Positions 1 to 64,000 of a stretch of DNA of 64,000 nt are shown piece by piece. Under the pieces are notes generated by a model, which was given only the letters and a program-made list of their open reading frames with translations, did no database searches and had not been told where the DNA came from. The stretch's first letter is position 1, and every line of letters starts with the position of its first letter. This DNA is from an uncultured Acidimicrobiia bacterium (GTDB lineage: Bacteria > Actinomycetota > Acidimicrobiia > Spongiisociales > JAENVV01), in NCBI GenBank assembly GCA_963752075.1, contig CAVVWO010000002.1, forward strand, positions 259,993 to 323,992, given 5' to 3'. A program made the position numbers and the translations under genes.

Positions 1-819
1 TCGGATCCTGCGCCGCTGCTTGAGGAGGCTCGACATGCGGTGGGTGCTCACGAGCTCCCGTGCGCCGATCCGATCCATGACGACGTGGCCGTGGCCTTCG
101 AGCAGCGACATGAGGGCTTGCACACGATCGATGGTGGCCCGCTGGTCGGGCGTGGCCAACATCCCGAGAAGGCCCGAATCGCCGAGTCCATCCGGACTGC
201 GCATCTCTTCGAGGAGCCTCGAAAACCGCCCCGATTCCGGCCCGGAGCCAGCCACCAGCTCGGTGACGAGTCGAGAGAAGTAGTCGCGCATCCATCGGAT
301 CCCGACGAACTGAAGGCGATGTGTGCATTCGTGCAGGGCGAGCCAAAAACGAAACTCGGAGGGGCGGAGCTGATGGGCCCGCTCGAGCGAGAGCACATTC
401 GGCCCCACCAGATACACGGCGTCACCGTGGTCACCGGTAGTCTCCGGCGTATTCGGTTCCGACGGCAGGACCAGTTCGTACTGACCGAGTACTTTCCTGG
501 CCATCACCCCCAGCAACGCACCGGCCTCGAGCGCCACGGCACGTCCGCCAACGGCTTGCGAGATGGCCGAAGGTGCGGACCCGGCAGCTGCCTGCTCGGC
601 AGGTTCGATCACCTTGCTGAAGAACTCGACGTTGCGTTCGATCCACTGGTTCCGATCCAACACGACCACGCGGGGGATGCCGTGGGAGGGGAGCCCCGTT
701 TCAGCCTCGACGAGGGCTTCGGCCCGAGCCACGAGACCGGGTGCCTGCTCGGCGAGAATCTCTGCGTGATAGGACTCGTAGAGTGGGTAGGTCCCGGCAA
801 TGTTCCCCGCCACTCGCAC
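1..819 (-). CDS. zinc-dependent metalloprotease-like hydrolase (DUF2342-type); C-terminal part lies beyond the window start
   Basis: Absent from the ORF track because its stop is off-window. My reverse-strand translation gives ...PWSLAVRVAGNIAGTYPLYESYHAEILAEQAPGLVARAEALVEAETGLPSHGIPRVVVLDRNQWIERNVEFF...VYLVGPNVLSLERAHQLRPSEFRFWLALHECTHRLQFVGIRWMRDYF...LLGMLATPDQRATIDRVQALMSLLEGHGHVVMD with an HExxH motif (HECTH). The upstream in-frame stop is at 907-909 and GTG start candidates are at 819 and 813. The + ORF 40..924 is its antisense shadow. Confidence 0.6.
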   Translation of the reverse strand, partial: MRVAGNIAGTYPLYESYHAEILAEQAPGLVARAEALVEAETGLPSHGIPRVVVLDRNQWIERNVEFFSKVIEPAEQAAAGSAPSAISQAVGGRAVALEAGALLGVMARKVLGQYELVLPSEPNTPETTGDHGDAVYLVGPNVLSLERAHQLRPSEFRFWLALHECTHRLQFVGIRWMRDYFSRLVTELVAGSGPESGRFSRLLEEMRSPDGLGDSGLLGMLATPDQRATIDRVQALMSLLEGHGHVVMDRIGARELVSTHRMSSLLKQRRRIR

Positions 820-844
820 CGCGAGCGACCAGGGTACGGGGAGC

Positions 845-1179
845 TCATTCCACGACGGTGTAACGGGTTCGTACGACCCGCAGGAAGTACCCCACGACCA
901 GAGCGATCACGAGCAGGGCAATGAGAAGCATCGTCGCCGGGATCGAGATACCGATACGTCCAGGCGAGTTCGACATCGGCCTCGGCCGCGTCCGGTGCCG
1001 GAATGAACGCCCCGGGACCGTCGTATTCGACAACCGTCCCTTCCGTGACGGCGGGGGTCTCGGTGACCTCTTCGGTGGCCAGCACCATCGGCGCGGCGGA
1101 AGCGGCAGGAACAGCCAGCCCGGCCAGGAGGAGGAGCGGTGATGACGAGCACGAAACTGCGGCGAGCGAGGTTGGTCAT
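845..1179 (-). pseudogene. small exported / C-terminally anchored protein with twin-arginine-like signal peptide; needs two frame changes
   Basis: ATG at 1179 gives MTNLARRSFVLVIT. A shift near 1135 continues as LLLLAGLAVPAASAAP-MVLATEEVTETPAVTEGTVVEYDGPGAFIPAPDAAEADVE (frame of ORF 609..1088). A second shift near 950-975 gives ...MLLIALLVIALVVGYFLRVVRTRYTVVE* (frame of ORF 845..1033). The RRxFV n-region, hydrophobic core and ASA-AP cleavage-like site together resemble a Tat signal. Confidence 0.3.
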
Positions 1180-1223
1180 GACGAACGTCACATTACCCCG
1201 AGGAGTCGAACCTGCGAAACCAA

Positions 1224-1466
1224 TCAGCGATCGGGGTGTTCCGAACGGATGAGCCCACGAAGGCGGTCCACGAGTTCGTCGGGACAGTCCTCCTGCAGTC
1301 GCTCTCGTACGACCACCTTGAGGCGCCCTTCGAACCCATACGCTCCGTCGCACGGCGGGCACTTTCGAAGGTGCCAGCGGACCTTCCAACGTTGCACGGT
1401 GGTCATCTCACCGTCGAGGTACGGGTACAGCCGGTCTACGGCGTCTGCGCAAGCTTTCTTGGTCAC
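1224..1466 (-). CDS. rsrA: zinc-binding anti-sigma factor (ZAS family, RsrA/RshA-like)
   Basis: 80 aa with an H-x3-C-x2-C motif (HLRKCPPC) and an N-terminal Cys (KKACADAVD). It overlaps the upstream ECF sigma gene by 4 nt (1463-1466). Confidence 0.75.
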
Positions 1467-2080
1467 GAGTCTGACTCACGTTGGTCGACGGATCGGTCCG
1501 CATCGGGTTGGTCGGTGAGACCGCGCCGTGATGCATAATCCCACAACGCTTTCTCCAGCGCTTTTCTTCCCCGGTGCAACCGAGACATCACCGTCCCGAT
1601 CGGCACGTCCATGATGTCGGCGATCTCTTTGTACGAGAACCCTTCGAGATCGGCGAGCAGTACCGGAAGCCGGAAGTGCTCGGGAAGATTCTCCACAGCT
1701 TGCTTCACGTCGGTATCGACGATTCCCTCGAGCACCTCCTCCTCGGCGCTTCGCTGGGCATCACCGGTCTCGGCCCGTCCGATCCGTCGATACATGTAGA
1801 GGTCTTCCAAATCACCGAGATCCACCTCGGTGGGCCGTCGGCTCTTCTTGCGGTACCGGTTGATGTAGGTGTTCGTGAGGATCCGATAGAGCCAGGCTTT
1901 GAGGTTCGTCCCTTCCTGGAAGGTGTGATAGGCCCGGTAGGCCTTGAGAAACGTCTCTTGGACGACGTCCTCTGCATCGGCGGGGTTGCGCGTCATCCGA
2001 AGCGCAGCGGAATAGAGCTGCGGGGCGAACTGCATTGCATCTTCCTCGAAGTTGGCCTGGTCAGCCATCGAACGACCCAA
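1463..2080 (-). CDS. sigH: ECF-type RNA polymerase sigma factor (SigH/SigR-like)
   Basis: 205 aa with region 2 ([17 protein letters not shown]...[16 protein letters not shown]) and a region 4 HTH ([32 protein letters not shown]). It is co-transcribed with a ZAS anti-sigma gene. The track start at 2080 is TTG and ATG 2068 (MADQANF) is an alternative. Confidence 0.8.
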
Positions 2081-2182
2081 TCATCTGTCGAAATGTTGAC
2101 GATACCACCGGTCCGGAGGGCCTCCATTTCGGGTCGGTTCGGACGAGGGCCGATGAGGGTCGGCTACGATGTTGGCCACATT

Positions 2183-2254
2183 GCCGGAGTAGCTCAGGGG
2201 TAGAGCAGCTCACTCGTAATGAGCAGGTCAGGGGTTCAAATCCCCTCTCCGGCT
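2183..2254 (+). tRNA. tRNA-Thr (anticodon CGU)
   Basis: 72-nt cloverleaf read by hand. The acceptor pairs GCCGGAG with CTCCGGC. The D arm is GCTC-AGGGGTA-GAGC and the anticodon arm is GCTCA-CTCGTAA-TGAGC (anticodon CGT). The variable loop is AGGTC, the T arm is AGGGG-TTCAAAT-CCCCT and the discriminator is T. CCA is not fully encoded (CC follows). Confidence 0.9.
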
Positions 2255-2270
2255 CCCTTGGGCCCTGCCG

Positions 2271-2300
2271 GGTCTCTCTGCTCAGAACAGCAGAGAGACC
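2271..2300 (+). terminator. hairpin downstream of tRNA-Thr (candidate intrinsic terminator)
   Basis: Perfect 12-bp stem GGTCTCTCTGCT / AGCAGAGAGACC with loop CAGAAC, followed by GGTGGGGCTTGTTTC (weak T tract). It lies between the tRNA and the convergent acyltransferase gene. Confidence 0.5.
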
Positions 2301-2313
2301 GGTGGGGCTTGTT

Positions 2314-2934
2314 TCATGCTTGCTGCGATTTCATGCTCGTGGGGATGAGGCGGTCCATGCTCTCCGCCCATCGGACGGTGAGCTCCCGCCTCGAGCCCAT
2401 GGGTTCCAACGGCTGACCGATCGCCACTCGCACCTTCCCAGGACGCGGGAAGTTGGCATCGAGCGACATGACCTCCGAAGTACCCATCACCGCCACCGGT
2501 ACCAGGGGCACCCCTGCCCGCAGCGCCAACCATGCGCCCCCCTCCCGGGGGCGCGTCTCGCCCCAGTGGGCGGTACGCCGGCCTTCGGGAAACACTCCCA
2601 CCGTGCCACCTCCGGCCAGATGGGCCAATGCCGACTTCATTGCTGTCAATGGCACTCCCACTCTCGGCAGCGGGATCGCTCCGTAGAAGGGGATGATGGC
2701 GTCCAGGCCGGCGTTCAATCCGAGGAGGTCGGCGGCTGCCATGAATTTGATCGGCCGTCGCGCCGCGGCCCCCACGAACGGCGGGTCGACATGTGAGAGG
2801 TGGTTGGCGGCGAGCACCACCGGCCCCGGCGGCAGGTACTCCCGCCCGGAGACCTCGAGTCGAAACAGCAGACGGCTGAGGGCCAACCCCGGCGGGAACG
2901 ACCAGCGCCAGTGACGCTCCCAGGGTTCAAGCAT
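2314..2934 (-). CDS. 1-acyl-sn-glycerol-3-phosphate acyltransferase family (PlsC-like)
   Basis: 206 aa with the acyltransferase HX4D motif (NHLSHVDP) and FPEGRR motif. It overlaps the holB end by 8 nt. Confidence 0.7.
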   Translation of the reverse strand: MLEPWERHWRWSFPPGLALSRLLFRLEVSGREYLPPGPVVLAANHLSHVDPPFVGAAARRPIKFMAAADLLGLNAGLDAIIPFYGAIPLPRVGVPLTAMKSALAHLAGGGTVGVFPEGRRTAHWGETRPREGGAWLALRAGVPLVPVAVMGTSEVMSLDANFPRPGKVRVAIGQPLEPMGSRRELTVRWAESMDRLIPTSMKSQQA

Positions 2935-4018
2935 CGAGACCCAGATGGGTGAAGAGATCAGCCAACACCAGTTGGGGGCGTTGATTGGCTCGCACGGCGG
3001 TCACGGCCTCGAGGACGAGGTCCGCATCTGCCACCGCCCGGGCTGGTCGGAGCCGGACCAGTTCAGCCGAGGTCAGGTCCTGGTTGCGAACTCGCCCACC
3101 GAACTGAGCCACGGCCGCGTCGGTATACCAGGACGCCAGGATCTCGAGCCCGGTGATGAGGAGCGCCTGAGATTGGCGTTTCATCTCGCGCTCGTGTCGC
3201 TGACGGACCGCCTTGGTGTCGCGATCGGTTTCCTCTTCGGCGTGTCGTTGTTTGATGGCCTCGGTGAGGGGATCGGCCGCCGCCAGGAGTTCTTCGGCGA
3301 GGAGGAAGGCTTCGCCCGGTTTGGGGGTGACGCGCTCGGGCACCGATAGCCAGGCCTTACGAAACGCCGCCACCTTCGGCTCGGTGGCGAGCGCAAGGGC
3401 GAGTCCGGGTCGGCCACCGGAGATCCGGGCGGCCTCGGCCGACTGTTCGGCACTCACACCTGCATCGGTGAGCGCCTCGATGAGATCGTTCTCGTCCACA
3501 CGACCGAACTGGACGGTGCGGCACCTACTGGCAATGGTGGCCGGCAAATCGTCCTCCGACTCGGAGACGAGCAAGAACACCGTCGAGGATGACGGCTCTT
3601 CCAAGGTCTTCAACAAGGCATTGGCGGCCCCGTCGGTCATGGAACCGGCGTCTTCGAACAGGATCACCTTCCTGGTCCCTTCAACGGGAGAGAGATTCGC
3701 CAGGGCGACGGTCGACCGGGCCTCATCAACCCCCAAGGCCAACCGACCCTCGGCTTCGACGCCGATCACATCCGGGTGGCTCCCGTTCAATGCCCTGCGA
3801 CAGGTCGAGCAGTCCTCGACATGTCGTCCCCCGTCGTCGCACAGAATGGCTGCCGCGAAGCGGCGGGCCACGGTGGCCTTTCCGACACCGATGGGACCCA
3901 CGAAGTAATAGGCATGCGCCGGCGAGGCGATCTCGTCAGCCAGGAGACTCATGACGCGTTGGTGACCGATCACGCCCGCGAAGGCGTTGTCGGGACCGAT
4001 GGCGGCTGCGGTACTCAT
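2927..4018 (-). CDS. holB: DNA polymerase III subunit delta'
   Basis: 363 aa with P-loop-like GPIGVGKATVARRFAAAILC, a Cys cluster (EDCSTCRRALNGSHPDV), and LKTLEEP and ASRC motifs typical of clamp-loader delta'. It has an ATGA overlap with tmk. Confidence 0.8.
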   Translation of the reverse strand: MSTAAAIGPDNAFAGVIGHQRVMSLLADEIASPAHAYYFVGPIGVGKATVARRFAAAILCDDGGRHVEDCSTCRRALNGSHPDVIGVEAEGRLALGVDEARSTVALANLSPVEGTRKVILFEDAGSMTDGAANALLKTLEEPSSSTVFLLVSESEDDLPATIASRCRTVQFGRVDENDLIEALTDAGVSAEQSAEAARISGGRPGLALALATEPKVAAFRKAWLSVPERVTPKPGEAFLLAEELLAAADPLTEAIKQRHAEEETDRDTKAVRQRHEREMKRQSQALLITGLEILASWYTDAAVAQFGGRVRNQDLTSAELVRLRPARAVADADLVLEAVTAVRANQRPQLVLADLFTHLGLDA

Positions 4019-4629
4019 GCCTGCTCCCAGCGGTCGAGGAGAGCTTGGTGAATCTCGTCCACGGTGGCATCGATGCTCTGGGTGGCGTCGATCACCAGAA
4101 AGCGATCCGGCTCGGCTGCGACCAGGCGATCGAACGTGTCGGCCACCTGCTGGTGAAAAGCAAGATCCTCCGAACCGATCCGATCGGCGCCGTCTTGTCG
4201 GGCAAGACCCTCGGCCGCATCGAGGTGAAGCAACACGACGAGCTCCGGCCAGATGCCGGCCAAACCGGCTTCGTTGACCGCTCGGACCGTGTCGACACCC
4301 AGGCCTCGGCCGCCGCCTTGATAGGCCAACGACGAGTAGACCGTGCGATCCGACAAGACCCAGGCACCCCTCTCGAGGGCTGGAGCAACCACCTCTCGGG
4401 CGAGTTGCGCTCGCGAAGCGGCAAACAGCAAGGCTTCCGTCCAGGCGCTCATGTCATGGGGGGCATCGAGGAGCAGAGAACGAATGCCCTCGCCCACCTG
4501 CGTACCGCCCGGTTCCCTCGCCAAGACCACGTCGTCACCAACGGAGCGGAGCCGGTCGGCCAAGCTTCGGACCACCGTCGACTTGCCGGCACCTTCGATT
4601 CCCTCGAACGCCACGTAGTGCCCGTTCAC
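4015..4629 (-). CDS. tmk: dTMP (thymidylate) kinase
   Basis: Contains FEGIEGAGKST (P-loop) and a DR(T)VYSS region. I prefer GTG 4629 (VNGHYVAFEG...), which forms a GTGA overlap with the stop of the upstream MFS gene. The track ORF start at 4698 would overlap that gene by 73 nt. Confidence 0.8.
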   Translation of the reverse strand: MNGHYVAFEGIEGAGKSTVVRSLADRLRSVGDDVVLAREPGGTQVGEGIRSLLLDAPHDMSAWTEALLFAASRAQLAREVVAPALERGAWVLSDRTVYSSLAYQGGGRGLGVDTVRAVNEAGLAGIWPELVVLLHLDAAEGLARQDGADRIGSEDLAFHQQVADTFDRLVAAEPDRFLVIDATQSIDATVDEIHQALLDRWEQA

Positions 4630-5954
4630 GCCGAGCCCTCCTGGGGAGCATCCGGTTCTGTGGGGATTTGGATACCGATTACCTCTCGCACGGCCCACAA
4701 GGTAGCCAATCCCGAGACCACGATGACGACCCCTCCCACCAGGAACACGACCCGAACTCCATCATTGAACGGGGCGGGCAGGCGGCCATCGAGGAATTCC
4801 GACCCGAAGGCGGCCGATGTCATCGAGACGAGCAGTGCCGTGCGGGCCACGGTGAAGAGGGCAGCGAAGGTCCTGCCGCGCAGCTGATCATCCACTCGTT
4901 GATGGATATAGGTGAAACCGTTCACGTAGGCCACCCCGGCACTGAAACCCATCACGAACGACCACACCGCTGCCCCACCGACGGTCGTCGTCGACGCCAC
5001 CATGGCCATCGAGGCGCCACTCAACGTGATCGCCGAAGCAAAAACGACCGTGCGATGCACCGGGATCCGTTCGACCCAGCCGATGGCGATGACGCCCAAT
5101 CCGGCGCCCGCCCCGAGAGAGGTGGACAGCACCGCGAAGCCGCTGTTGGCGCCACCGAGAAACTGACTCGAAAAGACCTGCCCGAGAGTCACCAACGCCC
5201 CACCTCCGAAGAGGGCGACCGCCATCCCCAGAATCACCACCCGTATCCCGCGGGTGCCGGCCACGAATCGAACACCTTCGACGAGGTCTCGCACCGGAAC
5301 CCTCCACCCCTTGTCTCCCCCGACGGTCGGCGCCCGCGGCTCGGGACGGTCGAACTGCATCGACGCCACCAGCGCGGCCGAGATGAAGAAGGTGACCGAG
5401 TCCAGCGTGTACCCGAAAATCCACTCCGACCCGGCCACGAGATCCACCCAGGCAGGAAGCTGTCCGAACGCCGACCACGTGAGCGATCCGAAAGGGAACG
5501 TTCCGTAGGCGGATGCCACCGACAGACTGTTGGCCCCAACCAGTTCGGCGTCGGAGACGAGCGACGGCACGACCGCCTCGCGAGCCGGTTGACGGATCAG
5601 CGACAGGATCTCGACCAAGAACGAGACGACGAACAATTGCGGAAGCGTCTCGACGAAGATCAGCGAAAGCACGAGAAGGCCCCGCCCGACGTCGGAAACG
5701 ATCATGGTCTTCTTCCGATCGAAACGATCTGCGATCAGACCGCCGAGCGGTGTGAAGAGCAGACCCGGCACGAACCGACCCAGCAGTGGGACGAGCGTTC
5801 CCGTGCTTCCACCGATCGAGGCGCCCAGCGCCAGGGTGGCGAAAAGCTCCACCCAGTCACCGAAACTCGACAGTGCTCCGGCCCACCAGAGGCGCGCGAA
5901 TTGCCCTCGCATGACGAGTTGAAGACGGCTTCGAGGAGGTCCCAGGGGTGCCAT
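4626..5954 (-). CDS. MFS transporter
   Basis: 442 aa, about 12 predicted hydrophobic helices, and an MFS loop motif (GLIADRFDRKKT). It is first in an apparent MFS-tmk-holB-acyltransferase operon with overlapping stops and starts. Confidence 0.7.
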   Translation of the reverse strand: MAPLGPPRSRLQLVMRGQFARLWWAGALSSFGDWVELFATLALGASIGGSTGTLVPLLGRFVPGLLFTPLGGLIADRFDRKKTMIVSDVGRGLLVLSLIFVETLPQLFVVSFLVEILSLIRQPAREAVVPSLVSDAELVGANSLSVASAYGTFPFGSLTWSAFGQLPAWVDLVAGSEWIFGYTLDSVTFFISAALVASMQFDRPEPRAPTVGGDKGWRVPVRDLVEGVRFVAGTRGIRVVILGMAVALFGGGALVTLGQVFSSQFLGGANSGFAVLSTSLGAGAGLGVIAIGWVERIPVHRTVVFASAITLSGASMAMVASTTTVGGAAVWSFVMGFSAGVAYVNGFTYIHQRVDDQLRGRTFAALFTVARTALLVSMTSAAFGSEFLDGRLPAPFNDGVRVVFLVGGVVIVVSGLATLWAVREVIGIQIPTEPDAPQEGSA

Positions 5955-6029
5955 ACCCGAGGAACGTTATCAGCCCTCCCGATGCCGGCCGGTTGATGGT
6001 CTCGAAGGGGCTCGGTTTGGTGGGGCGTC

Positions 6030-6059
6030 TTGACATACGGGCCGGGGAGCGGTTAGCTC
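6030..6059 (+). promoter_or_regulatory. possible sigma-70-type promoter giving a near-leaderless topA transcript
   Basis: TTGACA at 6030-6035 is followed by an 18-nt spacer and TAGCTC at 6054-6059 (weak -10). The topA GTG at 6067 lies 8 nt downstream with no Shine-Dalgarno. This is motif reading only. Confidence 0.25.
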
Positions 6060-6066
6060 TGGCACC

Positions 6067-8648
6067 GTGTCCAAGCCTTTGATCATCGTCGAGTCCCCCG
6101 CCAAGGCCCGTACCATCGCCCGATTTCTCGGGGACGACTACAACGTCACGTCCTCGGTGGGTCACATCCGCGACCTTCCTCGCAAGGCAGCGGAGATCCC
6201 CGCCAAGTACAAGGACGAGAAGTGGGCCCGGCTCGGCGTGGACGTCGACAACGACTTCGAGCCGCTGTACATCGTGACCAAAGAGAAGAAGGACACCGTC
6301 AAGAGCTGAAGGCGATGCTGAAGGACGCCTCCGAGCTCTACCTGGCCACGGACGAGGACCGCGAGGGCGAGTCCATCGCCTGGCACCTCATCGAGGTGCT
6401 CAAGCCGAAGGTTCCGGTCCGGCGCATGGTGTTCCACGAGATCACCCCGCCGGCCATCCAGGAGGCGCTGGACAACCCGCGGGAGCTCGAACCGCACCTG
6501 GTCGACGCCCAGGAGACGCGCCGGATCCTCGATCGGCTGTACGGCTACGAGGTGTCGCCGGTGCTGTGGAAGAAGATCAAGCCGAGGCTGTCCGCCGGCC
6601 GGGTCCAGTCGGTCGCCACCCGGATCGTCGTCGAGCGGGAACGCGAGCGGATCGCCTTTCGTTCGGCCGCGTACTGGGATCTCGAAGGCTCCTTCGGCGT
6701 GGCCCAGGACGATGCGTTCACCGCCACCCTCGTGAACGTCGACGGCGACCGGCTCGCCACCGGCAAGGACTTCGACCGCGACCGGCGAACTCACCAACGA
6801 AGACGCCCTCGCCTTGGACGAGGCCGATGCCGCTGGCGCTGGTCGAGTCGCTCGCAGGCGCGACCATGACGGTCGCGATCGGTGGAAGCCAAGCCGTACA
6901 CGCCGCAAACCGGAGCCCCCTTCCGCACCTCGACGCTGCAGCAGGAGGCCGGCCGCAAGCTGCGCTTCTCGTCCGCTCGGACCATGTCGGCCGCCCAGCG
7001 GCTGTACGAGAACGGCTACATCACCTACATGCGCACCGACTCGACCATCGCTTGTCGGAGACGGCACTGACCGCCGCCCGGACGCAGATCGAGCCATGTA
7101 CGGCGCCGACTACCTGCCCGACGAGCCGCGCAGCTACGCCAAGAAGGTCAAAGGCGCCCAGGAGGCGCACGAGGCCATCCGCCCGGCCGGCGAGGCGTTC
7201 CGTAGCGCCCGACGACAGTGGCGAGCGAGCTCGAGCGGTGACGAGGCCAAGCTCTACGAGCTGATCTGGAAGCGAACGATCGCCTCCCAGATGAAGGACG
7301 CCCGGGGCGAGATCGGTGTCGGTCCGAATCGGTGGCACCGGCCACAGACGGCCGCGACGCCGTGTTCGGCACCTCCGGCAAGGTGATCTCCTTCCCCGGG
7401 CTTCCTGCGGGCCTACGTCGAGGGCTCGGACGATCCCGACGCCGAGCTGGACGACCAGGAACGGCGTCTGCCCGCAGCTGGCGGAGGGCGATCAGCCCGA
7501 CCTGAGCGCGGCTCGAGCGCCAAGGGCCACGACACCAAGCCCCCGGCGCGCTACACCGAGGCCTCGCTGGTGCAGCGTCTCGAGGAGCTCGGCATCGGCC
7601 GACCCTCGACCTACGCCTCGATCATCTCGACGATCCAGAACCGGGGCTACGTGTTGAAGAAGGGCAGCGGCGCTCGTGCCCACCTTCACCGCCTTCGCCA
7701 CGGTCACTCTTCTCGAGCGGCACTTCCCCGACCTCGTCGACTACGCCTTCACCGCCCGGATGGAGGACGACCTCGACGACATCGCCGACGGCGAACAAGA
7801 GTCGGCGCCGTGGTTGCGTACCTTCTACTTCGGGCCGGAAGACGACCGATCGTTGGGTCTCCGCGAGATGGTGATCGACAAACTCGGAGAGATCGACGCA
7901 CGAGAAATCAACTCGATTCCTGTTGGCGTCGACCCCGACGGTCGCGAGATCATCGCCCGGGTCGGGCCGCTACGGCCCCTACCTGGAGCGGGGCGAGGAT
8001 CGCGCCTCCATTCCCGACGAAGTCCCGCCGGACGAGCTGACCATCGAACGGGCCATCGAGATCCTGGACGCCCCCAGTGGCGACAAGATCCTGGGCACCG
8101 ACGCCGAAACCGGACTCACGGTTCTGGCCCGCGCCGGCCGCTACGGCCCCTACGTGCAGTTAGGTGAACCCGAGGAAGGGTCGAAGGAGAAGCCGAAGAC
8201 GGCGTCCCTCTTCAAATCGATGTCTCTCGACGACATCACCCTCGACCAGGCCGTCCAACTCCTCACCATTCCCCGCACGCTGGGAGCAGATCCGGAAGAC
8301 GGCGAGGTCATCGAGGCCCTCAATGGCCGCTACGGGCCCTACGTCAAGAAGGGTTCGGAGACTCGCAGCCTGGAAACCGAAGAAGAGATCCTCACCGTGA
8401 CGCTCGAAGACGCCCTGAAGCTCTTGGCCGAACCGAAAAAGCGGGGCCGTCGGGCCGCCGCCCCTCCCCTCAAGGAGTTCGGAGAGGATCCGGTCTCGGG
8501 CAAGAAGGTCGTGCTCAAGAACGGCCGCTTCGGACCCTACGTCACCGACGGAGAGACCAACGGTTCCCTGCGCAAGGGTGACGACCCGGAGACCATCACG
8601 GAAGAACGAGCCTTCGAACTCCTCCAGATGCGCCGCGACCGCGGCTAG
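6067..8648 (+). pseudogene. topA: DNA topoisomerase I (type IA), reading frame interrupted at least 10 times
   Basis: Homologous pieces sit in all three + frames. They include [22 protein letters not shown] (6067-), [18 protein letters not shown] (Toprim, 6222 frame), [41 protein letters not shown] (active-site Tyr region, 6882 frame), [55 protein letters not shown], and C-terminal RYGPY repeats up to the stop at 8648. Frame changes lie near 6300, 6780-6900, 7055-7090, 7200-7560, 7670 and 7965 (approximate). Confidence 0.85.
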
Positions 8649-8704
8649 CGGAATATGTGCCGTGCTTCGGTCGGGTGGCTCGATCCGATCCATACACTCT
8701 GCGA

Positions 8705-9505
8705 ATGACTGACAAGGACGAGTACGCCCACGGCCATACGCCGTCGGTCGTGAGCCACCACGCCAGGAGGACCGCGCAGGACAGTGCTGCGTTCCTCCTC
8801 CCCCACCTGGCCCCTGGCCAGCGTCTCCTGGACGTCGGCTGTGGGCCAGGATCGATCACCGTGGATCTCGCGGAGCGAGTTCACCCTGGACGGGTCCTCG
8901 CCATCGACGTATCCGATATCGCCATCGAGAACGCCAAGGCCGCCGTCGCCGAACGTGGGCTGAACAACGTCGAGGTACGGCTCGGCAACATCTACGACCT
9001 CGACGACGAGAGCTTTGACGTCATCTACGCCCACCAAGTGCTCCAGCACCTCAGCGACCCGGTCCAAGCCCTCCGCAACATGAAGTCGGTCCTCGCTCCG
9101 GACGGCGTCGTCGCGGTTCGCGACTCCGACTACGCCGGGATGATGTGGGCACCCCGACCCCCGATCCTCGATCGCTTCATGGAGCTCTACCATCAGATCA
9201 ACGACGCTCTCGGGCTCCAGGCCGACTCCGGCCGCTGGCTCCCAACCTGGGTCGGCGAAGCCGGCTTCACGAACGCCACCGTGAGCAGTTCCACCTGGAC
9301 CCAGTCCACCCCGGAGGCGCGGTCCGTGTGGGGAGGCGCCTGGGCGAAACGGGTCCTCGAATCCTCCTACGCGGAACACGCCCTCTCCCTGGGCCTCGGA
9401 ACCCGGGCGGAACTCGAAGAGATCTCCGCCGCCTTCGTCTGGTGGACCGAACAACCCAACGCCCTCTGGGTCGTGCCCCATGTGGAGGTCCTCGCCTCTC
9501 GGTAG
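8705..9505 (+). CDS. class I SAM-dependent methyltransferase
   Basis: SAM-binding motif I (LLDVGCGPGSITVDLA) and post-I/II motifs. ATG 8705 (MTDKDEYAHGH...) is preferred over the track GTG at 8657. Confidence 0.7.
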   Translation: MTDKDEYAHGHTPSVVSHHARRTAQDSAAFLLPHLAPGQRLLDVGCGPGSITVDLAERVHPGRVLAIDVSDIAIENAKAAVAERGLNNVEVRLGNIYDLDDESFDVIYAHQVLQHLSDPVQALRNMKSVLAPDGVVAVRDSDYAGMMWAPRPPILDRFMELYHQINDALGLQADSGRWLPTWVGEAGFTNATVSSSTWTQSTPEARSVWGGAWAKRVLESSYAEHALSLGLGTRAELEEISAAFVWWTEQPNALWVVPHVEVLASR

Positions 9506-9527
9506 ACGCAGAGCGTCTACCGAGAGG
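9495..9527 (+). terminator. perfect 15-bp hairpin overlapping the methyltransferase stop codon (candidate I-shaped terminator)
   Basis: CCTCTCGGTAGACGC-AGA-GCGTCTACCGAGAGG. The TAG stop (9503-9505) lies inside the 5' arm and no U tract follows (TTGAACAAACA). Confidence 0.4.
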
Positions 9528-9591
9528 TTGAACAAACACTGGGCTGGAGAGGACACGGGAGACTTGGCATACTGGTGTCCCAGGGAGGGAT

Positions 9592-10260
9592 ATGACCGGC
9601 GCGGCAGACATCGGGGAACAGTTACCGGATCTCATGTGGCGCATCGACGCGCGCGGTTTCCACGAACGCCTCGCCGAGCAAACCCTCACCCCGGGCGGTC
9701 CGTCTCCCATCCTCCTGCGCGATCTGGCCGCACGCTCCGGTGATGTGGACACCCGGGCCGGGCGGGAGTTCCTGGCCGAGATCGAATTCGACGAATCGGC
9801 ACTGGCCACCGACGATCCGGGCGCCCTCTACCTGACCGCCATGGCACCTTTCGTCCTCGATGTAGAACCGGTCGTGGTCGATTGGCTCGTCGTCGAAGCG
9901 GCCATGGGCGTGGCCAACGCCTGGCTCGGCGAGGAAGTGCGCATGCTGCGCTACGGGGGTGTGCTTTCGCTGCTCTGCATCTCGCTGGGGTTCCCGGACT
10001 TCGCCGAAATGCTGCACGGACAACGGCTCAACGCCGGGTGGCTCTCGTCGGGCCAAGCCGCCAACTTCCGGCAACGGCTCGAAACCGAGACCGTGTTCAC
10101 CGGACCCAGCCGTGGCCAGCTCCGCTCCATGGAATGGCTGGAAGACAACGGCATCGACCTCTCGCCGGATTCGTTTTCGGTCCGGCTGATCGACGCCGCC
10201 GACCAGCTCCATCATCACCTCAGCAATGTCGAGGCAGGTGCTGGCCACGTCGTCTTCTGA
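9592..10260 (+). CDS. hypothetical protein
   Basis: 222-aa ORF with coding-like third-position GC and no motif I recognise. The opposite-strand ORF 9622..10326 looks like its shadow. Confidence 0.45.
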   Translation: MTGAADIGEQLPDLMWRIDARGFHERLAEQTLTPGGPSPILLRDLAARSGDVDTRAGREFLAEIEFDESALATDDPGALYLTAMAPFVLDVEPVVVDWLVVEAAMGVANAWLGEEVRMLRYGGVLSLLCISLGFPDFAEMLHGQRLNAGWLSSGQAANFRQRLETETVFTGPSRGQLRSMEWLEDNGIDLSPDSFSVRLIDAADQLHHHLSNVEAGAGHVVF

Positions 10261-10418
10261 CGTACCGCCGAACTCCGGCGATGAACGCTGTCGGCCCTTC
10301 GAGTTCTTGGCGTACCGCTCCGCCAAGCTGACCAGAGCGATGTGGCTTGATCGATATCCGTCTCCGTATCCGTTGACCCGCAGCGATCAGCGTCTGGAGG
10401 GTGGGTCGCGATGTCACG

Positions 10419-11432
10419 TCAGCGACCCGCGACGAACGCATCGACCCTGACCAGGTAGCCATCACGCAGATCGGGTTCGAGCCAACTCACCTCGAAGGCG
10501 TTGCGAACGAGTTGGGTGATCTCTTCGGTGGTGAGGTCGGCCTCCTGCTGGATCGCCTTCAGATTCTCGGCCAGATAGCCCGGGAAGTAGGCCGGATCGT
10601 CCGAATTGATCGTCACCTTCATTCCCTTGTCGAGCATCTTCTTGATGGCTCCAGCCTTGGTCCCATCAGTGACGTAGGAATTCGAGATCGGGCAGACGGT
10701 CAATCCCAGATTCCTGCGAATGATCTCCTCACACAACCCGTCATCTTCGATCGCGTTGACCCCGTGGTCGATCCGATCGACCCCGACGATGTCAAGGCAC
10801 TGCCAAATGTGGTCGATGGATCCTTCCTGGTCGACGTCGCAGTGCATGGTCAGTTTGTAGCCCTGGCGGGCGGCCTCGGCGAAGACGCCGGAGAACTTGA
10901 TGGGGGGATTGTCCTTCTCGTCGGAGTCGAGTCCGACGCCGACGATCCAATCCTTGTAGGCGCTCGCCTGGTCCAAAGCTTCGGCTGCGGATTCCGCCGG
11001 CAGGTCTCGCAGGAAACACATGATCAACTGTGATCGCACACCGAGGGTCTGATCTGCGTCAGTTTGCGCCCGATGCAAGCCCTCGATGACGGTGGCGAAA
11101 TCGACACCACGTGACGTATGCGCCTGCGGATCGAAGAACATTTCCACGTAGACCACGTTCTGGGCCGCAACCCGGCCGAAGTAGGCCATTGCGAGGTCAT
11201 AGAAGTCCTGTTCTGTCAACAGAACGCTCATACCCTCGTAATACTGAGCGAGGAACGAGGGCAGGTCATCGAAGTCATAGGCATTCCTCATGTCCTCGAC
11301 GCTTGCGTAGGGCAATTCGATCCCGTTCCGTTTCGCCAGTTCGAACTTGAGTTCGGGTTCGAGCGTCCCCTCGATGTGGAGGTGTAGTTCGGCTTTGGGT
11401 ATCGAACTGATGAAGCTCTCCATGCCGGTCAT
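10419..11432 (-). CDS. add: adenosine/adenine deaminase (Add family metallo-hydrolase)
   Basis: Contains KAELHLHIEGTLEPE, HCDVDQ and DRIDHG metal-ligand motifs. ATG 11432 (MTGMESF...) is preceded by AAGGAG, and the track start at 11621 adds 63 non-homologous residues. Confidence 0.8.
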   Translation of the reverse strand: MTGMESFISSIPKAELHLHIEGTLEPELKFELAKRNGIELPYASVEDMRNAYDFDDLPSFLAQYYEGMSVLLTEQDFYDLAMAYFGRVAAQNVVYVEMFFDPQAHTSRGVDFATVIEGLHRAQTDADQTLGVRSQLIMCFLRDLPAESAAEALDQASAYKDWIVGVGLDSDEKDNPPIKFSGVFAEAARQGYKLTMHCDVDQEGSIDHIWQCLDIVGVDRIDHGVNAIEDDGLCEEIIRRNLGLTVCPISNSYVTDGTKAGAIKKMLDKGMKVTINSDDPAYFPGYLAENLKAIQQEADLTTEEITQLVRNAFEVSWLEPDLRDGYLVRVDAFVAGR

Positions 11433-11653
11433 TCTCTTGCTCCTTTTGCTCGGGATCGACTCCGTCAGAGGTCCACAGGCCGCAACCAGGATCAATCGCG
11501 CCGGCGTATTGAATCTGAGTTGCCACCGATTCCGGATCAGGGAGCGAAGAACCCCGTTTCCAGCGGAACATCCGGGCCGGGCTCGATGACGAAGTCGCCG
11601 AACTCCGTGATCCGCTGCCACTGCGAAACACCGCCCGCTCGATAGCGGAGCCG

Positions 11654-12304
11654 TCAGCCTGTCAGCGAGGCAACCACGGCCACCACGTCAGCCGGTTCCG
11701 CCCGAACTCGATGGTTCAGATCGACAAAGGCGAATCGGATCACTCCGTCACTGTCGATGACGTAGGTGGCCGGGACCGGTAGCTCCCAGACCTCTGAGCC
11801 ATTCATGGCCCCGATGTCTCGGTCCATGTTCCGGTAGTACTCGACGATCCCAGGCTCCATTTCGTAGACGAGATTGAACTGCTTGGCAACGACATTGTCC
11901 TGGTCCGAAAGGACAGGAAAGGTCAGTTCGTGTTTCTCGATGAGCCCCAGCGACTCGTCGGGCTGGTTGGGCGAGATCGCCACCAGCGTTGCTCCGGCCG
12001 CCTTGGCGGCCTCCAACTCCCGTTGGAGAGCACGGAGTTCCAGATTGCAGAACGGGCACCACGAGCCCCGGTAGAACGAAACGATGACCGGCCCGGTCTC
12101 GAGCAGGTCGGCGAGCCTGACGACCTTCCCGAAGGCGTCAGGCAGCTCGAACATGGGTGCCTGGTCGCCTTCCCGAAGGGCGGTTTCGAGAATGTCGGTC
12201 GAGGCGAGGGATTCGGCGGCCTTGGTGTAGACGGCGGAACGTTCGGCGTCGAAGTTCGCCCGGCCTTTGGCGGTGAACGCCTCCGTCTCTTCTGCAAGCG
12301 TCAT
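11654..12304 (-). CDS. peroxiredoxin-like (AhpC/TSA, thioredoxin-fold) protein with WCPFC motif
   Basis: 216 aa with FYRGSWCPFCNLELRAL and FPVLSDQDN. This is the Cys-containing paralogue of the candidate Sec protein at 52017. Confidence 0.7.
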   Translation of the reverse strand: MTLAEETEAFTAKGRANFDAERSAVYTKAAESLASTDILETALREGDQAPMFELPDAFGKVVRLADLLETGPVIVSFYRGSWCPFCNLELRALQRELEAAKAAGATLVAISPNQPDESLGLIEKHELTFPVLSDQDNVVAKQFNLVYEMEPGIVEYYRNMDRDIGAMNGSEVWELPVPATYVIDSDGVIRFAFVDLNHRVRAEPADVVAVVASLTG

Positions 12305-12394
12305 ACTGCTCCTCCCCTTGGTCCCTGAGCGGCACTACCTCGACGTGCCCTCCATCAAGGTAACACCGCGACCCTGGTTGGGCGGCGTCCAACG

Positions 12395-13756
12395 CTAGGA
12401 GCTGAGGGCGCCATCGAGATCGTCGATGACATCTTCGGGGTGCTCGAGTCCGACGCTCAAGCGAATCATGTTCCCTGGGATGCCTGCCGCCTGGCGGGCG
12501 TCCGCACCTTGTTGCTGATGGGTGGAAATGGCTGGTATCACTGCCACCGTCTTCGACCGGCCCAGGTCGGTGGCACGCCAAATCATCCGGAAACGGTCGA
12601 ACACCTCTCGAGCTGCTTGCGGACCACCGGCGACTTCGAAACTGAGCATGGACCCGTAACGCGCTTCCTGGGTGTCGACAAGCTGCATGTGCCGCTTGGC
12701 CACCGCGTGAGAGGGTGTGGTCTCGAGCCCCGGATAGGTCACGGCGTCCACTGCCTGGTGGCGCTCGAGGAACCGAGCCACCTCCATAGCGCCGGCGGAC
12801 ATCGTGTCGACCCGCTGACGCAAGCTCCGCAGCTCGTTCAACACGAACATAGCGCTCATCGGACTCAGGCTTGGACCGAAATCACGCCCGGGCCACAGCT
12901 TCACCCATGTGGCAAAGTCCTGCGCCATGGCTTCTTCGCCGACACGGGTCCGAATGCCGTGACGGGCGACCACCGCTCCGGCAATGGCCATGCCACCGGC
13001 ACCCATGATCTTGCTCAAAGAATGGACAACGATGTCCGCTCCATGGCACAACGGCCGGGTGAGGGCCGGAGACGCGAGGGTGCTGTCGACGATGAGCGGG
13101 AGACCGTATTTCTCGGCGAGCCTGCTCAGCTCCTCGATGTCGCTGATTGCCAAACCCGGGTTGCTCGGGGTCTCTGTATAGAGGAAGCGGGTGTTCTCGT
13201 CGATGAGCGCCTCCCACTCACTCCCGTCGAGGTTGTTTCTCACCCATCGAACGTCGATGGAACGCTCCTTGCCGTATCGTTCGGCGAAGAGCTGGTAGGT
13301 GCCGCCGTATACCTTCACCGAGGATATGAAGTTGACCTCGGACCCGAATTCGGTGGACAGGAACGGATCGGTAGCCATGAAGACCGCCGACATGCCGGAA
13401 GACGTGGCCATGGCACTGACGTTGCCGTTGAAGCCGTAGCCCTCGAGCATCGCCAAGGTGGCCTCGAGATACCCGGTCGTTGGATTGGCGATTCTGCTGT
13501 AGCCCCACGCCGGCATCAGGTAGCCGAGCGCTGCTTCGAGGTGATCGCTGTTCTCGAAGTGCTCCGCAGAGCTGAGGTAGACCGGTTCGATGATGCTTCC
13601 CTGATTCGCCAGGGCGGCTTCTGCCCCGTAGAGCCCGTGGACGGCAATCGTGTCGAAGCGCTTGTTGCGCATGGCGGCCATGGCGGCTTCCCGCGTCGCG
13701 GTCGCGCGAGCGCCCCGGTCGACGTAGCTTTGGACCCCCTCCTGCATCGAAGTCAC
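12395..13756 (-). CDS. PLP-dependent Cys/Met-metabolism enzyme (O-acetylhomoserine/O-acetylserine sulfhydrylase-like)
   Basis: 453 aa with the YSRIANPT motif and a PLP-lysine region (VVHSLSKIMGAGG). Length and N-terminus are typical of the MetY family. Confidence 0.65.
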   Translation of the reverse strand: MTSMQEGVQSYVDRGARATATREAAMAAMRNKRFDTIAVHGLYGAEAALANQGSIIEPVYLSSAEHFENSDHLEAALGYLMPAWGYSRIANPTTGYLEATLAMLEGYGFNGNVSAMATSSGMSAVFMATDPFLSTEFGSEVNFISSVKVYGGTYQLFAERYGKERSIDVRWVRNNLDGSEWEALIDENTRFLYTETPSNPGLAISDIEELSRLAEKYGLPLIVDSTLASPALTRPLCHGADIVVHSLSKIMGAGGMAIAGAVVARHGIRTRVGEEAMAQDFATWVKLWPGRDFGPSLSPMSAMFVLNELRSLRQRVDTMSAGAMEVARFLERHQAVDAVTYPGLETTPSHAVAKRHMQLVDTQEARYGSMLSFEVAGGPQAAREVFDRFRMIWRATDLGRSKTVAVIPAISTHQQQGADARQAAGIPGNMIRLSVGLEHPEDVIDDLDGALSS

Positions 13757-13776
13757 GGCACTGCCTCCTCACCGAG

Positions 13777-14337
13777 TTGGCTATGTACGGCCCAACGAGG
13801 ACATCTTATGATATCGTTCGCACACGGAAGACAAATCTCGAAGGAGATTCGATTTCTTTGCGCTATTCCGACCTTGATGCGACCGATCGAAACCTTCTCC
13901 TTCTTCTCCAGGACGATGCGCGGCTCTCCAACAAGGAGCTCGCCGCCCAGCTGGGCGTCGCTCAATCCACGTGTTCGACTCGCTTGCGCAGGCTCGAGGC
14001 GATCGGCGCCATCGAGGGATACCACGCCGCGGTCAACCCCGAAGCGCTCGGGGTGGGCCTCCACGCCATCGTCCGAGTCACCTTGATCCGCCACACCAAC
14101 AAGGAGATCAACGACTTCTGGAAGCACATAAGCGCAGTACCCGAAGTCGTCAACACCTTCCACATGACCGGGGACACGGACTTCCTCGTGCAGGTTGCCG
14201 TGCGCGACAGCAATCACCTCCAGGAACTCACGACGAGCACGTTCACGACGTGGCCAGAAGTTGGACGCCTCCGCACGGCGGTGGCCTTCAGCTACCGACA
14301 GCGCCACGCCCTACCCGACGTATCCGAATCCCACTAG
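13777..14337 (+). CDS. Lrp/AsnC family transcriptional regulator
   Basis: Contains an HTH (LDATDRNLLLLLQDDARLSNKELAAQLGVAQSTCSTRLRRLE) and an RAM/AsnC_trans_reg domain. The true start is probably TTG 13858 (LRYSDLD...). It is divergent from the MetY-like gene. Confidence 0.75.
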   Translation: MAMYGPTRTSYDIVRTRKTNLEGDSISLRYSDLDATDRNLLLLLQDDARLSNKELAAQLGVAQSTCSTRLRRLEAIGAIEGYHAAVNPEALGVGLHAIVRVTLIRHTNKEINDFWKHISAVPEVVNTFHMTGDTDFLVQVAVRDSNHLQELTTSTFTTWPEVGRLRTAVAFSYRQRHALPDVSESH

Positions 14338-14370
14338 GACGTCGAGGGGGTACACACCCCCGATCGGTCG

Positions 14371-15681
14371 CTAGAGAACCGTGGCGGCCATCTCGGCGAG
14401 GGGGCTTCGCATGGAGCGTTCCAGGGTGACGTGGCCGAACAGCTGAGTTCCCTTGAACTTCTCGATGAGGGCCGCCATGCCCCCGTACGGGGAGATGTAG
14501 GGGTTGTCGACCTGTGACAGATCGCCACACAGCACCACCTTGGCATCGTGAGAGATACGGGTGAGGATCGTCTTCAAGGTGGACAGCTCGAGGTTCTGTG
14601 CCTCGTCGATGATGACCATCTCCGACGTGATCGACCGGCCACGAAGGTAGGTGACCGCAGCCATCTCGATCTCGCCGCGTTCGAGCAGGTCGTCAACGGC
14701 ATCGCGGGCATCGTCCGGTGAAGAATCCGAGAAAAGGGCAAAGAGATTGTCGTAAACCGCCGCCATCCACGGTGCCAGCTTCTCGTCGAGATCGCCCGGA
14801 AGGTATCCCAGCTCCTGGCGCCCCACCGCCACCAACGGCCGGTACACCGACACCTTGCGATATCGGCCCTGTTCGACCACCTGTTCGAGTGCAGCAGCCA
14901 AGGCGAGGAAGGTCTTGCCGGCGCCCGCCATTCCCATGAGTGACACGGCCGGGACATCCGGGTCGAGAAGCAGATCGAGGGCGAAGACCTGGCGCAGGTT
15001 CTTGGCTTCCATTCCGAAGGCATGACGACTTCCGGGAACGCGAGTGACGACGCAGTCGGGCGCCGATTGCACGACCCGTCCCAGACCGGACTGCGAACTC
15101 CCCGCCCGCAACACGACGAATTGATTCACCATCGCCTCGACTCCCCGGAGCGTGACCTTCCCGGTCGTGAAGAGCTGGTCGATGAGCCCACTCTCCACCG
15201 TCAGCTCGATGACTCCCGAATACAGTTCGTCGACTTGGACCTGATCCCCTCGATAGTCCTCGACGGCCAACCCGAGTTGGGCTCCCTTGATCCTCAGGGC
15301 CGTGTCCTTCGTGACCAGGGTCGCCTCCAGACCATCGTCGTGGAGGTTGAGACAGCTGGCCAGGATTCGGTGGTCGTTGGTCGAAGGATCGAGAACATCC
15401 GGCATGCGAGGCGACCGAATCCGATTCAGCTCGATTCGGAGACTCCCGCCTCCTGGCAGGTCCACCGCCTCACGGAGGCCCCCCTCGCGGGACGCACCCA
15501 GCTCCTCGAGCAGCCGCAACGCCGATCGAGCATTGGCACCCACCTCGTCGAAACGGGTCTTCTTCCGATCCAGTTCCTCCACCACGACGAGCGGCAGCAC
15601 GACGTGGTGCTCATCGAATCGAAGGAGGGAGTGGGGGTCGGCCAAGAGAACGCAGGTATCGAGTACGTAGGTTCGGGTCAT
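14371..15681 (-). CDS. PhoH2-type protein (N-terminal PIN domain fused to PhoH-like ATPase)
   Basis: 436 aa. The PIN signature is YVLDTCVLLADP...VVLPLVVVEELD, Walker A is GMAGAGKTFLALAAAL and Walker B is VIIDEAQN. Confidence 0.8.
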   Translation of the reverse strand: MTRTYVLDTCVLLADPHSLLRFDEHHVVLPLVVVEELDRKKTRFDEVGANARSALRLLEELGASREGGLREAVDLPGGGSLRIELNRIRSPRMPDVLDPSTNDHRILASCLNLHDDGLEATLVTKDTALRIKGAQLGLAVEDYRGDQVQVDELYSGVIELTVESGLIDQLFTTGKVTLRGVEAMVNQFVVLRAGSSQSGLGRVVQSAPDCVVTRVPGSRHAFGMEAKNLRQVFALDLLLDPDVPAVSLMGMAGAGKTFLALAAALEQVVEQGRYRKVSVYRPLVAVGRQELGYLPGDLDEKLAPWMAAVYDNLFALFSDSSPDDARDAVDDLLERGEIEMAAVTYLRGRSITSEMVIIDEAQNLELSTLKTILTRISHDAKVVLCGDLSQVDNPYISPYGGMAALIEKFKGTQLFGHVTLERSMRSPLAEMAATVL

Positions 15682-15752
15682 TGGTCGACAACTTCTCCTT
15701 GCCGGGAACGGTCATGTGCGTGGGTCCTCAATCAACACCGTCGAAAGGTGAA

Positions 15753-16832
15753 TTACAAGGATTTCGCTCCACGCGCTTCGGCGAGCCCGAGCTCGAATCT
15801 CTCGAGCACGGCGGGCCACGCATACTGCTCTTCGACGAAGGCACGACCCGACCATCCCATGGCCGAACGACGGTCGGGGTCACGGAGGAGGACTCCGGCG
15901 GCGGCCACGATGTCAGCCGTCGAATCGCCGACGAATCCTGTCTCGCCAACCCGGACAGTCTCGGGTGAACCACCCGAGGTGCCGGCCACGACCGGGAGTC
16001 CGCTGGCAGCGGCCTCCAAGTAGACGATACCCAAGCCTTCGAACTCGAGCCCGAACCAGCGAGTCCTCGCCGGCATGGCGAACATCGACATCTCCCGGTA
16101 GAGCCCGGGGAGACGTTCCCACGGCACCGCCACCTCGAACCGCACCGGAACCTCGAGGCGTTCGGCGAGGCGCCGTAGCCGGCCCTCCAGACGTCCCCGA
16201 CCCACCAGGAGGCCGGACACGTCGTGACCCCGCCGCCTGAGTTCGGCGACGGCCTCGATGACCCGATCATGGCCCTTGCGAGGCACGAATCGGCTCACAC
16301 ACCCGAGCACGAAACCTTCGAGTGGTTCTGCTGCCGGGGAGAAGGCGGCGAGATCAACGCCGACGCCCAAGAGTCGGACTGATCTCTCCGCGGCGGCTTC
16401 GACCTTGGCGCGACTGAACTCACTGACCGCAAACACCGTCCCCGCCGCGCGCAGAGGTTTCAACACCCACTGGCGAAGAACGGGAATCACCAGCGGTACC
16501 ACCACCTCCGCCCCGTGGGTGACGACCACAAACGGAACCCCCATGCTCCGCTCGATTGCCGGACCCAAATGGGCGAGCGGATGCGGTGCGCCGAACACCA
16601 CCACGTCGGCCCCGAAATCGGCGATGTGGTGCTCCACCCAGCGACGCACCCGCCGGGTGGGCCACATGAACCGGCTCGACCCGCGGATCACCCGGTCGTC
16701 GGTGCCGGCATCCTGGTCGGCCGGCGCCAGCACTCGGATCGGACCCTCATAGCGTTCGACGAGATTGCCGAGATACTGCTGGATGCCGCCCGGTTTGGGG
16801 GGATAGTCGTTGGTGACGAGGAGGACCCGCAT
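15753..16832 (-). CDS. GT4-family glycosyltransferase (PimB-like mannosyltransferase type)
   Basis: 359 aa with MRVLLVTNDYPPKPGGIQ at the N-terminus and a C-terminal EGLGIVYLEAAASGLPVVAG (E-x7-E region). Confidence 0.65.
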   Translation of the reverse strand: MRVLLVTNDYPPKPGGIQQYLGNLVERYEGPIRVLAPADQDAGTDDRVIRGSSRFMWPTRRVRRWVEHHIADFGADVVVFGAPHPLAHLGPAIERSMGVPFVVVTHGAEVVVPLVIPVLRQWVLKPLRAAGTVFAVSEFSRAKVEAAAERSVRLLGVGVDLAAFSPAAEPLEGFVLGCVSRFVPRKGHDRVIEAVAELRRRGHDVSGLLVGRGRLEGRLRRLAERLEVPVRFEVAVPWERLPGLYREMSMFAMPARTRWFGLEFEGLGIVYLEAAASGLPVVAGTSGGSPETVRVGETGFVGDSTADIVAAAGVLLRDPDRRSAMGWSGRAFVEEQYAWPAVLERFELGLAEARGAKSL

Positions 16833-16838
16833 GAGGCC

Positions 16839-18077
16839 TCAGGCTAGGGCAAGGCCTTCGAGGTGGGGCGCGATCCCGTACGAATGAAGACGAGCACCTC
16901 GGGAGCCGATCACCACGTGCGCCAGGCCGGTATTCGGGAGAATCCCGGTACCCCTGAACAGCCCGTAGCCATCGCCGAGGATGGAGACGACATAGGACCG
17001 GATTGCCGAACCGTGTGACACGACGGTCACCTGCCGGTCCGGATACTCGTTGAGGATCTCGTCGACAGCCGCCCGCATCCTGACCGTGAGGTCCGACGAT
17101 CGCTCGCCATCTCCTCCGCGTGGGAAATCCTCGTCGCTTCCCCGCATGATCTCGAACAGCTCCGACCACCCTGCTTTGATCTCCTCGGTGGTCAGGTTCT
17201 CCCAGGCACCCATGAACATCTCTTTCAGGCCGTCATGGGTCGGAGGTGCCCCTCCGTTCAGGGTCGAGCCCGTCTCGGCGGCGCGCAGCAACGGCGAAGC
17301 CACCACAGGATGACGCGAGCCGAACCAGTCGACGAGCAAGGAGGCCTGTCGACGGCCGGTTTCGTTGAGCGGCCAGTCGCTGTGCCCCTGCCAGATCTGT
17401 TGGACGTTGGCGTCGGTTTGCCCATGGCGCACCAGGGTGAGCAGCCGTTCGTCCTCCCCGAGACTCTCCTCGTCGACACCTGTGAGGGCTCCAAGGTGCC
17501 CGGCATCGTTGTAGACGGCCAGGTGCCATCGATCGAACCGGTATTCGAACGTCGTCAACGACGTGTTGGCGACCGCCGACATCTTCGGATTGGGGAACGG
17601 CAATCCCCAGTGGGCTGCGGCCAACGCCCAGATGACCCCACCGTGGGTGATCACGAGGACACGGTCGTCCTCTCCCAACGAGGCGGCTAGCTTCTCGAAG
17701 GCCTCCTGGACCCGCTCGGTGAACTCCCGGATCGACTCGCCGCCTCCCAGCTTCACCTCGTCACCGCGGCGCATGGCGGCCAGCACGTCCCCATCGACCT
17801 CGGCCACCTCGGCATGGGCTCGTCCCGCCCAGTCGCCCACATCGATTTCCCGCCAGGCCGGATCGGGCGTGGCATCGAGTCCGGCTGCGGACGCGGTCTC
17901 TTGGGTTCGCACCAGATCGGACACGATCACGCGATCGAACCGCCGAAGGGCGAGACGTTCCCCGACCACCTTCGCCTGGGCCCGTCCGGACGCGCTGAGA
18001 TGGCCGGCTTGGTGGCCTTGCCACCGGCCCTGGGCATTGTGGTCGGTCTCGCCATGGCGAAGGAAAGTGATCTGCAT
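16839..18077 (-). CDS. tandem double histidine-phosphatase (phosphoglycerate-mutase-like) protein
   Basis: 412 aa with two complete RHG-type domains: ITFLRHGETDHNAQGRWQGH...ITHGG and LLTLVRHGQTDANVQQIWQGH...VSHGS. Confidence 0.7.
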   Translation of the reverse strand: MQITFLRHGETDHNAQGRWQGHQAGHLSASGRAQAKVVGERLALRRFDRVIVSDLVRTQETASAAGLDATPDPAWREIDVGDWAGRAHAEVAEVDGDVLAAMRRGDEVKLGGGESIREFTERVQEAFEKLAASLGEDDRVLVITHGGVIWALAAAHWGLPFPNPKMSAVANTSLTTFEYRFDRWHLAVYNDAGHLGALTGVDEESLGEDERLLTLVRHGQTDANVQQIWQGHSDWPLNETGRRQASLLVDWFGSRHPVVASPLLRAAETGSTLNGGAPPTHDGLKEMFMGAWENLTTEEIKAGWSELFEIMRGSDEDFPRGGDGERSSDLTVRMRAAVDEILNEYPDRQVTVVSHGSAIRSYVVSILGDGYGLFRGTGILPNTGLAHVVIGSRGARLHSYGIAPHLEGLALA

Positions 18078-18201
18078 CGGTACCCGCCAAGGTAGCGCAC
18101 CCTCGAATACTGATCACAACCGACCTCGGGACCGGACCTCTCCCGGATGAGCTTCACGGAGGCCTCACGAACCACGAGCGAGAGATCGAACACCCGGCAG
18201 A

Positions 18202-18230
18202 AAGATGGCCGGCCCCACGGGCCGGCCATC
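18202..18230 (-). terminator. intrinsic-terminator-like hairpin after hppA
   Basis: Perfect 13-bp GC-rich stem AGATGGCCGGCCC / GGGCCGGCCATCT with a 3-nt loop, 23 nt after the hppA stop. On the minus strand it is followed by UUCUGCC. Confidence 0.55.
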
Positions 18231-18252
18231 TCGACTGCTGAGCTTCGTTCGG

Positions 18253-20352
18253 CTACATGCCTACGAACGCCGAGGCGAACACCAGACTGACGATGGTCAT
18301 GACCTTGATGACGATGTTCATCGCCGGACCCGAGGTGTCCTTGAAAGGATCACCAACGGTATCGCCGATCACGGCTGCCTTGTGGGCATCCGATCCCTTG
18401 CCGCCATGTGCACCCGACTCGATGTACTTCTTGGCGTTGTCCCACGCCCCACCGGCGTTGGCCATGTAGATCGCCAGCAGGAAGCCGGAGACGAGCGCGC
18501 CGGCCAGGAATCCGCCGAGAGCCTCCACGTCGATGAATCCGATCACCAGCGGGAAGGCAATGGCGAGGCTGCCGGGGAGAATCATCTCCCTCAGTGCTCC
18601 GGCAGTGGCGATGTCCACACACTTGGCGTACTCAGGCTTGGCTTCCGGCTTGCCTTCACGAAGACCAGGGATCTCGCGGAACTGACGCCGCACTTCCTCG
18701 ATCATGGCAAAAGCGGCCCGACCAACGGCGCTGATCGTCAACGCCGCAAACAAGTACGGGAACATCGCACCGAGGAAGAGTCCCACGGTGGTGCCGACGT
18801 GGAGGATGTTGATGCCTCCCGCCAGCGGGTTCTCCACCCCGGCGTTGACCGCGGCATCCTGGACCGCGAACGTGAACGTGGTGAACAGTGCGAGGGCCGT
18901 CACTGCTGCGGAGGCGATGGCGAATCCCTTGGCCACGGCAGCTGTCGTATTCCCCAATGAGTCGAGCGCATCGGTCGCTTCCCGCACCTCGGGATCGAGA
19001 TGCGCCATCTCGGCGATCCCTCCCGCGTTGTCGGCAATCGGGCCATAGGCGTCGACGGCGATGGTGATACCCAGCGTGGCGAGTACTCCGATGGCAGCAA
19101 TGGCCACCCCGTAGATACCACCCTGCTCGGGAAGGGCGTAGTCGCCGGCGGTGTACGCACCCCAGATACCGGCGGCCGTGACCATCACCGAGAAGGCAGC
19201 GGAGCGCTTGCCGGCAGCGATGCCGGCCAGGATCACCGTGGCGGGTCCCGTCTCTGCCTGTTTGGCGATGTCTTTGACCGTGTTGTAATGGTCGGAGGTG
19301 TAGATCTCAGAGATCTTGCCGACGATGAAACCGACCGCCAGGCCGACCACCACTGCGATCCAGAGACCTACCGGCCTCACGTCGTCGTTACCGGAGAAGA
19401 TGACGAGCGCCAAGGGCAGGATGCCGACGGCGGCGAGAATCATGGAGAAGTTGGTGCCGCGATGGAGGGCCGGAGCCAGATCGGCGTCGTTCTTCGGCTT
19501 GACGAGGAACGATCCGATGATCGAAGCGAACATTCCCAGGGCACCGACGGCCAGCGGGAAGACGATGGCGCCTACCTGGAATTTGGCTCCAGCGAAGACG
19601 ATCGAGGCAAAGGCGATCGGGGCGACCAACGACCCGACGTATGACTCGAAGAGGTCGGCACCCATGCCGGCGACATCACCGACGTTGTCGCCGACGTTGT
19701 CAGCGATCACGGCCGGGTTGCGGGGATCGTCCTCCGGGATTCCGGCTTCCACCTTGCCCACGAGGTCGGCACCCACATCGGCCGCCTTGGTGTAGATACC
19801 TCCACCGACGCGAGCAAAGAGGGCGATGGTCGAACCGCCCAAACCCATGGCGGCGATGATCTCCGAGGCCCGCACGGGTTCGAAATCGAGGATCTCGGCG
19901 AACAACAGATAGGCTCCAGCGACTCCGATGATGCCGAACCCGGCCACCGTGAAGCCCATGACCGCCCCGCCTCTGAAGGCGAGCGGAAGCGCCTGGACGA
20001 TGCCGCCCTGGCGGGCTGCCTCGGTCGTCCGAGCATTGGCGGCGGTAGCGATCCGCATGCCGACGAACCCGGCACCGAACGACAGGGCCGCTCCCACCAC
20101 GTAGGCGCCGGCTCGCAAGAATCCGTCGGTTGGAATCAAGAACCCGATCAAGAGGGCCAACACCGCCACGAAGACGGACACCCACCTGCCCTCTCGGCGA
20201 AGGAACGCCATGGCCCCCTCTTGAATTGCGGTGGACAACTCCACCATGCGTTCGTTTCCTTGGGGGGCCGCGAGCACCTGGCGCGTGTAGTAGACAGCCA
20301 GGGCGAGTGCGGCCAAACCGGAAACGATCGCCACTATGACATACATCGTCAT
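18253..20352 (-). CDS. hppA: membrane-bound pyrophosphate-energised cation pump (M-PPase)
   Basis: 699 aa and polytopic, with signature motifs [28 protein letters not shown] and [21 protein letters not shown] has Ala rather than Lys at the position reported to distinguish K+-dependent from K+-independent enzymes. Confidence 0.9.
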
Positions 20353-20495
20353 CAGGCTTCTCCCGTTAGCTCGAACCGGCGGGCAGTATACGCAGTCGGA
20401 TCGAACCTGGATAACTCACGGCTTCTGGGCTTCGGCTACAACCCCGATTCCCGATACACTCGCCGGTCCCACCCCTCTACTACCTGGACCTCCCC

Positions 20496-21722
20496 ATGCG
20501 ATTCCGCACTCCCCTGATCCTCGCTCTCGGACTCACCATGGCTCTGTCGGCTTGTTCAAGTGCCACCGAGGCCACCACGACCACCGTCTCTCCCACCACC
20601 ACGTTCACTCCCTCTACGACCGTCCCCGCGCCGAACTATGACGTGACCGTGACAAGCCCCACCATCCCGGGTGACCTGGGAGAAGAACTCCGCTCGCTGT
20701 ACCGATCGGTCTACGGACTCGAGGGCTCGGCGCCTGAGGTCGGACCTGGCTTGGCCGGGTATCTGGCCGGGGTCACACCCCCGCCCCCTCTCACCGAAGA
20801 ACTCGTCCTGGAACCGGTCATCTCCAGCGCCGAGGCTTACGACGAGCACGTGGCGGTGGTCACGGCCGGCGACGATGTCGTTCTGGCCGTCTCCGGCGAT
20901 GGCCTCGACTGGAGGTTGGTTGGCGTCAAACTCGCCAGCATCGGTGAGGGTCCCTGGTACGGGGACGAACCACGCCAGATCTTCGTGATCGGCTCCGATG
21001 CCCGAACGGGACAGGATCCGCTCACACTGCGCGCCGACAGCCTGCACATCGTCTCCATGACCCCGGACGGGGCGCACGTTTCCATCGTCGGGATTCCCCG
21101 TGACTCGTATGTGGAGACGCCCACCGGCGGAAAGCGGAAATACACGAACATCCTGTCCGGTACCGGACCGGAGGCCATCGTGGAGACCGGCGAGATCCTC
21201 ACCGGCCTCGAGTTCGACGGCTACATCCTCACGGGATTCCAAGGCTTCGCTCAACTGCTCAACGCCTACGGCGGCTTCGACGTCGACATCCCCTTTGCCA
21301 TGAACGAACCGAAATCGAAGGCGTACTTCAATGCAGGGATCCAAATGCTCGACGGCATCGGAGCACTGGCCTTCGCCCGCAACCGCACCCTCAAGGGTGG
21401 TGACTTCACTCGCTCATTCCATCAAGGGGTGATCATGCAGTGGGGCATGCGAGCAGTCCAGGAGCGAGGCATCCAAGAGGTCCCGTCCGACCTCGCCCTC
21501 CTCGACAGGTACACGTTCACCGACTTCGACGCCGAAACCCTGCTGCTCATCTCTGCGGCCTTGTTCGAGGCAGAGGATGGCCTGGACGTTCCCAACATCG
21601 TGCTCGACGGCGTGCCCGGCACCGCCGGCGCCGCCAGCGTGGTGTTCCTCTCCGATTCGGTCCAGGACACCTTCGCCGACATGGCCGATGGGATTCTCGA
21701 GATCGACGAGGACGCCGGCTAG
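20496..21722 (+). CDS. LCP (LytR-CpsA-Psr) family cell-envelope transferase, lipoprotein-type signal
   Basis: 408 aa with lipobox LTMALSAC. The LCP core is IFVIGSDARTGQ...ADSLHIVSMTPDG..VSIVGIPRDSYV...GFQGFAQLLNAYGGFDVDIPF. Confidence 0.75.
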   Translation: MRFRTPLILALGLTMALSACSSATEATTTTVSPTTTFTPSTTVPAPNYDVTVTSPTIPGDLGEELRSLYRSVYGLEGSAPEVGPGLAGYLAGVTPPPPLTEELVLEPVISSAEAYDEHVAVVTAGDDVVLAVSGDGLDWRLVGVKLASIGEGPWYGDEPRQIFVIGSDARTGQDPLTLRADSLHIVSMTPDGAHVSIVGIPRDSYVETPTGGKRKYTNILSGTGPEAIVETGEILTGLEFDGYILTGFQGFAQLLNAYGGFDVDIPFAMNEPKSKAYFNAGIQMLDGIGALAFARNRTLKGGDFTRSFHQGVIMQWGMRAVQERGIQEVPSDLALLDRYTFTDFDAETLLLISAALFEAEDGLDVPNIVLDGVPGTAGAASVVFLSDSVQDTFADMADGILEIDEDAG

Positions 21723-21766
21723 ACGTATTGAGGGAGACCGGCCCCAGGTCTTGGGAGGCCGACAGC

Positions 21767-21806
21767 AAAAAGAACCCCCGGGCCGTGGGGCCCGGGGGTT
21801 CGTTTT
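21767..21806. terminator. bidirectional intrinsic terminator between convergent genes
   Basis: AAAAA-GAACCCCCGGGCC-GTGG-GGCCCGGGGGTTC-GTTTT. The 13-bp stem is perfect, with an A tract on one side and a T tract on the other. Confidence 0.75.
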
Positions 21807-21844
21807 CGTGCGAACTCCGGAGAGTTCGTGTGGCGGCGAGAAGA

Positions 21845-22537
21845 TCAGACCTTCGCCACCTCCGGCGTACGCTCGATCTTGAGATCGACTTCATCCGTGT
21901 CGCTCTTGGCGACCCAGACCAGTCCAAGACCGGCCAACAAGGTGGTGAGGCCGATACCTGCGAACAGACCGGCCATCGCCAGCGCCAGCTGCAGCGCCGA
22001 GTGCGTCACGGTGCCAACACCGAGTTCAGCGAACAGACCATGAGCCGTTCCGGACCATGCCTGACCGCGGGCGGGGCCTTCCAGCGGGTGCATCCGGTCG
22101 AAATCGGTCCAGTACTTCCCGTCCACATCGAATTCGTACTCGCCAGCGGCGAATGTCTCACCGTTGTACTCGACGTCAGCGTCCAACACGATCGTCTGCG
22201 TGCCGTGCAGGACGTGATATCCGACCGTCGCCATTTGGAACATGTACTCGGTGCCCGTGTTCACCAACGGATCGTTGGGATTGAGGTCCGACTCGACCAC
22301 CGGGTAGCCCCAGTCATCGGTGAGCAACGTCATGATGGCGTCGGCACCTTCGGTCGTCCCACGATCGACCAGCTGACCGTCTTCGTTGTAGCTGAGCTCA
22401 ACACCCTGTGCCTCACTGAAGGCCTGCAGAGAGCCGTAGCCCTGTTGCGTCTTCACGTAGGCCACCACACCGGCAGCCATGAACCCCAGGCCGATAAGAG
22501 CCAGGACCATACCCAGAGTTCTCATTCGATTCTTCAC
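21845..22537 (-). CDS. hypothetical bitopic membrane protein (N- and C-terminal TM helices, about 150-aa extracytoplasmic domain)
   Basis: 230 aa. The N-terminal helix is LGMVLALIGLGFMAAGVVAYV and the C-terminal region is LALAMAGLFAGIGLTTLLAGLGLVWV. GAGGAG lies 7 nt before the GTG at 22537. No family recognised. Confidence 0.55.
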   Translation of the reverse strand: MKNRMRTLGMVLALIGLGFMAAGVVAYVKTQQGYGSLQAFSEAQGVELSYNEDGQLVDRGTTEGADAIMTLLTDDWGYPVVESDLNPNDPLVNTGTEYMFQMATVGYHVLHGTQTIVLDADVEYNGETFAAGEYEFDVDGKYWTDFDRMHPLEGPARGQAWSGTAHGLFAELGVGTVTHSALQLALAMAGLFAGIGLTTLLAGLGLVWVAKSDTDEVDLKIERTPEVAKV

Positions 22538-22562
22538 AGCGATCTCCTCGCAACTATGTGAA

Positions 22563-22578
22563 TGTGATTACTTTCACA
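22563..22578. promoter_or_regulatory. CRP/GlxR-type palindrome TGTGA-N6-TCACA
   Basis: TGTGATTACTTTCACA matches both consensus half-sites exactly. It sits in an AT-richer patch about 33 nt upstream of the 22537 start codon. Confidence 0.45.
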
Positions 22579-22776
22579 AGCATGATCGGCGATCGACCGA
22601 GACGATGAAACCCTCCAAATGGCCCTAGACAGCATCCAAACGTCCTATGCGTCGATCCGAATATACCAATGGAGACGGCACATTCGGGGATGGGACCGAT
22701 AGGGACCATTCGCCCTGGGTGCCAACAGGTGCCGAACGGCCCCCATTGCCAACTCCTTCCAACCTGCCCAGATCCC

Positions 22777-25435
22777 TCAGTCAGCCGCGCTGCCCCAATC
22801 GGGATGACGTCCTTGCACCCACCGTTTCACCAGATCCACCCCCAAGAACGGGACCACTGCCAGCACGACGATCACGAGCCAATCGTTGAGAGCGATGGCC
22901 TCGGTTTCGAACAATCGCTGCCCGAGTGGGGTGTAGACGACGAGCAGGTGCAGCGCCAGGGAAGCGAGAACACCGATCGACAGAACCCGGTTGCCGCCGA
23001 AACCGAGCTTCCACACGCTCGTGCCCTGTGCCCGAACGTTGTAGATATGGAGCAACTGGGCGAGCACGAGCACACTCAACGCCAGGGTGCGGGTGTACTC
23101 CCAAGACTGCTCCCGAAAGAGGTGACCCCAGGCGTACGCCAAGAGGACACCGAACGCGAGGAACGCGCCTTGCCAGAGGAGACGGATCTGATGGGCGGCA
23201 CCGAGGATGTTCCGATCGGAGTCCGGCTGTCGGGACATCAAACCGGGCGTGGCGGGGTCCATGCCAAGGCCGATCGCCGGCAAGCCGTCGGTGACGAGGT
23301 TGACCCACAGGAGCTGGGTCGCCAACAGCGGTTCCCCGAGACTTCCGAAGAACAGGAAGCCGAACAGCATCACGAGCACCTCGGAGATATTGGCCGACAG
23401 CAAGAAGTACACGACCTTCTTGAGGTTCGAGAAGATCTTGCGACCCTCCTCGACGGCGCCGACGATGGTGGCGAAATTGTCGTCGGCCAGCACCATTGAG
23501 GCGGATTCCTTGGCGACGTCGGTTCCGCTGCCCATGGCGATGCCGATGTCCGCGGCCCTGAGAGCCGGCGCATCGTTCACTCCGTCGCCGGTCATGGCGA
23601 CGATGGCGTTGTTCGCCTGCCATGCCCTGACGATCTTCACCTTGTCGGCCGGATCGACGCGGGCGAACACGGCCAAATCGGCGATCCGGCTCGACAGATC
23701 ACCCGCGTCGAGCCGACGAAGCTCCGCTCCCCCCATCGAGGTCCGGCCTTCGAGGAGCCCGAGGTCCCCACCGATGGCGGAGGCCGTGACCTGGTGGTCG
23801 CCCGTCACCATCACCACTTCGATCCCGGCCGATTGGGCTGCCAGGACAGCCGCGCGCGTCTCGGGGCGTAGTTCGTCGCTCATCCCCACCACTGCTATGA
23901 GGATGAGATCAGACTCCAATTCGGCGAGATCGTCGGGTATGGCGGCAACGTATCGATACGCCAACCCGAGCGTCCTCAGCCCTTTGGCCCCATAGGAGGC
24001 GGCCACCTCGAGGATTCCCTCCCGACTTTCGGAATTCAGCGGCTCGGGTCCCTCGGGCGTGAGGATGGAGCCGGACCGCTCAACCACCACCTCGGGGGCC
24101 CCCTTCACGGCCACCAGGAATCCGCCTCTCGGATCCGGGTGGATGGTGGTCATGCGCTTGCGGCTCGAGTCGAAGCCGACTTCGTCGACCCGGGGCAGGT
24201 GGGCCCGCAGCTCCGTGGCGTCGACGAGCACCGGATCGACAGCCCTCAGCAAGGCCACCTCGGTCGGGTCGCCCTCATACCCATCCCGGGTTTTCCGAGA
24301 GTCGTTGCAGAGCGCGGCCACCTCGGCCAGCCGGGCCGCTCGCTCGTCGCCCGTCGCCAGAGACCCCGGCTTGGCGCGCAGGTCGGCGAATGCGACCTCT
24401 TGGACCCTCATCTCGTTGCGAGTCAGCGTCCCGGTCTTGTCCGTGCAGATGACTGTGGCGCTGCCCAACGCCTCCACTGCGGGGAGCCGACGGACGATCG
24501 CCTTCTTCCCGCGCCATGGCCTGCACACCACGCGCCAGCGTCACGGTCACGACGGCCGGCAGGCCTTCCGGAATGGCGGCGACTGCCAAAGCCACCGCGG
24601 AAAGGAACATCGTCTCAACGGGATACGATCTCAGGACACCCAAACCGAAGATGACCACCGCCACGAACACGGTGACGATCGCCAGCCGACGCCCCATCCG
24701 ATCGAGCTCGATGGTGAGCGGTGACGGAGGCTCGTCTTCGGTGAGAAGATCGGCGATCCGACCCACCTCCGTGTCCTGACCGGTCGCCACCACCACGGCC
24801 CGACCTCTCCCGGCTGCCACCGACGTCCCGGCGAACACCATCGACCGGCGATCGCCCGTCGACGCCTCCGGGTCCACGGGGCCGGACTGTTTGGTGACCG
24901 GGAACGACTCACCGGTGAGTGGGGCCTCATCTGTGGTCAGGTGCATCTCGGACACGACGCGGGCATCGGCGGGGATCCGATCACCGGCCTCGAGCACCAC
25001 GACATCGCCCCGAACGAGGTCAGCCGTCATCACTCGCCGCTCTCCGCCATCGCGGATCACGAGTGCCTCCGGGGCCGCCATGTCACGGAGCGAGGCCAGG
25101 GCCGATTCGGCCTGGTACTCCTGATAGAACCCGATGGCGGCGTTGAGTATCACGATGGCAAGAATGACTCCTGCCTCCAGCCATTGCCCAAGGAGGAATC
25201 CGCTCACCGAAGCGGCCACCAGGAGCAGCCAGACCAACACGTCGTTGAACTGCTGAACGAACAGGCGACCAGCACTGGGTCCGCTGTCCTCACGCAGCAC
25301 ATTGGGTCCGAACTCGGCCAGTCGGTGCCCCGCGTCGGACGAGCTCAACCCACCGTCGAGGTCCGTGCCGAGACCTGCGACGACTTCCTCAACCGGGACG
25401 GCGTGCCAGAGAGGGATGAGGGTGGGGGTGGACAT
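22777..25435 (-). pseudogene. cation-transporting P-type ATPase (type II, Ca2+/Mg2+-like) with one frameshift near 24510
   Basis: The N-terminal part is ORF 24275..25435 and the C-terminal part is ORF 22777..24531. Motifs present are DKTGTLT (ICTDKTGTLT), TGES, MVTGD and GDGVNDAPAL. At the junction LARGVQAMAR | KKAIVRRLPAVE is restored by removing one G from the run CGGGAAG (about 24509-24512). Confidence 0.85.
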
Positions 25436-25504
25436 TGGAACCTCAACGCTACTCGCGGTTCATCGTTGATCACGAGAGCGCGTTCGTGGAGGTGGCATGT
25501 CATC

Positions 25505-27770
25505 ATGGCCTGCGTGGAGTTCGATGATCTGGTGCGGGCATGGGCGGAGAGCGCCGACTTCGACGGGGACCTCGTTCACCTCGAACGAGTCCGAGCCCGC
25601 GGGGCCATCTTCGGAGACCTGCAACCTGTTCTGGACCCGATCGTGGCGCGGCAGCTCGCCGAGCGAGGGATCGAACGTCTCTACCGACATCAGGCTCGGG
25701 CGGTCGGCCGGATCCGGTCCGGAGAGCACACGGTGGTGGTTTCGGGCACGGCATCTGGGAAGTCGCTGTGCTATCAGATTCCTCTGGCCGAAACCATCGT
25801 CGCCAATCCCAGATCCTCGGCACTCCTGCTCTACCCCACGAAAGCCCTCGCCCAGGATCAGTTGAGATCCATCGGGAGCTTGGGGATCCCCGGGCTGACG
25901 GCCGCCACCTACGACGGCGACACCGATCCGGACGATCGAACCTGGGTACGCGTCATGGCAACGTGTGCTCACCAATCCCGACATGCTCCACTTCGGGATC
26001 CTGCCCAATCACGCCGATGGGAGCATTTCTTCCATCGGCTCAGCTACGTGGTCGTCGACGAAGCGCACATGTTCCGTGGCATCTTCGGCACCCACGTCGC
26101 GCATGGTGCTGCGGAGACTGCGGCGGCTGGCAGCCCACTACGGTGCCGAACCGACCTTCGTCTTCACCTCGGCGACGATCGGCAACCCGGGCGATCTGGC
26201 AAGCCGCACTGAGCGGCTTGGACGTCACGGTCTGCGAGGGTGACGACTCTCCACCGGCGACAAACTGGTGGCCCTCTGGAACCCACCCATGGAAGACGAG
26301 GATCTCGGCAAGCGCCGATCGGCCATGGCCGAGACCACCGACCTTTTCGTCGATCTGGTCCGCCACGACCGGCACACCATCGTCTTCTCGCGTTCGCGCA
26401 AGGCGACCGAACTCATCTACCGCTGGGCGAGGGACCGGGTCGGCACCGAACGCCGCGACCGGATCGCCCCCTATCGTTCCGGTTATCTGGCATCGGAACG
26501 CCGCGAGATCGAACAGGCCCTGTTCTCCGGCGAACTCTTGGGGGTGACGGCCACCAACGCTCTCGAGCTGGGCATCGATGTGGGATCCCTCGACGCAGCC
26601 ATCATCAACACGTTCCCCGGCACGATCGCCTCGTTTCGGCAACAGGCCGGACGGGCGGGACGGGCGCAGCGGACCTCGCTCGCAGTACTCGTCGGCGGGG
26701 AGGATTCCCTCGATCAATACTTCATGACCCACCCCGTCGAACTGTTCACCCGCCAACCGGAGTCGGCGGTGATCAATCCCGACAACCCGTTGGTCCTGGA
26801 GGCCCACACTGCCTGTGCCGCCTATGAGCTTCCACTCCGGGTCGAAGACCGGGAGTTTCTCGGCGAGGGAATGGAGGAAGCCGCCACCAGCCTCATGGCC
26901 GACGGGCATCTCGTCATGCGGGGCGGAAAGCTGGCCTGGTCGCGGCGTGAGGCCCCGGCTCCGCGAGTGGGGATCCGCACGTCGGGCGGGTCACCGTTCA
27001 CGATCGTGGACGAAGAGGCCGGTCAGCCGCTGGGCACCCTCGAGGAATCCCGCACCTTCAGCGATGCGCATCCGGGAGCCGTCTACCTCCATCAGGGCGA
27101 AACATTCGTCGTGCGGGAACTCGACCTGCGATCCCACGAGGTGCGGGTGAGAAAGTCCGCCGCCGGGTACTACACGCAGCCTCAGGAGGACAAGTGGCTG
27201 GAGATCCTCGGCATCGACGACAGGGGCAAACTGGGGCGCCTCGACCACTTCCTGGGGACAGTCCAGGTGGAGAGCCAGGTCGTGGCGTACAAGCGGCGCA
27301 AACTCGGATCGGGCGAGGTGCTCGGGCTCGAGCCACTCGACCTACCTTCGACCGTGTTCGAGACTCGGGCCATCTGGCTGACCGTGCCTGACGAGCTGTT
27401 TGCCGAGGCGAGGATCGAGCCGAGCGAACTGCTTGGCACACTCCATGCCGTCGAGCATGCCGGGATCGGGATGCTCCCTCTCTTCGCCATCTGCGATCGG
27501 TGGGATATCGGTGGCCTTTCGACGAACTATCACCAGGCCACCGACCGGGCGACCATCTTCATCTATGAAGCATATCCGGGCGGCGCGGGCATCTCCGAGG
27601 TGGCCTATGAGGTCGGCTTCGGGCATCTCACCGCCACGCTGGAAGCCTTGCGGGCGTGTCCCTGCGATCACGGATGTCCCAGCTGTGTCCAATCGCCCAA
27701 ATGCGGAAACTTCAACGAGCCACTGTCGAAGCACGGCGCCATTCGTTTCCTGGACGCGGCACTCCACTAG
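25505..27770 (+). pseudogene. DEAD/DEAH-box helicase with C-terminal Cys4 (DUF1998/MrfA-type) domain; at least 5 frame changes between about 25940 and 26260
   Basis: Motif I is VVVSGTASGKSLCY and motif II is VVVDEAHMFRG (DEAH). The intact 26268..27770 part carries SATIGN, TNALELGIDVG, RQQAGRAGR and the C-terminal CPCDHGCPSCVQSPKCGNFNEPL. N-terminal pieces alternate among three frames (ORFs 24941.., 25965.., 25540.., 26268..). Confidence 0.8.
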
Positions 27771-27845
27771 ACGGACAAGCGCAACCTGCGACCCGAGAAG
27801 ATCGGCGATCCACTCCCTGATCCCCAGGTCAAGCATGAGGGGTTC

Positions 27846-29823
27846 CTACCCGGGATGGCTTCCTGACTCGTCGAGAGTGAGGAGCCGGTAGGCCACGACT
27901 GGATCCGATTTACCTTTGGCGTCGATCGGTCCGACGGCCTCCGCGGTGACCACATGACGGACCAACTCGTAGGTGGTCGCTCCCATGAGAATCTGCCCAG
28001 GTTCTGCCGCCGACTCGAGCCGAGCGGCCACGTTGACTGCATCGCCGATGGCCGTGTAGTTGCGGAGCTCGTCGCTTCCGATATTGCCGACCAACGCAGA
28101 TCCCGTATTGACGCCGATCCGAAACCGGGGCCAATCAGGTCGTTCGGCGGCGAGCTCGTCGATCGCCCGCTGCATCTGATAGGCGGCGCGCACCGCCCTG
28201 ACGGCGTGATCAGCTTGCAGGACAGGGGTGTTGAAGACCGCCATGACCGCGTCGCCGACGAACTTGTCGACGGTCCCGCCCTCGCCGAGCAAGATCGGCA
28301 CGGCCGCCGAGAAATACCGATTCAGGAGGTCGACCACTTCCCCCGGGTGCTGGATGCTTTCGGTGAAGGACGTGAATCCTCGCAGGTCGGCAAAGAGCAC
28401 GGTTGTTTCCACCATGGCGCCACCCAACTCGGCGCTGACCGGGTCCGACAGCAGGCGGGTGGCGACTTCCGGTGAGACATAGCGTCCGAAGAGGCGACGA
28501 AGGTCCCGGTAGAAGCCCAGGTTGACGAGTCCCATGGCGAGATGACCGGCGAACGATTCAATGAGCTCTGTATCGCGAGGTTGCGGTCGACCGCCACGAA
28601 CCTGAAGCACACCGACTTGGTGGCCCATCGATACGACCGGACAGGTGATCACATCCGGATCGGGTTCGGTGTCGGTCTGGCTCGAAAAGGCGATCTCGAG
28701 GCCCATGGCTTCACTCAAAGCACTTGCGGCGAGGTCACCGAGTTGGGCCTCCGTGAGATCATTGAGTGGTTGCTGTGAGATCCCCGCCATGGCTGCCAGG
28801 ACGCCGCTCTGCCGCCGCTCGGTGGCCAGTGCTTCCGCCGCACCCTCGAGCACCTCGGTCTGACCCGCCGTGAGACCGAACTGCTCGCCAAGGGTTCGAG
28901 CGGCCCGCTGGGCGTCACCATCCGAGTCGGCCGTTTGGATGGCAGACACGAGTTGTTCGAGGGCTTCCCGGAATTCGGTTCGGAGCTTCTCGACGGTGGC
29001 GGCCAACGCAATCGAGGAGAACAACGCACCAGGACGGCCCTCCCGGCGGAACTGGACGTAGGCGGCATATGCGACGTATCCATAGGCGGCGACCGTCACC
29101 ACGTGCCATGTCCACCAGGAGAGCTGCCACGGCCGCGCGACGCCAACGATGACGACCACCTCAGCCAGCAGAACGAGGGAGGTGACCAGCGCCATCGCCA
29201 CCGGCGAGGGTCGAGATCGATAGAGCCGGTAGTAGCGAAGGGCGGCGAAAAGAAAGAGACCGACCCCAATGACTTCCAAGGGCAAGAGGAGGCCGGCGAG
29301 CCCCGACTCCTCCAGAGGGAGACCCAGCGGGGCCATCCCGTTGACACTGAGAAACAACCAGGCGAGGGGCAAGCTCAACACCGCCAAGGTCAACCGCAAT
29401 CTCGACCGGACGATCGCAGCGGACCGCGATGCAGACCATTCGAGGGACGACAGACGCGGCGAATATCGCAGCCAGGAACAAGCCGGCAGGCATGGCCAGC
29501 GAGAAACCGAGATTGCTCCCTGCCGCCAGCAGTTTGGGTGTCGCCAAGGCATGCACTCCGAAGAAGGCGGCACTCACCGAATACGACAGAGACATGAGAA
29601 ACAAGCGGGCGTCGTTCCGATCCTCAGCTTCACGCGAGATACGAAGGGCCACCAACAGATTGGCGAACGCCACGATCGCCACCAGCCAGAAATGCGTGGG
29701 ATTGTGCTGCCAACGAGCGTCGACGGCTGGGGCGGCGAGCAGCACGGCGACGAGGGCGGGGGGCAATGCGATGTGCACGAGCCAGACGAGAACCCCCGGC
29801 CATGCGATTGAACGGTCTACCAA
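27846..29823 (-). pseudogene. membrane-anchored class III adenylate/guanylate cyclase; one frame change near 29445-29465
   Basis: The C-terminal cyclase domain has VLFADLRGFTSF...GDAVMAVFN...RIGVNTGSALVGNIG. The polytopic N-terminus continues upstream in ORF 29161..29823 (MVDRSIAWPGVLVWLV...LFLAAIFAAS), which joins ...SLEWSASRSAAIVRSRLRLTLAVLSL of ORF 27846..29573. Confidence 0.75.
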
Positions 29824-29893
29824 GTGGAAGCCTCCCCGGCGTAACCGTACTCGCCCTCGCTCCGGCGGGACGAGCAGCGGGTGCCGGCGCCCC

Positions 29894-30286
29894 TCACCTC
29901 AACAGCGCCACCGGCTCGAACTCGGCTCGAGCCGAGCGCTTCACCACCGTATCGCCCACCACCGGTAGGTCGACCGGAACCGTCACCACCACCCGCACCC
30001 ACCGAGTCTCCCAAGAGTCGTCGATCCGGCAGAGGCAGGACACCAGATCGGCTCCGTTCGCCCGGGCCGTGGCGGCGGCCACCGTCTCCGGTGTGCCTTC
30101 CAGCCCGAGAGGCCCAAAGGTCAGCGGAGCAGCCGCCAGAGCAGCGGCCTCGGCGGCTGCCACCGCCTGCTCCGACGCCTGCGCCATCCGACCCAACGCA
30201 GCCAAGGTCAGGGCCGCCATGAGCAGCAAGGCGATGACCGAAGCGGCCACCAGGGTCATCGACCCTTCCTCCCTGAATGTGGTCAC
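29894..30286 (-). CDS. TadE-like protein of the actinobacterial helicase/secretion neighbourhood (Rv3654c-type)
   Basis: 130 aa with an N-terminal hydrophobic segment (GSMTLVAASVIALLLMAALTLAAL) and an Ala-rich region. It is last in the tad-like operon and overlaps the previous gene by 4 nt. Confidence 0.55.
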   Translation of the reverse strand: MTTFREEGSMTLVAASVIALLLMAALTLAALGRMAQASEQAVAAAEAAALAAAPLTFGPLGLEGTPETVAAATARANGADLVSCLCRIDDSWETRWVRVVVTVPVDLPVVGDTVVKRSARAEFEPVALLR

Positions 30287-30639
30287 TGTTCGACCCGCAT
30301 GGAAGAGACAGCGCGCAGCTCCACGCTCACCCCGATGACCGGGAGCCGATAGGGAAGCTCCACCGTGACGCGAGCCAGCCGGCCGACCACCGATGGCCGC
30401 TCTACGGAGACGGCAACCGCCTCGGATCCCACGATGGACTGCACGGCGGCGATCGTCGCGTTCGGGTCCGGGGCGGTGGCCGCCACCCGCGCTCCCTCCC
30501 GAGCCGCATGCGTGAGCTCGAGCTGGACGCGGGCGACGGCCGTCACCTCGGCCAGGGCGAGGACGACCAAGATGAGCACCGGTAGCACCAGCGCGAACTC
30601 CACCACGGCCGACCCCCGTTCCCCGGCCCGCTCAACCAC
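30283..30639 (-). CDS. TadE/pseudopilin-like protein
   Basis: 118 aa. ERGSAVVEFALVLPVLILVVLAL is the TadE N-terminal motif. Confidence 0.65.
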   Translation of the reverse strand: MVERAGERGSAVVEFALVLPVLILVVLALAEVTAVARVQLELTHAAREGARVAATAPDPNATIAAVQSIVGSEAVAVSVERPSVVGRLARVTVELPYRLPVIGVSVELRAVSSMRVEQ

Positions 30640-30808
30640 CGGTCACAAATCCGATGACTTTGCTCAGGACCGAGCTGAACAAGCTCGTGACCAGATTGTC
30701 CGAGGCCATCCACCCAATCAGTGCCAGGGCGATGGCCCCGGCGGCCAGGATGACCAGAACGTATTCGACGGTTCCCTGACCGTCCTCTGTCCGAAGGATG
30801 TCGAGCAT
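30632..30808 (-). CDS. Flp-family / DUF4244-type pilin (58 aa), not in the ORF track
   Basis: Hand translation gives MLDILRTEDGQGTVEYVLVILAAGAIALALIGWMASDNLVTSLFSSVLSKVIGFVTGG*. It has the G-x4-EY prepilin motif followed by a hydrophobic helix. AAAGGAGAG lies 4 nt upstream of the ATG at 30808. It sits between the tadC-like and tadE-like genes. Confidence 0.7.
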   Translation of the reverse strand: MLDILRTEDGQGTVEYVLVILAAGAIALALIGWMASDNLVTSLFSSVLSKVIGFVTGG

Positions 30809-30867
30809 CCACTCTCCTTTCTCGTACCGACGTCCGGTCGGAGGCGGGGGGAAGGCGGATCTGAGCC

Positions 30868-31516
30868 TCAGGGCAGAGGAACCACCGGACCGAAGATGCT
30901 CCGAACGGTCGTGAGGACCGACGGACCGACGGTGAGCGCTACGAAGCCGGGAAGGATGAGCAAGGCGAGCGGGATGGTGAGCTTCACGGGCAGCTTGCGA
31001 GCTGCCTCCAAGGACCTCGCCCGGTCCTCCTGACGGCGTTCATCCACGAACGACGCCACTGCTCCGGCGATCGAGGCGCCCGTCGTCTGCGCTCGAGCCA
31101 GCAAGAGGTAGAACCGGGCGCCTCGGCCGCTACACCCTCCCAACGCTCGGGCGAGGCCGGACCTCCGAGCTTGCCTGAGCAAGCCTTCGAATCTCTGCCT
31201 CCAGCAGAGGGTGGACCTGCGAGGCGACCAGTTCGAGAGCGGCCGGAAGCGGCATCCCGGCCGTTACCGAGATCAACACACCGCGCGCCATGAGACCGAC
31301 GTCCTTTTCGGCCTGTTTGTGGGCCGACCGTCGCGCCAGTCGCCAACGGGCTCCGCGAGCGCCGGTCCAGCCGGCGAGCACCGCCAGGCCGGGGAGAGGG
31401 GCCAACACCATCCCACCCGATCCGAACGCGATCCACCAACGCTCTTTCGGCCGGAGCATCTCCGCCGCCAGGTAGGCCACCGCGCCGACCGCCACCGCGG
31501 TCAAGGGCCGGTTCAC
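30868..31516 (-). pseudogene. type II secretion system F-family (TadC-like) membrane protein; one frame change near 31170-31185
   Basis: GTG 31516 forms a GTGA overlap with the tadB stop and gives VNRPLTAVAVGAVAYLAAE...LISVTAGMPLPAALELVASQVHPLLEAEIRRLAQA (ORF 31130..31684 frame). This joins RRSGLARALGG...LPVKLTIPLALLILPGFVALTVGPSV (ORF 30868..31182). Confidence 0.6.
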
Positions 31517-32187
31517 GAGAGGGCGCTCTTGAGCATGAACACCACCACGGTCGATCCGGTCACGAGGAACCCGACACCGACCACCACGATGCCAAGGCCG
31601 ACCGGGGTCGCAACCAATTCGGCCAACCGCCCGGTCATCAGTTGAAAAGCGAGGTAACCGGCCGGAAGACCGCCAACGATCCACGCCGAAATCCGGGCCT
31701 GGGCGGTGGCTGCGCGGGTCTCGCGCCGCATCTCACGGTCTTCGGTTGACACTTGTGCAAGGTTCTCGAACACCGCAGCCACCTGGCCACCCGTCCGGCC
31801 CGCCGTACGCAGGGCGGTGGCGGCGACCCTCCCCTGCTCAGGCAACCCTCCGACCAGAGCCTCGGCCACGAGGTCGAGCGAAGCGCCCACCGACGCCAAC
31901 CGCTTCACTCGCTCCAGGGGCAGGTCGGGCGTCCGATCGGTGGCCAACGAGAGCGCACCGCGCAAACCGGCGCCCGCCCGCAACTCCATCGCCACAGCGT
32001 GAAGGTAGACGCTCTCCAGCTGGTCAGGATCAGGCGTTGCTCGCTTGGCGATCGCCCCGGCCGAGGCCAGGGCCGGCACACACCACCACGGTCGCACGAC
32101 CGCCAACAGAAGCATGATCGCCGCCACTGGAGGAGGGCGACTCGCCAGCGCACCGGCCACGACGATGACCGCCATCACCATGCCCAC
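31513..32187 (-). CDS. type II secretion system F-family (TadB-like) membrane protein
   Basis: 224 aa with N- and C-terminal TM pairs flanking a cytoplasmic helical domain. Position is between tadA and tadC. Confidence 0.6.
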   Translation of the reverse strand: MGMVMAVIVVAGALASRPPPVAAIMLLLAVVRPWWCVPALASAGAIAKRATPDPDQLESVYLHAVAMELRAGAGLRGALSLATDRTPDLPLERVKRLASVGASLDLVAEALVGGLPEQGRVAATALRTAGRTGGQVAAVFENLAQVSTEDREMRRETRAATAQARISAWIVGGLPAGYLAFQLMTGRLAELVATPVGLGIVVVGVGFLVTGSTVVVFMLKSALS

Positions 32188-33272
32188 ACCTCGGTTACCT
32201 CGCCGTGATCGACGCTCGCGATCGAAACAACCCGCCGGACTCCGCTCCGACGCTCGACCTGAACGACGAAGTCAACCGCCGCTCGGAGCTGGCGACGAAC
32301 CGCCTTCTCACCGACTCTGCGCTCTCCGGACATCGCCAACGTTTCGAGTCGCCACAGGGCTTCCCGGGGGCTGTTGGCATGGACCGTGCTCATCGAACCG
32401 TCGTGGCCCGTATTGAGGGCGGCGATCATGTCCAGTGCCTCGGGACCCCTCACCTCGCCGACGATGATCCGGTCCGGGCGAAGGCGGAGGGCGGAACGGA
32501 CCAATTGTTGGAGCGTCACTTCACCGGCGCCTTCCGCGTTGGGCGGGCGAGCCTCGAGCCGGACGACGTGCCCCGCCAGGGTGAGTTCCGCAGCGTCTTC
32601 GACGGTCACTACCCGCTCCGAAGTCGGAATGCGGGTGGACAACACGTTGAGCAGCGTGGTCTTGCCGGCCCCCGTTCCACCCGACACGATCAGATTGCGA
32701 CGGTCGACCACCGCCGCCGCCAGCATCTCTGCCCCCGCCGCGTTGATCCCTCCGGCGGCAACGAGCTCATCCAACGTACCAACGGCCTGGGTGAACCGGC
32801 GGATAGCCACCACCGGCCCGTCGACGGCCACGGGAGGGATGGCGGCATGGAGACGGCTCCCGTCCGGCAAGCGGGCATCCACCATCGGCGACGCCCTATC
32901 GACCCGCAGCCCCAACGGAGCCAGCACCCGTTCGACGGCGGCGATGACCGCCAGGTCATCGTGGAAGGAAACGCCGGCATCCTGAAGTCGACCGGACCGT
33001 TCCACCCACACCTGGCGACACCCGTTGACCAGGACGTCGGACACCATCGGATCCCTCAGAAGCCGTTCCAGCGGTCCAAGCCCGACCAGGGCGTCGACGG
33101 CTGCCAGGGCAGCTCCGGGTGCGGCCAGAGGAGCCTCTTCGGCAACGATTCGTTCGGCGGCTTCCAGAAGGACGCCACGCTCGAAAGGTAGGTCGGCGTC
33201 GAGAAGCCGATCGATGACCCGGTCTACGCTCACCAGGGCATCTCCCATACGGACTTCCATGCCCTGATCCAC
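32175..33272 (-). CDS. TadA/CpaF-type secretion ATPase
   Basis: 365 aa. Walker A is SGGTGAGKTTLLN, Walker B is RIIVGEVRG, and the His box is GHDGSMSTVHAN. Confidence 0.85.
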   Translation of the reverse strand: MDQGMEVRMGDALVSVDRVIDRLLDADLPFERGVLLEAAERIVAEEAPLAAPGAALAAVDALVGLGPLERLLRDPMVSDVLVNGCRQVWVERSGRLQDAGVSFHDDLAVIAAVERVLAPLGLRVDRASPMVDARLPDGSRLHAAIPPVAVDGPVVAIRRFTQAVGTLDELVAAGGINAAGAEMLAAAVVDRRNLIVSGGTGAGKTTLLNVLSTRIPTSERVVTVEDAAELTLAGHVVRLEARPPNAEGAGEVTLQQLVRSALRLRPDRIIVGEVRGPEALDMIAALNTGHDGSMSTVHANSPREALWRLETLAMSGERRVGEKAVRRQLRAAVDFVVQVERRSGVRRVVSIASVDHGEVTEVWAW

Positions 33273-33775
33273 CGGCTCTTGGGCCGGCTCGTACCTCGGA
33301 GGAGACTCCCCAACAGCGACCTTCCGAGGCGGGGAAGGGTCACTCCTGGCGCACGTGGCGACACTGCGAGGCCGGTCGGTTGGCGGACCGCGGGGGCGTC
33401 CCAGGCGACGTGAAGGGAACCGGGGAAGAGCGGAACCACGGGCACCACGCCTGACCGGTCCGGGTGCGGTCGGCCGGTCGGCAGTCGCAGCACCAGGTTG
33501 GGCCAGCCTTCGGCCAGCGCTGAGACGACTTCATCGGCAGCCTCCACCGTGATCCCACCGTTGCGGAGGACTGCCATGCCGGGCCGTTGGGGAGAGAGAT
33601 CCGAACGCCGGGGCCCGTGCGCCACCAGATCCGCCAGGGACACGGTCCCCGGGTAGGACGGGCCGGAGGGGTCGAGGTCCACTACCAGCGCGGTCCCGGC
33701 CGAAGCAGCCAGGCCGAGCGGCGCCACGCACGCCAAGACACCGTCGTGTGGGGTCCACACGGATAACGTCGTCAT
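33230..33775 (-). CDS. CpaE/Ssd-like (degenerate ParA-fold) protein, first gene of the tad-like operon
   Basis: 181 aa. LGLAASAGTALVVDLDPSG resembles a MinD/ParA-type beta1-loop without an intact P-loop lysine. Position and orientation match the Rv3660c-type gene of this neighbourhood. Confidence 0.45.
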   Translation of the reverse strand: MTTLSVWTPHDGVLACVAPLGLAASAGTALVVDLDPSGPSYPGTVSLADLVAHGPRRSDLSPQRPGMAVLRNGGITVEAADEVVSALAEGWPNLVLRLPTGRPHPDRSGVVPVVPLFPGSLHVAWDAPAVRQPTGLAVSPRAPGVTLPRLGRSLLGSLLRGTSRPKSRWIRAWKSVWEMPW

Positions 33776-33995
33776 CGCACTGCTCCTTTCGGGTCGGTGG
33801 AGGCAACATATGGGACTCGGCTACCCGCGACAAGGTCTTGTCAGACGGTCCGTTCTGCGCGATAAGGGAGGGTTCCCACGCCTCTCGAAATGGCCGGTTC
33901 CGGCCATGGGACGGCCGGAACAGCCGCCTGCCGACGACGTACGATCACGTGGGTGACGAGAACGACTCGTCCAAGAACCGACAACAGGGTGGGAC

Positions 33996-34253
33996 ATGGC
34001 CATGGCAGGATTCGGAATACTCGTTGGACTCATCGGTCTCTCGCTGATCGGCCTCATGTTGGCCGCGCTCATCAGCGTGGCGAAGGCGACCGACGACGAG
34101 ATGACGCAGGCTGGTTTCAACCGGTATGTCTGGTTGGCCATCATCGTGGTCTTGCCCGTGATCGGGTCGATCGCCTACTTCGTGGTCGCCCATCCCAAAC
34201 TGCAAGCGGGAAACGGCGAGAATCGCTCCGTTCCTGCCGTGGTCTCGAAGTAG
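33996..34253 (+). CDS. PLDc_N-type small membrane protein (copy 1)
   Basis: 85 aa with two TM helices. The conserved core FNRYVWLAIIVVLPVIGSIAYFVV is typical of the 'PLD nuclease N-terminal' mini-protein family. Confidence 0.6.
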   Translation: MAMAGFGILVGLIGLSLIGLMLAALISVAKATDDEMTQAGFNRYVWLAIIVVLPVIGSIAYFVVAHPKLQAGNGENRSVPAVVSK

Positions 34254-34262
34254 GAGCAGACC

Positions 34263-34520
34263 ATGTCCGTAGGAGTCGTCGAACTGTTGGTCCTGCTGTT
34301 GGCAGGGGCACCGATCGTCCTCATGCTCATGGCTCTCATCGACCTCTCGCAGGCCTCGGACGAGCAGATGATTCAGGCGGGATTCAACCGGTATGTCTGG
34401 TTGGCCATCATCGTGGTACTGCCAATGATCGGCTCGATTGCCTACTTCGTCGTGGCCCGCCACAAGATACGAGGGGCAGGCGCCCCGAAGGCCGATTCGC
34501 TACCGGCCGGCAAGCACTGA
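34263..34520 (+). CDS. PLDc_N-type small membrane protein (copy 2)
   Basis: 85 aa with the same architecture and core FNRYVWLAIIVVLPMIGSIAYFVV. It lies 9 nt after copy 1. Confidence 0.6.
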   Translation: MSVGVVELLVLLLAGAPIVLMLMALIDLSQASDEQMIQAGFNRYVWLAIIVVLPMIGSIAYFVVARHKIRGAGAPKADSLPAGKH

Positions 34521-34530
34521 CCAGGGAGGC

Positions 34531-35133
34531 TCAGTTGAGCAGGCCCAGCTGAGCTGCCCGTTTCAGGGCCTCGGCTCGGCCTCCGACTCCCATTTTCAGA
34601 TACACGTTCTGAAGCTTTCGGCGGACGGTACGCTCGGCCAGGAAGCCTGACTCCGCCAGCTCCACCACCGTCGACCCCTCCGACAGCTTCTGGAGCATCT
34701 CCAACTCAGAAGGATCGAGCCTGGCGGCCGCCTGCTGTTTGCCCACCACCTGACGGGCCATCGCACGCGCCGCTTCGGCGGGCAGGACGATCTCACCTGC
34801 CAGGGCAGCAGTCGCCACCACCAGGATCGTTTCCGGATCGGCGTCGACGTGAGCTACACCAGACACTCCCACCGACAACGCCCGCGCGTAGGTCGCCACA
34901 TCGAGATCGGCGATCAGGGCAACGGCCGTCAGCAGCGGACGGGCGACGAGGCTCGCGAGACGCTCCCAATCGGCGTCGTTGAACACCGCCAATAGGAAGA
35001 CCCCGCCCGGCCCATCCCCCAGTTCATCGGGACTCACAAAGACAAATCGCTCGGAATCGACCCTGCTCTCCAACCCGCGCACGAAGGACCGCGAAGGATG
35101 CACCACAGTCAGTCGAATCGTCACGGGCGTCAC
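34531..35133 (-). CDS. LuxR-family HTH regulator with degenerate receiver-like N-terminal domain
   Basis: 200 aa. The C-terminal LuxR HTH is LSEGSTVVELAESGFLAERTVRRKLQNVYLKMGV. The N-terminal alpha/beta domain lacks an obvious phospho-acceptor Asp context. Confidence 0.65.
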   Translation of the reverse strand: MTPVTIRLTVVHPSRSFVRGLESRVDSERFVFVSPDELGDGPGGVFLLAVFNDADWERLASLVARPLLTAVALIADLDVATYARALSVGVSGVAHVDADPETILVVATAALAGEIVLPAEAARAMARQVVGKQQAAARLDPSELEMLQKLSEGSTVVELAESGFLAERTVRRKLQNVYLKMGVGGRAEALKRAAQLGLLN

Positions 35134-35195
35134 GCTAGCGGGGACATCGACGGTTGGGTCTCAGCCAAACGCGCCTCAGCACGTAGAATGAACCC

Positions 35196-35999
35196 ATGCA
35201 GCCATCCAACGGCCTGGGAGCGGCCTTCTTCGACCTCGACAAGACGGTCATCGCCAAATCGTCGACTCTGGCATTCGGGCGCCCCCTCTACAAGGCCGGA
35301 TTTCTGAATCGCCGGGCCTTGTTGCAGGCCGGCATCGGTCAACTCGTCTACTCGATGGTCGGGGCTGATCACGATCAACTCGAGAAGGTTCGCGAGCAGC
35401 TCACCGCCCTCACGGTCGGCTGGGATCAGCGTGAGATCGAAGAACTCGTGGCGGAGACCGTCCACGACATCGTCACCCCGCTCGTGTTCGAGGAAGCCCT
35501 CAACATCATCGCCGAACACCGCCGCGCCGGTCGCCGCGTCATCGTCATTTCCTCCAGTCCGTACGAGGTCGTCAAGCCGCTGGCCGAGTTCCTCGGGATC
35601 GAGGAAGTGATCGCCACCCGCTCGAAGATCGGGCCGGACGGTAAATACACCGGAGAACTGGACTTCTACGCCTACGCAGAGGGCAAAGCCGAGGCCATGG
35701 TTGCCATGGCCGAGCGAGATGGTCTCTCCCTGGCGGACTCGTACGCCTACTCCGACTCGATGACCGATCGCCCCATGCTGGAGGTGGTCGGCCACCCGGT
35801 GGTCGTCAATCCCGACAAAGAGCTTCGGGAGCTGGCCAAGGAACGCGACTGGCAGGTGATGGAGTTCGCCAATCCGGTCAGCCTCCGCAACCGACTCGCC
35901 GAACTACCCGCGCCCGACCCCGTCGTCACCGGCGCCGTTGCGGGAATCCTGGGAGCAGCCATCGTCTTCTTCGCCATGCGATCGCGACGCCGAGCATGA
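35196..35999 (+). CDS. HAD-IB family hydrolase with C-terminal membrane anchor (Rv3661-type)
   Basis: 267 aa. HAD motif I is AAFFDLDKTVI, motif II is VISSS and motif IV is AYSDSMTDRPML. The C-terminal hydrophobic tail is AVAGILGAAIVFFAM. Confidence 0.7.
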   Translation: MQPSNGLGAAFFDLDKTVIAKSSTLAFGRPLYKAGFLNRRALLQAGIGQLVYSMVGADHDQLEKVREQLTALTVGWDQREIEELVAETVHDIVTPLVFEEALNIIAEHRRAGRRVIVISSSPYEVVKPLAEFLGIEEVIATRSKIGPDGKYTGELDFYAYAEGKAEAMVAMAERDGLSLADSYAYSDSMTDRPMLEVVGHPVVVNPDKELRELAKERDWQVMEFANPVSLRNRLAELPAPDPVVTGAVAGILGAAIVFFAMRSRRRA

Positions 36000-37069
36000 C
36001 CGGAGCCCTCACCGAGGGCGGCCGGATCGTCCTCACCGATATTGCTCCTCGTTCCTGGGAGCATCCCTCCGACCGGGCCGCCCTTGCCGCTCTCCGGAAG
36101 GTTCCCGGGTTCGACCTCGTGCTCCGCAAGCTCTTCGGTGTGGTTGGAGAACGAAGCCTCCGGCTCTTCCATCAGGCCAACGCGGTGAGGGTCGGCGAGG
36201 ATCAGTTCGGACACCTTTGGGAGCGTTACCTCGAGTGCTGCGCCGTACTCGACGTCGACGAGATCCCTGAACTCTACGTCTCCCAGGCACCACTCCTCAA
36301 CGCCCGCACGATCGGTCTCGACAACCCGTTCATCGTCTTCGACTCGTCGACGCTCGAGATCCTCGACGACGAGGAGCTCCATTTCGTGCTGGGCCACGAG
36401 CTTGCCCACGTGGTGTCCGGTCATGCCCTCTACAAGACCATGCTGGGCCTCCTGCTCCAGCTCTCCATCGTGCGTCTCGGGCTGCCGTTCACGCAGCTCA
36501 CCCTCATCTCGCTGATCATGGCGCTGCGAGAGTGGGATCGGAAATCCGAGCTGTCCGCCGACCGAGCCGGACTCCTCTGCGTCCAGAATCCCGAGGCCGG
36601 CTACCGGGCGCACATGAAGATGGCCGGAGGGACTCGGGTCGATGAGATGAATCTCGAAGCATTCAAGACCCAGGCCCGTGCCTACGAGACAGAAGGCACC
36701 GTCACCGACTCCTTCTTCAAGGTCCTCAACAGCCGCTTCTCCTCACACCCGTTCGCGGTCAGCCGACTCGCCGAGGCGTTGCGCTTTGTCGAAGGGGGCG
36801 ACTACGTACCGATCCTCGCCGGCACCTATCCGACGATGGACGACGAAGACAACGACAAGGTCCGCTCCGATGTCCGGACGGCCATCGCCGCCTACCGGGA
36901 GAGCCTCGCCGAGTCCGACGACCCTCTCGCCAAGATCATGTCGGACTGGTCTGATCGGGCTGCCGACGCCGCCACCTCGGCCAAGGACCGATTCCGACGT
37001 GCGAAGGCCAGTGACGACCTCGAGGACTACGCCTGGACCGGCTTCGACGACGACCTGTTCGAGGAGTGA
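35996..37069 (+). CDS. M48-family zinc metallopeptidase
   Basis: 357 aa with HELAHVVSGH (HExxH) and a downstream ELSADRAG. It has an ATGA overlap with the HAD gene. Confidence 0.75.
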   Translation: MTGALTEGGRIVLTDIAPRSWEHPSDRAALAALRKVPGFDLVLRKLFGVVGERSLRLFHQANAVRVGEDQFGHLWERYLECCAVLDVDEIPELYVSQAPLLNARTIGLDNPFIVFDSSTLEILDDEELHFVLGHELAHVVSGHALYKTMLGLLLQLSIVRLGLPFTQLTLISLIMALREWDRKSELSADRAGLLCVQNPEAGYRAHMKMAGGTRVDEMNLEAFKTQARAYETEGTVTDSFFKVLNSRFSSHPFAVSRLAEALRFVEGGDYVPILAGTYPTMDDEDNDKVRSDVRTAIAAYRESLAESDDPLAKIMSDWSDRAADAATSAKDRFRRAKASDDLEDYAWTGFDDDLFEE

Positions 37070-37076
37070 GTGGGCT

Positions 37077-37844
37077 TCAGAACGCCCACGTCGTGTCCGC
37101 CACGATGAGCACGACCACTCCGTAGGCGGCGTGCAACGCCACCGCTGCTGCCACGTAGGGAATCGCTCCTCGCAACGCCGGCGCCGTGCCGTTGGTGTCG
37201 GTCGTGTGCCAGACCTTGGCCGCTCCCCAGCCCGACACGAGTGCCGTGACTGCGTGCAGCACCATCGCCACCAAGAGTCGGATCGGTGAGTAGGAGAGCC
37301 CGAGCAAGAGCGGTCCGAGGGTGACGAGGGCATAGAGCATCATGCCGAACCCGAGCCCTCCGATCACGTGGGCACTGATCAGGGACGCTCGGTCGGGGAT
37401 GAGCCACGGCCGCCCTTCCACCACTGCCAGTCCGACCGCCGGTTTGAGGACCTCGAGTACGAGCGGAAGCAGCACCGTGGCGGCGATGGCTCGAAAGAAG
37501 GGAGCACCGCTGATCTGCAGGATGATCAGACCTACGAGAGGAAGCGGAACCATGGCGGTGGCGATCAACCCCAACATCAATCCCTGCCTGGTGCCCGAGG
37601 CCTCCGCTCGGCGGCGGTGGTAGAGAGTGCCATAGGTAGCCAATCCGTCGGCCGTGAGTAACTGATCGGCCGACGTCAGGGCCGGCTCGTCGCCAATCGC
37701 TGCGTAAGGAAGGTCCGAATCCGCAGCTCCGGACCCGAGCGCCGGTTGGTCGCGTACATCGTCATAGCCCCACTGAAGGTTGGCTCCCCCGAGGGCGGGC
37801 TCGTGTTCCAAGCTCTCATCGCGGAGACGGCGGTCGTGGTCCAC
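37077..37844 (-). CDS. polytopic membrane protein of unknown function
   Basis: 255 aa with an acidic N-terminal about 85 aa followed by about 5 TM helices. Only weak resemblance to intramembrane-protease motifs (LEVLK...H), which is not enough to assign a family. It lies 5 nt downstream of the TM-YbjQ gene. Confidence 0.5.
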   Translation of the reverse strand: MDHDRRLRDESLEHEPALGGANLQWGYDDVRDQPALGSGAADSDLPYAAIGDEPALTSADQLLTADGLATYGTLYHRRRAEASGTRQGLMLGLIATAMVPLPLVGLIILQISGAPFFRAIAATVLLPLVLEVLKPAVGLAVVEGRPWLIPDRASLISAHVIGGLGFGMMLYALVTLGPLLLGLSYSPIRLLVAMVLHAVTALVSGWGAAKVWHTTDTNGTAPALRGAIPYVAAAVALHAAYGVVVLIVADTTWAF

Positions 37845-37849
37845 GGAGG

Positions 37850-38323
37850 TCAGCCCGGGAGAACGGCGGTGCCGTAACAGAGCACCTCACTCATGGCGGC
37901 ACCCCGGGACTGGTTGGTGGCAGAACCGATCTGCGACGTTTCGTATCGCACGTTCATCACCCCGACCGCTCCCTGCCGGACCGCTTCCTCGACCATCCGC
38001 AGCCGAGCCTCACGGCGGGCTCGATCCATGAGGGTGGCGAAGGATTTGAGCTCGCCCCCGAAGAGGTTCTTGATGCTCGCCACGAAGGTCTTGAGGTAGT
38101 CCGTCGCCACGACCATCTGTCCGATGACCAGCGTGCCGCCTCCGGCCGCGTCGAAGCCGACCGGCGTCTTCAGGTCGGTGACCAGGAAGCCGGCGTATTG
38201 CTTCTCGCGCCGTTCGATGTCCTCGTAGTGCTTGGCTTCGTTGTGGCGCCCAAAGAAGAACCCGACGGCCAGCAGGCCGATCGGAATCGCCAGATAGAAG
38301 AGCGGCACCAAAAGATCGCCCAT
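37850..38323 (-). CDS. YbjQ/UPF0145-domain protein with N-terminal TM anchor
   Basis: 157 aa. The TM helix is LVPLFYLAIPIGLLAVGFFF and the YbjQ-like core is KNLFGGELKSFATLMDRARREARLRMVEEAVRQGAVGVMNVRYETS...YGTAV. Confidence 0.6.
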   Translation of the reverse strand: MGDLLVPLFYLAIPIGLLAVGFFFGRHNEAKHYEDIERREKQYAGFLVTDLKTPVGFDAAGGGTLVIGQMVVATDYLKTFVASIKNLFGGELKSFATLMDRARREARLRMVEEAVRQGAVGVMNVRYETSQIGSATNQSRGAAMSEVLCYGTAVLPG

Positions 38324-38326
38324 GAT

Positions 38327-38809
38327 CTAGAACGGACTCGCTGGAGTGTCACCACCAGCCGACGGAGTCGGAGGAGGGGTGCCCGCCGTCTGCGCTGGAG
38401 CCGGGGCGGGTTGGACAGGAGCGGCTTGGACAGGGGCAGCCTGGGCAGGAGCAGCCTGGGCCTGGGGCGCGGCAACGGCAGCCTGGCCGGCGGTCGGCTG
38501 AACCATCACCGCAGTGCCGTAGGCGTAGAGTTCGGCGGCGCCGGCCGCGACCGAAGAGGTGGTGAATCGAACGTTGACCACCGCATTGGCCCCGAGTTGC
38601 CGAGCCTGCCCGAGCATCCGATCGAGGGCCTCGCGCCGGGATTCGGTGAGGAGTTCTGTATAACCGGTCAGCTCGCCACCGACCAGGTTCTTCAAACCGG
38701 CGACCGAATCGCGCCCGAGGTGCTTGGCCCTGATCGTATTGCCTTGCACGAGGCCCTTCACCTGCACGATGTCGTGGCCGGGGATGGTCTCGGTGTTGAC
38801 GACGATCAT
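38327..38809 (-). CDS. YbjQ/UPF0145-domain protein with Pro/Ala/Gln-rich C-terminal tail
   Basis: 160 aa. The YbjQ core is IPGHDIVQVKGLVQGNTIRAKHLGRDSVAGLKNLVGGELTGYTELLTESRREALDRMLGQARQLGANAVVNVRF...YGTAV, followed by a low-complexity tail of about 55 aa. Confidence 0.65.
   Translation of the reverse strand: MIVVNTETIPGHDIVQVKGLVQGNTIRAKHLGRDSVAGLKNLVGGELTGYTELLTESRREALDRMLGQARQLGANAVVNVRFTTSSVAAGAAELYAYGTAVMVQPTAGQAAVAAPQAQAAPAQAAPVQAAPVQPAPAPAQTAGTPPPTPSAGGDTPASPF
38410..38469 (-). repeat. four imperfect 15-nt tandem units inside the YbjQ tail (coding)
   Basis: On the + strand the units read GTTGGACAGGAGCGG / CTTGGACAGGGGCAG / CCTGGGCAGGAGCAG / CCTGGGCCTGGGGCG. They encode the (A/V)QAAP-type repeats. 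Confidence 0.5.
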
Positions 38810-38891
38810 TCTTCACTCCTGCGGTCGGCTGCGCTCAGGATACCGGGCCTCTCGGCATTGTCCAGGGTCTCTCCGTCGAGCAGGAGACCGG

Positions 38892-39380
38892 CTACCGCAG
38901 ATGCGGCACCGAACGCCCACCGAGCGATCCGACCGCTTCGACACCGTCGAATCGCCAACCTTGTACCTCATAGAAGCGCCGGGCCGCCACATTCTCGGGA
39001 AGCACCCGGAGACCGATCGACCGAGAAAACACGTCGCTGCGCAGCTCGGCAACCGCCGAGCGGAGCAACGCGCTTCCATGGCCGGCGCGCCAGGAGTCGG
39101 GCCGTAGGTACAGGGAATACACCTCCCCCACCCGATCGGCATCGAAGGCGTCGACCGCCGACCCGAAGGAGACGAACCCAATCACTCCATCGCCCGAGAT
39201 GGCCACTCGAACCGACCCACGCTCGAGAAAGGCTCCCCGCCAGCGCCGCTCCGCTCGGCCGACATCGAGATCCTCCAGATAATCTTGGTCGATGATTCCC
39301 TCATAGGCGGCCTTCCATGAAGAGACTTCCACCTCGGCAATCGACCACGCGTCGTCGATGGTGGCCACCCTGACTGTCAC
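38892..39380 (-). CDS. GNAT-family N-acetyltransferase
   Basis: 162 aa with acetyl-CoA binding motif A region (VYSLYLRPDSWRAGHGSALLRSAV) and a C-terminal RFYEVQGWRF. Confidence 0.7.
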   Translation of the reverse strand: MTVRVATIDDAWSIAEVEVSSWKAAYEGIIDQDYLEDLDVGRAERRWRGAFLERGSVRVAISGDGVIGFVSFGSAVDAFDADRVGEVYSLYLRPDSWRAGHGSALLRSAVAELRSDVFSRSIGLRVLPENVAARRFYEVQGWRFDGVEAVGSLGGRSVPHLR

Positions 39381-39957
39381 GAGACCGGAGGAGGATCCGC
39401 CGAGCCGGACTCACCTTCCACGAGCCCCTCCTCGGCCGCGACGAGTCGGGTGCTGGGAATCCGCCTTCGGACCAGCGGCCCAAAAGGCCAAAAGCGACAG
39501 CCGCGGCAGCGCCGAACGCCACGGCCAGCCAGAGGTTCCGACGGATGGCGGCCGTGATGATGCCGTCATCCTCGGGGATCTCCGGCGCCGGTTGCAGAAG
39601 GCTGGGTTCGACAGCGAACCCGAGGACGGCCGGATCGACGCCCAACTCACTCAAGGTCAACGGGCGGGACACGATGGCCCTACCGCCATCGAGGATCTCA
39701 AAAACCACCACCAGGTCGGCCCGCTCCAACTTGGCCGAGGCGGCAAAGACCCCTCCGGTGCGAGCGTTCATGGGCAAGGTGAGTTGGTCGTCCCCGGGAT
39801 CGATCACATGGACGACCACCGAGGTGGCCCCGGGAGCCTCGACCTCGATCTCGACCGAAATTCCCCCGTCGCCCGCGTCGACACCCTCGGCGACCGCCTC
39901 GCCGAACGCCCCACCGACCGGGACCAGGAGAAGAAGGACCAGCAGAAGCGAGTGCAT
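39301..39957 (-). CDS. hypothetical secreted / C-terminally anchored protein
   Basis: 218 aa. The signal peptide is MHSLLLVLLLLVPVGGAFGEA and a late TM helix is LWLAVAFGAAAAVAFGLL. The last about 45 residues are Arg-rich, look out of frame, and overlap the GNAT start by 80 nt, so the 3' end is uncertain. Confidence 0.4.
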   Translation of the reverse strand: MHSLLLVLLLLVPVGGAFGEAVAEGVDAGDGGISVEIEVEAPGATSVVVHVIDPGDDQLTLPMNARTGGVFAASAKLERADLVVVFEILDGGRAIVSRPLTLSELGVDPAVLGFAVEPSLLQPAPEIPEDDGIITAAIRRNLWLAVAFGAAAAVAFGLLGRWSEGGFPAPDSSRPRRGSWKVSPARRILLRSRDSQGGHHRRRVVDCRGGSLFMEGRL

Positions 39958-40028
39958 CCCCAGACGATACCCCCAACCCGGACCGAGGCCGCCTACCGGA
40001 ACGGCCTTCCGGGTCGGGCCATTCGACC

Positions 40029-40580
40029 GTGGCGAGGCTGCCTACCCGGCGAGACGATACGAACAACAACCCGACACGGGCTCGGATGGCTGTGCCCGCG
40101 AGGAGGAGCATCGTGGAAACCCTCACCAGAACTCCCGATCTCAAAGCGGCAGTTCCCGAAACGGTGAGACGGACGGGTCGGCGGTTCGGCTACACCGTGG
40201 CGATCGCCGTCAACATCGGTTTGATCTACGTCGTTCAGAACCTCCTGGAGTGGGACTGGGTGCCCTTCCTGACCAACGATTTCGAACGCCTGGTGGGCAT
40301 AGTCACCTTTTCGCTGGTGGCCTCGTCGGTGGTCAACCTTCTATGGATCGCCTTCGACAAAGCTTGGTTCAAGTCGCTCGGCCAGCTGGCGATCAACATC
40401 ATCAGTCTCGCCGTCACGCTCCGCACCTACCGCGTGTTCCCCTTCGATCTGTCGAGCGGCTGGGAGACCACCGGAAGGGTGATGCTCGTGCTCTTCATCC
40501 TGGCCCTCGGAATCGCCACGATGGTGGAGCTCGTGAGGCTGGTGACGGCGCCGATCCGGATGATGGCCCGGTCCGACTGA
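40029..40580 (+). CDS. hypothetical 4-TM membrane protein
   Basis: 183-aa ORF with four hydrophobic helices (YTVAIAVNIGLIYVV, GIVTFSLVASSVVNLLWIAF, LGQLAINIISLAVTL, VMLVLFILALGIATMV). ATG 40086 is a possible alternative start. Confidence 0.5.
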   Translation: MARLPTRRDDTNNNPTRARMAVPARRSIVETLTRTPDLKAAVPETVRRTGRRFGYTVAIAVNIGLIYVVQNLLEWDWVPFLTNDFERLVGIVTFSLVASSVVNLLWIAFDKAWFKSLGQLAINIISLAVTLRTYRVFPFDLSSGWETTGRVMLVLFILALGIATMVELVRLVTAPIRMMARSD

Positions 40581-40763
40581 CCGGCGCTTCGGCACCCCGG
40601 CGAGACCCAGGGAATGACAGGTCGCCGGCTATCCGCGGCGGTTGACGCTCCCCGACGAGCCGTAGACTGCCAGAACCGGGTTCACCCTCGTATGGCCACT
40701 TCGGACGATGGGAATGTTGCAGACCGCCCGTGCAGTTGTTCTCTCTGACGACGAAGGACCACC

Positions 40764-41471
40764 ATGACGCTGACCAGTGATCAAATCGACACCCTCATCG
40801 AACGCGACGCCAATCACCATTGTGAGGGCGCCGATGGAACCTGCGTTTCTTTGGCCGGCGTCGCCGACCTGCCCTCGCGGTTCGGTGTCTTCCAGGCGGC
40901 GGCGTTCTACAACAATGTCGACGAAAAGGAGCACACGGCCTTCTTTCGTGGCGATATCTGCGGCCAGGAGAACGTCCCCGTCCGACTCCACTCCGAATGC
41001 CTCACCGGAGACGCCATCGGCTCGCTCCGTTGCGACTGCCGCGACCAACTCGAGTCGGCGCTCCGCCACATCGGACAGTTGGAGACCGGGATCCTCCTCT
41101 ACCTCCGTCAGGAGGGACGCGGCATCGGCCTCACCAACAAGATCCGGGCGTACGGACTCCAAGATCAGGGCCTCGACACGGTCGAAGCGAACCTGGCGCT
41201 GGGATTCCCTGACGATTCTCGCGATTACGGGGTAGCTGCCCACATGCTGCATTCACTCCAGGTACGGTCGATCAAGCTCATGACCAACAACCCCAGGAAG
41301 GTGGCGGGACTCGAAGCCCATGGCGTCACGATCACAGAACGGCTTCCCCATGTGATGGAGCCGACCGATTTGAATCGAGATTACCTCGCCACCAAGGTGG
41401 CCAAGTCCGGTCATCTGATCGGCGTCAACGAGCAGGGCGAACCCATCCCCACGGTCGGTTCTACCCCTTAG
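40764..41471 (+). CDS. ribA: GTP cyclohydrolase II
   Basis: 235 aa with VRLHSECLTGDAIGSLRCDCRDQL (zinc Cys triad region), YLRQEGRGIGLTNKIRAY and MTNNPRK. Confidence 0.85.
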   Translation: MTLTSDQIDTLIERDANHHCEGADGTCVSLAGVADLPSRFGVFQAAAFYNNVDEKEHTAFFRGDICGQENVPVRLHSECLTGDAIGSLRCDCRDQLESALRHIGQLETGILLYLRQEGRGIGLTNKIRAYGLQDQGLDTVEANLALGFPDDSRDYGVAAHMLHSLQVRSIKLMTNNPRKVAGLEAHGVTITERLPHVMEPTDLNRDYLATKVAKSGHLIGVNEQGEPIPTVGSTP

Positions 41472-41514
41472 TCAGGCGACGCTACTCTTGGCGACCAATC
41501 GATGGAGATAGGCC

Positions 41515-43543
<2,029 letters not shown>

Positions 43544-43551
43544 CGCGACCG

Positions 43552-44121
43552 ATGGCCCGGACCGTCCTCCTCGTGATGATGGCCACACTGTTGACAGGCT
43601 GCTCGTTGCTCCGAGGCGGTTCGGACGGCATCGACATCCAACCCCCGGATCGACCTGAGCGGTTCGAGTTCTTCATGCAACCAGGCACCGGCACAGGTCC
43701 CCACGCCGACGAGTTGGCATTGACCATGAACGGCCAAGACGCCATCGTCCCCGGTAGCGCAGTTCACCTGGCCCAAGTCGAGACACCGATCGGCCGACTG
43801 GATCTGGTGTCGGCAATGGCCGGCAGCATGAATTGCCTTGGAACCATCGAGCGGACCGGCGCCAGCGCTACGTGTGGGCCGGGATCGATCGAGGAATCCT
43901 TCGCGGACGTCGGCGGATGGGCTTCGGACGGGACATGGAACAACACGCAACTCCATGGACCCGAAGGTACCTCGCAGATGAGAATCACGGTCATGGACGG
44001 CACCGAATACCTTGTTCACACCCACCTACGGTGGGGCGCCTTCGCCTGGGCAGCGACCCACGGAGCACCTGAGTCGGTCATCTACTTCGATGAGCAGGGT
44101 GAGGTCATCGAAGCCGAGTAG
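43552..44121 (+). CDS. hypothetical lipoprotein
   Basis: 189 aa with signal peptide and lipobox MARTVLLVMMATLLTGC. No family recognised. Confidence 0.55.
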   Translation: MARTVLLVMMATLLTGCSLLRGGSDGIDIQPPDRPERFEFFMQPGTGTGPHADELALTMNGQDAIVPGSAVHLAQVETPIGRLDLVSAMAGSMNCLGTIERTGASATCGPGSIEESFADVGGWASDGTWNNTQLHGPEGTSQMRITVMDGTEYLVHTHLRWGAFAWAATHGAPESVIYFDEQGEVIEAE

Positions 44122-44165
44122 GTTCGCTTGTATCGAACATATGTTCGGAGTATTCTCTTCGCACC

Positions 44166-45212
44166 ATGTCGAACCTCCGGTGGAAGCTGCGCGAAGAGTC
44201 CGAGGATCAGCTCGCCATGTTCGGCCCGGTGCGGCGCCAGGTCGGGAAGGGCGAGTACCGCGGTTTGGAGTTCCTCGAGGTCGAGGCCAAGAGCATCGTC
44301 ACCAAGGTGCCCGGTCCACCGCGGTTCGGCTTCTCATACACCATCAACCCCTATCGGGGTTGTTCCCACGCCTGCACCTATTGTTTCGCCCGTCCTACCC
44401 ATGAGTATCTCGGCCTCGACGCCGGCCGGGATTTCGACACCAAGATCGTGGTCAAGACCAATGCCGTGGAACTGGCTCGCCATGAGACGGCTCCGGCCCG
44501 CTGGAGGGGCCACCTCATCGCCCTGGGCACGAACACCGACCCCTACCAGGCGGCCGAGGGGAAGTACCGACTCACCCGGGGCATCCTGGAGGTGATGGCC
44601 GATCATCGAAATCCCGTTTCGATTCTGACGAAGTCACCGCTGATCCTGCGGGACGTCGATGTCCTCGCCGAACTCGCTCGATCAAGCGATCTTCGGGTGG
44701 CGTTCTCGATCGGCAGCCTGGACGAAGACGTCTGGAAGGCAACGGAACCGGGAACTCCGCACCCGCAGCGGCGGATGGACACGGTCGCCAAGCTCAACGA
44801 GAAGGGGCTCTCGACGGGCGTACTGATCGGCCCCATCATCCCCGGGCTTTCTGACGACACCCGTGAGATCGGGGCAGTGGTGGCCGCAGCCCGAGCAGCC
44901 GGCGCCGCCTCGATCGGGGGCGTCCCACTGCACCTTCGGCCGGTCATCAAAGAGCACTATCTCGCTACGCTCGCCCAGACGCACCCTGAAGTCGCCGAGC
45001 AGACCCGACGTTTGTACGGCGAACGGACCAACGCCCCACCAGCCGTACAGGACAGGATCATGGAATCGGTCAGGAAGGCGCAAGGAAAAGGACCCGGACG
45101 GCCGTCGCGGCAGGTGCCCGCCGCTCGACGGAGCCCCCGGGACAACCAACAGCTGAGCCTGCTTGCCCTGGAACCTTGCCCGCCAAGCTCGCGGGCGTCC
45201 GAACCCCGCTGA
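44166..45212 (+). CDS. radical SAM protein (Rv2578c / SPL-like family)
   Basis: 348 aa with a CxxxCxxC cluster (YRGCSHACTYCFARPTHEY) near the N-terminus. Confidence 0.7.
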   Translation: MSNLRWKLREESEDQLAMFGPVRRQVGKGEYRGLEFLEVEAKSIVTKVPGPPRFGFSYTINPYRGCSHACTYCFARPTHEYLGLDAGRDFDTKIVVKTNAVELARHETAPARWRGHLIALGTNTDPYQAAEGKYRLTRGILEVMADHRNPVSILTKSPLILRDVDVLAELARSSDLRVAFSIGSLDEDVWKATEPGTPHPQRRMDTVAKLNEKGLSTGVLIGPIIPGLSDDTREIGAVVAAARAAGAASIGGVPLHLRPVIKEHYLATLAQTHPEVAEQTRRLYGERTNAPPAVQDRIMESVRKAQGKGPGRPSRQVPAARRSPRDNQQLSLLALEPCPPSSRASEPR

Positions 45213-45218
45213 TTGGTT

Positions 45219-47102
45219 CTAGTCGCTCGTGGTTCGAGCGGCCACAGGCAGAGACAAGGAGAACACGCTCCATTCGTCTCTCCTCGAGTAGACGAGGTCG
45301 CCCCCCATCAGTTGAGCCAGCCGCTTGCTCACGGTGAGGCCGAGCCCGACCGAGGCGGGTTGGCCTTGCCGGTCATGGGCCCGCTGGTATGGCTCAAAGA
45401 CGATATCGTAATCCTGCTTCTCGAGGCCGGGACCGTCATCACAGACTTCGAGTTGAACTAGTTCGCCATTCAGCGCCAGTTCGACCCGCACCCGTTCGCC
45501 TCCATATCGCATGGCATTGGTGAGGAGGTTCCGAATGATCTGACGAAGGCGACCTGGGTCGCACCAAGCCAGAGGCGTCCCCCCTGTGATCACCAAGTCC
45601 TGCTCGGTTTCAAGTCCACCGAACACTGCTTGGATGTGCGCCACAAGGTCGACGGATTCGGGGAGCACAGTGATCATGTCGATGTCCGCCCGTGCGATGA
45701 CCAAGAGATCTTCGACGATGTTGGACACCTCGTTCCCCTGGCCGGCAATCAAGCCGATGAATTCGTGGAGTTCGTCGGCTGTGAATTGTCCAAAGTTGTC
45801 CTTCAACTCGTTGGCCAACCCGACCACGACGGTGAGAGGCGTTCGAAGTTCGTGGCTGACGCTGGCAATGAACTCATCCTTGGAGCGAATCAACTGCTCG
45901 AGTTTCTCGTAGGCTGCCCGCCGCTCCCAGAAGACCGCGATCATCTCCGACACGGTTTGAAGAAATTCGACTTCTTCGTCGTCCCACTCCCTTTCTGAAA
46001 TGCGATCGGTGAACCCGACGAGTCCAACCCACTCACCACCGACGAAGATCGGGATGTTGAGCTCCGACTTCGCGTCTGTCCTCGAATAGGTCTCGGCCTC
46101 CACACCAGTGAGGTCCCTGATGAGGAAGGCAAACGACTCGCCTCGCGACAAGTGCCAGTGCGAGATCGGCATCGACGACCAGGGGACCAGCTCCCACACG
46201 TCCGTCAAACCTGCGTCCGGCGCTTCCTGGACTATCGACGAGCACCATCCCAGATCGGGATGCTCGACATTTCGTTCAACGAAGACCGACCCGGACTCCG
46301 TTGCCTCCAGCAGGATGTTCAAAGCCACAGCGAGGGCGTCTTCGGCTCCGGATCCAAGCAGCGCCGTCGAGCATCGGGAGAGGGCTTGCTCGTGACGAAT
46401 GCGCCTCTCCTGTTGTTGGAGGTTCGCTCGGAGGAGAGCCTCAGAGTCTGCCCGGTCCCAGTATGAGCCGATCAAAGCGGCGGCCACCTCGAGAAGCTGG
46501 ATATCCCCATCCGACCAGACTCGTTCCTCGATCATGTCGGCGAACCCAATGAGCCCCACCCATCGATCCTGCACGAAGATCGGGATGTCGAGTTCCGAAA
46601 CCACCGGGAACGGATCTTCGAGATAGAGGTCTCGTTCCGGACCGGTGAGTTCGGCCACGAGGAAGGAGAAGGACTTCCCCGTTTCCAAGGCCGAGCGCGA
46701 CGTGGGCATCCTGTCCCAGGGAACCAGACTCCAGTAATCGTCGGCCATACTTTCATCCGAGGGGATGCGTTCAACTTCCTCGACGGTGCGAGAGCAGAGA
46801 CCCAGCTCGGGATCCTCGATATTCCGCTCGACGAATGCGTAGGTCACATCAGTCGCCTTCAAGAGCGCCTCGAGAACCACCTTCAGGGCGGAGTCACGCT
46901 GTGAGGTCAGGAGCGCCCGGGCCGATTCCGCGAGGGCGTGTTCGTACCGGAGACGGCTGTCCGTCTCCCACACAAGGTCACTGAGGTCGTTCTCGAGCAG
47001 ATGGAGCGACTCGGCTGATGGGGGCACCACCCCGCGGGATTGCCGCTCAGCTGAAGGCGCCGGATCGCCCGAGCTCGCCTCCATCTCATAAGGCAAAACC
47101 AT
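45219..47102 (-). CDS. cytoplasmic sensor histidine kinase with two tandem GAF-like domains
   Basis: 627 aa with no TM segment. Two paralogous sensory modules are present (...FVERNIEDPELGLCS...DIPIFVQDRWVGLIGFAD... and ...FVERNVEHPDLGWCS...NIPIFVGGEWVGLVGFTD...). The H-box is SHELRTPLT, the N-box is LLTNAMRY and the G-boxes are DDGPGL and GLGLTVSKRLAQLMGG. Confidence 0.8.
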   Translation of the reverse strand: MVLPYEMEASSGDPAPSAERQSRGVVPPSAESLHLLENDLSDLVWETDSRLRYEHALAESARALLTSQRDSALKVVLEALLKATDVTYAFVERNIEDPELGLCSRTVEEVERIPSDESMADDYWSLVPWDRMPTSRSALETGKSFSFLVAELTGPERDLYLEDPFPVVSELDIPIFVQDRWVGLIGFADMIEERVWSDGDIQLLEVAAALIGSYWDRADSEALLRANLQQQERRIRHEQALSRCSTALLGSGAEDALAVALNILLEATESGSVFVERNVEHPDLGWCSSIVQEAPDAGLTDVWELVPWSSMPISHWHLSRGESFAFLIRDLTGVEAETYSRTDAKSELNIPIFVGGEWVGLVGFTDRISEREWDDEEVEFLQTVSEMIAVFWERRAAYEKLEQLIRSKDEFIASVSHELRTPLTVVVGLANELKDNFGQFTADELHEFIGLIAGQGNEVSNIVEDLLVIARADIDMITVLPESVDLVAHIQAVFGGLETEQDLVITGGTPLAWCDPGRLRQIIRNLLTNAMRYGGERVRVELALNGELVQLEVCDDGPGLEKQDYDIVFEPYQRAHDRQGQPASVGLGLTVSKRLAQLMGGDLVYSRRDEWSVFSLSLPVAARTTSD

Positions 47103-47226
47103 ACGTAATAGTCGGTCACAACACCCTCGCCCTTGAGCCGTCCGGACGATACGTACGATGTCACCAGGCTACAGACCGATCAGCAATGGAAAGCCACTGC
47201 GGTGTTTCGCGCGGCAGAATGGTCTC

Positions 47227-47700
47227 ATGTCCACGCCGGCCATCGATGCCCTCGAACGGGCCCACATCGAGTTCACAGAGCACCCGTACGACGGATCTGC
47301 CCTCGACGACACCCTCTCCTATGGGGAGGCGGTCGCCGCCCAACTCGGCGTAGCACCGGAGCGGCTCTTCAAGACCCTCATCACAAATGTAGATGGCGTG
47401 TTGACCGTCGGGATCGTTCCCGTTGCAGGAACCCTCGATCTGAAACGATTGGCGAAGGCCGCCGGAGGCAAAAAGGCCACCATGGCCGATCGAGCATCCG
47501 CCGAACGAGCCACCGGCTACGTCACTGGCGGGATTTCGCCTTTCGGCCAGCGGAAGCAATTGTCGGTCGTCGTTGACCGGTCCGTGTTCGACCACGAACG
47601 GATCTTCGTTTCGGGCGGAAAGCGGGGTCTCCAGATCGAAGTCGACCCGGCCGCCTTCACGACCGTGCTCGGGGCACGATTCGGAAGCATCGCTGGATAA
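47227..47700 (+). CDS. ybaK: Cys-tRNA(Pro)/Cys-tRNA(Cys) deacylase (YbaK family)
   Basis: 157 aa from ATG 47227 (MSTPAIDALERAHIEFTEHPYD...). It contains the KTL motif (LFKTLI) and GGISPFG. The track start at 47158 adds 23 residues. Confidence 0.75.
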   Translation: MSTPAIDALERAHIEFTEHPYDGSALDDTLSYGEAVAAQLGVAPERLFKTLITNVDGVLTVGIVPVAGTLDLKRLAKAAGGKKATMADRASAERATGYVTGGISPFGQRKQLSVVVDRSVFDHERIFVSGGKRGLQIEVDPAAFTTVLGARFGSIAG

Positions 47701-48004
47701 GGGGCAAATCGGAAGCAGCCGGGGGGTCTGCGCTGGAAGCACGCGAACCGGAAAACCCGAGGGGTCGGCCGGCGCCTTGGGCTGGGAGGCTATGCAAAAC
47801 CCACGAGGGGTAGTTACTTGGCGCCGACCGACACTCTCGGACTCGTTGACCCCGGCGAGCCGGGATCAACGTAACTTCGAACCCAACTGGGAAAGCGGGG
47901 ATTGAAGTCGCCTTCAGAATGCGGGAAGGAGTGCTAACCCGTCCATGCAGCCAGGTTAAGGAGGGGTTAAACACACGAGATCCCTGCTGTAGCCAACACC
48001 CTCC
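47701..48004. ncRNA. candidate structured non-coding RNA / regulatory region, class unknown
   Basis: This is the longest non-coding gap in the window, with stops in all frames. Hairpin 1 pairs 47757-47776 with 47820-47840 (about 20 bp, one mismatch, one bulged A, 43-nt apical region). Hairpin 2 spans 47845-47870 (11-bp stem GTTGACCCCGG/CCGGGATCAAC including G-U pairs, loop CGAG). Smaller hairpins lie at 47921-47939 and 47934-47969. Confidence 0.3.
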
Positions 48005-48814
48005 GTGACAGAACAGCCCGTCCTACCTCTCTCCGTGAGCGCTTCTGATACCCCTGCGTTGAGCATTACCCTCCAGTCGATGGAGTATCACCCGAACCCT
48101 CCCGTGCCCGTCAACCGGGCGGTGATGATGCAGAGCTGGAATCAGCTCACCTTCATCCATTGGCCCTACGACCCCGAGATCGTGCGAGCGGTATTGCCGC
48201 CCGGGCTCGAACCCGATGTCTTCGAGGGCCAAACCTGGGTCGGACTCGTCCCGTTCAAGATGAACCACATTCGAGTGCCCTACGGCCCGCCGCTTCCGTG
48301 GCTCTCATCGTTTCCGGAGACCAACATCCGTCTCTACGTGCGGGGTCCGGACGGCCGCGACGGGGTCTACTTCCGCTCCCTCGACATCACGCGGTTGGTC
48401 CCGACCGTCGTGGCGCGCACCACCTACCGCCTCCCCTACATGTGGTCCACGATGGAGATCACCGCCGGCGAGAACCGGATCGAATACGGTGGCCGTCGCC
48501 GCTGGCCCGGTCCCAGAGGTGCGGGCGCCCGCGCAGAGGTGGTCATCGGGCCGCCCATCCCACCCGAAAAGCTGACTCGTTTCGACCACTATCTGACGGC
48601 CCGATGGGGGCTGTGGACGAAGCTGAAACGAGGCCTGTCGTACGCGCCGGTCGAACATCCACCCTGGCCACTCCACCGCGCCGAACTCATCCGCCTCGAC
48701 GAGTCGCTCGTGGAAGCGGCCGGCCTACCGCGTCCCATCGGCGACCCGGTAGTCCACTACTCGCCCGGTGTCACCGTGCGGATCGGCACTCCCCGAGTGA
48801 TCGCCGAGCACTAG
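48005..48814 (+). CDS. DUF2071 (YqjF-like) family protein
   Basis: 269 aa with WNQLTFIHWPYDPEIV...WVGLVPFKM...FPETNIRLYV, characteristic of DUF2071. The GTG at 48005 is the first possible start after an in-frame TAG and has no Shine-Dalgarno. Confidence 0.65.
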   Translation: MTEQPVLPLSVSASDTPALSITLQSMEYHPNPPVPVNRAVMMQSWNQLTFIHWPYDPEIVRAVLPPGLEPDVFEGQTWVGLVPFKMNHIRVPYGPPLPWLSSFPETNIRLYVRGPDGRDGVYFRSLDITRLVPTVVARTTYRLPYMWSTMEITAGENRIEYGGRRRWPGPRGAGARAEVVIGPPIPPEKLTRFDHYLTARWGLWTKLKRGLSYAPVEHPPWPLHRAELIRLDESLVEAAGLPRPIGDPVVHYSPGVTVRIGTPRVIAEH

Positions 48815-48821
48815 GTGAGGT

Positions 48822-49628
48822 TCAGACCGGATGGAACCAGGGTCCGCCCGATCCCCGCTCCTCCAGCAGTTCGCGGAGGAGATCAGGTCGATCGGTGATG
48901 AGCCCATCAACGCCCAGGTCGAGCAGCTCGGCCATGTCATCGGGGTCGTTGATGGTCCACACATGAACCTGCTTACCGAGCTTCCGAGCCGCCTCGACCA
49001 CCACTCGGTCGACGACCGTGACCCGCCCCTGCCGGACCGGCACCTGGAGGGCATCCGCCCGGATGGCGGCCGACCGCCCGGCTCGAGCAGAGAGTACGAA
49101 TCGAAGCGTTTCGAGGGGGCCGGCGGAGGTCGCCACCCGATCGCCGGCGAGCGTTCGGAACCTGCGGAGCCGGACATCACTGAACGAACCGACGATGACC
49201 CGGTCCCACAGTTTGAATTGCTCGATGGCGGCGACCAAGGGCGCCTCGAGTCCAGGTTGCTTGAGGTCAAGGGTGATCACGGCTCCGGGGAAGGTCGTCA
49301 CCAATTCTTCGAGGGTCGGGATGGTCACACCGGTTCCCCGCTCGGGGAAGTGATGCATCGAATCGAATCGGAAACCGGCGTCGAGTTTCCGTAGATCGGC
49401 CAGATGGCGCTGCCACACCTTGCCTTTCCCGTCCGTGGTGCGCTCGAGCGTATCGTCGTGGAGGCACACCAGCGCCCCGTCAGCCGAAATATGCAGGTCC
49501 GTCTCCAGATAGCGGTATCCGAGGTCGACCGCCCCTTGAAAGGCCATCATCGTGTTCTCAGGCCACAGCGTCCGTGACCCTCGATGGGCAATGGCAATCG
49601 GGTGCTCGTGGGCGAGTGCGGGCTTCAT
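48822..49628 (-). CDS. glycerophosphodiester phosphodiesterase
   Basis: 268 aa with IAHRGSRTLWPENTMMAF...YLETDLHISADGALVCLHDDTLERTT (GDPD catalytic His/Glu/Asp motifs). Confidence 0.8.
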   Translation of the reverse strand: MKPALAHEHPIAIAHRGSRTLWPENTMMAFQGAVDLGYRYLETDLHISADGALVCLHDDTLERTTDGKGKVWQRHLADLRKLDAGFRFDSMHHFPERGTGVTIPTLEELVTTFPGAVITLDLKQPGLEAPLVAAIEQFKLWDRVIVGSFSDVRLRRFRTLAGDRVATSAGPLETLRFVLSARAGRSAAIRADALQVPVRQGRVTVVDRVVVEAARKLGKQVHVWTINDPDDMAELLDLGVDGLITDRPDLLRELLEERGSGGPWFHPV

Positions 49629-49682
49629 ACGGCGCCTGATTGTAGGAGGCCATCAGATTGTGCCGTGCCGTAGGATGACTGC

Positions 49683-50312
49683 ATGGTTCGTCAAACGTTC
49701 CTCGAAACGGTGGACCTGACCGCCGATCTCCTCGAGAGTCCCGAGGTCGTCAGGCATTGGGCGTCGCCGTCCGTGCTGGAGGGCTATACCGTGGGGGGAT
49801 TGGCGGGACATCTGGCACGAGCCGCCATCACGGTGGACCGATATCTCGACGACGAACCCCCGGACGGATCGCCGATCAGCTCAGCCGAATACTTCATCCG
49901 GGGTTTGGGCGACGCCGACCCGATCCAGGACGAACTCCACGTGGCCACCCGCGAGCGTGGCGAGCAGGCCGGCTCGATTGGACCCCATGCACTCGCAGCG
50001 GAGGCTCGGACCATTCGCAGCCGACTCGCCGTCCGATTCGAGACCGAGCGCTCCGATCGTCGCGTCGCCGTCTTCCAGGGGTTGTGCATGCTCGTCGACG
50101 ACTACCTCGAGACCCGCATCGTCGAGCTCGTCATTCATCTCGACGACCTGGCGGCCAGCGTGGGCCGCACGCCACCCAGAGTAAGCCCCGAGGCCGAATC
50201 CCTCGTTCTCCGCACCCTCGTGGAGATGGCGGCTGCCCGCCACGGCGCTTCCGTCATGATCCGAGCCCTGGCCAGACGCGAACGAGTCACCGAATGGCCC
50301 ACCGCCTTCTGA
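49683..50312 (+). CDS. DinB-like / maleylpyruvate-isomerase N-terminal domain protein (mycothiol-dependent enzyme family)
   Basis: 209 aa. The N-terminal pattern W.SPSVLEGYTVGGLAGHLAR resembles the MDMPI_N fold with its metal-binding His. Confidence 0.45.
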   Translation: MVRQTFLETVDLTADLLESPEVVRHWASPSVLEGYTVGGLAGHLARAAITVDRYLDDEPPDGSPISSAEYFIRGLGDADPIQDELHVATRERGEQAGSIGPHALAAEARTIRSRLAVRFETERSDRRVAVFQGLCMLVDDYLETRIVELVIHLDDLAASVGRTPPRVSPEAESLVLRTLVEMAAARHGASVMIRALARRERVTEWPTAF

Positions 50313-50331
50313 CCAACACCTGAGGGAGATC

Positions 50332-50979
50332 ATGTCAGTTCACCAAACTACCCATCCGTCCGAAGGCATAGCCGTCCAAGGTGTCGGGCGGGCGACAGTT
50401 GTCCCGGATACTCTTTCGCTCCAACTCGGGACTCACGTCATCAGCCCAACGGTCGCGACGGCGCTCGAGCGGGCCTCTGCGGATTCGAGGAACCTCCTCG
50501 GCATTCTCGAGCGCTTCGAGGTGCCGCGGACCCACATCCAAACCGGACAGATGGCCATACATCCCCAATGGAACTACACGGGAACCGAACAGCGACTGGT
50601 CGGGTATCAGGTGGCCATCGACCATACCGTCACTGTCTCCACCGCGGAGGCGGCCGCCGCCACGATCACCGCCGCGGCCGAACAACTCGGTGACTCCCTC
50701 GTCATCGGTGCTTTGACCTGGTCGGTGGATCAACCCGCCGAAGCTCTGGTGGCGGCGCGTCTCGCCGCCTGGAACGACGCCAACACCAAGGGTCGACACC
50801 TCGCCGAGCTAGCCGGACGAGCCCTGGGTTTGGCCGTATGGATTCGAGAGGCAGGACCCCAGCCCACCCCGTTCGCCACCATGGCTCGGGCCGAAATGGC
50901 CAATGGACCGGCGCTCGAACCTGGGCAATCGACTGTCGAGGTCTATCTCGACGTGGTGTTCGCCTTCGGGGCCGCCTGA
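50332..50979 (+). CDS. SIMPL (DUF541) domain protein
   Basis: 215 aa with GIAVQGVGRATVVPDTLSLQLG..., I.GYQV....V.V and a terminal EPGQSTVEVYLDVVF pattern typical of SIMPL/BP26-like proteins. Confidence 0.55.
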   Translation: MSVHQTTHPSEGIAVQGVGRATVVPDTLSLQLGTHVISPTVATALERASADSRNLLGILERFEVPRTHIQTGQMAIHPQWNYTGTEQRLVGYQVAIDHTVTVSTAEAAAATITAAAEQLGDSLVIGALTWSVDQPAEALVAARLAAWNDANTKGRHLAELAGRALGLAVWIREAGPQPTPFATMARAEMANGPALEPGQSTVEVYLDVVFAFGAA

Positions 50980-51089
50980 CCGGTTGAGCTTTCTCGACCC
51001 TCCCCCACCCCCGAGTGGTCTTGGCTTTTCTCAAGACGAGATCGTCTGCACAGCTACACTGCCCACGGCCAGAAACGACGGAGTTGATT

Positions 51090-51962
51090 GTGAAGTGGAA
51101 GAACCTTCGGGGTAGTGGGAATATCGAAGATCGGCGAACGCGTCCCGGCCGCACCGTCGCCGGCGGAGCAGGAGGTGTGGGCATCGTCGGCCTCCTCGTC
51201 TTCCTCGCCATTCAATTCCTCGGAGGCGGCGAGGGCGGTTTCGATCCGTCGGTCCTCGAGCAGCTCCAGCCGGCCGGGAGCGGCGCCGCCTCCAGCGGCC
51301 CCGAGGTGGAACTCACGGCCGAGGAGCAGGAGTACGAAGACTTCGTCTCGAAGGTGATCGGCGACACCGACTTCGTGTGGGATCAGATCTTCACCGATGC
51401 CGGCCTCACCTATCAACGACCGCGCCTCGTCCTGTTCCGCGGCGCCACCCAGTCGGGATGCGGAGGGGCCAATAGTCAGGTCGGTCCGCACTACTGCCCG
51501 CTCGATGACACGATCTACGTCGATGAGACCTTCTTCGATGCGGTGCTCGAATATCAGCTCGGCGCCCAAGGCGGCGACTTCGCCGAGGCCTACGTCTTGG
51601 CCCATGAGGTCGGACACCACGTCCAGAACGAGCTGGGCATCAATGAGCAGGTGCGCACGCTCCAGCAGCAGTCTCCAGGAGAAGCCAACCAACTGTCCGT
51701 GCGGATGGAACTCCAGGCCGACTGCTTTGCCGGGGTGTGGGCGCATTCCGTCGCCGAATTAGATGCCGTGGCATTGTCGCAATCCGACATCCGTGAGGCG
51801 ATCGATGCCGCCGCCACCGTTGGGGACGACCGCATCCAGCAGACCACCCAGGGTCGAGTCAATCCCGAGGCGTGGACGCACGGCTCGGCGGAGCAGCGAG
51901 TCGACTGGTTCACCCGCGGCTACGAGACCGGCGACGCCAACGAGTGCAACACCTTCGACTGA
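51090..51962 (+). CDS. neutral zinc metallopeptidase (YpfJ-type)
   Basis: GTG 51090 gives VKWKNLRGSGNIEDRRT, followed by a TM helix. It also has YCPLDDTIYVD and HExxH (LAHEVGHHVQ). The track start at 51015 adds 25 residues. Confidence 0.75.
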   Translation: MKWKNLRGSGNIEDRRTRPGRTVAGGAGGVGIVGLLVFLAIQFLGGGEGGFDPSVLEQLQPAGSGAASSGPEVELTAEEQEYEDFVSKVIGDTDFVWDQIFTDAGLTYQRPRLVLFRGATQSGCGGANSQVGPHYCPLDDTIYVDETFFDAVLEYQLGAQGGDFAEAYVLAHEVGHHVQNELGINEQVRTLQQQSPGEANQLSVRMELQADCFAGVWAHSVAELDAVALSQSDIREAIDAAATVGDDRIQQTTQGRVNPEAWTHGSAEQRVDWFTRGYETGDANECNTFD

Positions 51963-52016
51963 GGCTCCTCGGGTCGCCCTCTTGGTAAGGTTCCTCGACA
52001 ACCCTCGAGGAGTCTC

Positions 52017-52688
52017 ATGCAGTCGCCCGATTTCACCGTCACCGACCAGGCTGGTCGCCCTTGGACGCTCTCGGAGCATCTCGACGCCGCAGCCATCCTG
52101 ATCTTCCTCCGCGGCGATTGGTGACCCTACTGCAGCGGCCAGCTGGTCAGCTTGGCTTCGCGGCACGAAGACTTCCTCGCCGGCGGAGGTCGCCTGTTCG
52201 GCGTAGTGATCGATTCTCCCGAGCAGAATGCCGCCACTGTCGAACGACTCTGGCTTCCGTTCCCGATTCTGAGCGATCCCGGTCGCGCCTCAGCAATCAC
52301 CCCCTACGGTGTGGCCAACCCGACTGACGAACGAAACCTGGCCATCCCCGCAGTCGTGATCATCACCCCTGGCGGCGAGGAGGCTTGGCGGTGGGTGGCC
52401 CGCGACTTCGCCGATCGGATTCCTGAAGATGAGGTTCTGGCCGAGCTTCAGGCTCTCGGCCTCTCCCCGACCTCCCAGACGCCTCCCGAGACCGTGAATC
52501 CGCAGCCCGGTCGCCGTGCCATGCCAATCGATCAGCTCGGCTCATACCTGCGGGGCGCGCGCTTTGCAGCGGTTGCCCTGGGCAATCGCCACCCCGCGAT
52601 CGCCGACGACACGACTGCCTACGTTGAGGAGATGGACCGGTTCCTGAAGGCGGTGACGCTACTCAAGGGCAGACAAGCTGCCGGCTGA
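52017..52688 (+). CDS. peroxiredoxin-like (AhpC/TSA, thioredoxin-fold) protein with in-frame TGA at the first Cys of the W-C-P-x-C motif: candidate selenoprotein (U-x-x-C)
   Basis: ATG 52017 has GAGGAG 6 nt upstream and gives MQSPDFTVTDQAGRPWTLSEHLDAAAILIFLRGDW-[TGA 52122-52124]-PYCSGQLVSLASRHEDFLAGGGRLFGVVIDSPEQN...LPFPILSDP. The frame is continuous with track ORF 52152..52688, whose 'start' is an internal TTG. A SECIS-like hairpin follows the TGA. Confidence 0.6.
52135..52161 (+). promoter_or_regulatory. candidate bacterial SECIS hairpin
   Basis: Pairs are G52135-C52161, C36-G60 and G37-C59, then a UU bulge (57-58). These are followed by G38-C56, C39-G55, C40-G54 and A41-U53, a bulged U52, then G42-C51 and C43-G50. 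The apical loop is UGGUCA (52144-52149), and its GGUC lies 23-26 nt after the U of the UGA. Confidence 0.5.
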
Positions 52689-52702
52689 GGCGCACCGACC
52701 GC

Positions 52703-53269
52703 CTACTTGGAGAGCCCTTCGAGCAACAAGCCGGACAGATCCGTGGCGGCCAAATGCGCATCGGCTCCCTCGCCGACGAGATGGCCGACGCCCCCGATCA
52801 TGTGGAACATCAACTCGGCCGTTCGTGCAGGAGACGGTTGCGGGCGGAGATGGCCGGACTCGACGCCGCTGGTGAGCACGTCTTCGAGTGCCTGACGGAT
52901 TCGTCGCACTCGTCCCTCGATTTGGACCCGGGCCTCAGGAGACATGAGGGTCCGCATCGAAACGTGGAAGTCACGCTGGGCGAACCGGACCATGGCCTCG
53001 CGCACGAAGATTCGAATCTGTTCGGATGGATCGGTAGTCTGGGCGAGGGTTGATTCGATTCGTCCGGCCATCTCATCGATCTCTTCGAGCAGATACTCGA
53101 GGAGGGCGGCTTCGACGGTAGGGCATTTGTTGTAGAGGGTCTGCCGAGAGACATCGGCGCGTTCTGCCACAGCGGTCATCGTCACGTTCGACAGGCCGCG
53201 CTCCTCGACGAGCGAGTACGCCGCGTCGAGTATGCGACGTCGGGTGGTCTGCTCGGGTCGATTTGACAT
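52703..53269 (-). CDS. TetR family transcriptional regulator
   Basis: ATG 53269 gives MSNRPEQTTRRRILDAAYSLVEERGLSNVTMTAVAERADVSRQTLYNKC (TetR HTH). It is divergent from the MMPL gene. The track start at 53404 adds 45 residues. Confidence 0.8.
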   Translation of the reverse strand: MSNRPEQTTRRRILDAAYSLVEERGLSNVTMTAVAERADVSRQTLYNKCPTVEAALLEYLLEEIDEMAGRIESTLAQTTDPSEQIRIFVREAMVRFAQRDFHVSMRTLMSPEARVQIEGRVRRIRQALEDVLTSGVESGHLRPQPSPARTAELMFHMIGGVGHLVGEGADAHLAATDLSGLLLEGLSK

Positions 53270-53336
53270 TATGTCTATTCTATCATTGAATATCTGACAC
53301 TTCGTCCAAACTGTCGAGTGCACCGGAGCTGAACCC

Positions 53337-55879
53337 GTGAAAGCCATCATCCGTTTATTGGCGCGAGCCGTCGGAGGCGCTCCCGTCGCCGTCATCGCCG
53401 TCACCCTGGCACTGACCGCCGTCTTCGGCTATCTGACCATATTCGTGGCCGAACAGAGCACTGGCGGCCAGGAAGGCTTTTCGCCTGAGAATCCCGAGAT
53501 TCTCGCCTCGCAGAGGATCGGAGAGATCTTCGGAGAGGAAGCCACCCAGTCGGTGATGCAGGTGGTCGTGACCTCGGCGTCCGGGGACGTGATTTCAGCC
53601 GACGGCCTCGCAGCCGCCAACCGGGTCGTGCAAGCGATTGCGGAAAGCGAGTATGCGGATGTCGTCGCCGGTGATGCCCAGCAGCCTGGTGTCGTCACCT
53701 GGATGGCACCGGTCCAGCAGACTGCTGCCCAGCAGGGCATCGACACCGCCGGAATGGACGACTCCGCCATCCGCGGGCTGTACGACCAGGCACTCGCCGA
53801 AGGTGGTGAACAGCTCGGTTTCGTGAGCCAGCTCGTCAACGAGGACACCTCGACCGCCCTGGTCCTCGTGTTCGTGGACACCACCGACGATGCGACGGCA
53901 CAAGCGGAGCGTGAGGTCGGAATCGCCGAGGTCATCAGCGGACTCGATGTGGGATCGGACATCGAGCTCAGGCCGTTCAGCTTCAATCTCCTGTTCTCGG
54001 CGGATTCTGGGTTCGAAAGCGAGATCGGCCGTCTCTTCGGATCGGCGTTCGCCATCATCATCGGCATTCTCCTGTTCGTCTACTGGCTGAAGCCGCGCGG
54101 CCCCCACGCCAGTTGGATCCGATCCTTCCGGCGCACCGGCGCCGACATGGGCATGACGATGCTGACCATCGTCTTCGCCATCCTGTGGATGAACGGAATC
54201 GGCGGCATTCTCCAGCAGTTCGGATGGCTCGGTCCGTTCAACGAGATCAGCCAGATCGTGCCCATCCTTCTCATCGGCCTCGGTGTCGACTACGGCATCC
54301 ACCTCACGTCCCGCTACCGCGAGGACGTCGGTGAAGGCGACGACGTCGATGGAGGCATTCGAGCCGCGATCGGCACCGTTGGCGTTGCACTGGCCCTGGC
54401 CACCGTGACCACCGTCATCGGCTTCCTCACGAACGTCTTCAACCCGATTCCCGCGCTCAAGGACTTCGGGATCCTGGCGGCCATCGGCATCGGCGCTTCC
54501 TTCGTGCTCATGCTCACGTTCGTGCCCGCCGTGCGGGAGCTCCTCGATCGTCGGGCCGAAGCCAGCGATCGAGCTGCCGCGTGAAGCCATGGGCGCTACC
54601 AGCGAGCGCCTCCTTCCGATGCTCATGGAGAAGACCTCCATCCTGGCGGTCAAGGCTCCGGTCGCGACCCTCATAGTGACGGTGCTCCTGGGTGGACTCG
54701 GATACTACGGTCTCAGCAACATCTCAACCGAGTTCTCCTTCACCGATTTCCTCCCGGCCGATTCGCCAGGTGTGAAGACCTTCGAAATCCTCAACGATGA
54801 ATTCGGCGGTGGATTCGGAGAGACCACACAGGTGCTGGTCGAGGGTGATCTGTCGGACCCTGCCACGTACAACGCCATCGCTGCCGCCACCGCCAATATG
54901 GCGGACACTCCCGACGTGCTCACGTTCCCCACGCCAGTCGGTCCCGCAACCGGCGGTGAGCTCGCCGGTGTCGGTGGTCCAGCAGCTGCTCATTCCGGGA
55001 GAGGATGGCGCACCCTCGAACGCCGAGTTCGCCCAGTTCGCCATCCAGAACGGCCTCAATCCCGAAGATGGATCCATGGGTACAGAGGCCGATGTAACGG
55101 CGATCCTGATCGCGGCAGCCGACGCTGCTCCCGGCCAGATGAGCGCCGTCCTCGAGATCTCGGATGGAGCCCCGACCGCCGCCCTCTTAGAGATCAGCAC
55201 TCAAGCCGGAGAAAACCGGGCACTCGACCTTCGCGACAATCTGGTGACGGACCTGACTCCGCTCACCGACACCGGGGTCGAGGCCACCGCCGACCTCCCA
55301 GAACATCATCGGCGGTGCCATCGTCAACTCGCTCTCGTCTTCGCAGGTGCGATCACTCGTCACTCACCCTCATCGCCGCCACCATCGTCCTGGTCGATCA
55401 ACTTCTGGTTCGAGAATCGCCGACCGTTCCTCGGCGTCATCACGATGCTCCCGGTGGCCCTCGTGGTCCTCTGGACGTTCGGCCTCATGTACCTCAGCGG
55501 TATTCCGTTCGGTCCCGTGACGGCCACCCTCACCGGTCTCGCCGTCGGTATCGGTGTGCCCTACACCATTCACATGGCCAGGCGATTCGAAGAGGACCGC
55601 GCCCGGTTCACCAGCATCAACGAGGCCATCCGATCGACGACCCGCCACACAGGCGGCGCTCTCGCCGGCTCGGCGTTCACCACGGCGGCCGGATTCGGCA
55701 TCCTGATCACGTCCACGCTGACACCGTTCCGGCAGATGGGTCAGGTGACCGCCTATGCGATCGGTTTGAGTCTCTTCGGCGCGGTGCTCGTTCTGCCGTC
55801 GATGCTCGTACTGTGGGAACGGTGGCACCGTCGCCATGGAGACGCCGGGACCGAGAAGCCGACCGAGTCGCTCGTCTGA
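53337..55879 (+). pseudogene. MMPL/RND-superfamily membrane transporter, at least 4 frame changes
   Basis: The N-terminal half is ORF 53337..54584 (TM1, a large loop, then a TM bundle with LIGLGVDYGIHL). It continues as LPREAMGATSERLLPMLMEKTSILAVKAP (54589 frame), QQLLIPGEDGAPSNAEFAQFAIQNG (54797 frame), SLTLIAATIVLV (54589 frame) and INFWFENRRPFLGVITMLPV...GIGVPYTIHMARRF...* ending at 55879. Shifts lie near 54565, 54950 and 55290-55400 (approximate). Confidence 0.75.
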
Positions 55880-55941
55880 CCGACGCCGACCTGGCCGACG
55901 AAGCGGACAATCGGGCGCCCAGGACCGTTACCATTCCTCCC

Positions 55942-56502
55942 ATGACTCAACCCCACGTCGCCGTGTTCGGTTCGTCTCAGGCGCAGCCCGGCGATCCCTC
56001 CTATGTCTCTACGTTCCGACTCGGAGCGCTACTCGCCGCCGAAGGGGTAGCGGTTCTCAATGGCGGGTATGCGGGCCTCATGGAGGCCGTGTCGAGAGGG
56101 GCCTCCGAAAGCGGCGGCCACGTGATCGGGATCACTGCGCCACCGGTGTTTCCGGGCCGCACGGGCGCCAACGAATGGATCTCCGAGGAGCGAGCCCATC
56201 CCACCCTGACAGAACGCATTCACGACATCGTCACCCTGGCCGATGCCACCATCACCGTGGCCGGATCCCTCGGCACCCTCACCGAGCTCCTGGTCGCCTG
56301 GAACACCGCGTTTGTGGCCCGTTTCAGCGGTGCCACCCCGAAGCCGGTGATTGCGGTCGGCGCCCCGTGGAACGCGTCGATACCCCAGCTGGCCGAGGAG
56401 TTGAAGACGGACGGATCCCTGGTGACCACCGTGGAGACCATCGAGGAAGCAGTCGACCGACTGGTGCGTCAACTCGGCTTGACCCCTGGAGCGATCCGCT
56501 GA
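55942..56502 (+). CDS. LOG-family / TIGR00725-type Rossmann-fold nucleotide-binding protein
   Basis: 186 aa from ATG 55942 (MTQPHVAVFGSS...), with NGGYAGLMEAVSRGA and VAGSLGTLTEL motifs. It is read within the frame of track ORF 54589..56502. Confidence 0.6.
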   Translation: MTQPHVAVFGSSQAQPGDPSYVSTFRLGALLAAEGVAVLNGGYAGLMEAVSRGASESGGHVIGITAPPVFPGRTGANEWISEERAHPTLTERIHDIVTLADATITVAGSLGTLTELLVAWNTAFVARFSGATPKPVIAVGAPWNASIPQLAEELKTDGSLVTTVETIEEAVDRLVRQLGLTPGAIR

Positions 56503-57381
56503 TGAGCACCCGCAAACTCGTGGCCGCCGGCGGCATCGTATGGCGCCCCACCAAGAAGGGCGTGGAACTGCTCCTCTGCCACCGCCCCAACTATGGAGAC
56601 TGGACCTTCCCAAAGGGCAAACTCGACCTCGGGGAGTCCTTGCGCGTACTGCGCCCGTCGTGAAGTCGAAGAGGAGACGGGTCTGGTGTGCATCATGGGG
56701 CCTCGCCTTGGCAGCATCGACTACACCACACCGCGGGGCGACCCCAAGGAGGTCCACTACTGGTCCATGCATCCCGCCTCGGGGAGGTTCAAACCGAATA
56801 GCGAGGTCGACAAGATCGTGTGGCTTCGGCCGCAGGACGCCCTCCAGAAGTTGACCTATCCGCGGGACCGCGAATTCCTGACGGAGCTGGGAGCCCACTG
56901 GTGGTTGCTCGAACCTCGCGTCTTCCTCGTCCGCCACGCCCATGCCGGCAGTCGGTCGTCGTGGAGTGGGAAGGACACCAAACGACCACTCACCGACAAG
57001 GGGCGCCGCCAGGCCGAAGGGATCGCCAACAAACTCAAGAATGAGGGCGTGACCCGGATCCTGACCAGTTCGTACGTCCGGTGTAGGGAGACGGTCGAGC
57101 CGCTCGCCAATCTCCTCGGCGTGGATATCGAGGAACATCCGGCGCTCGAAGAAGGCGCCTTGGCCAAGGACACGATCGCCCTCATGACAGAACTGGCCGA
57201 TTCCCGTAGCGTTCTCGTCACCCACGGAGACGTGATCTTCGGCACGCTCGACAGGCTCGCCCAACAAGGCACCAACCTCAAACCCCCGGTCGACGCCAAG
57301 AAGGCGTCCACCTGGGTGTTCCATCCCGAGGACGATGGAAGCATGAGCAAGGGCCTCTATCTCCCGCCGCCCGTCGCCTAG
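56502..57381 (+). pseudogene. Nudix hydrolase fused to histidine-phosphatase (SixA-like) domain (MutT1-type architecture); one frame change near 56638
   Basis: ATG 56502 forms an ATGA overlap with the LOG stop. MSTRKLVAAGGIVWRPTKKGVELLLCHRPNYGDWTFPKGKLDLGESL joins ...CARREVEEETGL (Nudix box GX5EX7REVXEETG) in ORF 56593..57381. The C-terminal RHG phosphatase domain has VFLVRHAHAGSR...VTHGD. Confidence 0.7.
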
Positions 57382-57420
57382 CAACCTGTTCGAAGCAGGT
57401 GTCCTCCTCGCCGGCGGCTC

Positions 57421-60400
57421 CTAGCTGAGCGCCTCGGAGACGATCTCTTGCTGCTCGAGAGCGTGCAGCTTCGCCGAGCCGGTCGCCGGACTGGCCGAGG
57501 GCTCCCGACTCACCAGACCGATCCTCCGCCCGAGCAGGCCGCGCAGCAGCGGCCGGAGGTACGACATGGGTCCCATGTTGGCTGGTTCCTCCTGGACCCA
57601 GGCAACCTCGACTCCATCGGAGTATCTCGCCAGAGCATCGGCGAGCTCTTCCGCCGGGAATGGGTAGAGCTGCTCGATACGGAGCACCGCCACATCGTCC
57701 AATCCGGCTTCCTCGCGGCCGGCGGCGAGGTCGTAGTAGACCTTTCCACTACAGAGGACCACCTTCCGTACCCGGGTGGGTTCGGGATTCGTGGGATCGG
57801 GCAGCACCAGGCGACACGTACCGCCGATCAGGTCGGCGACCTCGGCAAAGGACGGCTTGGCACGCAGGAGACTCTTCGGCGTGAAGACGATCAGTGGTTT
57901 GCGGTCGGGATGTCTTCACCTGGCGCCTCAACAGATGGAAGTACGGCGGCGCGGTCGAAGGCACCGCGATCCGCAGGTTGTCCTCGGCGCCGATTGGAGG
58001 AATCGCTCGATCCGGGCACTGGAGTGCTCGGGTCCCTGACCTTCGTACCCGTGCGGCAGCAGCAGGACGCAAGCTCGGACGCTGGTCTCCACTTGGTCTC
58101 CCCGGCCGCGATGAACTGATCGATGATCACCTGGGCGCCGTTGACGAAGTCGCCGAACTGCGCCTCCCACAGCACGAGAGCCTCGGCATCTCGATCGAGT
58201 AGCCGTACTCGAAGCCCACCGCGGCGAACTCCGAGAGAAGGGAATCGACGATACGGAGGCGGGCGCGCTCTGCTGTGAGATCCTGGAGCGGGATCCATCG
58301 GCTCTCCGGTCTCGAAGTCGACGAGGGCCGCGTGGCGATGAGAGAAGGTCCCCGCTTCGAGTCCTCGCCGGCCAGCCGAATCCAGTGACCTTCCAGGGCC
58401 AGAGCGACCCGAAGGCCAGCGCCTCGGCCACCGCCCAATCCATGAGTCCCTCGTCCGAGCATGGCTGCGACCGATCTCGGACCAGTTCGCATCGAGCTTG
58501 GGGTGGAGCGTGAATCCGTCCGGCAGGACGTAGTGATCGCCGCCACGATCGTCTCGACCGGTAGCCGGAGATATCGAGGTGGCAATGGCCCGGGAGACTC
58601 GACCTCCGGGCGGCGACACCGTGGCGTCTGCGGCGGAAGCGCACGCGTCTCCTCGAAGGCCCGATCGAGCAATCCCCGGAACTCGCTCGAGGAGCTGCTC
58701 GCCTTCATCCACGGCAGAGCTCCCGGTGTTGACGAGACGCTCCAGGTAGAGCTTCCGAACCGAGCGGTGCTCGATCGATGATCCGGTACATGACGCGGCT
58801 GGGTGTACGACGGCTCGTCGCCCTCGTTGTGTCCGAGGCGCCGGTAGCAGATCATGTCGATGACGACGTCCTTGTGGAACGCCTGGCGGAAGGCGAAGGC
58901 GAGCCGGGCGACCTGGACGACCGCTTCGGGATCGTCGCCGTTGACGTGGAAGATCGGCGCCTGGACGGTCTTGGCGACATCGGTGGCGTAGAAGCTCGAG
59001 CGGGCTCGCAGCGTCGAGGTGGTGAACCCGACCTGGTTGTTGACGACGACGTGGACCGTTCCGCCGGTGCGGTAGCCGCGGAGCTGGCTGACAGGTTGAG
59101 CGTCTCGGCGACCACGCCCTGACCGGCGAAGGCGGCGTCGCCGTGGATCGAGGACCGGCAGCGACCTCGTCGTGCCCGACGACTCCCGCAGCCGCTCCTG
59201 TTTGGCCCGGACGATGCCTTCCAGCACCGGGTCGACCGCTTCGAGATGGCTGGGGTTGGCCGCCACCGACACCTCGATCTTGCGACCCGACAGGTCGACT
59301 CGTGAACGCCGGAGGCTCCGAGGTGGTACTTGACGTCGCCCGATCCCTGGGTCGTATCGGGATCGATGTCGCCCTCGAACTCGCCGGAAGATCCGCGACG
59401 AGGACTTGCCGATGATGTTGGCGAGCACGTTGAGCCGGCCCCGGTGCGCCATCCCGATGACGACCTCGTCCATACCGTCGTCGGCCGCCGCGTTGAGCAA
59501 CGCGTCGAGCAGCGGGATGAGGCTCTCGGCGCCCTCGAGGCTGAAGCGCTTGTGCCCCGAGGAACTTGGTGTGGAGGAAGCGTCTCGAAGGCTTCGGCCT
59601 CGTTGAGCTTCCGCAGGATGCGAAGCTTTTCGCTCGCGCCGCATGATCCGGCTGCGGCCTCTCGACGTGCTCTTGGATCCACACCTTCTGGTCCGGCTCC
59701 TGGATGTGCATGTACTCGATGCCGATGGTGCGGCAGTAGGCATCGCGGACCTGACCGAGGATGTCGCCGAGCGTCATCACCGGTTCTGACCGCGCAAGCC
59801 ACCGGTGGCGAACTCGCGGTCGAGGTCCCAGATGGTCAGCCGTAGGTCGAGCGGATCGAGTTCCGGATGGATCTCCGGCGGGTACTGACGCAGCGGATCG
59901 AGGTCGGCGATGAGGTGGCCGCGGACCCGGTACATGTTGATGAGCTGGAACACTCGAGCCTGCTTCTCGGCCCATTCGGCGTGCCCACCTGGCGGGTTGG
60001 CGTCCGACGCCCACCGAGCCGGGATGTAGGGGATGCCCATCGACCCGAAGATCTCGTCGTAGAACCCGTCTTCACCGAGCAGCAGCTCGTGGACCCTCGC
60101 CAGGAACAGGCCAGACTGCGGCCCCCTGAATGATCCGGTGGTCGTAGGTGGAGGTCATGTTGATCACCCGGCCGATCCCCATCCGGGCCAGGAACGTTCG
60201 GGATCGAGGCCTGAGTACTCCGGCGGGTAGGCGATAGCTCCGACGCCGACGATGAGGCCCTGATCGGGCATGAGTCGGGGCACTGACTGCACGGTGCCGA
60301 TCGTGCCGGGGTTGGTGAGGGTGACGGTGGTCCCTGCGAAGTCGTCCGGGGTGATCTGGTTCGATCGTACCCGGCGGACGAGGTCCTCGTAGGCGAGCCA

Positions 60401-61084
60401 GAACTCCTGAAAGTCCATCCGGTCGGCGTGCTTGATGTTCGGGACGAGCAGCGTGCGGGTTCCGTCCTTGCGTTCGACGTCGATGGCCAGACCCAGGTTG
60501 ATACCTTCGGGACGGATGAGGTGCGGCTTGCCGTCGAAGGTGGCAAACGCGACGTTCATGGCTGGTCGGGACTTCACCGCCTGGACGACGGCCCATCCGA
60601 TCAGGTGGGTGAAACTGACCTTGCCGCCCAGGGTGAGCCGGCGAGCTGGTTGTTGAGGATCCTGCGGTTGACCTCGAGCAGCTTGGCCGGAATGGAGCGC
60701 ACCGACGTGGCGGTGGGAACCGAGAGGCTTTCGTCCATCCGTTCGGCGATTCGCTGCCGAAGCTCCTTTGAGCAGCTCGGCATTGGCAGGCACCTCGGCG
60801 GCGACGGCCGGTTGAGGAGCGGGACTGGGAGCGGTGGCGGCCGGTACGGGGGCGGAGGGTTGTTCGACTTCGGGAACTGCGGTCTGGCGGGAAGCACCGA
60901 GCTCCCCCGCCCCGGCCGCCCTCCCTCCCGACACGGCTCCGCCGGGTTGGTAGTCCGAGAAGAAGTCCTGCCAGGCCTCGCTGACCGAATTGGGGGCATC
61001 GAGGTACTTTCGATACATCTCGTCGACGAGCCAGATGTTGGGACCGAAGTCACTCGCTTGCGTGTCGATGTCTGTGCTGGCCAT
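57421..61084 (-). pseudogene. kgd: multifunctional 2-oxoglutarate decarboxylase/dehydrogenase E1 with N-terminal E2-like domain (Kgd/SucA), at least 10 frame changes
   Basis: ATG 61084 gives MASTDIDTQASDFGPNIWLVDEMYRKYLDAPNSVSEAWQDFF. The acyltransferase-like part has TNPGTIGTVQSVPRLMPDQG and TSTYDHRIIQGA. E1 pieces sit in all three minus frames, including [51 protein letters not shown] and [12 protein letters not shown]. The intact C-terminus 57421..57807 ends ...WVQEEPANMGPMSYL...LEQQEIVSEALS*. Confidence 0.85.
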
Positions 61085-61205
61085 GGTTCCGGGTCGCTCG
61101 CGGAGGGGTAGATCATGGTACCGACGCCCAGGGGAAATCCAAGTGGCAGAAATCCAAGGGGGTGAGCGGCACCTGGTGGATCCCGTAGGTGCGTACACTC
61201 TCGGC

Positions 61206-62348
61206 ATGGCCGACGACCTGCTGCAGTACCGCTCTCGTTTCCCCATCCTCGATTCGACGACCTACCTCGTGAACCATTCGCTGGGCGCGATGTGTGAAGC
61301 GTCGTCGGAGGAGCTGGCCCGATACGCCATGCAGTGGGCCACTCGCGGCGTGCGGGCATGGGCTGAGGGATGGTGGGAGACCCCCGTCACCGTCGGCGAC
61401 GAACTCGCCCCCCTCGTGGGTGCTCCACCGGGATCGATCGCCATGGTCCAGAATGTGGCGGTCGCCCAGGAAGTCATCGCCTCGTGTCTGACGCTGCACG
61501 AGCCCCGGAATCGTGTCGTGTTCTCCGAGCTCAACTTCCCGTCGGTGATGTACCTCTGGCACAAGGTTCCCGGCGCCCACGTGACCACCGTTCGGAGCTG
61601 GGATGGAATCGGTGTGCCAACCGAGACCTTCTTGGCGGCCATCGACGAGCGGACCGCAGTCGTTCCTCTGAGCCATGTCTTGTTTCGGAGCGCCTTCCTC
61701 CAAGACGTCGAGCAGATCATCGCCCGCGCACATGAGATGGGCGCCTACGTGGTCCTCGATTGCTACCAATCAGCCGGAGCACTCCCGTTTTCTTTGGAGG
61801 AACTCGACGTGGATTTCGCCGTGGGCGGATCGGTGAAGTGGTTGTGTGGCGGTCCCGGCGCCGGGTGGCTCTATGTCCGTCCGGATCTCCAGGCGGTATT
61901 CGAGCCTCGGTTCGTCGGTTGGCAAGCGGACCGTGAACCCTTCGAGTTCGTGCCAGGCGAGATCAGGTACGCCGACGGGATCTGGCGATTCCTGTCCGGA
62001 ACACCCAATGTCCCGGCGCTCTACGCGGCAGCGGCGGGCTACCGGGTGGTGAAGGAGGCCGGTGTGGCAGCGATCCGAGAACGATCCCTCGAGATGACCG
62101 ACCGGCTCATCGATTTCGCTGACGAATATGAGATCCCGATCGCGTCGGAACGCCATCGGCTACGACGCGGGGGAACGGTGACCTTCGGTGTCGCCGATGA
62201 GGCAGCGGTGGCGGGGGACCTGGCAAGGCAGGACATCATCGTGGACAGCCGCCCCAACGCCGGGATTCGGGTCGGACCCCATTTCTACAACTCGGACGAC
62301 GATCTCGGAACTTTCGAGAAGGCACTCCTGGAGATCCTCGGCCGATGA
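61206..62348 (+). CDS. class V aminotransferase-fold PLP enzyme (kynureninase-like)
   Basis: 380 aa from ATG 61206 (MADDLLQYRSRFPILDSTTYLVNHSLGAM...). The PLP-lysine region is DFAVGGSVKWLCGGPGAGWLYV. The track start at 60990 lies inside kgd on the other strand. Confidence 0.6.
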   Translation: MADDLLQYRSRFPILDSTTYLVNHSLGAMCEASSEELARYAMQWATRGVRAWAEGWWETPVTVGDELAPLVGAPPGSIAMVQNVAVAQEVIASCLTLHEPRNRVVFSELNFPSVMYLWHKVPGAHVTTVRSWDGIGVPTETFLAAIDERTAVVPLSHVLFRSAFLQDVEQIIARAHEMGAYVVLDCYQSAGALPFSLEELDVDFAVGGSVKWLCGGPGAGWLYVRPDLQAVFEPRFVGWQADREPFEFVPGEIRYADGIWRFLSGTPNVPALYAAAAGYRVVKEAGVAAIRERSLEMTDRLIDFADEYEIPIASERHRLRRGGTVTFGVADEAAVAGDLARQDIIVDSRPNAGIRVGPHFYNSDDDLGTFEKALLEILGR

Positions 62349-62415
62349 GCGATCGACAACCCAGCGGACCTTGGCGGAACGGCGGGAGCCTGCAGCGTTG
62401 GAGACGAATGACGCC

Positions 62416-63231
62416 CTAGCCGGGCTTGGTGGCTCGGATCGAAAACATGGCCGGACACAGATCGGGATTCGGAAACGCCCAACGTCCGCCACCGATGTCG
62501 ACCATCGTGGGGTGGGCTTGCCACTCGCAGAAGCGATGCTCCTCGAACGTCTCGATGACCAGACCGACGCCCAGGAGTGCGGTCATGATCTCGGCGAGGC
62601 CATGGTTCCACTCGTAGTTGCGGGTGTTGGCGATCTTGCCGTTCCCTGAGTACGTCTCATCGGAATCCCACACTGCGGGCTCTTCGGTTTCGAAGTAGGG
62701 GAGGATGACGGTGAGTTCCGGTCGGTCCCAGTCCAGCGTCGCAAGCATCGGATGGCCATCCCGAATGTAGAACGTGCCACCCGGAAGGAGGAAGCGTTCG
62801 ACCACCGTGGCCCATCGCCCGATGTCGGGGAGCCAATTGATGGCGCCCGTCGATGTGTAGACGATGTCGAATTGCTCTTCGAGAGCCTCGGGAGCTGCAT
62901 AGACGTCGGTGAGTACGAAACGGGCGTCGAGCCCCGACAGCGCGGCAAGTCGCTGGGCCGCCGCGATCGACGCCTCAGAGAAATCCAGCCCGGTCACGTT
63001 GGCTCCCAGCCGAGCCCACGAGAGCGTGTCGGTCCCGATGTGACATTGCAGATGGAGTAACGATCTGCCGGTCACATCCCCCAAACGGGGCTGATCGGTG
63101 AGGACGACACCGCTGATCCGGGCCGAGTCAGCGGCAAAACCTTCGGGATCGTACGCGTCGGGCGCCCAGTGGGCACGCGCCCGATCGTTCCAGTTGGCGC
63201 GGTTGGCATCGAAATAGTCGTCGAGGGGCAT
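62416..63231 (-). CDS. class I SAM-dependent methyltransferase
   Basis: 271 aa from ATG 63231 (MPLDDYFDANRANWNDRA...), with LLHLQCHIGTDTLSWARLGANVTGLDFSEASI as SAM motif I/II. The track start at 63474 adds an Arg-rich, non-protein-like 81 aa. Confidence 0.7.
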   Translation of the reverse strand: MPLDDYFDANRANWNDRARAHWAPDAYDPEGFAADSARISGVVLTDQPRLGDVTGRSLLHLQCHIGTDTLSWARLGANVTGLDFSEASIAAAQRLAALSGLDARFVLTDVYAAPEALEEQFDIVYTSTGAINWLPDIGRWATVVERFLLPGGTFYIRDGHPMLATLDWDRPELTVILPYFETEEPAVWDSDETYSGNGKIANTRNYEWNHGLAEIMTALLGVGLVIETFEEHRFCEWQAHPTMVDIGGGRWAFPNPDLCPAMFSIRATKPG

Positions 63232-63233
63232 GA

Positions 63234-64000
63234 TCAAACCACCGGGATGCCGTCGCCGGCTTCGACCGCCGCCCCGAGGGGAACGAGCAGCTCGAGCATC
63301 CGCTCGGTACCTGCCTCGCCGAGGGCGCGGATCGGCGCCATGGCCAACTCGTCGGTGAGAGCTTCCATCTGGTGCCGAGCCTGGGCTCCCTCGTCGGTGA
63401 GCGTGCCAGCCGGTGTGAGCCATCCACGGTCGACGAGTCGGGCCGCTCCCTCCTCCCAGTCTTCTGGCCGCCATCCGCGCAGCTTCTGGAGCTGCGCCAT
63501 GGGCATCTTGGACCAGCCATCCGATGTGATGAGGGCGTCCATCGGGCCAAATTCGTTGGCCACGAGGGCAATCACATGCCCGTCACCACGATGCTCGCGC
63601 AGGAGCGTCAGCTGATGCCACAGCGCCACGAGTGGTTCGTCCGGGATCGGCAACGCGGCATGACCGCCGAACAGCGGCCGGCCGGCGACTTCGAGTTCGG
63701 CCGTGGCGCGGGAGGCGAGCTCGGTCAGTTCGGCGGTTGCCGACTCGAGACCTCGACCCTCTGTCAAGCGTTCGAGACCGCTCCGGACGCCGGCATGACG
63801 GGCCTCCAGAACCACTGCAGGTGCGGCGGTTGCCCACGCGTCCCGCATCGCTCGTTTCACCAGGCCCGGACTGAAGTTATAGAACGTCGCCGCCACCACC
63901 GAGTGAGGCACGGCCCCCATGGGGGCGGAACGGCTGGCGAAGTAGTGCGAGATCGGTTCCAGGCCGAGTGCGTCGTACGCCTGCCGGCTTTCGGGGACGA
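63234..64000 (-). CDS. hypothetical helical protein (resembles actinobacterial SCO6745/SalK-like proteins); N-terminus beyond window end
   Basis: The frame stays open upstream of the listed Met through to position 64000 (...ESRQAYDALGLEPISHYFASRSAPMGAVPHSVVAATFYNFSPGLV...). The family assignment is from memory only. Confidence 0.4.
   Translation of the reverse strand, partial: VPESRQAYDALGLEPISHYFASRSAPMGAVPHSVVAATFYNFSPGLVKRAMRDAWATAAPAVVLEARHAGVRSGLERLTEGRGLESATAELTELASRATAELEVAGRPLFGGHAALPIPDEPLVALWHQLTLLREHRGDGHVIALVANEFGPMDALITSDGWSKMPMAQLQKLRGWRPEDWEEGAARLVDRGWLTPAGTLTDEGAQARHQMEALTDELAMAPIRALGEAGTERMLELLVPLGAAVEAGDGIPVV

Follow-up and report, generated by a model that had tools for sequence, protein, structure and literature searches.

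A Conserved In-Frame UGA and a SECIS-Type Hairpin in a Peroxiredoxin-like Gene of Acidimicrobiia: A Probable UxxC Selenoprotein

Introduction

Selenoproteins of the peroxiredoxin-like (Prx-like) kind have been known since 2005, and a UxxC "Prx-like protein" was described in the Sargasso Sea study (PMC1088965). The GOS study lists Prx-like 1, a pfam00578 protein with a UxxC motif (PMC2398784), and a review of 2026 gives the name "Prx-like thiol:disulfide oxidoreductase" and also lists a selenoprotein form of cd02970 (PMC13188914). A bacterial SECIS element is expected to have its apical loop 16–37 nt past the UGA (PMC10778597), and this loop must be small and include a G (PMC1088965). As for the Acidimicrobiia, in the literature searched the Sec machinery is reported from a single order, the Actinomarinales (bioRxiv 10.64898/2026.04.03.716425, a 2026 preprint).

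The locus described here lies in the window, i.e., the whole stretch of 64,000 nucleotides that was analysed, and was singled out by a sequence-only reading as a candidate selenoprotein gene that ORF calling had truncated. We judge it very probable, at roughly 0.9 from comparative sequence analysis, that 52017–52688 is a genuine SECIS-dependent selenoprotein gene. By its sequence, the protein is a member of the known "Prx-like UxxC" selenoprotein kind.

The Gene and Its Reading Frame

The features of the gene, and of a distant paralogue elsewhere in the window, are as follows.

52007..52012, plus strand: putative Shine-Dalgarno-like GAGGAG, 4 nt before the ATG, from sequence reading
52017..52688, plus strand: complete CDS of the proposed selenoprotein, 223 codons including UGA = Sec at codon 36, followed by the terminator
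52023..52376, plus strand: peroxiredoxin-fold (AhpC-TSA) domain, residues 3–120, Pfam PF00578, E 2.6e-22
52122..52124, plus strand: in-frame TGA, the proposed Sec codon (residue 36), in the context ...FLRGDW-TGA-PYCSGQLVSLA...
52122..52133, plus strand: redox motif U-P-Y-C; the family consensus is U-[PASG]-Y-C in 81/81 sequences
52389..52685, plus strand: C-terminal extension, residues ~125–223, with an RDFADR motif, a linker and two long helices
52686..52688, plus strand: terminator TGA, from sequence reading
11654..12304, minus strand: distant Cys paralogue with WCPFC, separate from the selenoprotein gene

Translation bears out the frame first proposed, with the ATG at 52017, the TGA at 52122–52124 between GDW and PYCSGQL, and the terminator at 52686–52688. 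The mechanical ORF list likewise holds just one piece of it, 52152..52688, which begins at an internal TTG and is missing the active site. An AhpC/TSA-type start had been recognized by eye; once the TGA is translated as Cys, the protein gives the Pfam AhpC-TSA match listed above and also one to Pfam Redoxin (E 3.4e-12).

Conservation of the UGA among Relatives

When each GTDB species was represented by one genome, a scan gave 261 loci with a relative of the gene, of which the best 80, with 52–70% identity, were kept. Together with the window gene, these form a comparative set of 81 sequences from 81 genomes; the tblastn matches to 52017..52688 run full length in the 80 genomes. The best 80 of the 261 loci come almost entirely from Acidimicrobiia MAGs, with five closed chromosomes among them, and the carriers of the gene include the complete chromosomes OZ244213.1, OZ253443.1, OZ244034.1, OZ242000.1, and CP070681.1.

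The aligned codon is TGA in all 81 sequences, and the motif around it reads RGD[WF]-U-[PASG]-Y-C-x-G-Q-L. A start codon lies 28–45 codons upstream of the TGA in every member of the set, and every one has an undisrupted open frame of 213–231 codons when counting starts no more than 33 codons before the TGA. The first potential restart codon past the TGA varies in position, from 7 to 48 codons downstream. Over the 34 codons upstream of the TGA, pN/pS is 0.34, from which it follows that the upstream part is translated in frame and is under selection; downstream, the ratio is 0.45–0.53. The terminators of the family are TGA in 49 genes, TAG in 26, and TAA in 6. Since 49 of the 81 genes thus have TGA as their ordinary stop, UGA is not reassigned in these genomes. 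Conservation of the TGA, intact frames, upstream selection and TGA terminators together exclude a pseudogene, a sequencing error and a code change as accounts of this codon.

The association of hairpin and TGA was also looked at in JGI metagenomes, with a pattern that comprised the 5′ arm and loop of the hairpin and left the third base of the codon free. All 115 matching contigs have TGA, which agrees with the association while not being independent of phylogeny.

The genes around the selenoprotein candidate do not form a conserved neighbourhood, the largest neighbour cluster occurring in only 9 of the 81 loci. In the window, these neighbours are a glycerophosphodiester phosphodiesterase gene (48822–49628, minus strand), a gene for a protein with a mycothiol maleylpyruvate-isomerase N-terminal domain (49683–50312), a SIMPL/DUF541 protein gene (50332–50979), and, directly upstream, a gene for a putative neutral zinc metallopeptidase (51015–51962) whose terminator is also TGA. 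Downstream are a TetR regulator (52703–53404, minus strand) and an MMPL transporter gene (53337–55879), which is broken across three frames and is a single ORF of 1142 codons in a relative (L003).

Cysteine Homologues and the Paralogue in the Window

With the database protein P0001 as the query, phmmer was run exhaustively against 1.84 billion cluster representatives. Full-length homologues at 40–49% identity carry Cys at the Sec column, never Trp or Gly; two examples of this Cys form are RGDWCPYCNGQLAS and RGDWCSWCNGQLVSL. The Cys forms P0083, P0085, P0088, P0094, P0101, and P0102 read RGDWC..C, and P0095 reads RADWC. In seven Cys-form genes, the Cys codon is TGC or TGT. The column is accordingly TGA in 80 of 80 genomic relatives and Cys in the remoter full-length homologues, an outcome of the homologue alignment that agrees with a Sec/Cys exchange as first suggested. 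Most of the Cys-form homologues also have the C-terminal extension of the Sec forms. Among close family members, nearly all would use Sec, not Cys.

The sequence-only reading had taken the paralogue at 11654..12304 as the Cys partner in a classic Cys/Sec pair. It is likewise a Prx-like CxxC protein, and its WCPFC does align with UPYC. The two genes are, on the other hand, no orthologous twins: identity is 29% over 131 residues (E 2e-15), the paralogue lies on the minus strand, its extension is N-terminal instead of C-terminal, and the TGA is absent from it.

Truncated Entries in Protein Databases

The expectation that such a gene would be mis-annotated as truncated is borne out in the databases. 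A protein search of 5.8 billion database sequences found 79 close homologue clusters, and 78 of the 79 proteins are N-terminally truncated calls, 137–186 residues long, with varied starts after the TGA column. P0001 is the sole full-length entry and reads GDWWPYC. Its DNA has TGA at the Sec column; the W came from a gene call made with code 4, the wrong genetic code. Several hundred gene calls would be put right by a model of this family that has a column for Sec.

The Hairpin Downstream of the UGA

The hairpin has the following parts.

52138..52156, plus strand: SECIS-type hairpin of 7 bp, GCCAGCU-GGUC-AGC(U)UGGC, 13 nt past the UGA, from the RNAalifold consensus
52145..52148, plus strand: apical tetraloop GGUC, 20 nt after the A of the UGA, at +24..27
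52152, plus strand: bulged pyrimidine on the 3′ side of the stem, mostly U or C; A in two relatives (L032, L078) and G in one (L080)

A 9-bp stem at 52135–52161 had been drawn at first. What is conserved of it is the 7-bp core at 52138–52156; the added flanks are variable, and the longer stem is not retained. The earlier distance for GGUC, 23–26 nt, is correct as an offset from the U of the UGA and becomes +24..27 when that U is counted as 1.

The 81 sequences align here over 72 columns without gaps. Columns 22–41 (GGCCAGCTGGTCAGCYTGGC) are almost invariant, and the codons just after them vary freely. In the RNAalifold stem, columns 23–29 pair with columns 34–41, and standard pairs occupy 99.5% of the 567 stem cells; if the 3′ partner is shifted by 1–3 columns, pairing falls to 1–47%. 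The stem is near-invariant, and true covariation is limited to one pair in two sequences. This is the pair 24–40, which is CG in 75 sequences, UG in 3, AU in 1 (L070), and GU in 1 (L074), i.e., with compatible and compensatory changes. The loop is GGUC in 75 of the 81 sequences and GGCC in the other 6. The relatives with the GGCC loop (L047, L049, L063, L069, L072, and L078) have a U-G closing pair, and a lower-stem pair is broken in two of the six.

Conservation at the nucleotide level goes beyond what the protein needs. The five conserved hairpin codons (Gly, Leu, Val, Ser, and Leu) are 4- or 6-fold degenerate and have codon entropies of 0.42, 0.38, 0, 0.17, and 1.09, respectively; 66 equally conserved codons of such degeneracy elsewhere do not go below 0.76 and have a median of 1.73 (Mann-Whitney p = 1.3e-4). 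Compared pair by pair, the sequences are on average 94% identical in the nucleotides of the hairpin codons versus 61% in the remainder of the gene. Likewise, pS is 0.18 in the hairpin codons versus 0.64–0.67 in the other three parts of the gene, so that synonymous differences are 3.7-fold lower in the hairpin (0.18 versus 0.65 elsewhere in the gene). As read from these alignments, the constraint is one on RNA, not on protein. The same TGA might have turned up in relatives with further disruptions or with no conserved hairpin, as in a pseudogene; additional disruptions were found in 0 of the 81 sequences, and the hairpin is conserved.

The 19-mer of the hairpin occurs once in the window, versus 0.02 occurrences expected. 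Folding of the single sequence gives a structure no better than that of shuffled sequences (z = +1.17; 178 of 200 shuffles at least as stable), and the support for a hairpin beyond chance therefore comes from the comparison only.

The Cys forms provide a clean natural experiment, since Sec and Cys forms with the same peptide can be compared with and without the hairpin. The GGUC loop is present in 0 of the seven Cys-form genes, six of which have the Leu codon CTC. In four Cys forms, just 3 or 4 of the 7 pairs in the stem remain. One of the seven, L086, encodes the identical peptide CNGQLVSLA with the codons CTC-GTC-TCC-CTC, and the structure is absent. L089 is the only Cys form with all seven pairs, and its loop is GAUG; in L087 the homologous place holds a different hairpin, of 8 bp. 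It is tempting to propose that the hairpins of L087 and L089 may be relics of conversion. The occurrence of GGUC in UGA forms only, together with the synonymous suppression, indicates that the hairpin is specific to the UGA forms.

The 20-nt gap and the loop GGUC, with G first, agree with the published SECIS rules. A scan with the hairpin rules for more selenoprotein genes gave 134 extra hits in the window and the 80 loci (7 of them in the window) and is not discriminating. Nor is a scan by codon-position G+C at the 64% G+C of the window, which gave 12 hits and missed the known gene. As training or benchmark material, the family could serve SECIS predictors aimed at bacteria with high-G+C genomes.

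Protein Fold and Active Site

The structure was modelled on P0001, which is 58% identical to the window protein, has W at the Sec column, and had one sequence covering its first ~45 residues. The AlphaFold2 model has a pLDDT of 94 and a pTM of 0.90. In it, the Sec column stands at the start of helix 36–47, and the C-terminal helices 170–190 and 196–223 follow the core. A Foldseek search of the PDB with the model returns BCP, AhpE, and other peroxiredoxins, with target TM-scores up to 0.86. These matches extend over about 145–160 columns at low rmsd, and the C-terminal helices are outside them. For the C-terminal extension, Pfam and NCBIfam give no match.

The phmmer alignment with BCP of A. 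pernix (2cx3) places U36 opposite the Ser of FSPVC and C39 opposite the peroxidatic Cys. In the same alignment, the peroxiredoxin Arg, which stands in KRAVFIV, meets the invariant Pro111, and the invariant Arg106 is five residues upstream. The arrangement departs from the canonical PxxxT/SxxC, as the Sec is in the place of the Thr/Ser and there is no Pro four residues earlier (LRGDWUPYC). With U at the Thr/Ser position and C39 at that of the peroxidatic Cys, the site is of the thioredoxin type (UxxC), set in a peroxiredoxin fold. The sequence-only reading had the TGA at the catalytic Cys; this is right for the first position of a thioredoxin-type CxxC and wrong for the peroxidatic Cys.

Sec Machinery and Alternative Readings of the UGA

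No tRNA-Sec was found by ARAGORN in the window and the 80 loci, and Rfam found only a tRNA-Thr in the window. A 93-nt "tRNA-Pro" reported by ARAGORN in L013 is without Rfam support. Searches by tblastn with E. coli SelA, SelB, and SelD over the window and 195 loci gave no genuine match; a SelB-like match in L170 is EF-Tu. That selABCD are missing from the window and ~1.8 Mb of related loci is to be expected if they are unlinked and has no bearing on whole genomes.

The lack of Sec machinery in the window and in the related loci searched is what would be seen if the hairpin stimulated read-through with Trp, Cys, or Gly and no Sec machinery were involved, and the one public gene call that gave W under code 4 would suit such read-through or a lineage-wide reassignment of UGA. 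We regard both as improbable. Reassignment is contradicted by the normal use of TGA as a terminator in 49 of 81 family genes, the window gene included, and in the upstream gene. Against insertion of a standard amino acid, the column in homologues is Cys, never Trp or Gly, and the hairpin has the specific features of a SECIS, namely GGUC and the spacing, rather than generic stability.

Alternatively, the UGA could be a true stop that releases a 35-residue peptide, with the remainder translated separately from an internal start. There is an in-frame TTG at 52152, and 10 codons past the TGA a TTG is the first potential start in 37 of the 81 relatives. Across the family, however, the first downstream start wanders between 7 and 48 codons from the TGA, and the starts chosen in database calls are spread over many residues; the TTG at 52152 is itself part of the conserved hairpin. 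The TGA, moreover, falls where the active-site helix begins, and this helix is part of one compact fold that has its first strands encoded upstream; the two parts always share a frame, with no indels. A separately translated remainder is therefore very unlikely.

It would be just as surprising if the hairpin had another role (mRNA stability, pausing, or a protein-coding constraint) and stood after the UGA by coincidence. The peptide NGQLVSL is conserved in Cys forms too, and two Cys forms retain a hairpin at the homologous place, as such a role would allow; yet the synonymous positions are frozen in UGA forms only, L086 makes the same peptide from CTC/TCC/CTC codons with no structure, and four further Cys forms keep 3 or 4 of the 7 pairs.

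The weakest reading is that of a pseudogene or base-call error, in which a nonsense mutation or an assembly fault put TGA in place of a Cys codon: broken genes do occur in the window, as in the MMPL gene with its three frames, but the same TGA recurs in 81/81 independent genomes and 115/115 metagenome contigs, every copy is free of other disruption, and purifying selection acts on either side of the TGA, so that the probability left to it is negligible and the early judgement that a base error at exactly this codon would be a coincidence is upheld.

Proposed Decoding and Function

The conserved UGA, the Sec/Cys pairing, the nucleotide constraint on the hairpin, the restriction of the hairpin to UGA forms, and the fold are established by the comparisons given above. 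For a SECIS-dependent selenoprotein gene, we propose the following course of events, in which binding by SelB, the actual incorporation of selenium, the chemistry, and the substrate are what we infer. A translating ribosome would arrive at the UGA at codon 36. The hairpin at 52138–52156 would act as a bacterial SECIS and be bound by SelB with Sec-tRNA(Sec), leading to insertion of Sec instead of termination. The chain would then adopt a BCP/AhpE-like peroxiredoxin fold, with a thioredoxin-type site, U36-P-Y-C39, opening the first long helix. By analogy, the selenolate of U36 would attack an oxidised substrate, which might be a disulfide, a sulfenate, or a peroxide; again by analogy, C39 would resolve the adduct to give an internal selenenylsulfide, which a cellular thiol reductant would reduce. 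The predicted product of this one intact gene is a cytoplasmic selenoprotein, a Prx-like thiol:disulfide oxidoreductase.

If the gene marks an uncatalogued subfamily of selenoproteins, a possibility weighed below, Sec decoding would be widespread across soil, sediment, and marine Acidimicrobiia, and the tetraloop that E. coli SelB uses, GGUC, would be conserved in Actinomycetota. The gene would be a handy marker for Sec decoding in the Acidimicrobiia, a group that is abundant, mostly uncultured, and barely documented as to its use of selenium. The main value of the finding is in annotation and as such a marker of selenium use; the known mechanism of Sec insertion is left unchanged by it.

Comparison with Known Systems

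The nearest model for the hairpin is the SECIS of E. coli fdhF, the likeness pointed out in the sequence-only reading on the strength of the GGUC loop and a bulged U beneath it. Codon 140 of the extracted fdhF gene is TGA, and the minimal hairpin is GGUUGCA-GGUC-UGCACC. The tetraloop is the same GGUC, at +22..25 in fdhF versus +24..27 here, and in both, the stem is short, rich in G+C, and interrupted by one bulged pyrimidine. This bulge, however, is on opposite strands, a U of the 5′ strand in fdhF and mostly U or C on the 3′ strand here, so that the loop half of the comparison stands and the bulged-U half does not. The stem starts 11 nt after the UGA in fdhF versus 13 nt here, and the stem sequences differ.

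As for the protein, PrxU (TxxU) has the same fold, belongs to the same Pfam family, and likewise places a Sec in the active-site turn. There it occupies the peroxidatic position, whereas here the Sec is three residues earlier and the peroxidatic Cys is kept; the NCBIfam PrxU model scores 17 bits versus a cutoff of 270. A CxxC-type motif in a Prx fold is shared with PRX_like2 (cd02970) and the SelL-related proteins. The cd02970 selenoprotein has UxxS and SelL has UxxU; the motif here is UxxC. No NCBIfam model passed its cutoff with this protein, and the best was that for a SelL-related redox protein (39.7 bits versus a cutoff of 120).

Prx-like 1, compared by its published description, is the closest: PF00578, UxxC, a SECIS inside the ORF just downstream of the UGA, and Cys homologues are common to both. 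Unlike Prx-like 1 as described, the present family has a C-terminal extension of ~100 residues ending in two long helices, and its distribution, judged from the best 80 of 261 loci, is almost confined to Acidimicrobiia MAGs. Whether this amounts to an uncatalogued subfamily of selenoproteins, a UxxC peroxiredoxin fold with a C-terminal helical pair in at least 261 species-level genomes, is in our estimate an even bet.

Variation of the Proposed SECIS Hairpin in Related Loci

In six of the Sec-form loci (L047, L049, L063, L069, L072, and L078), CAG-TTG-GCC replaces CAG-CTG-GTC (alignment A3, columns 28–33), and the SECIS loop thereby becomes GGCC, lacking a U. An alternative hairpin, GGCC/AGUU/GGCC, can form in the same six genes. 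In L047 and L063, one pair of the lower SECIS stem is additionally broken.

Two homologues with Cys at the Sec column, L089:1001-1726 and L087:1001-1642, retain a hairpin at the position that corresponds to the SECIS. That of L089 keeps all seven SECIS pairs, with the loop GAUG; that of L087 is a different stem of 8 bp with the loop GUG. These hairpins may be relics of Sec-to-Cys conversion.

P0001, encoded at L083:582-1259 (JGI Ga0633713_0320760), is the sole full-length entry among 79 close database proteins. The Sec TGA is rendered as Trp in its public gene call, apparently because the metagenome gene caller picked a code-4 model.

In the related locus L013, ARAGORN reports a 93-nt tRNA-Pro (cgg) at L013:6260-6352 (−). 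This candidate is not a tRNA-Sec and, with no tRNA found by an Rfam search of the segment even at E ≤ 1, is probably a false positive.

Other Genes of the Window

11654-12304 (−): Prx-like CxxC protein (WCPFC), the second such protein in the window
49683-50312 (+): protein with a mycothiol maleylpyruvate isomerase N-terminal (DinB-like) domain, ~1.7 kb upstream of the selenoprotein gene
52703-53404 (−): TetR regulator, longest ORF, with Pfam TetR_N
53337-55879 (+): MMPL transporter gene, broken

The second Prx-like protein has an N-terminal extension of ~45 residues and is 29% identical to the selenoprotein. Its best NCBIfam matches are to Bcp-type thiol peroxidase and ResA, all under the cutoffs.

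In 6 of the 80 other loci, a homologue of the protein with the DinB-like domain is encoded no more than 4 kb from the family gene. This weak association could be a hint of a redox context linked to mycothiol.

The MMPL gene runs in its initial frame through 53337-54584, switches frame from 54589, and switches again into the frame of 54797-55879; the first and last of these segments carry the Pfam MMPL matches. The L003 counterpart is one unbroken ORF of 1142 codons. These breaks suggest either that the assembly contains indel errors here or that the gene is a pseudogene. The frame shifts accord with the sequence-only reading, which had described the remaining defects of the window as indels.

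The longest ORF for TetR reaches 68 nt into the MMPL gene, past its start at 53337. Its TetR_N domain begins only at residue 58, so the true TetR start is probably internal. With such a start, the two genes would form a typical divergent TetR–transporter pair, immediately downstream of the selenoprotein gene.
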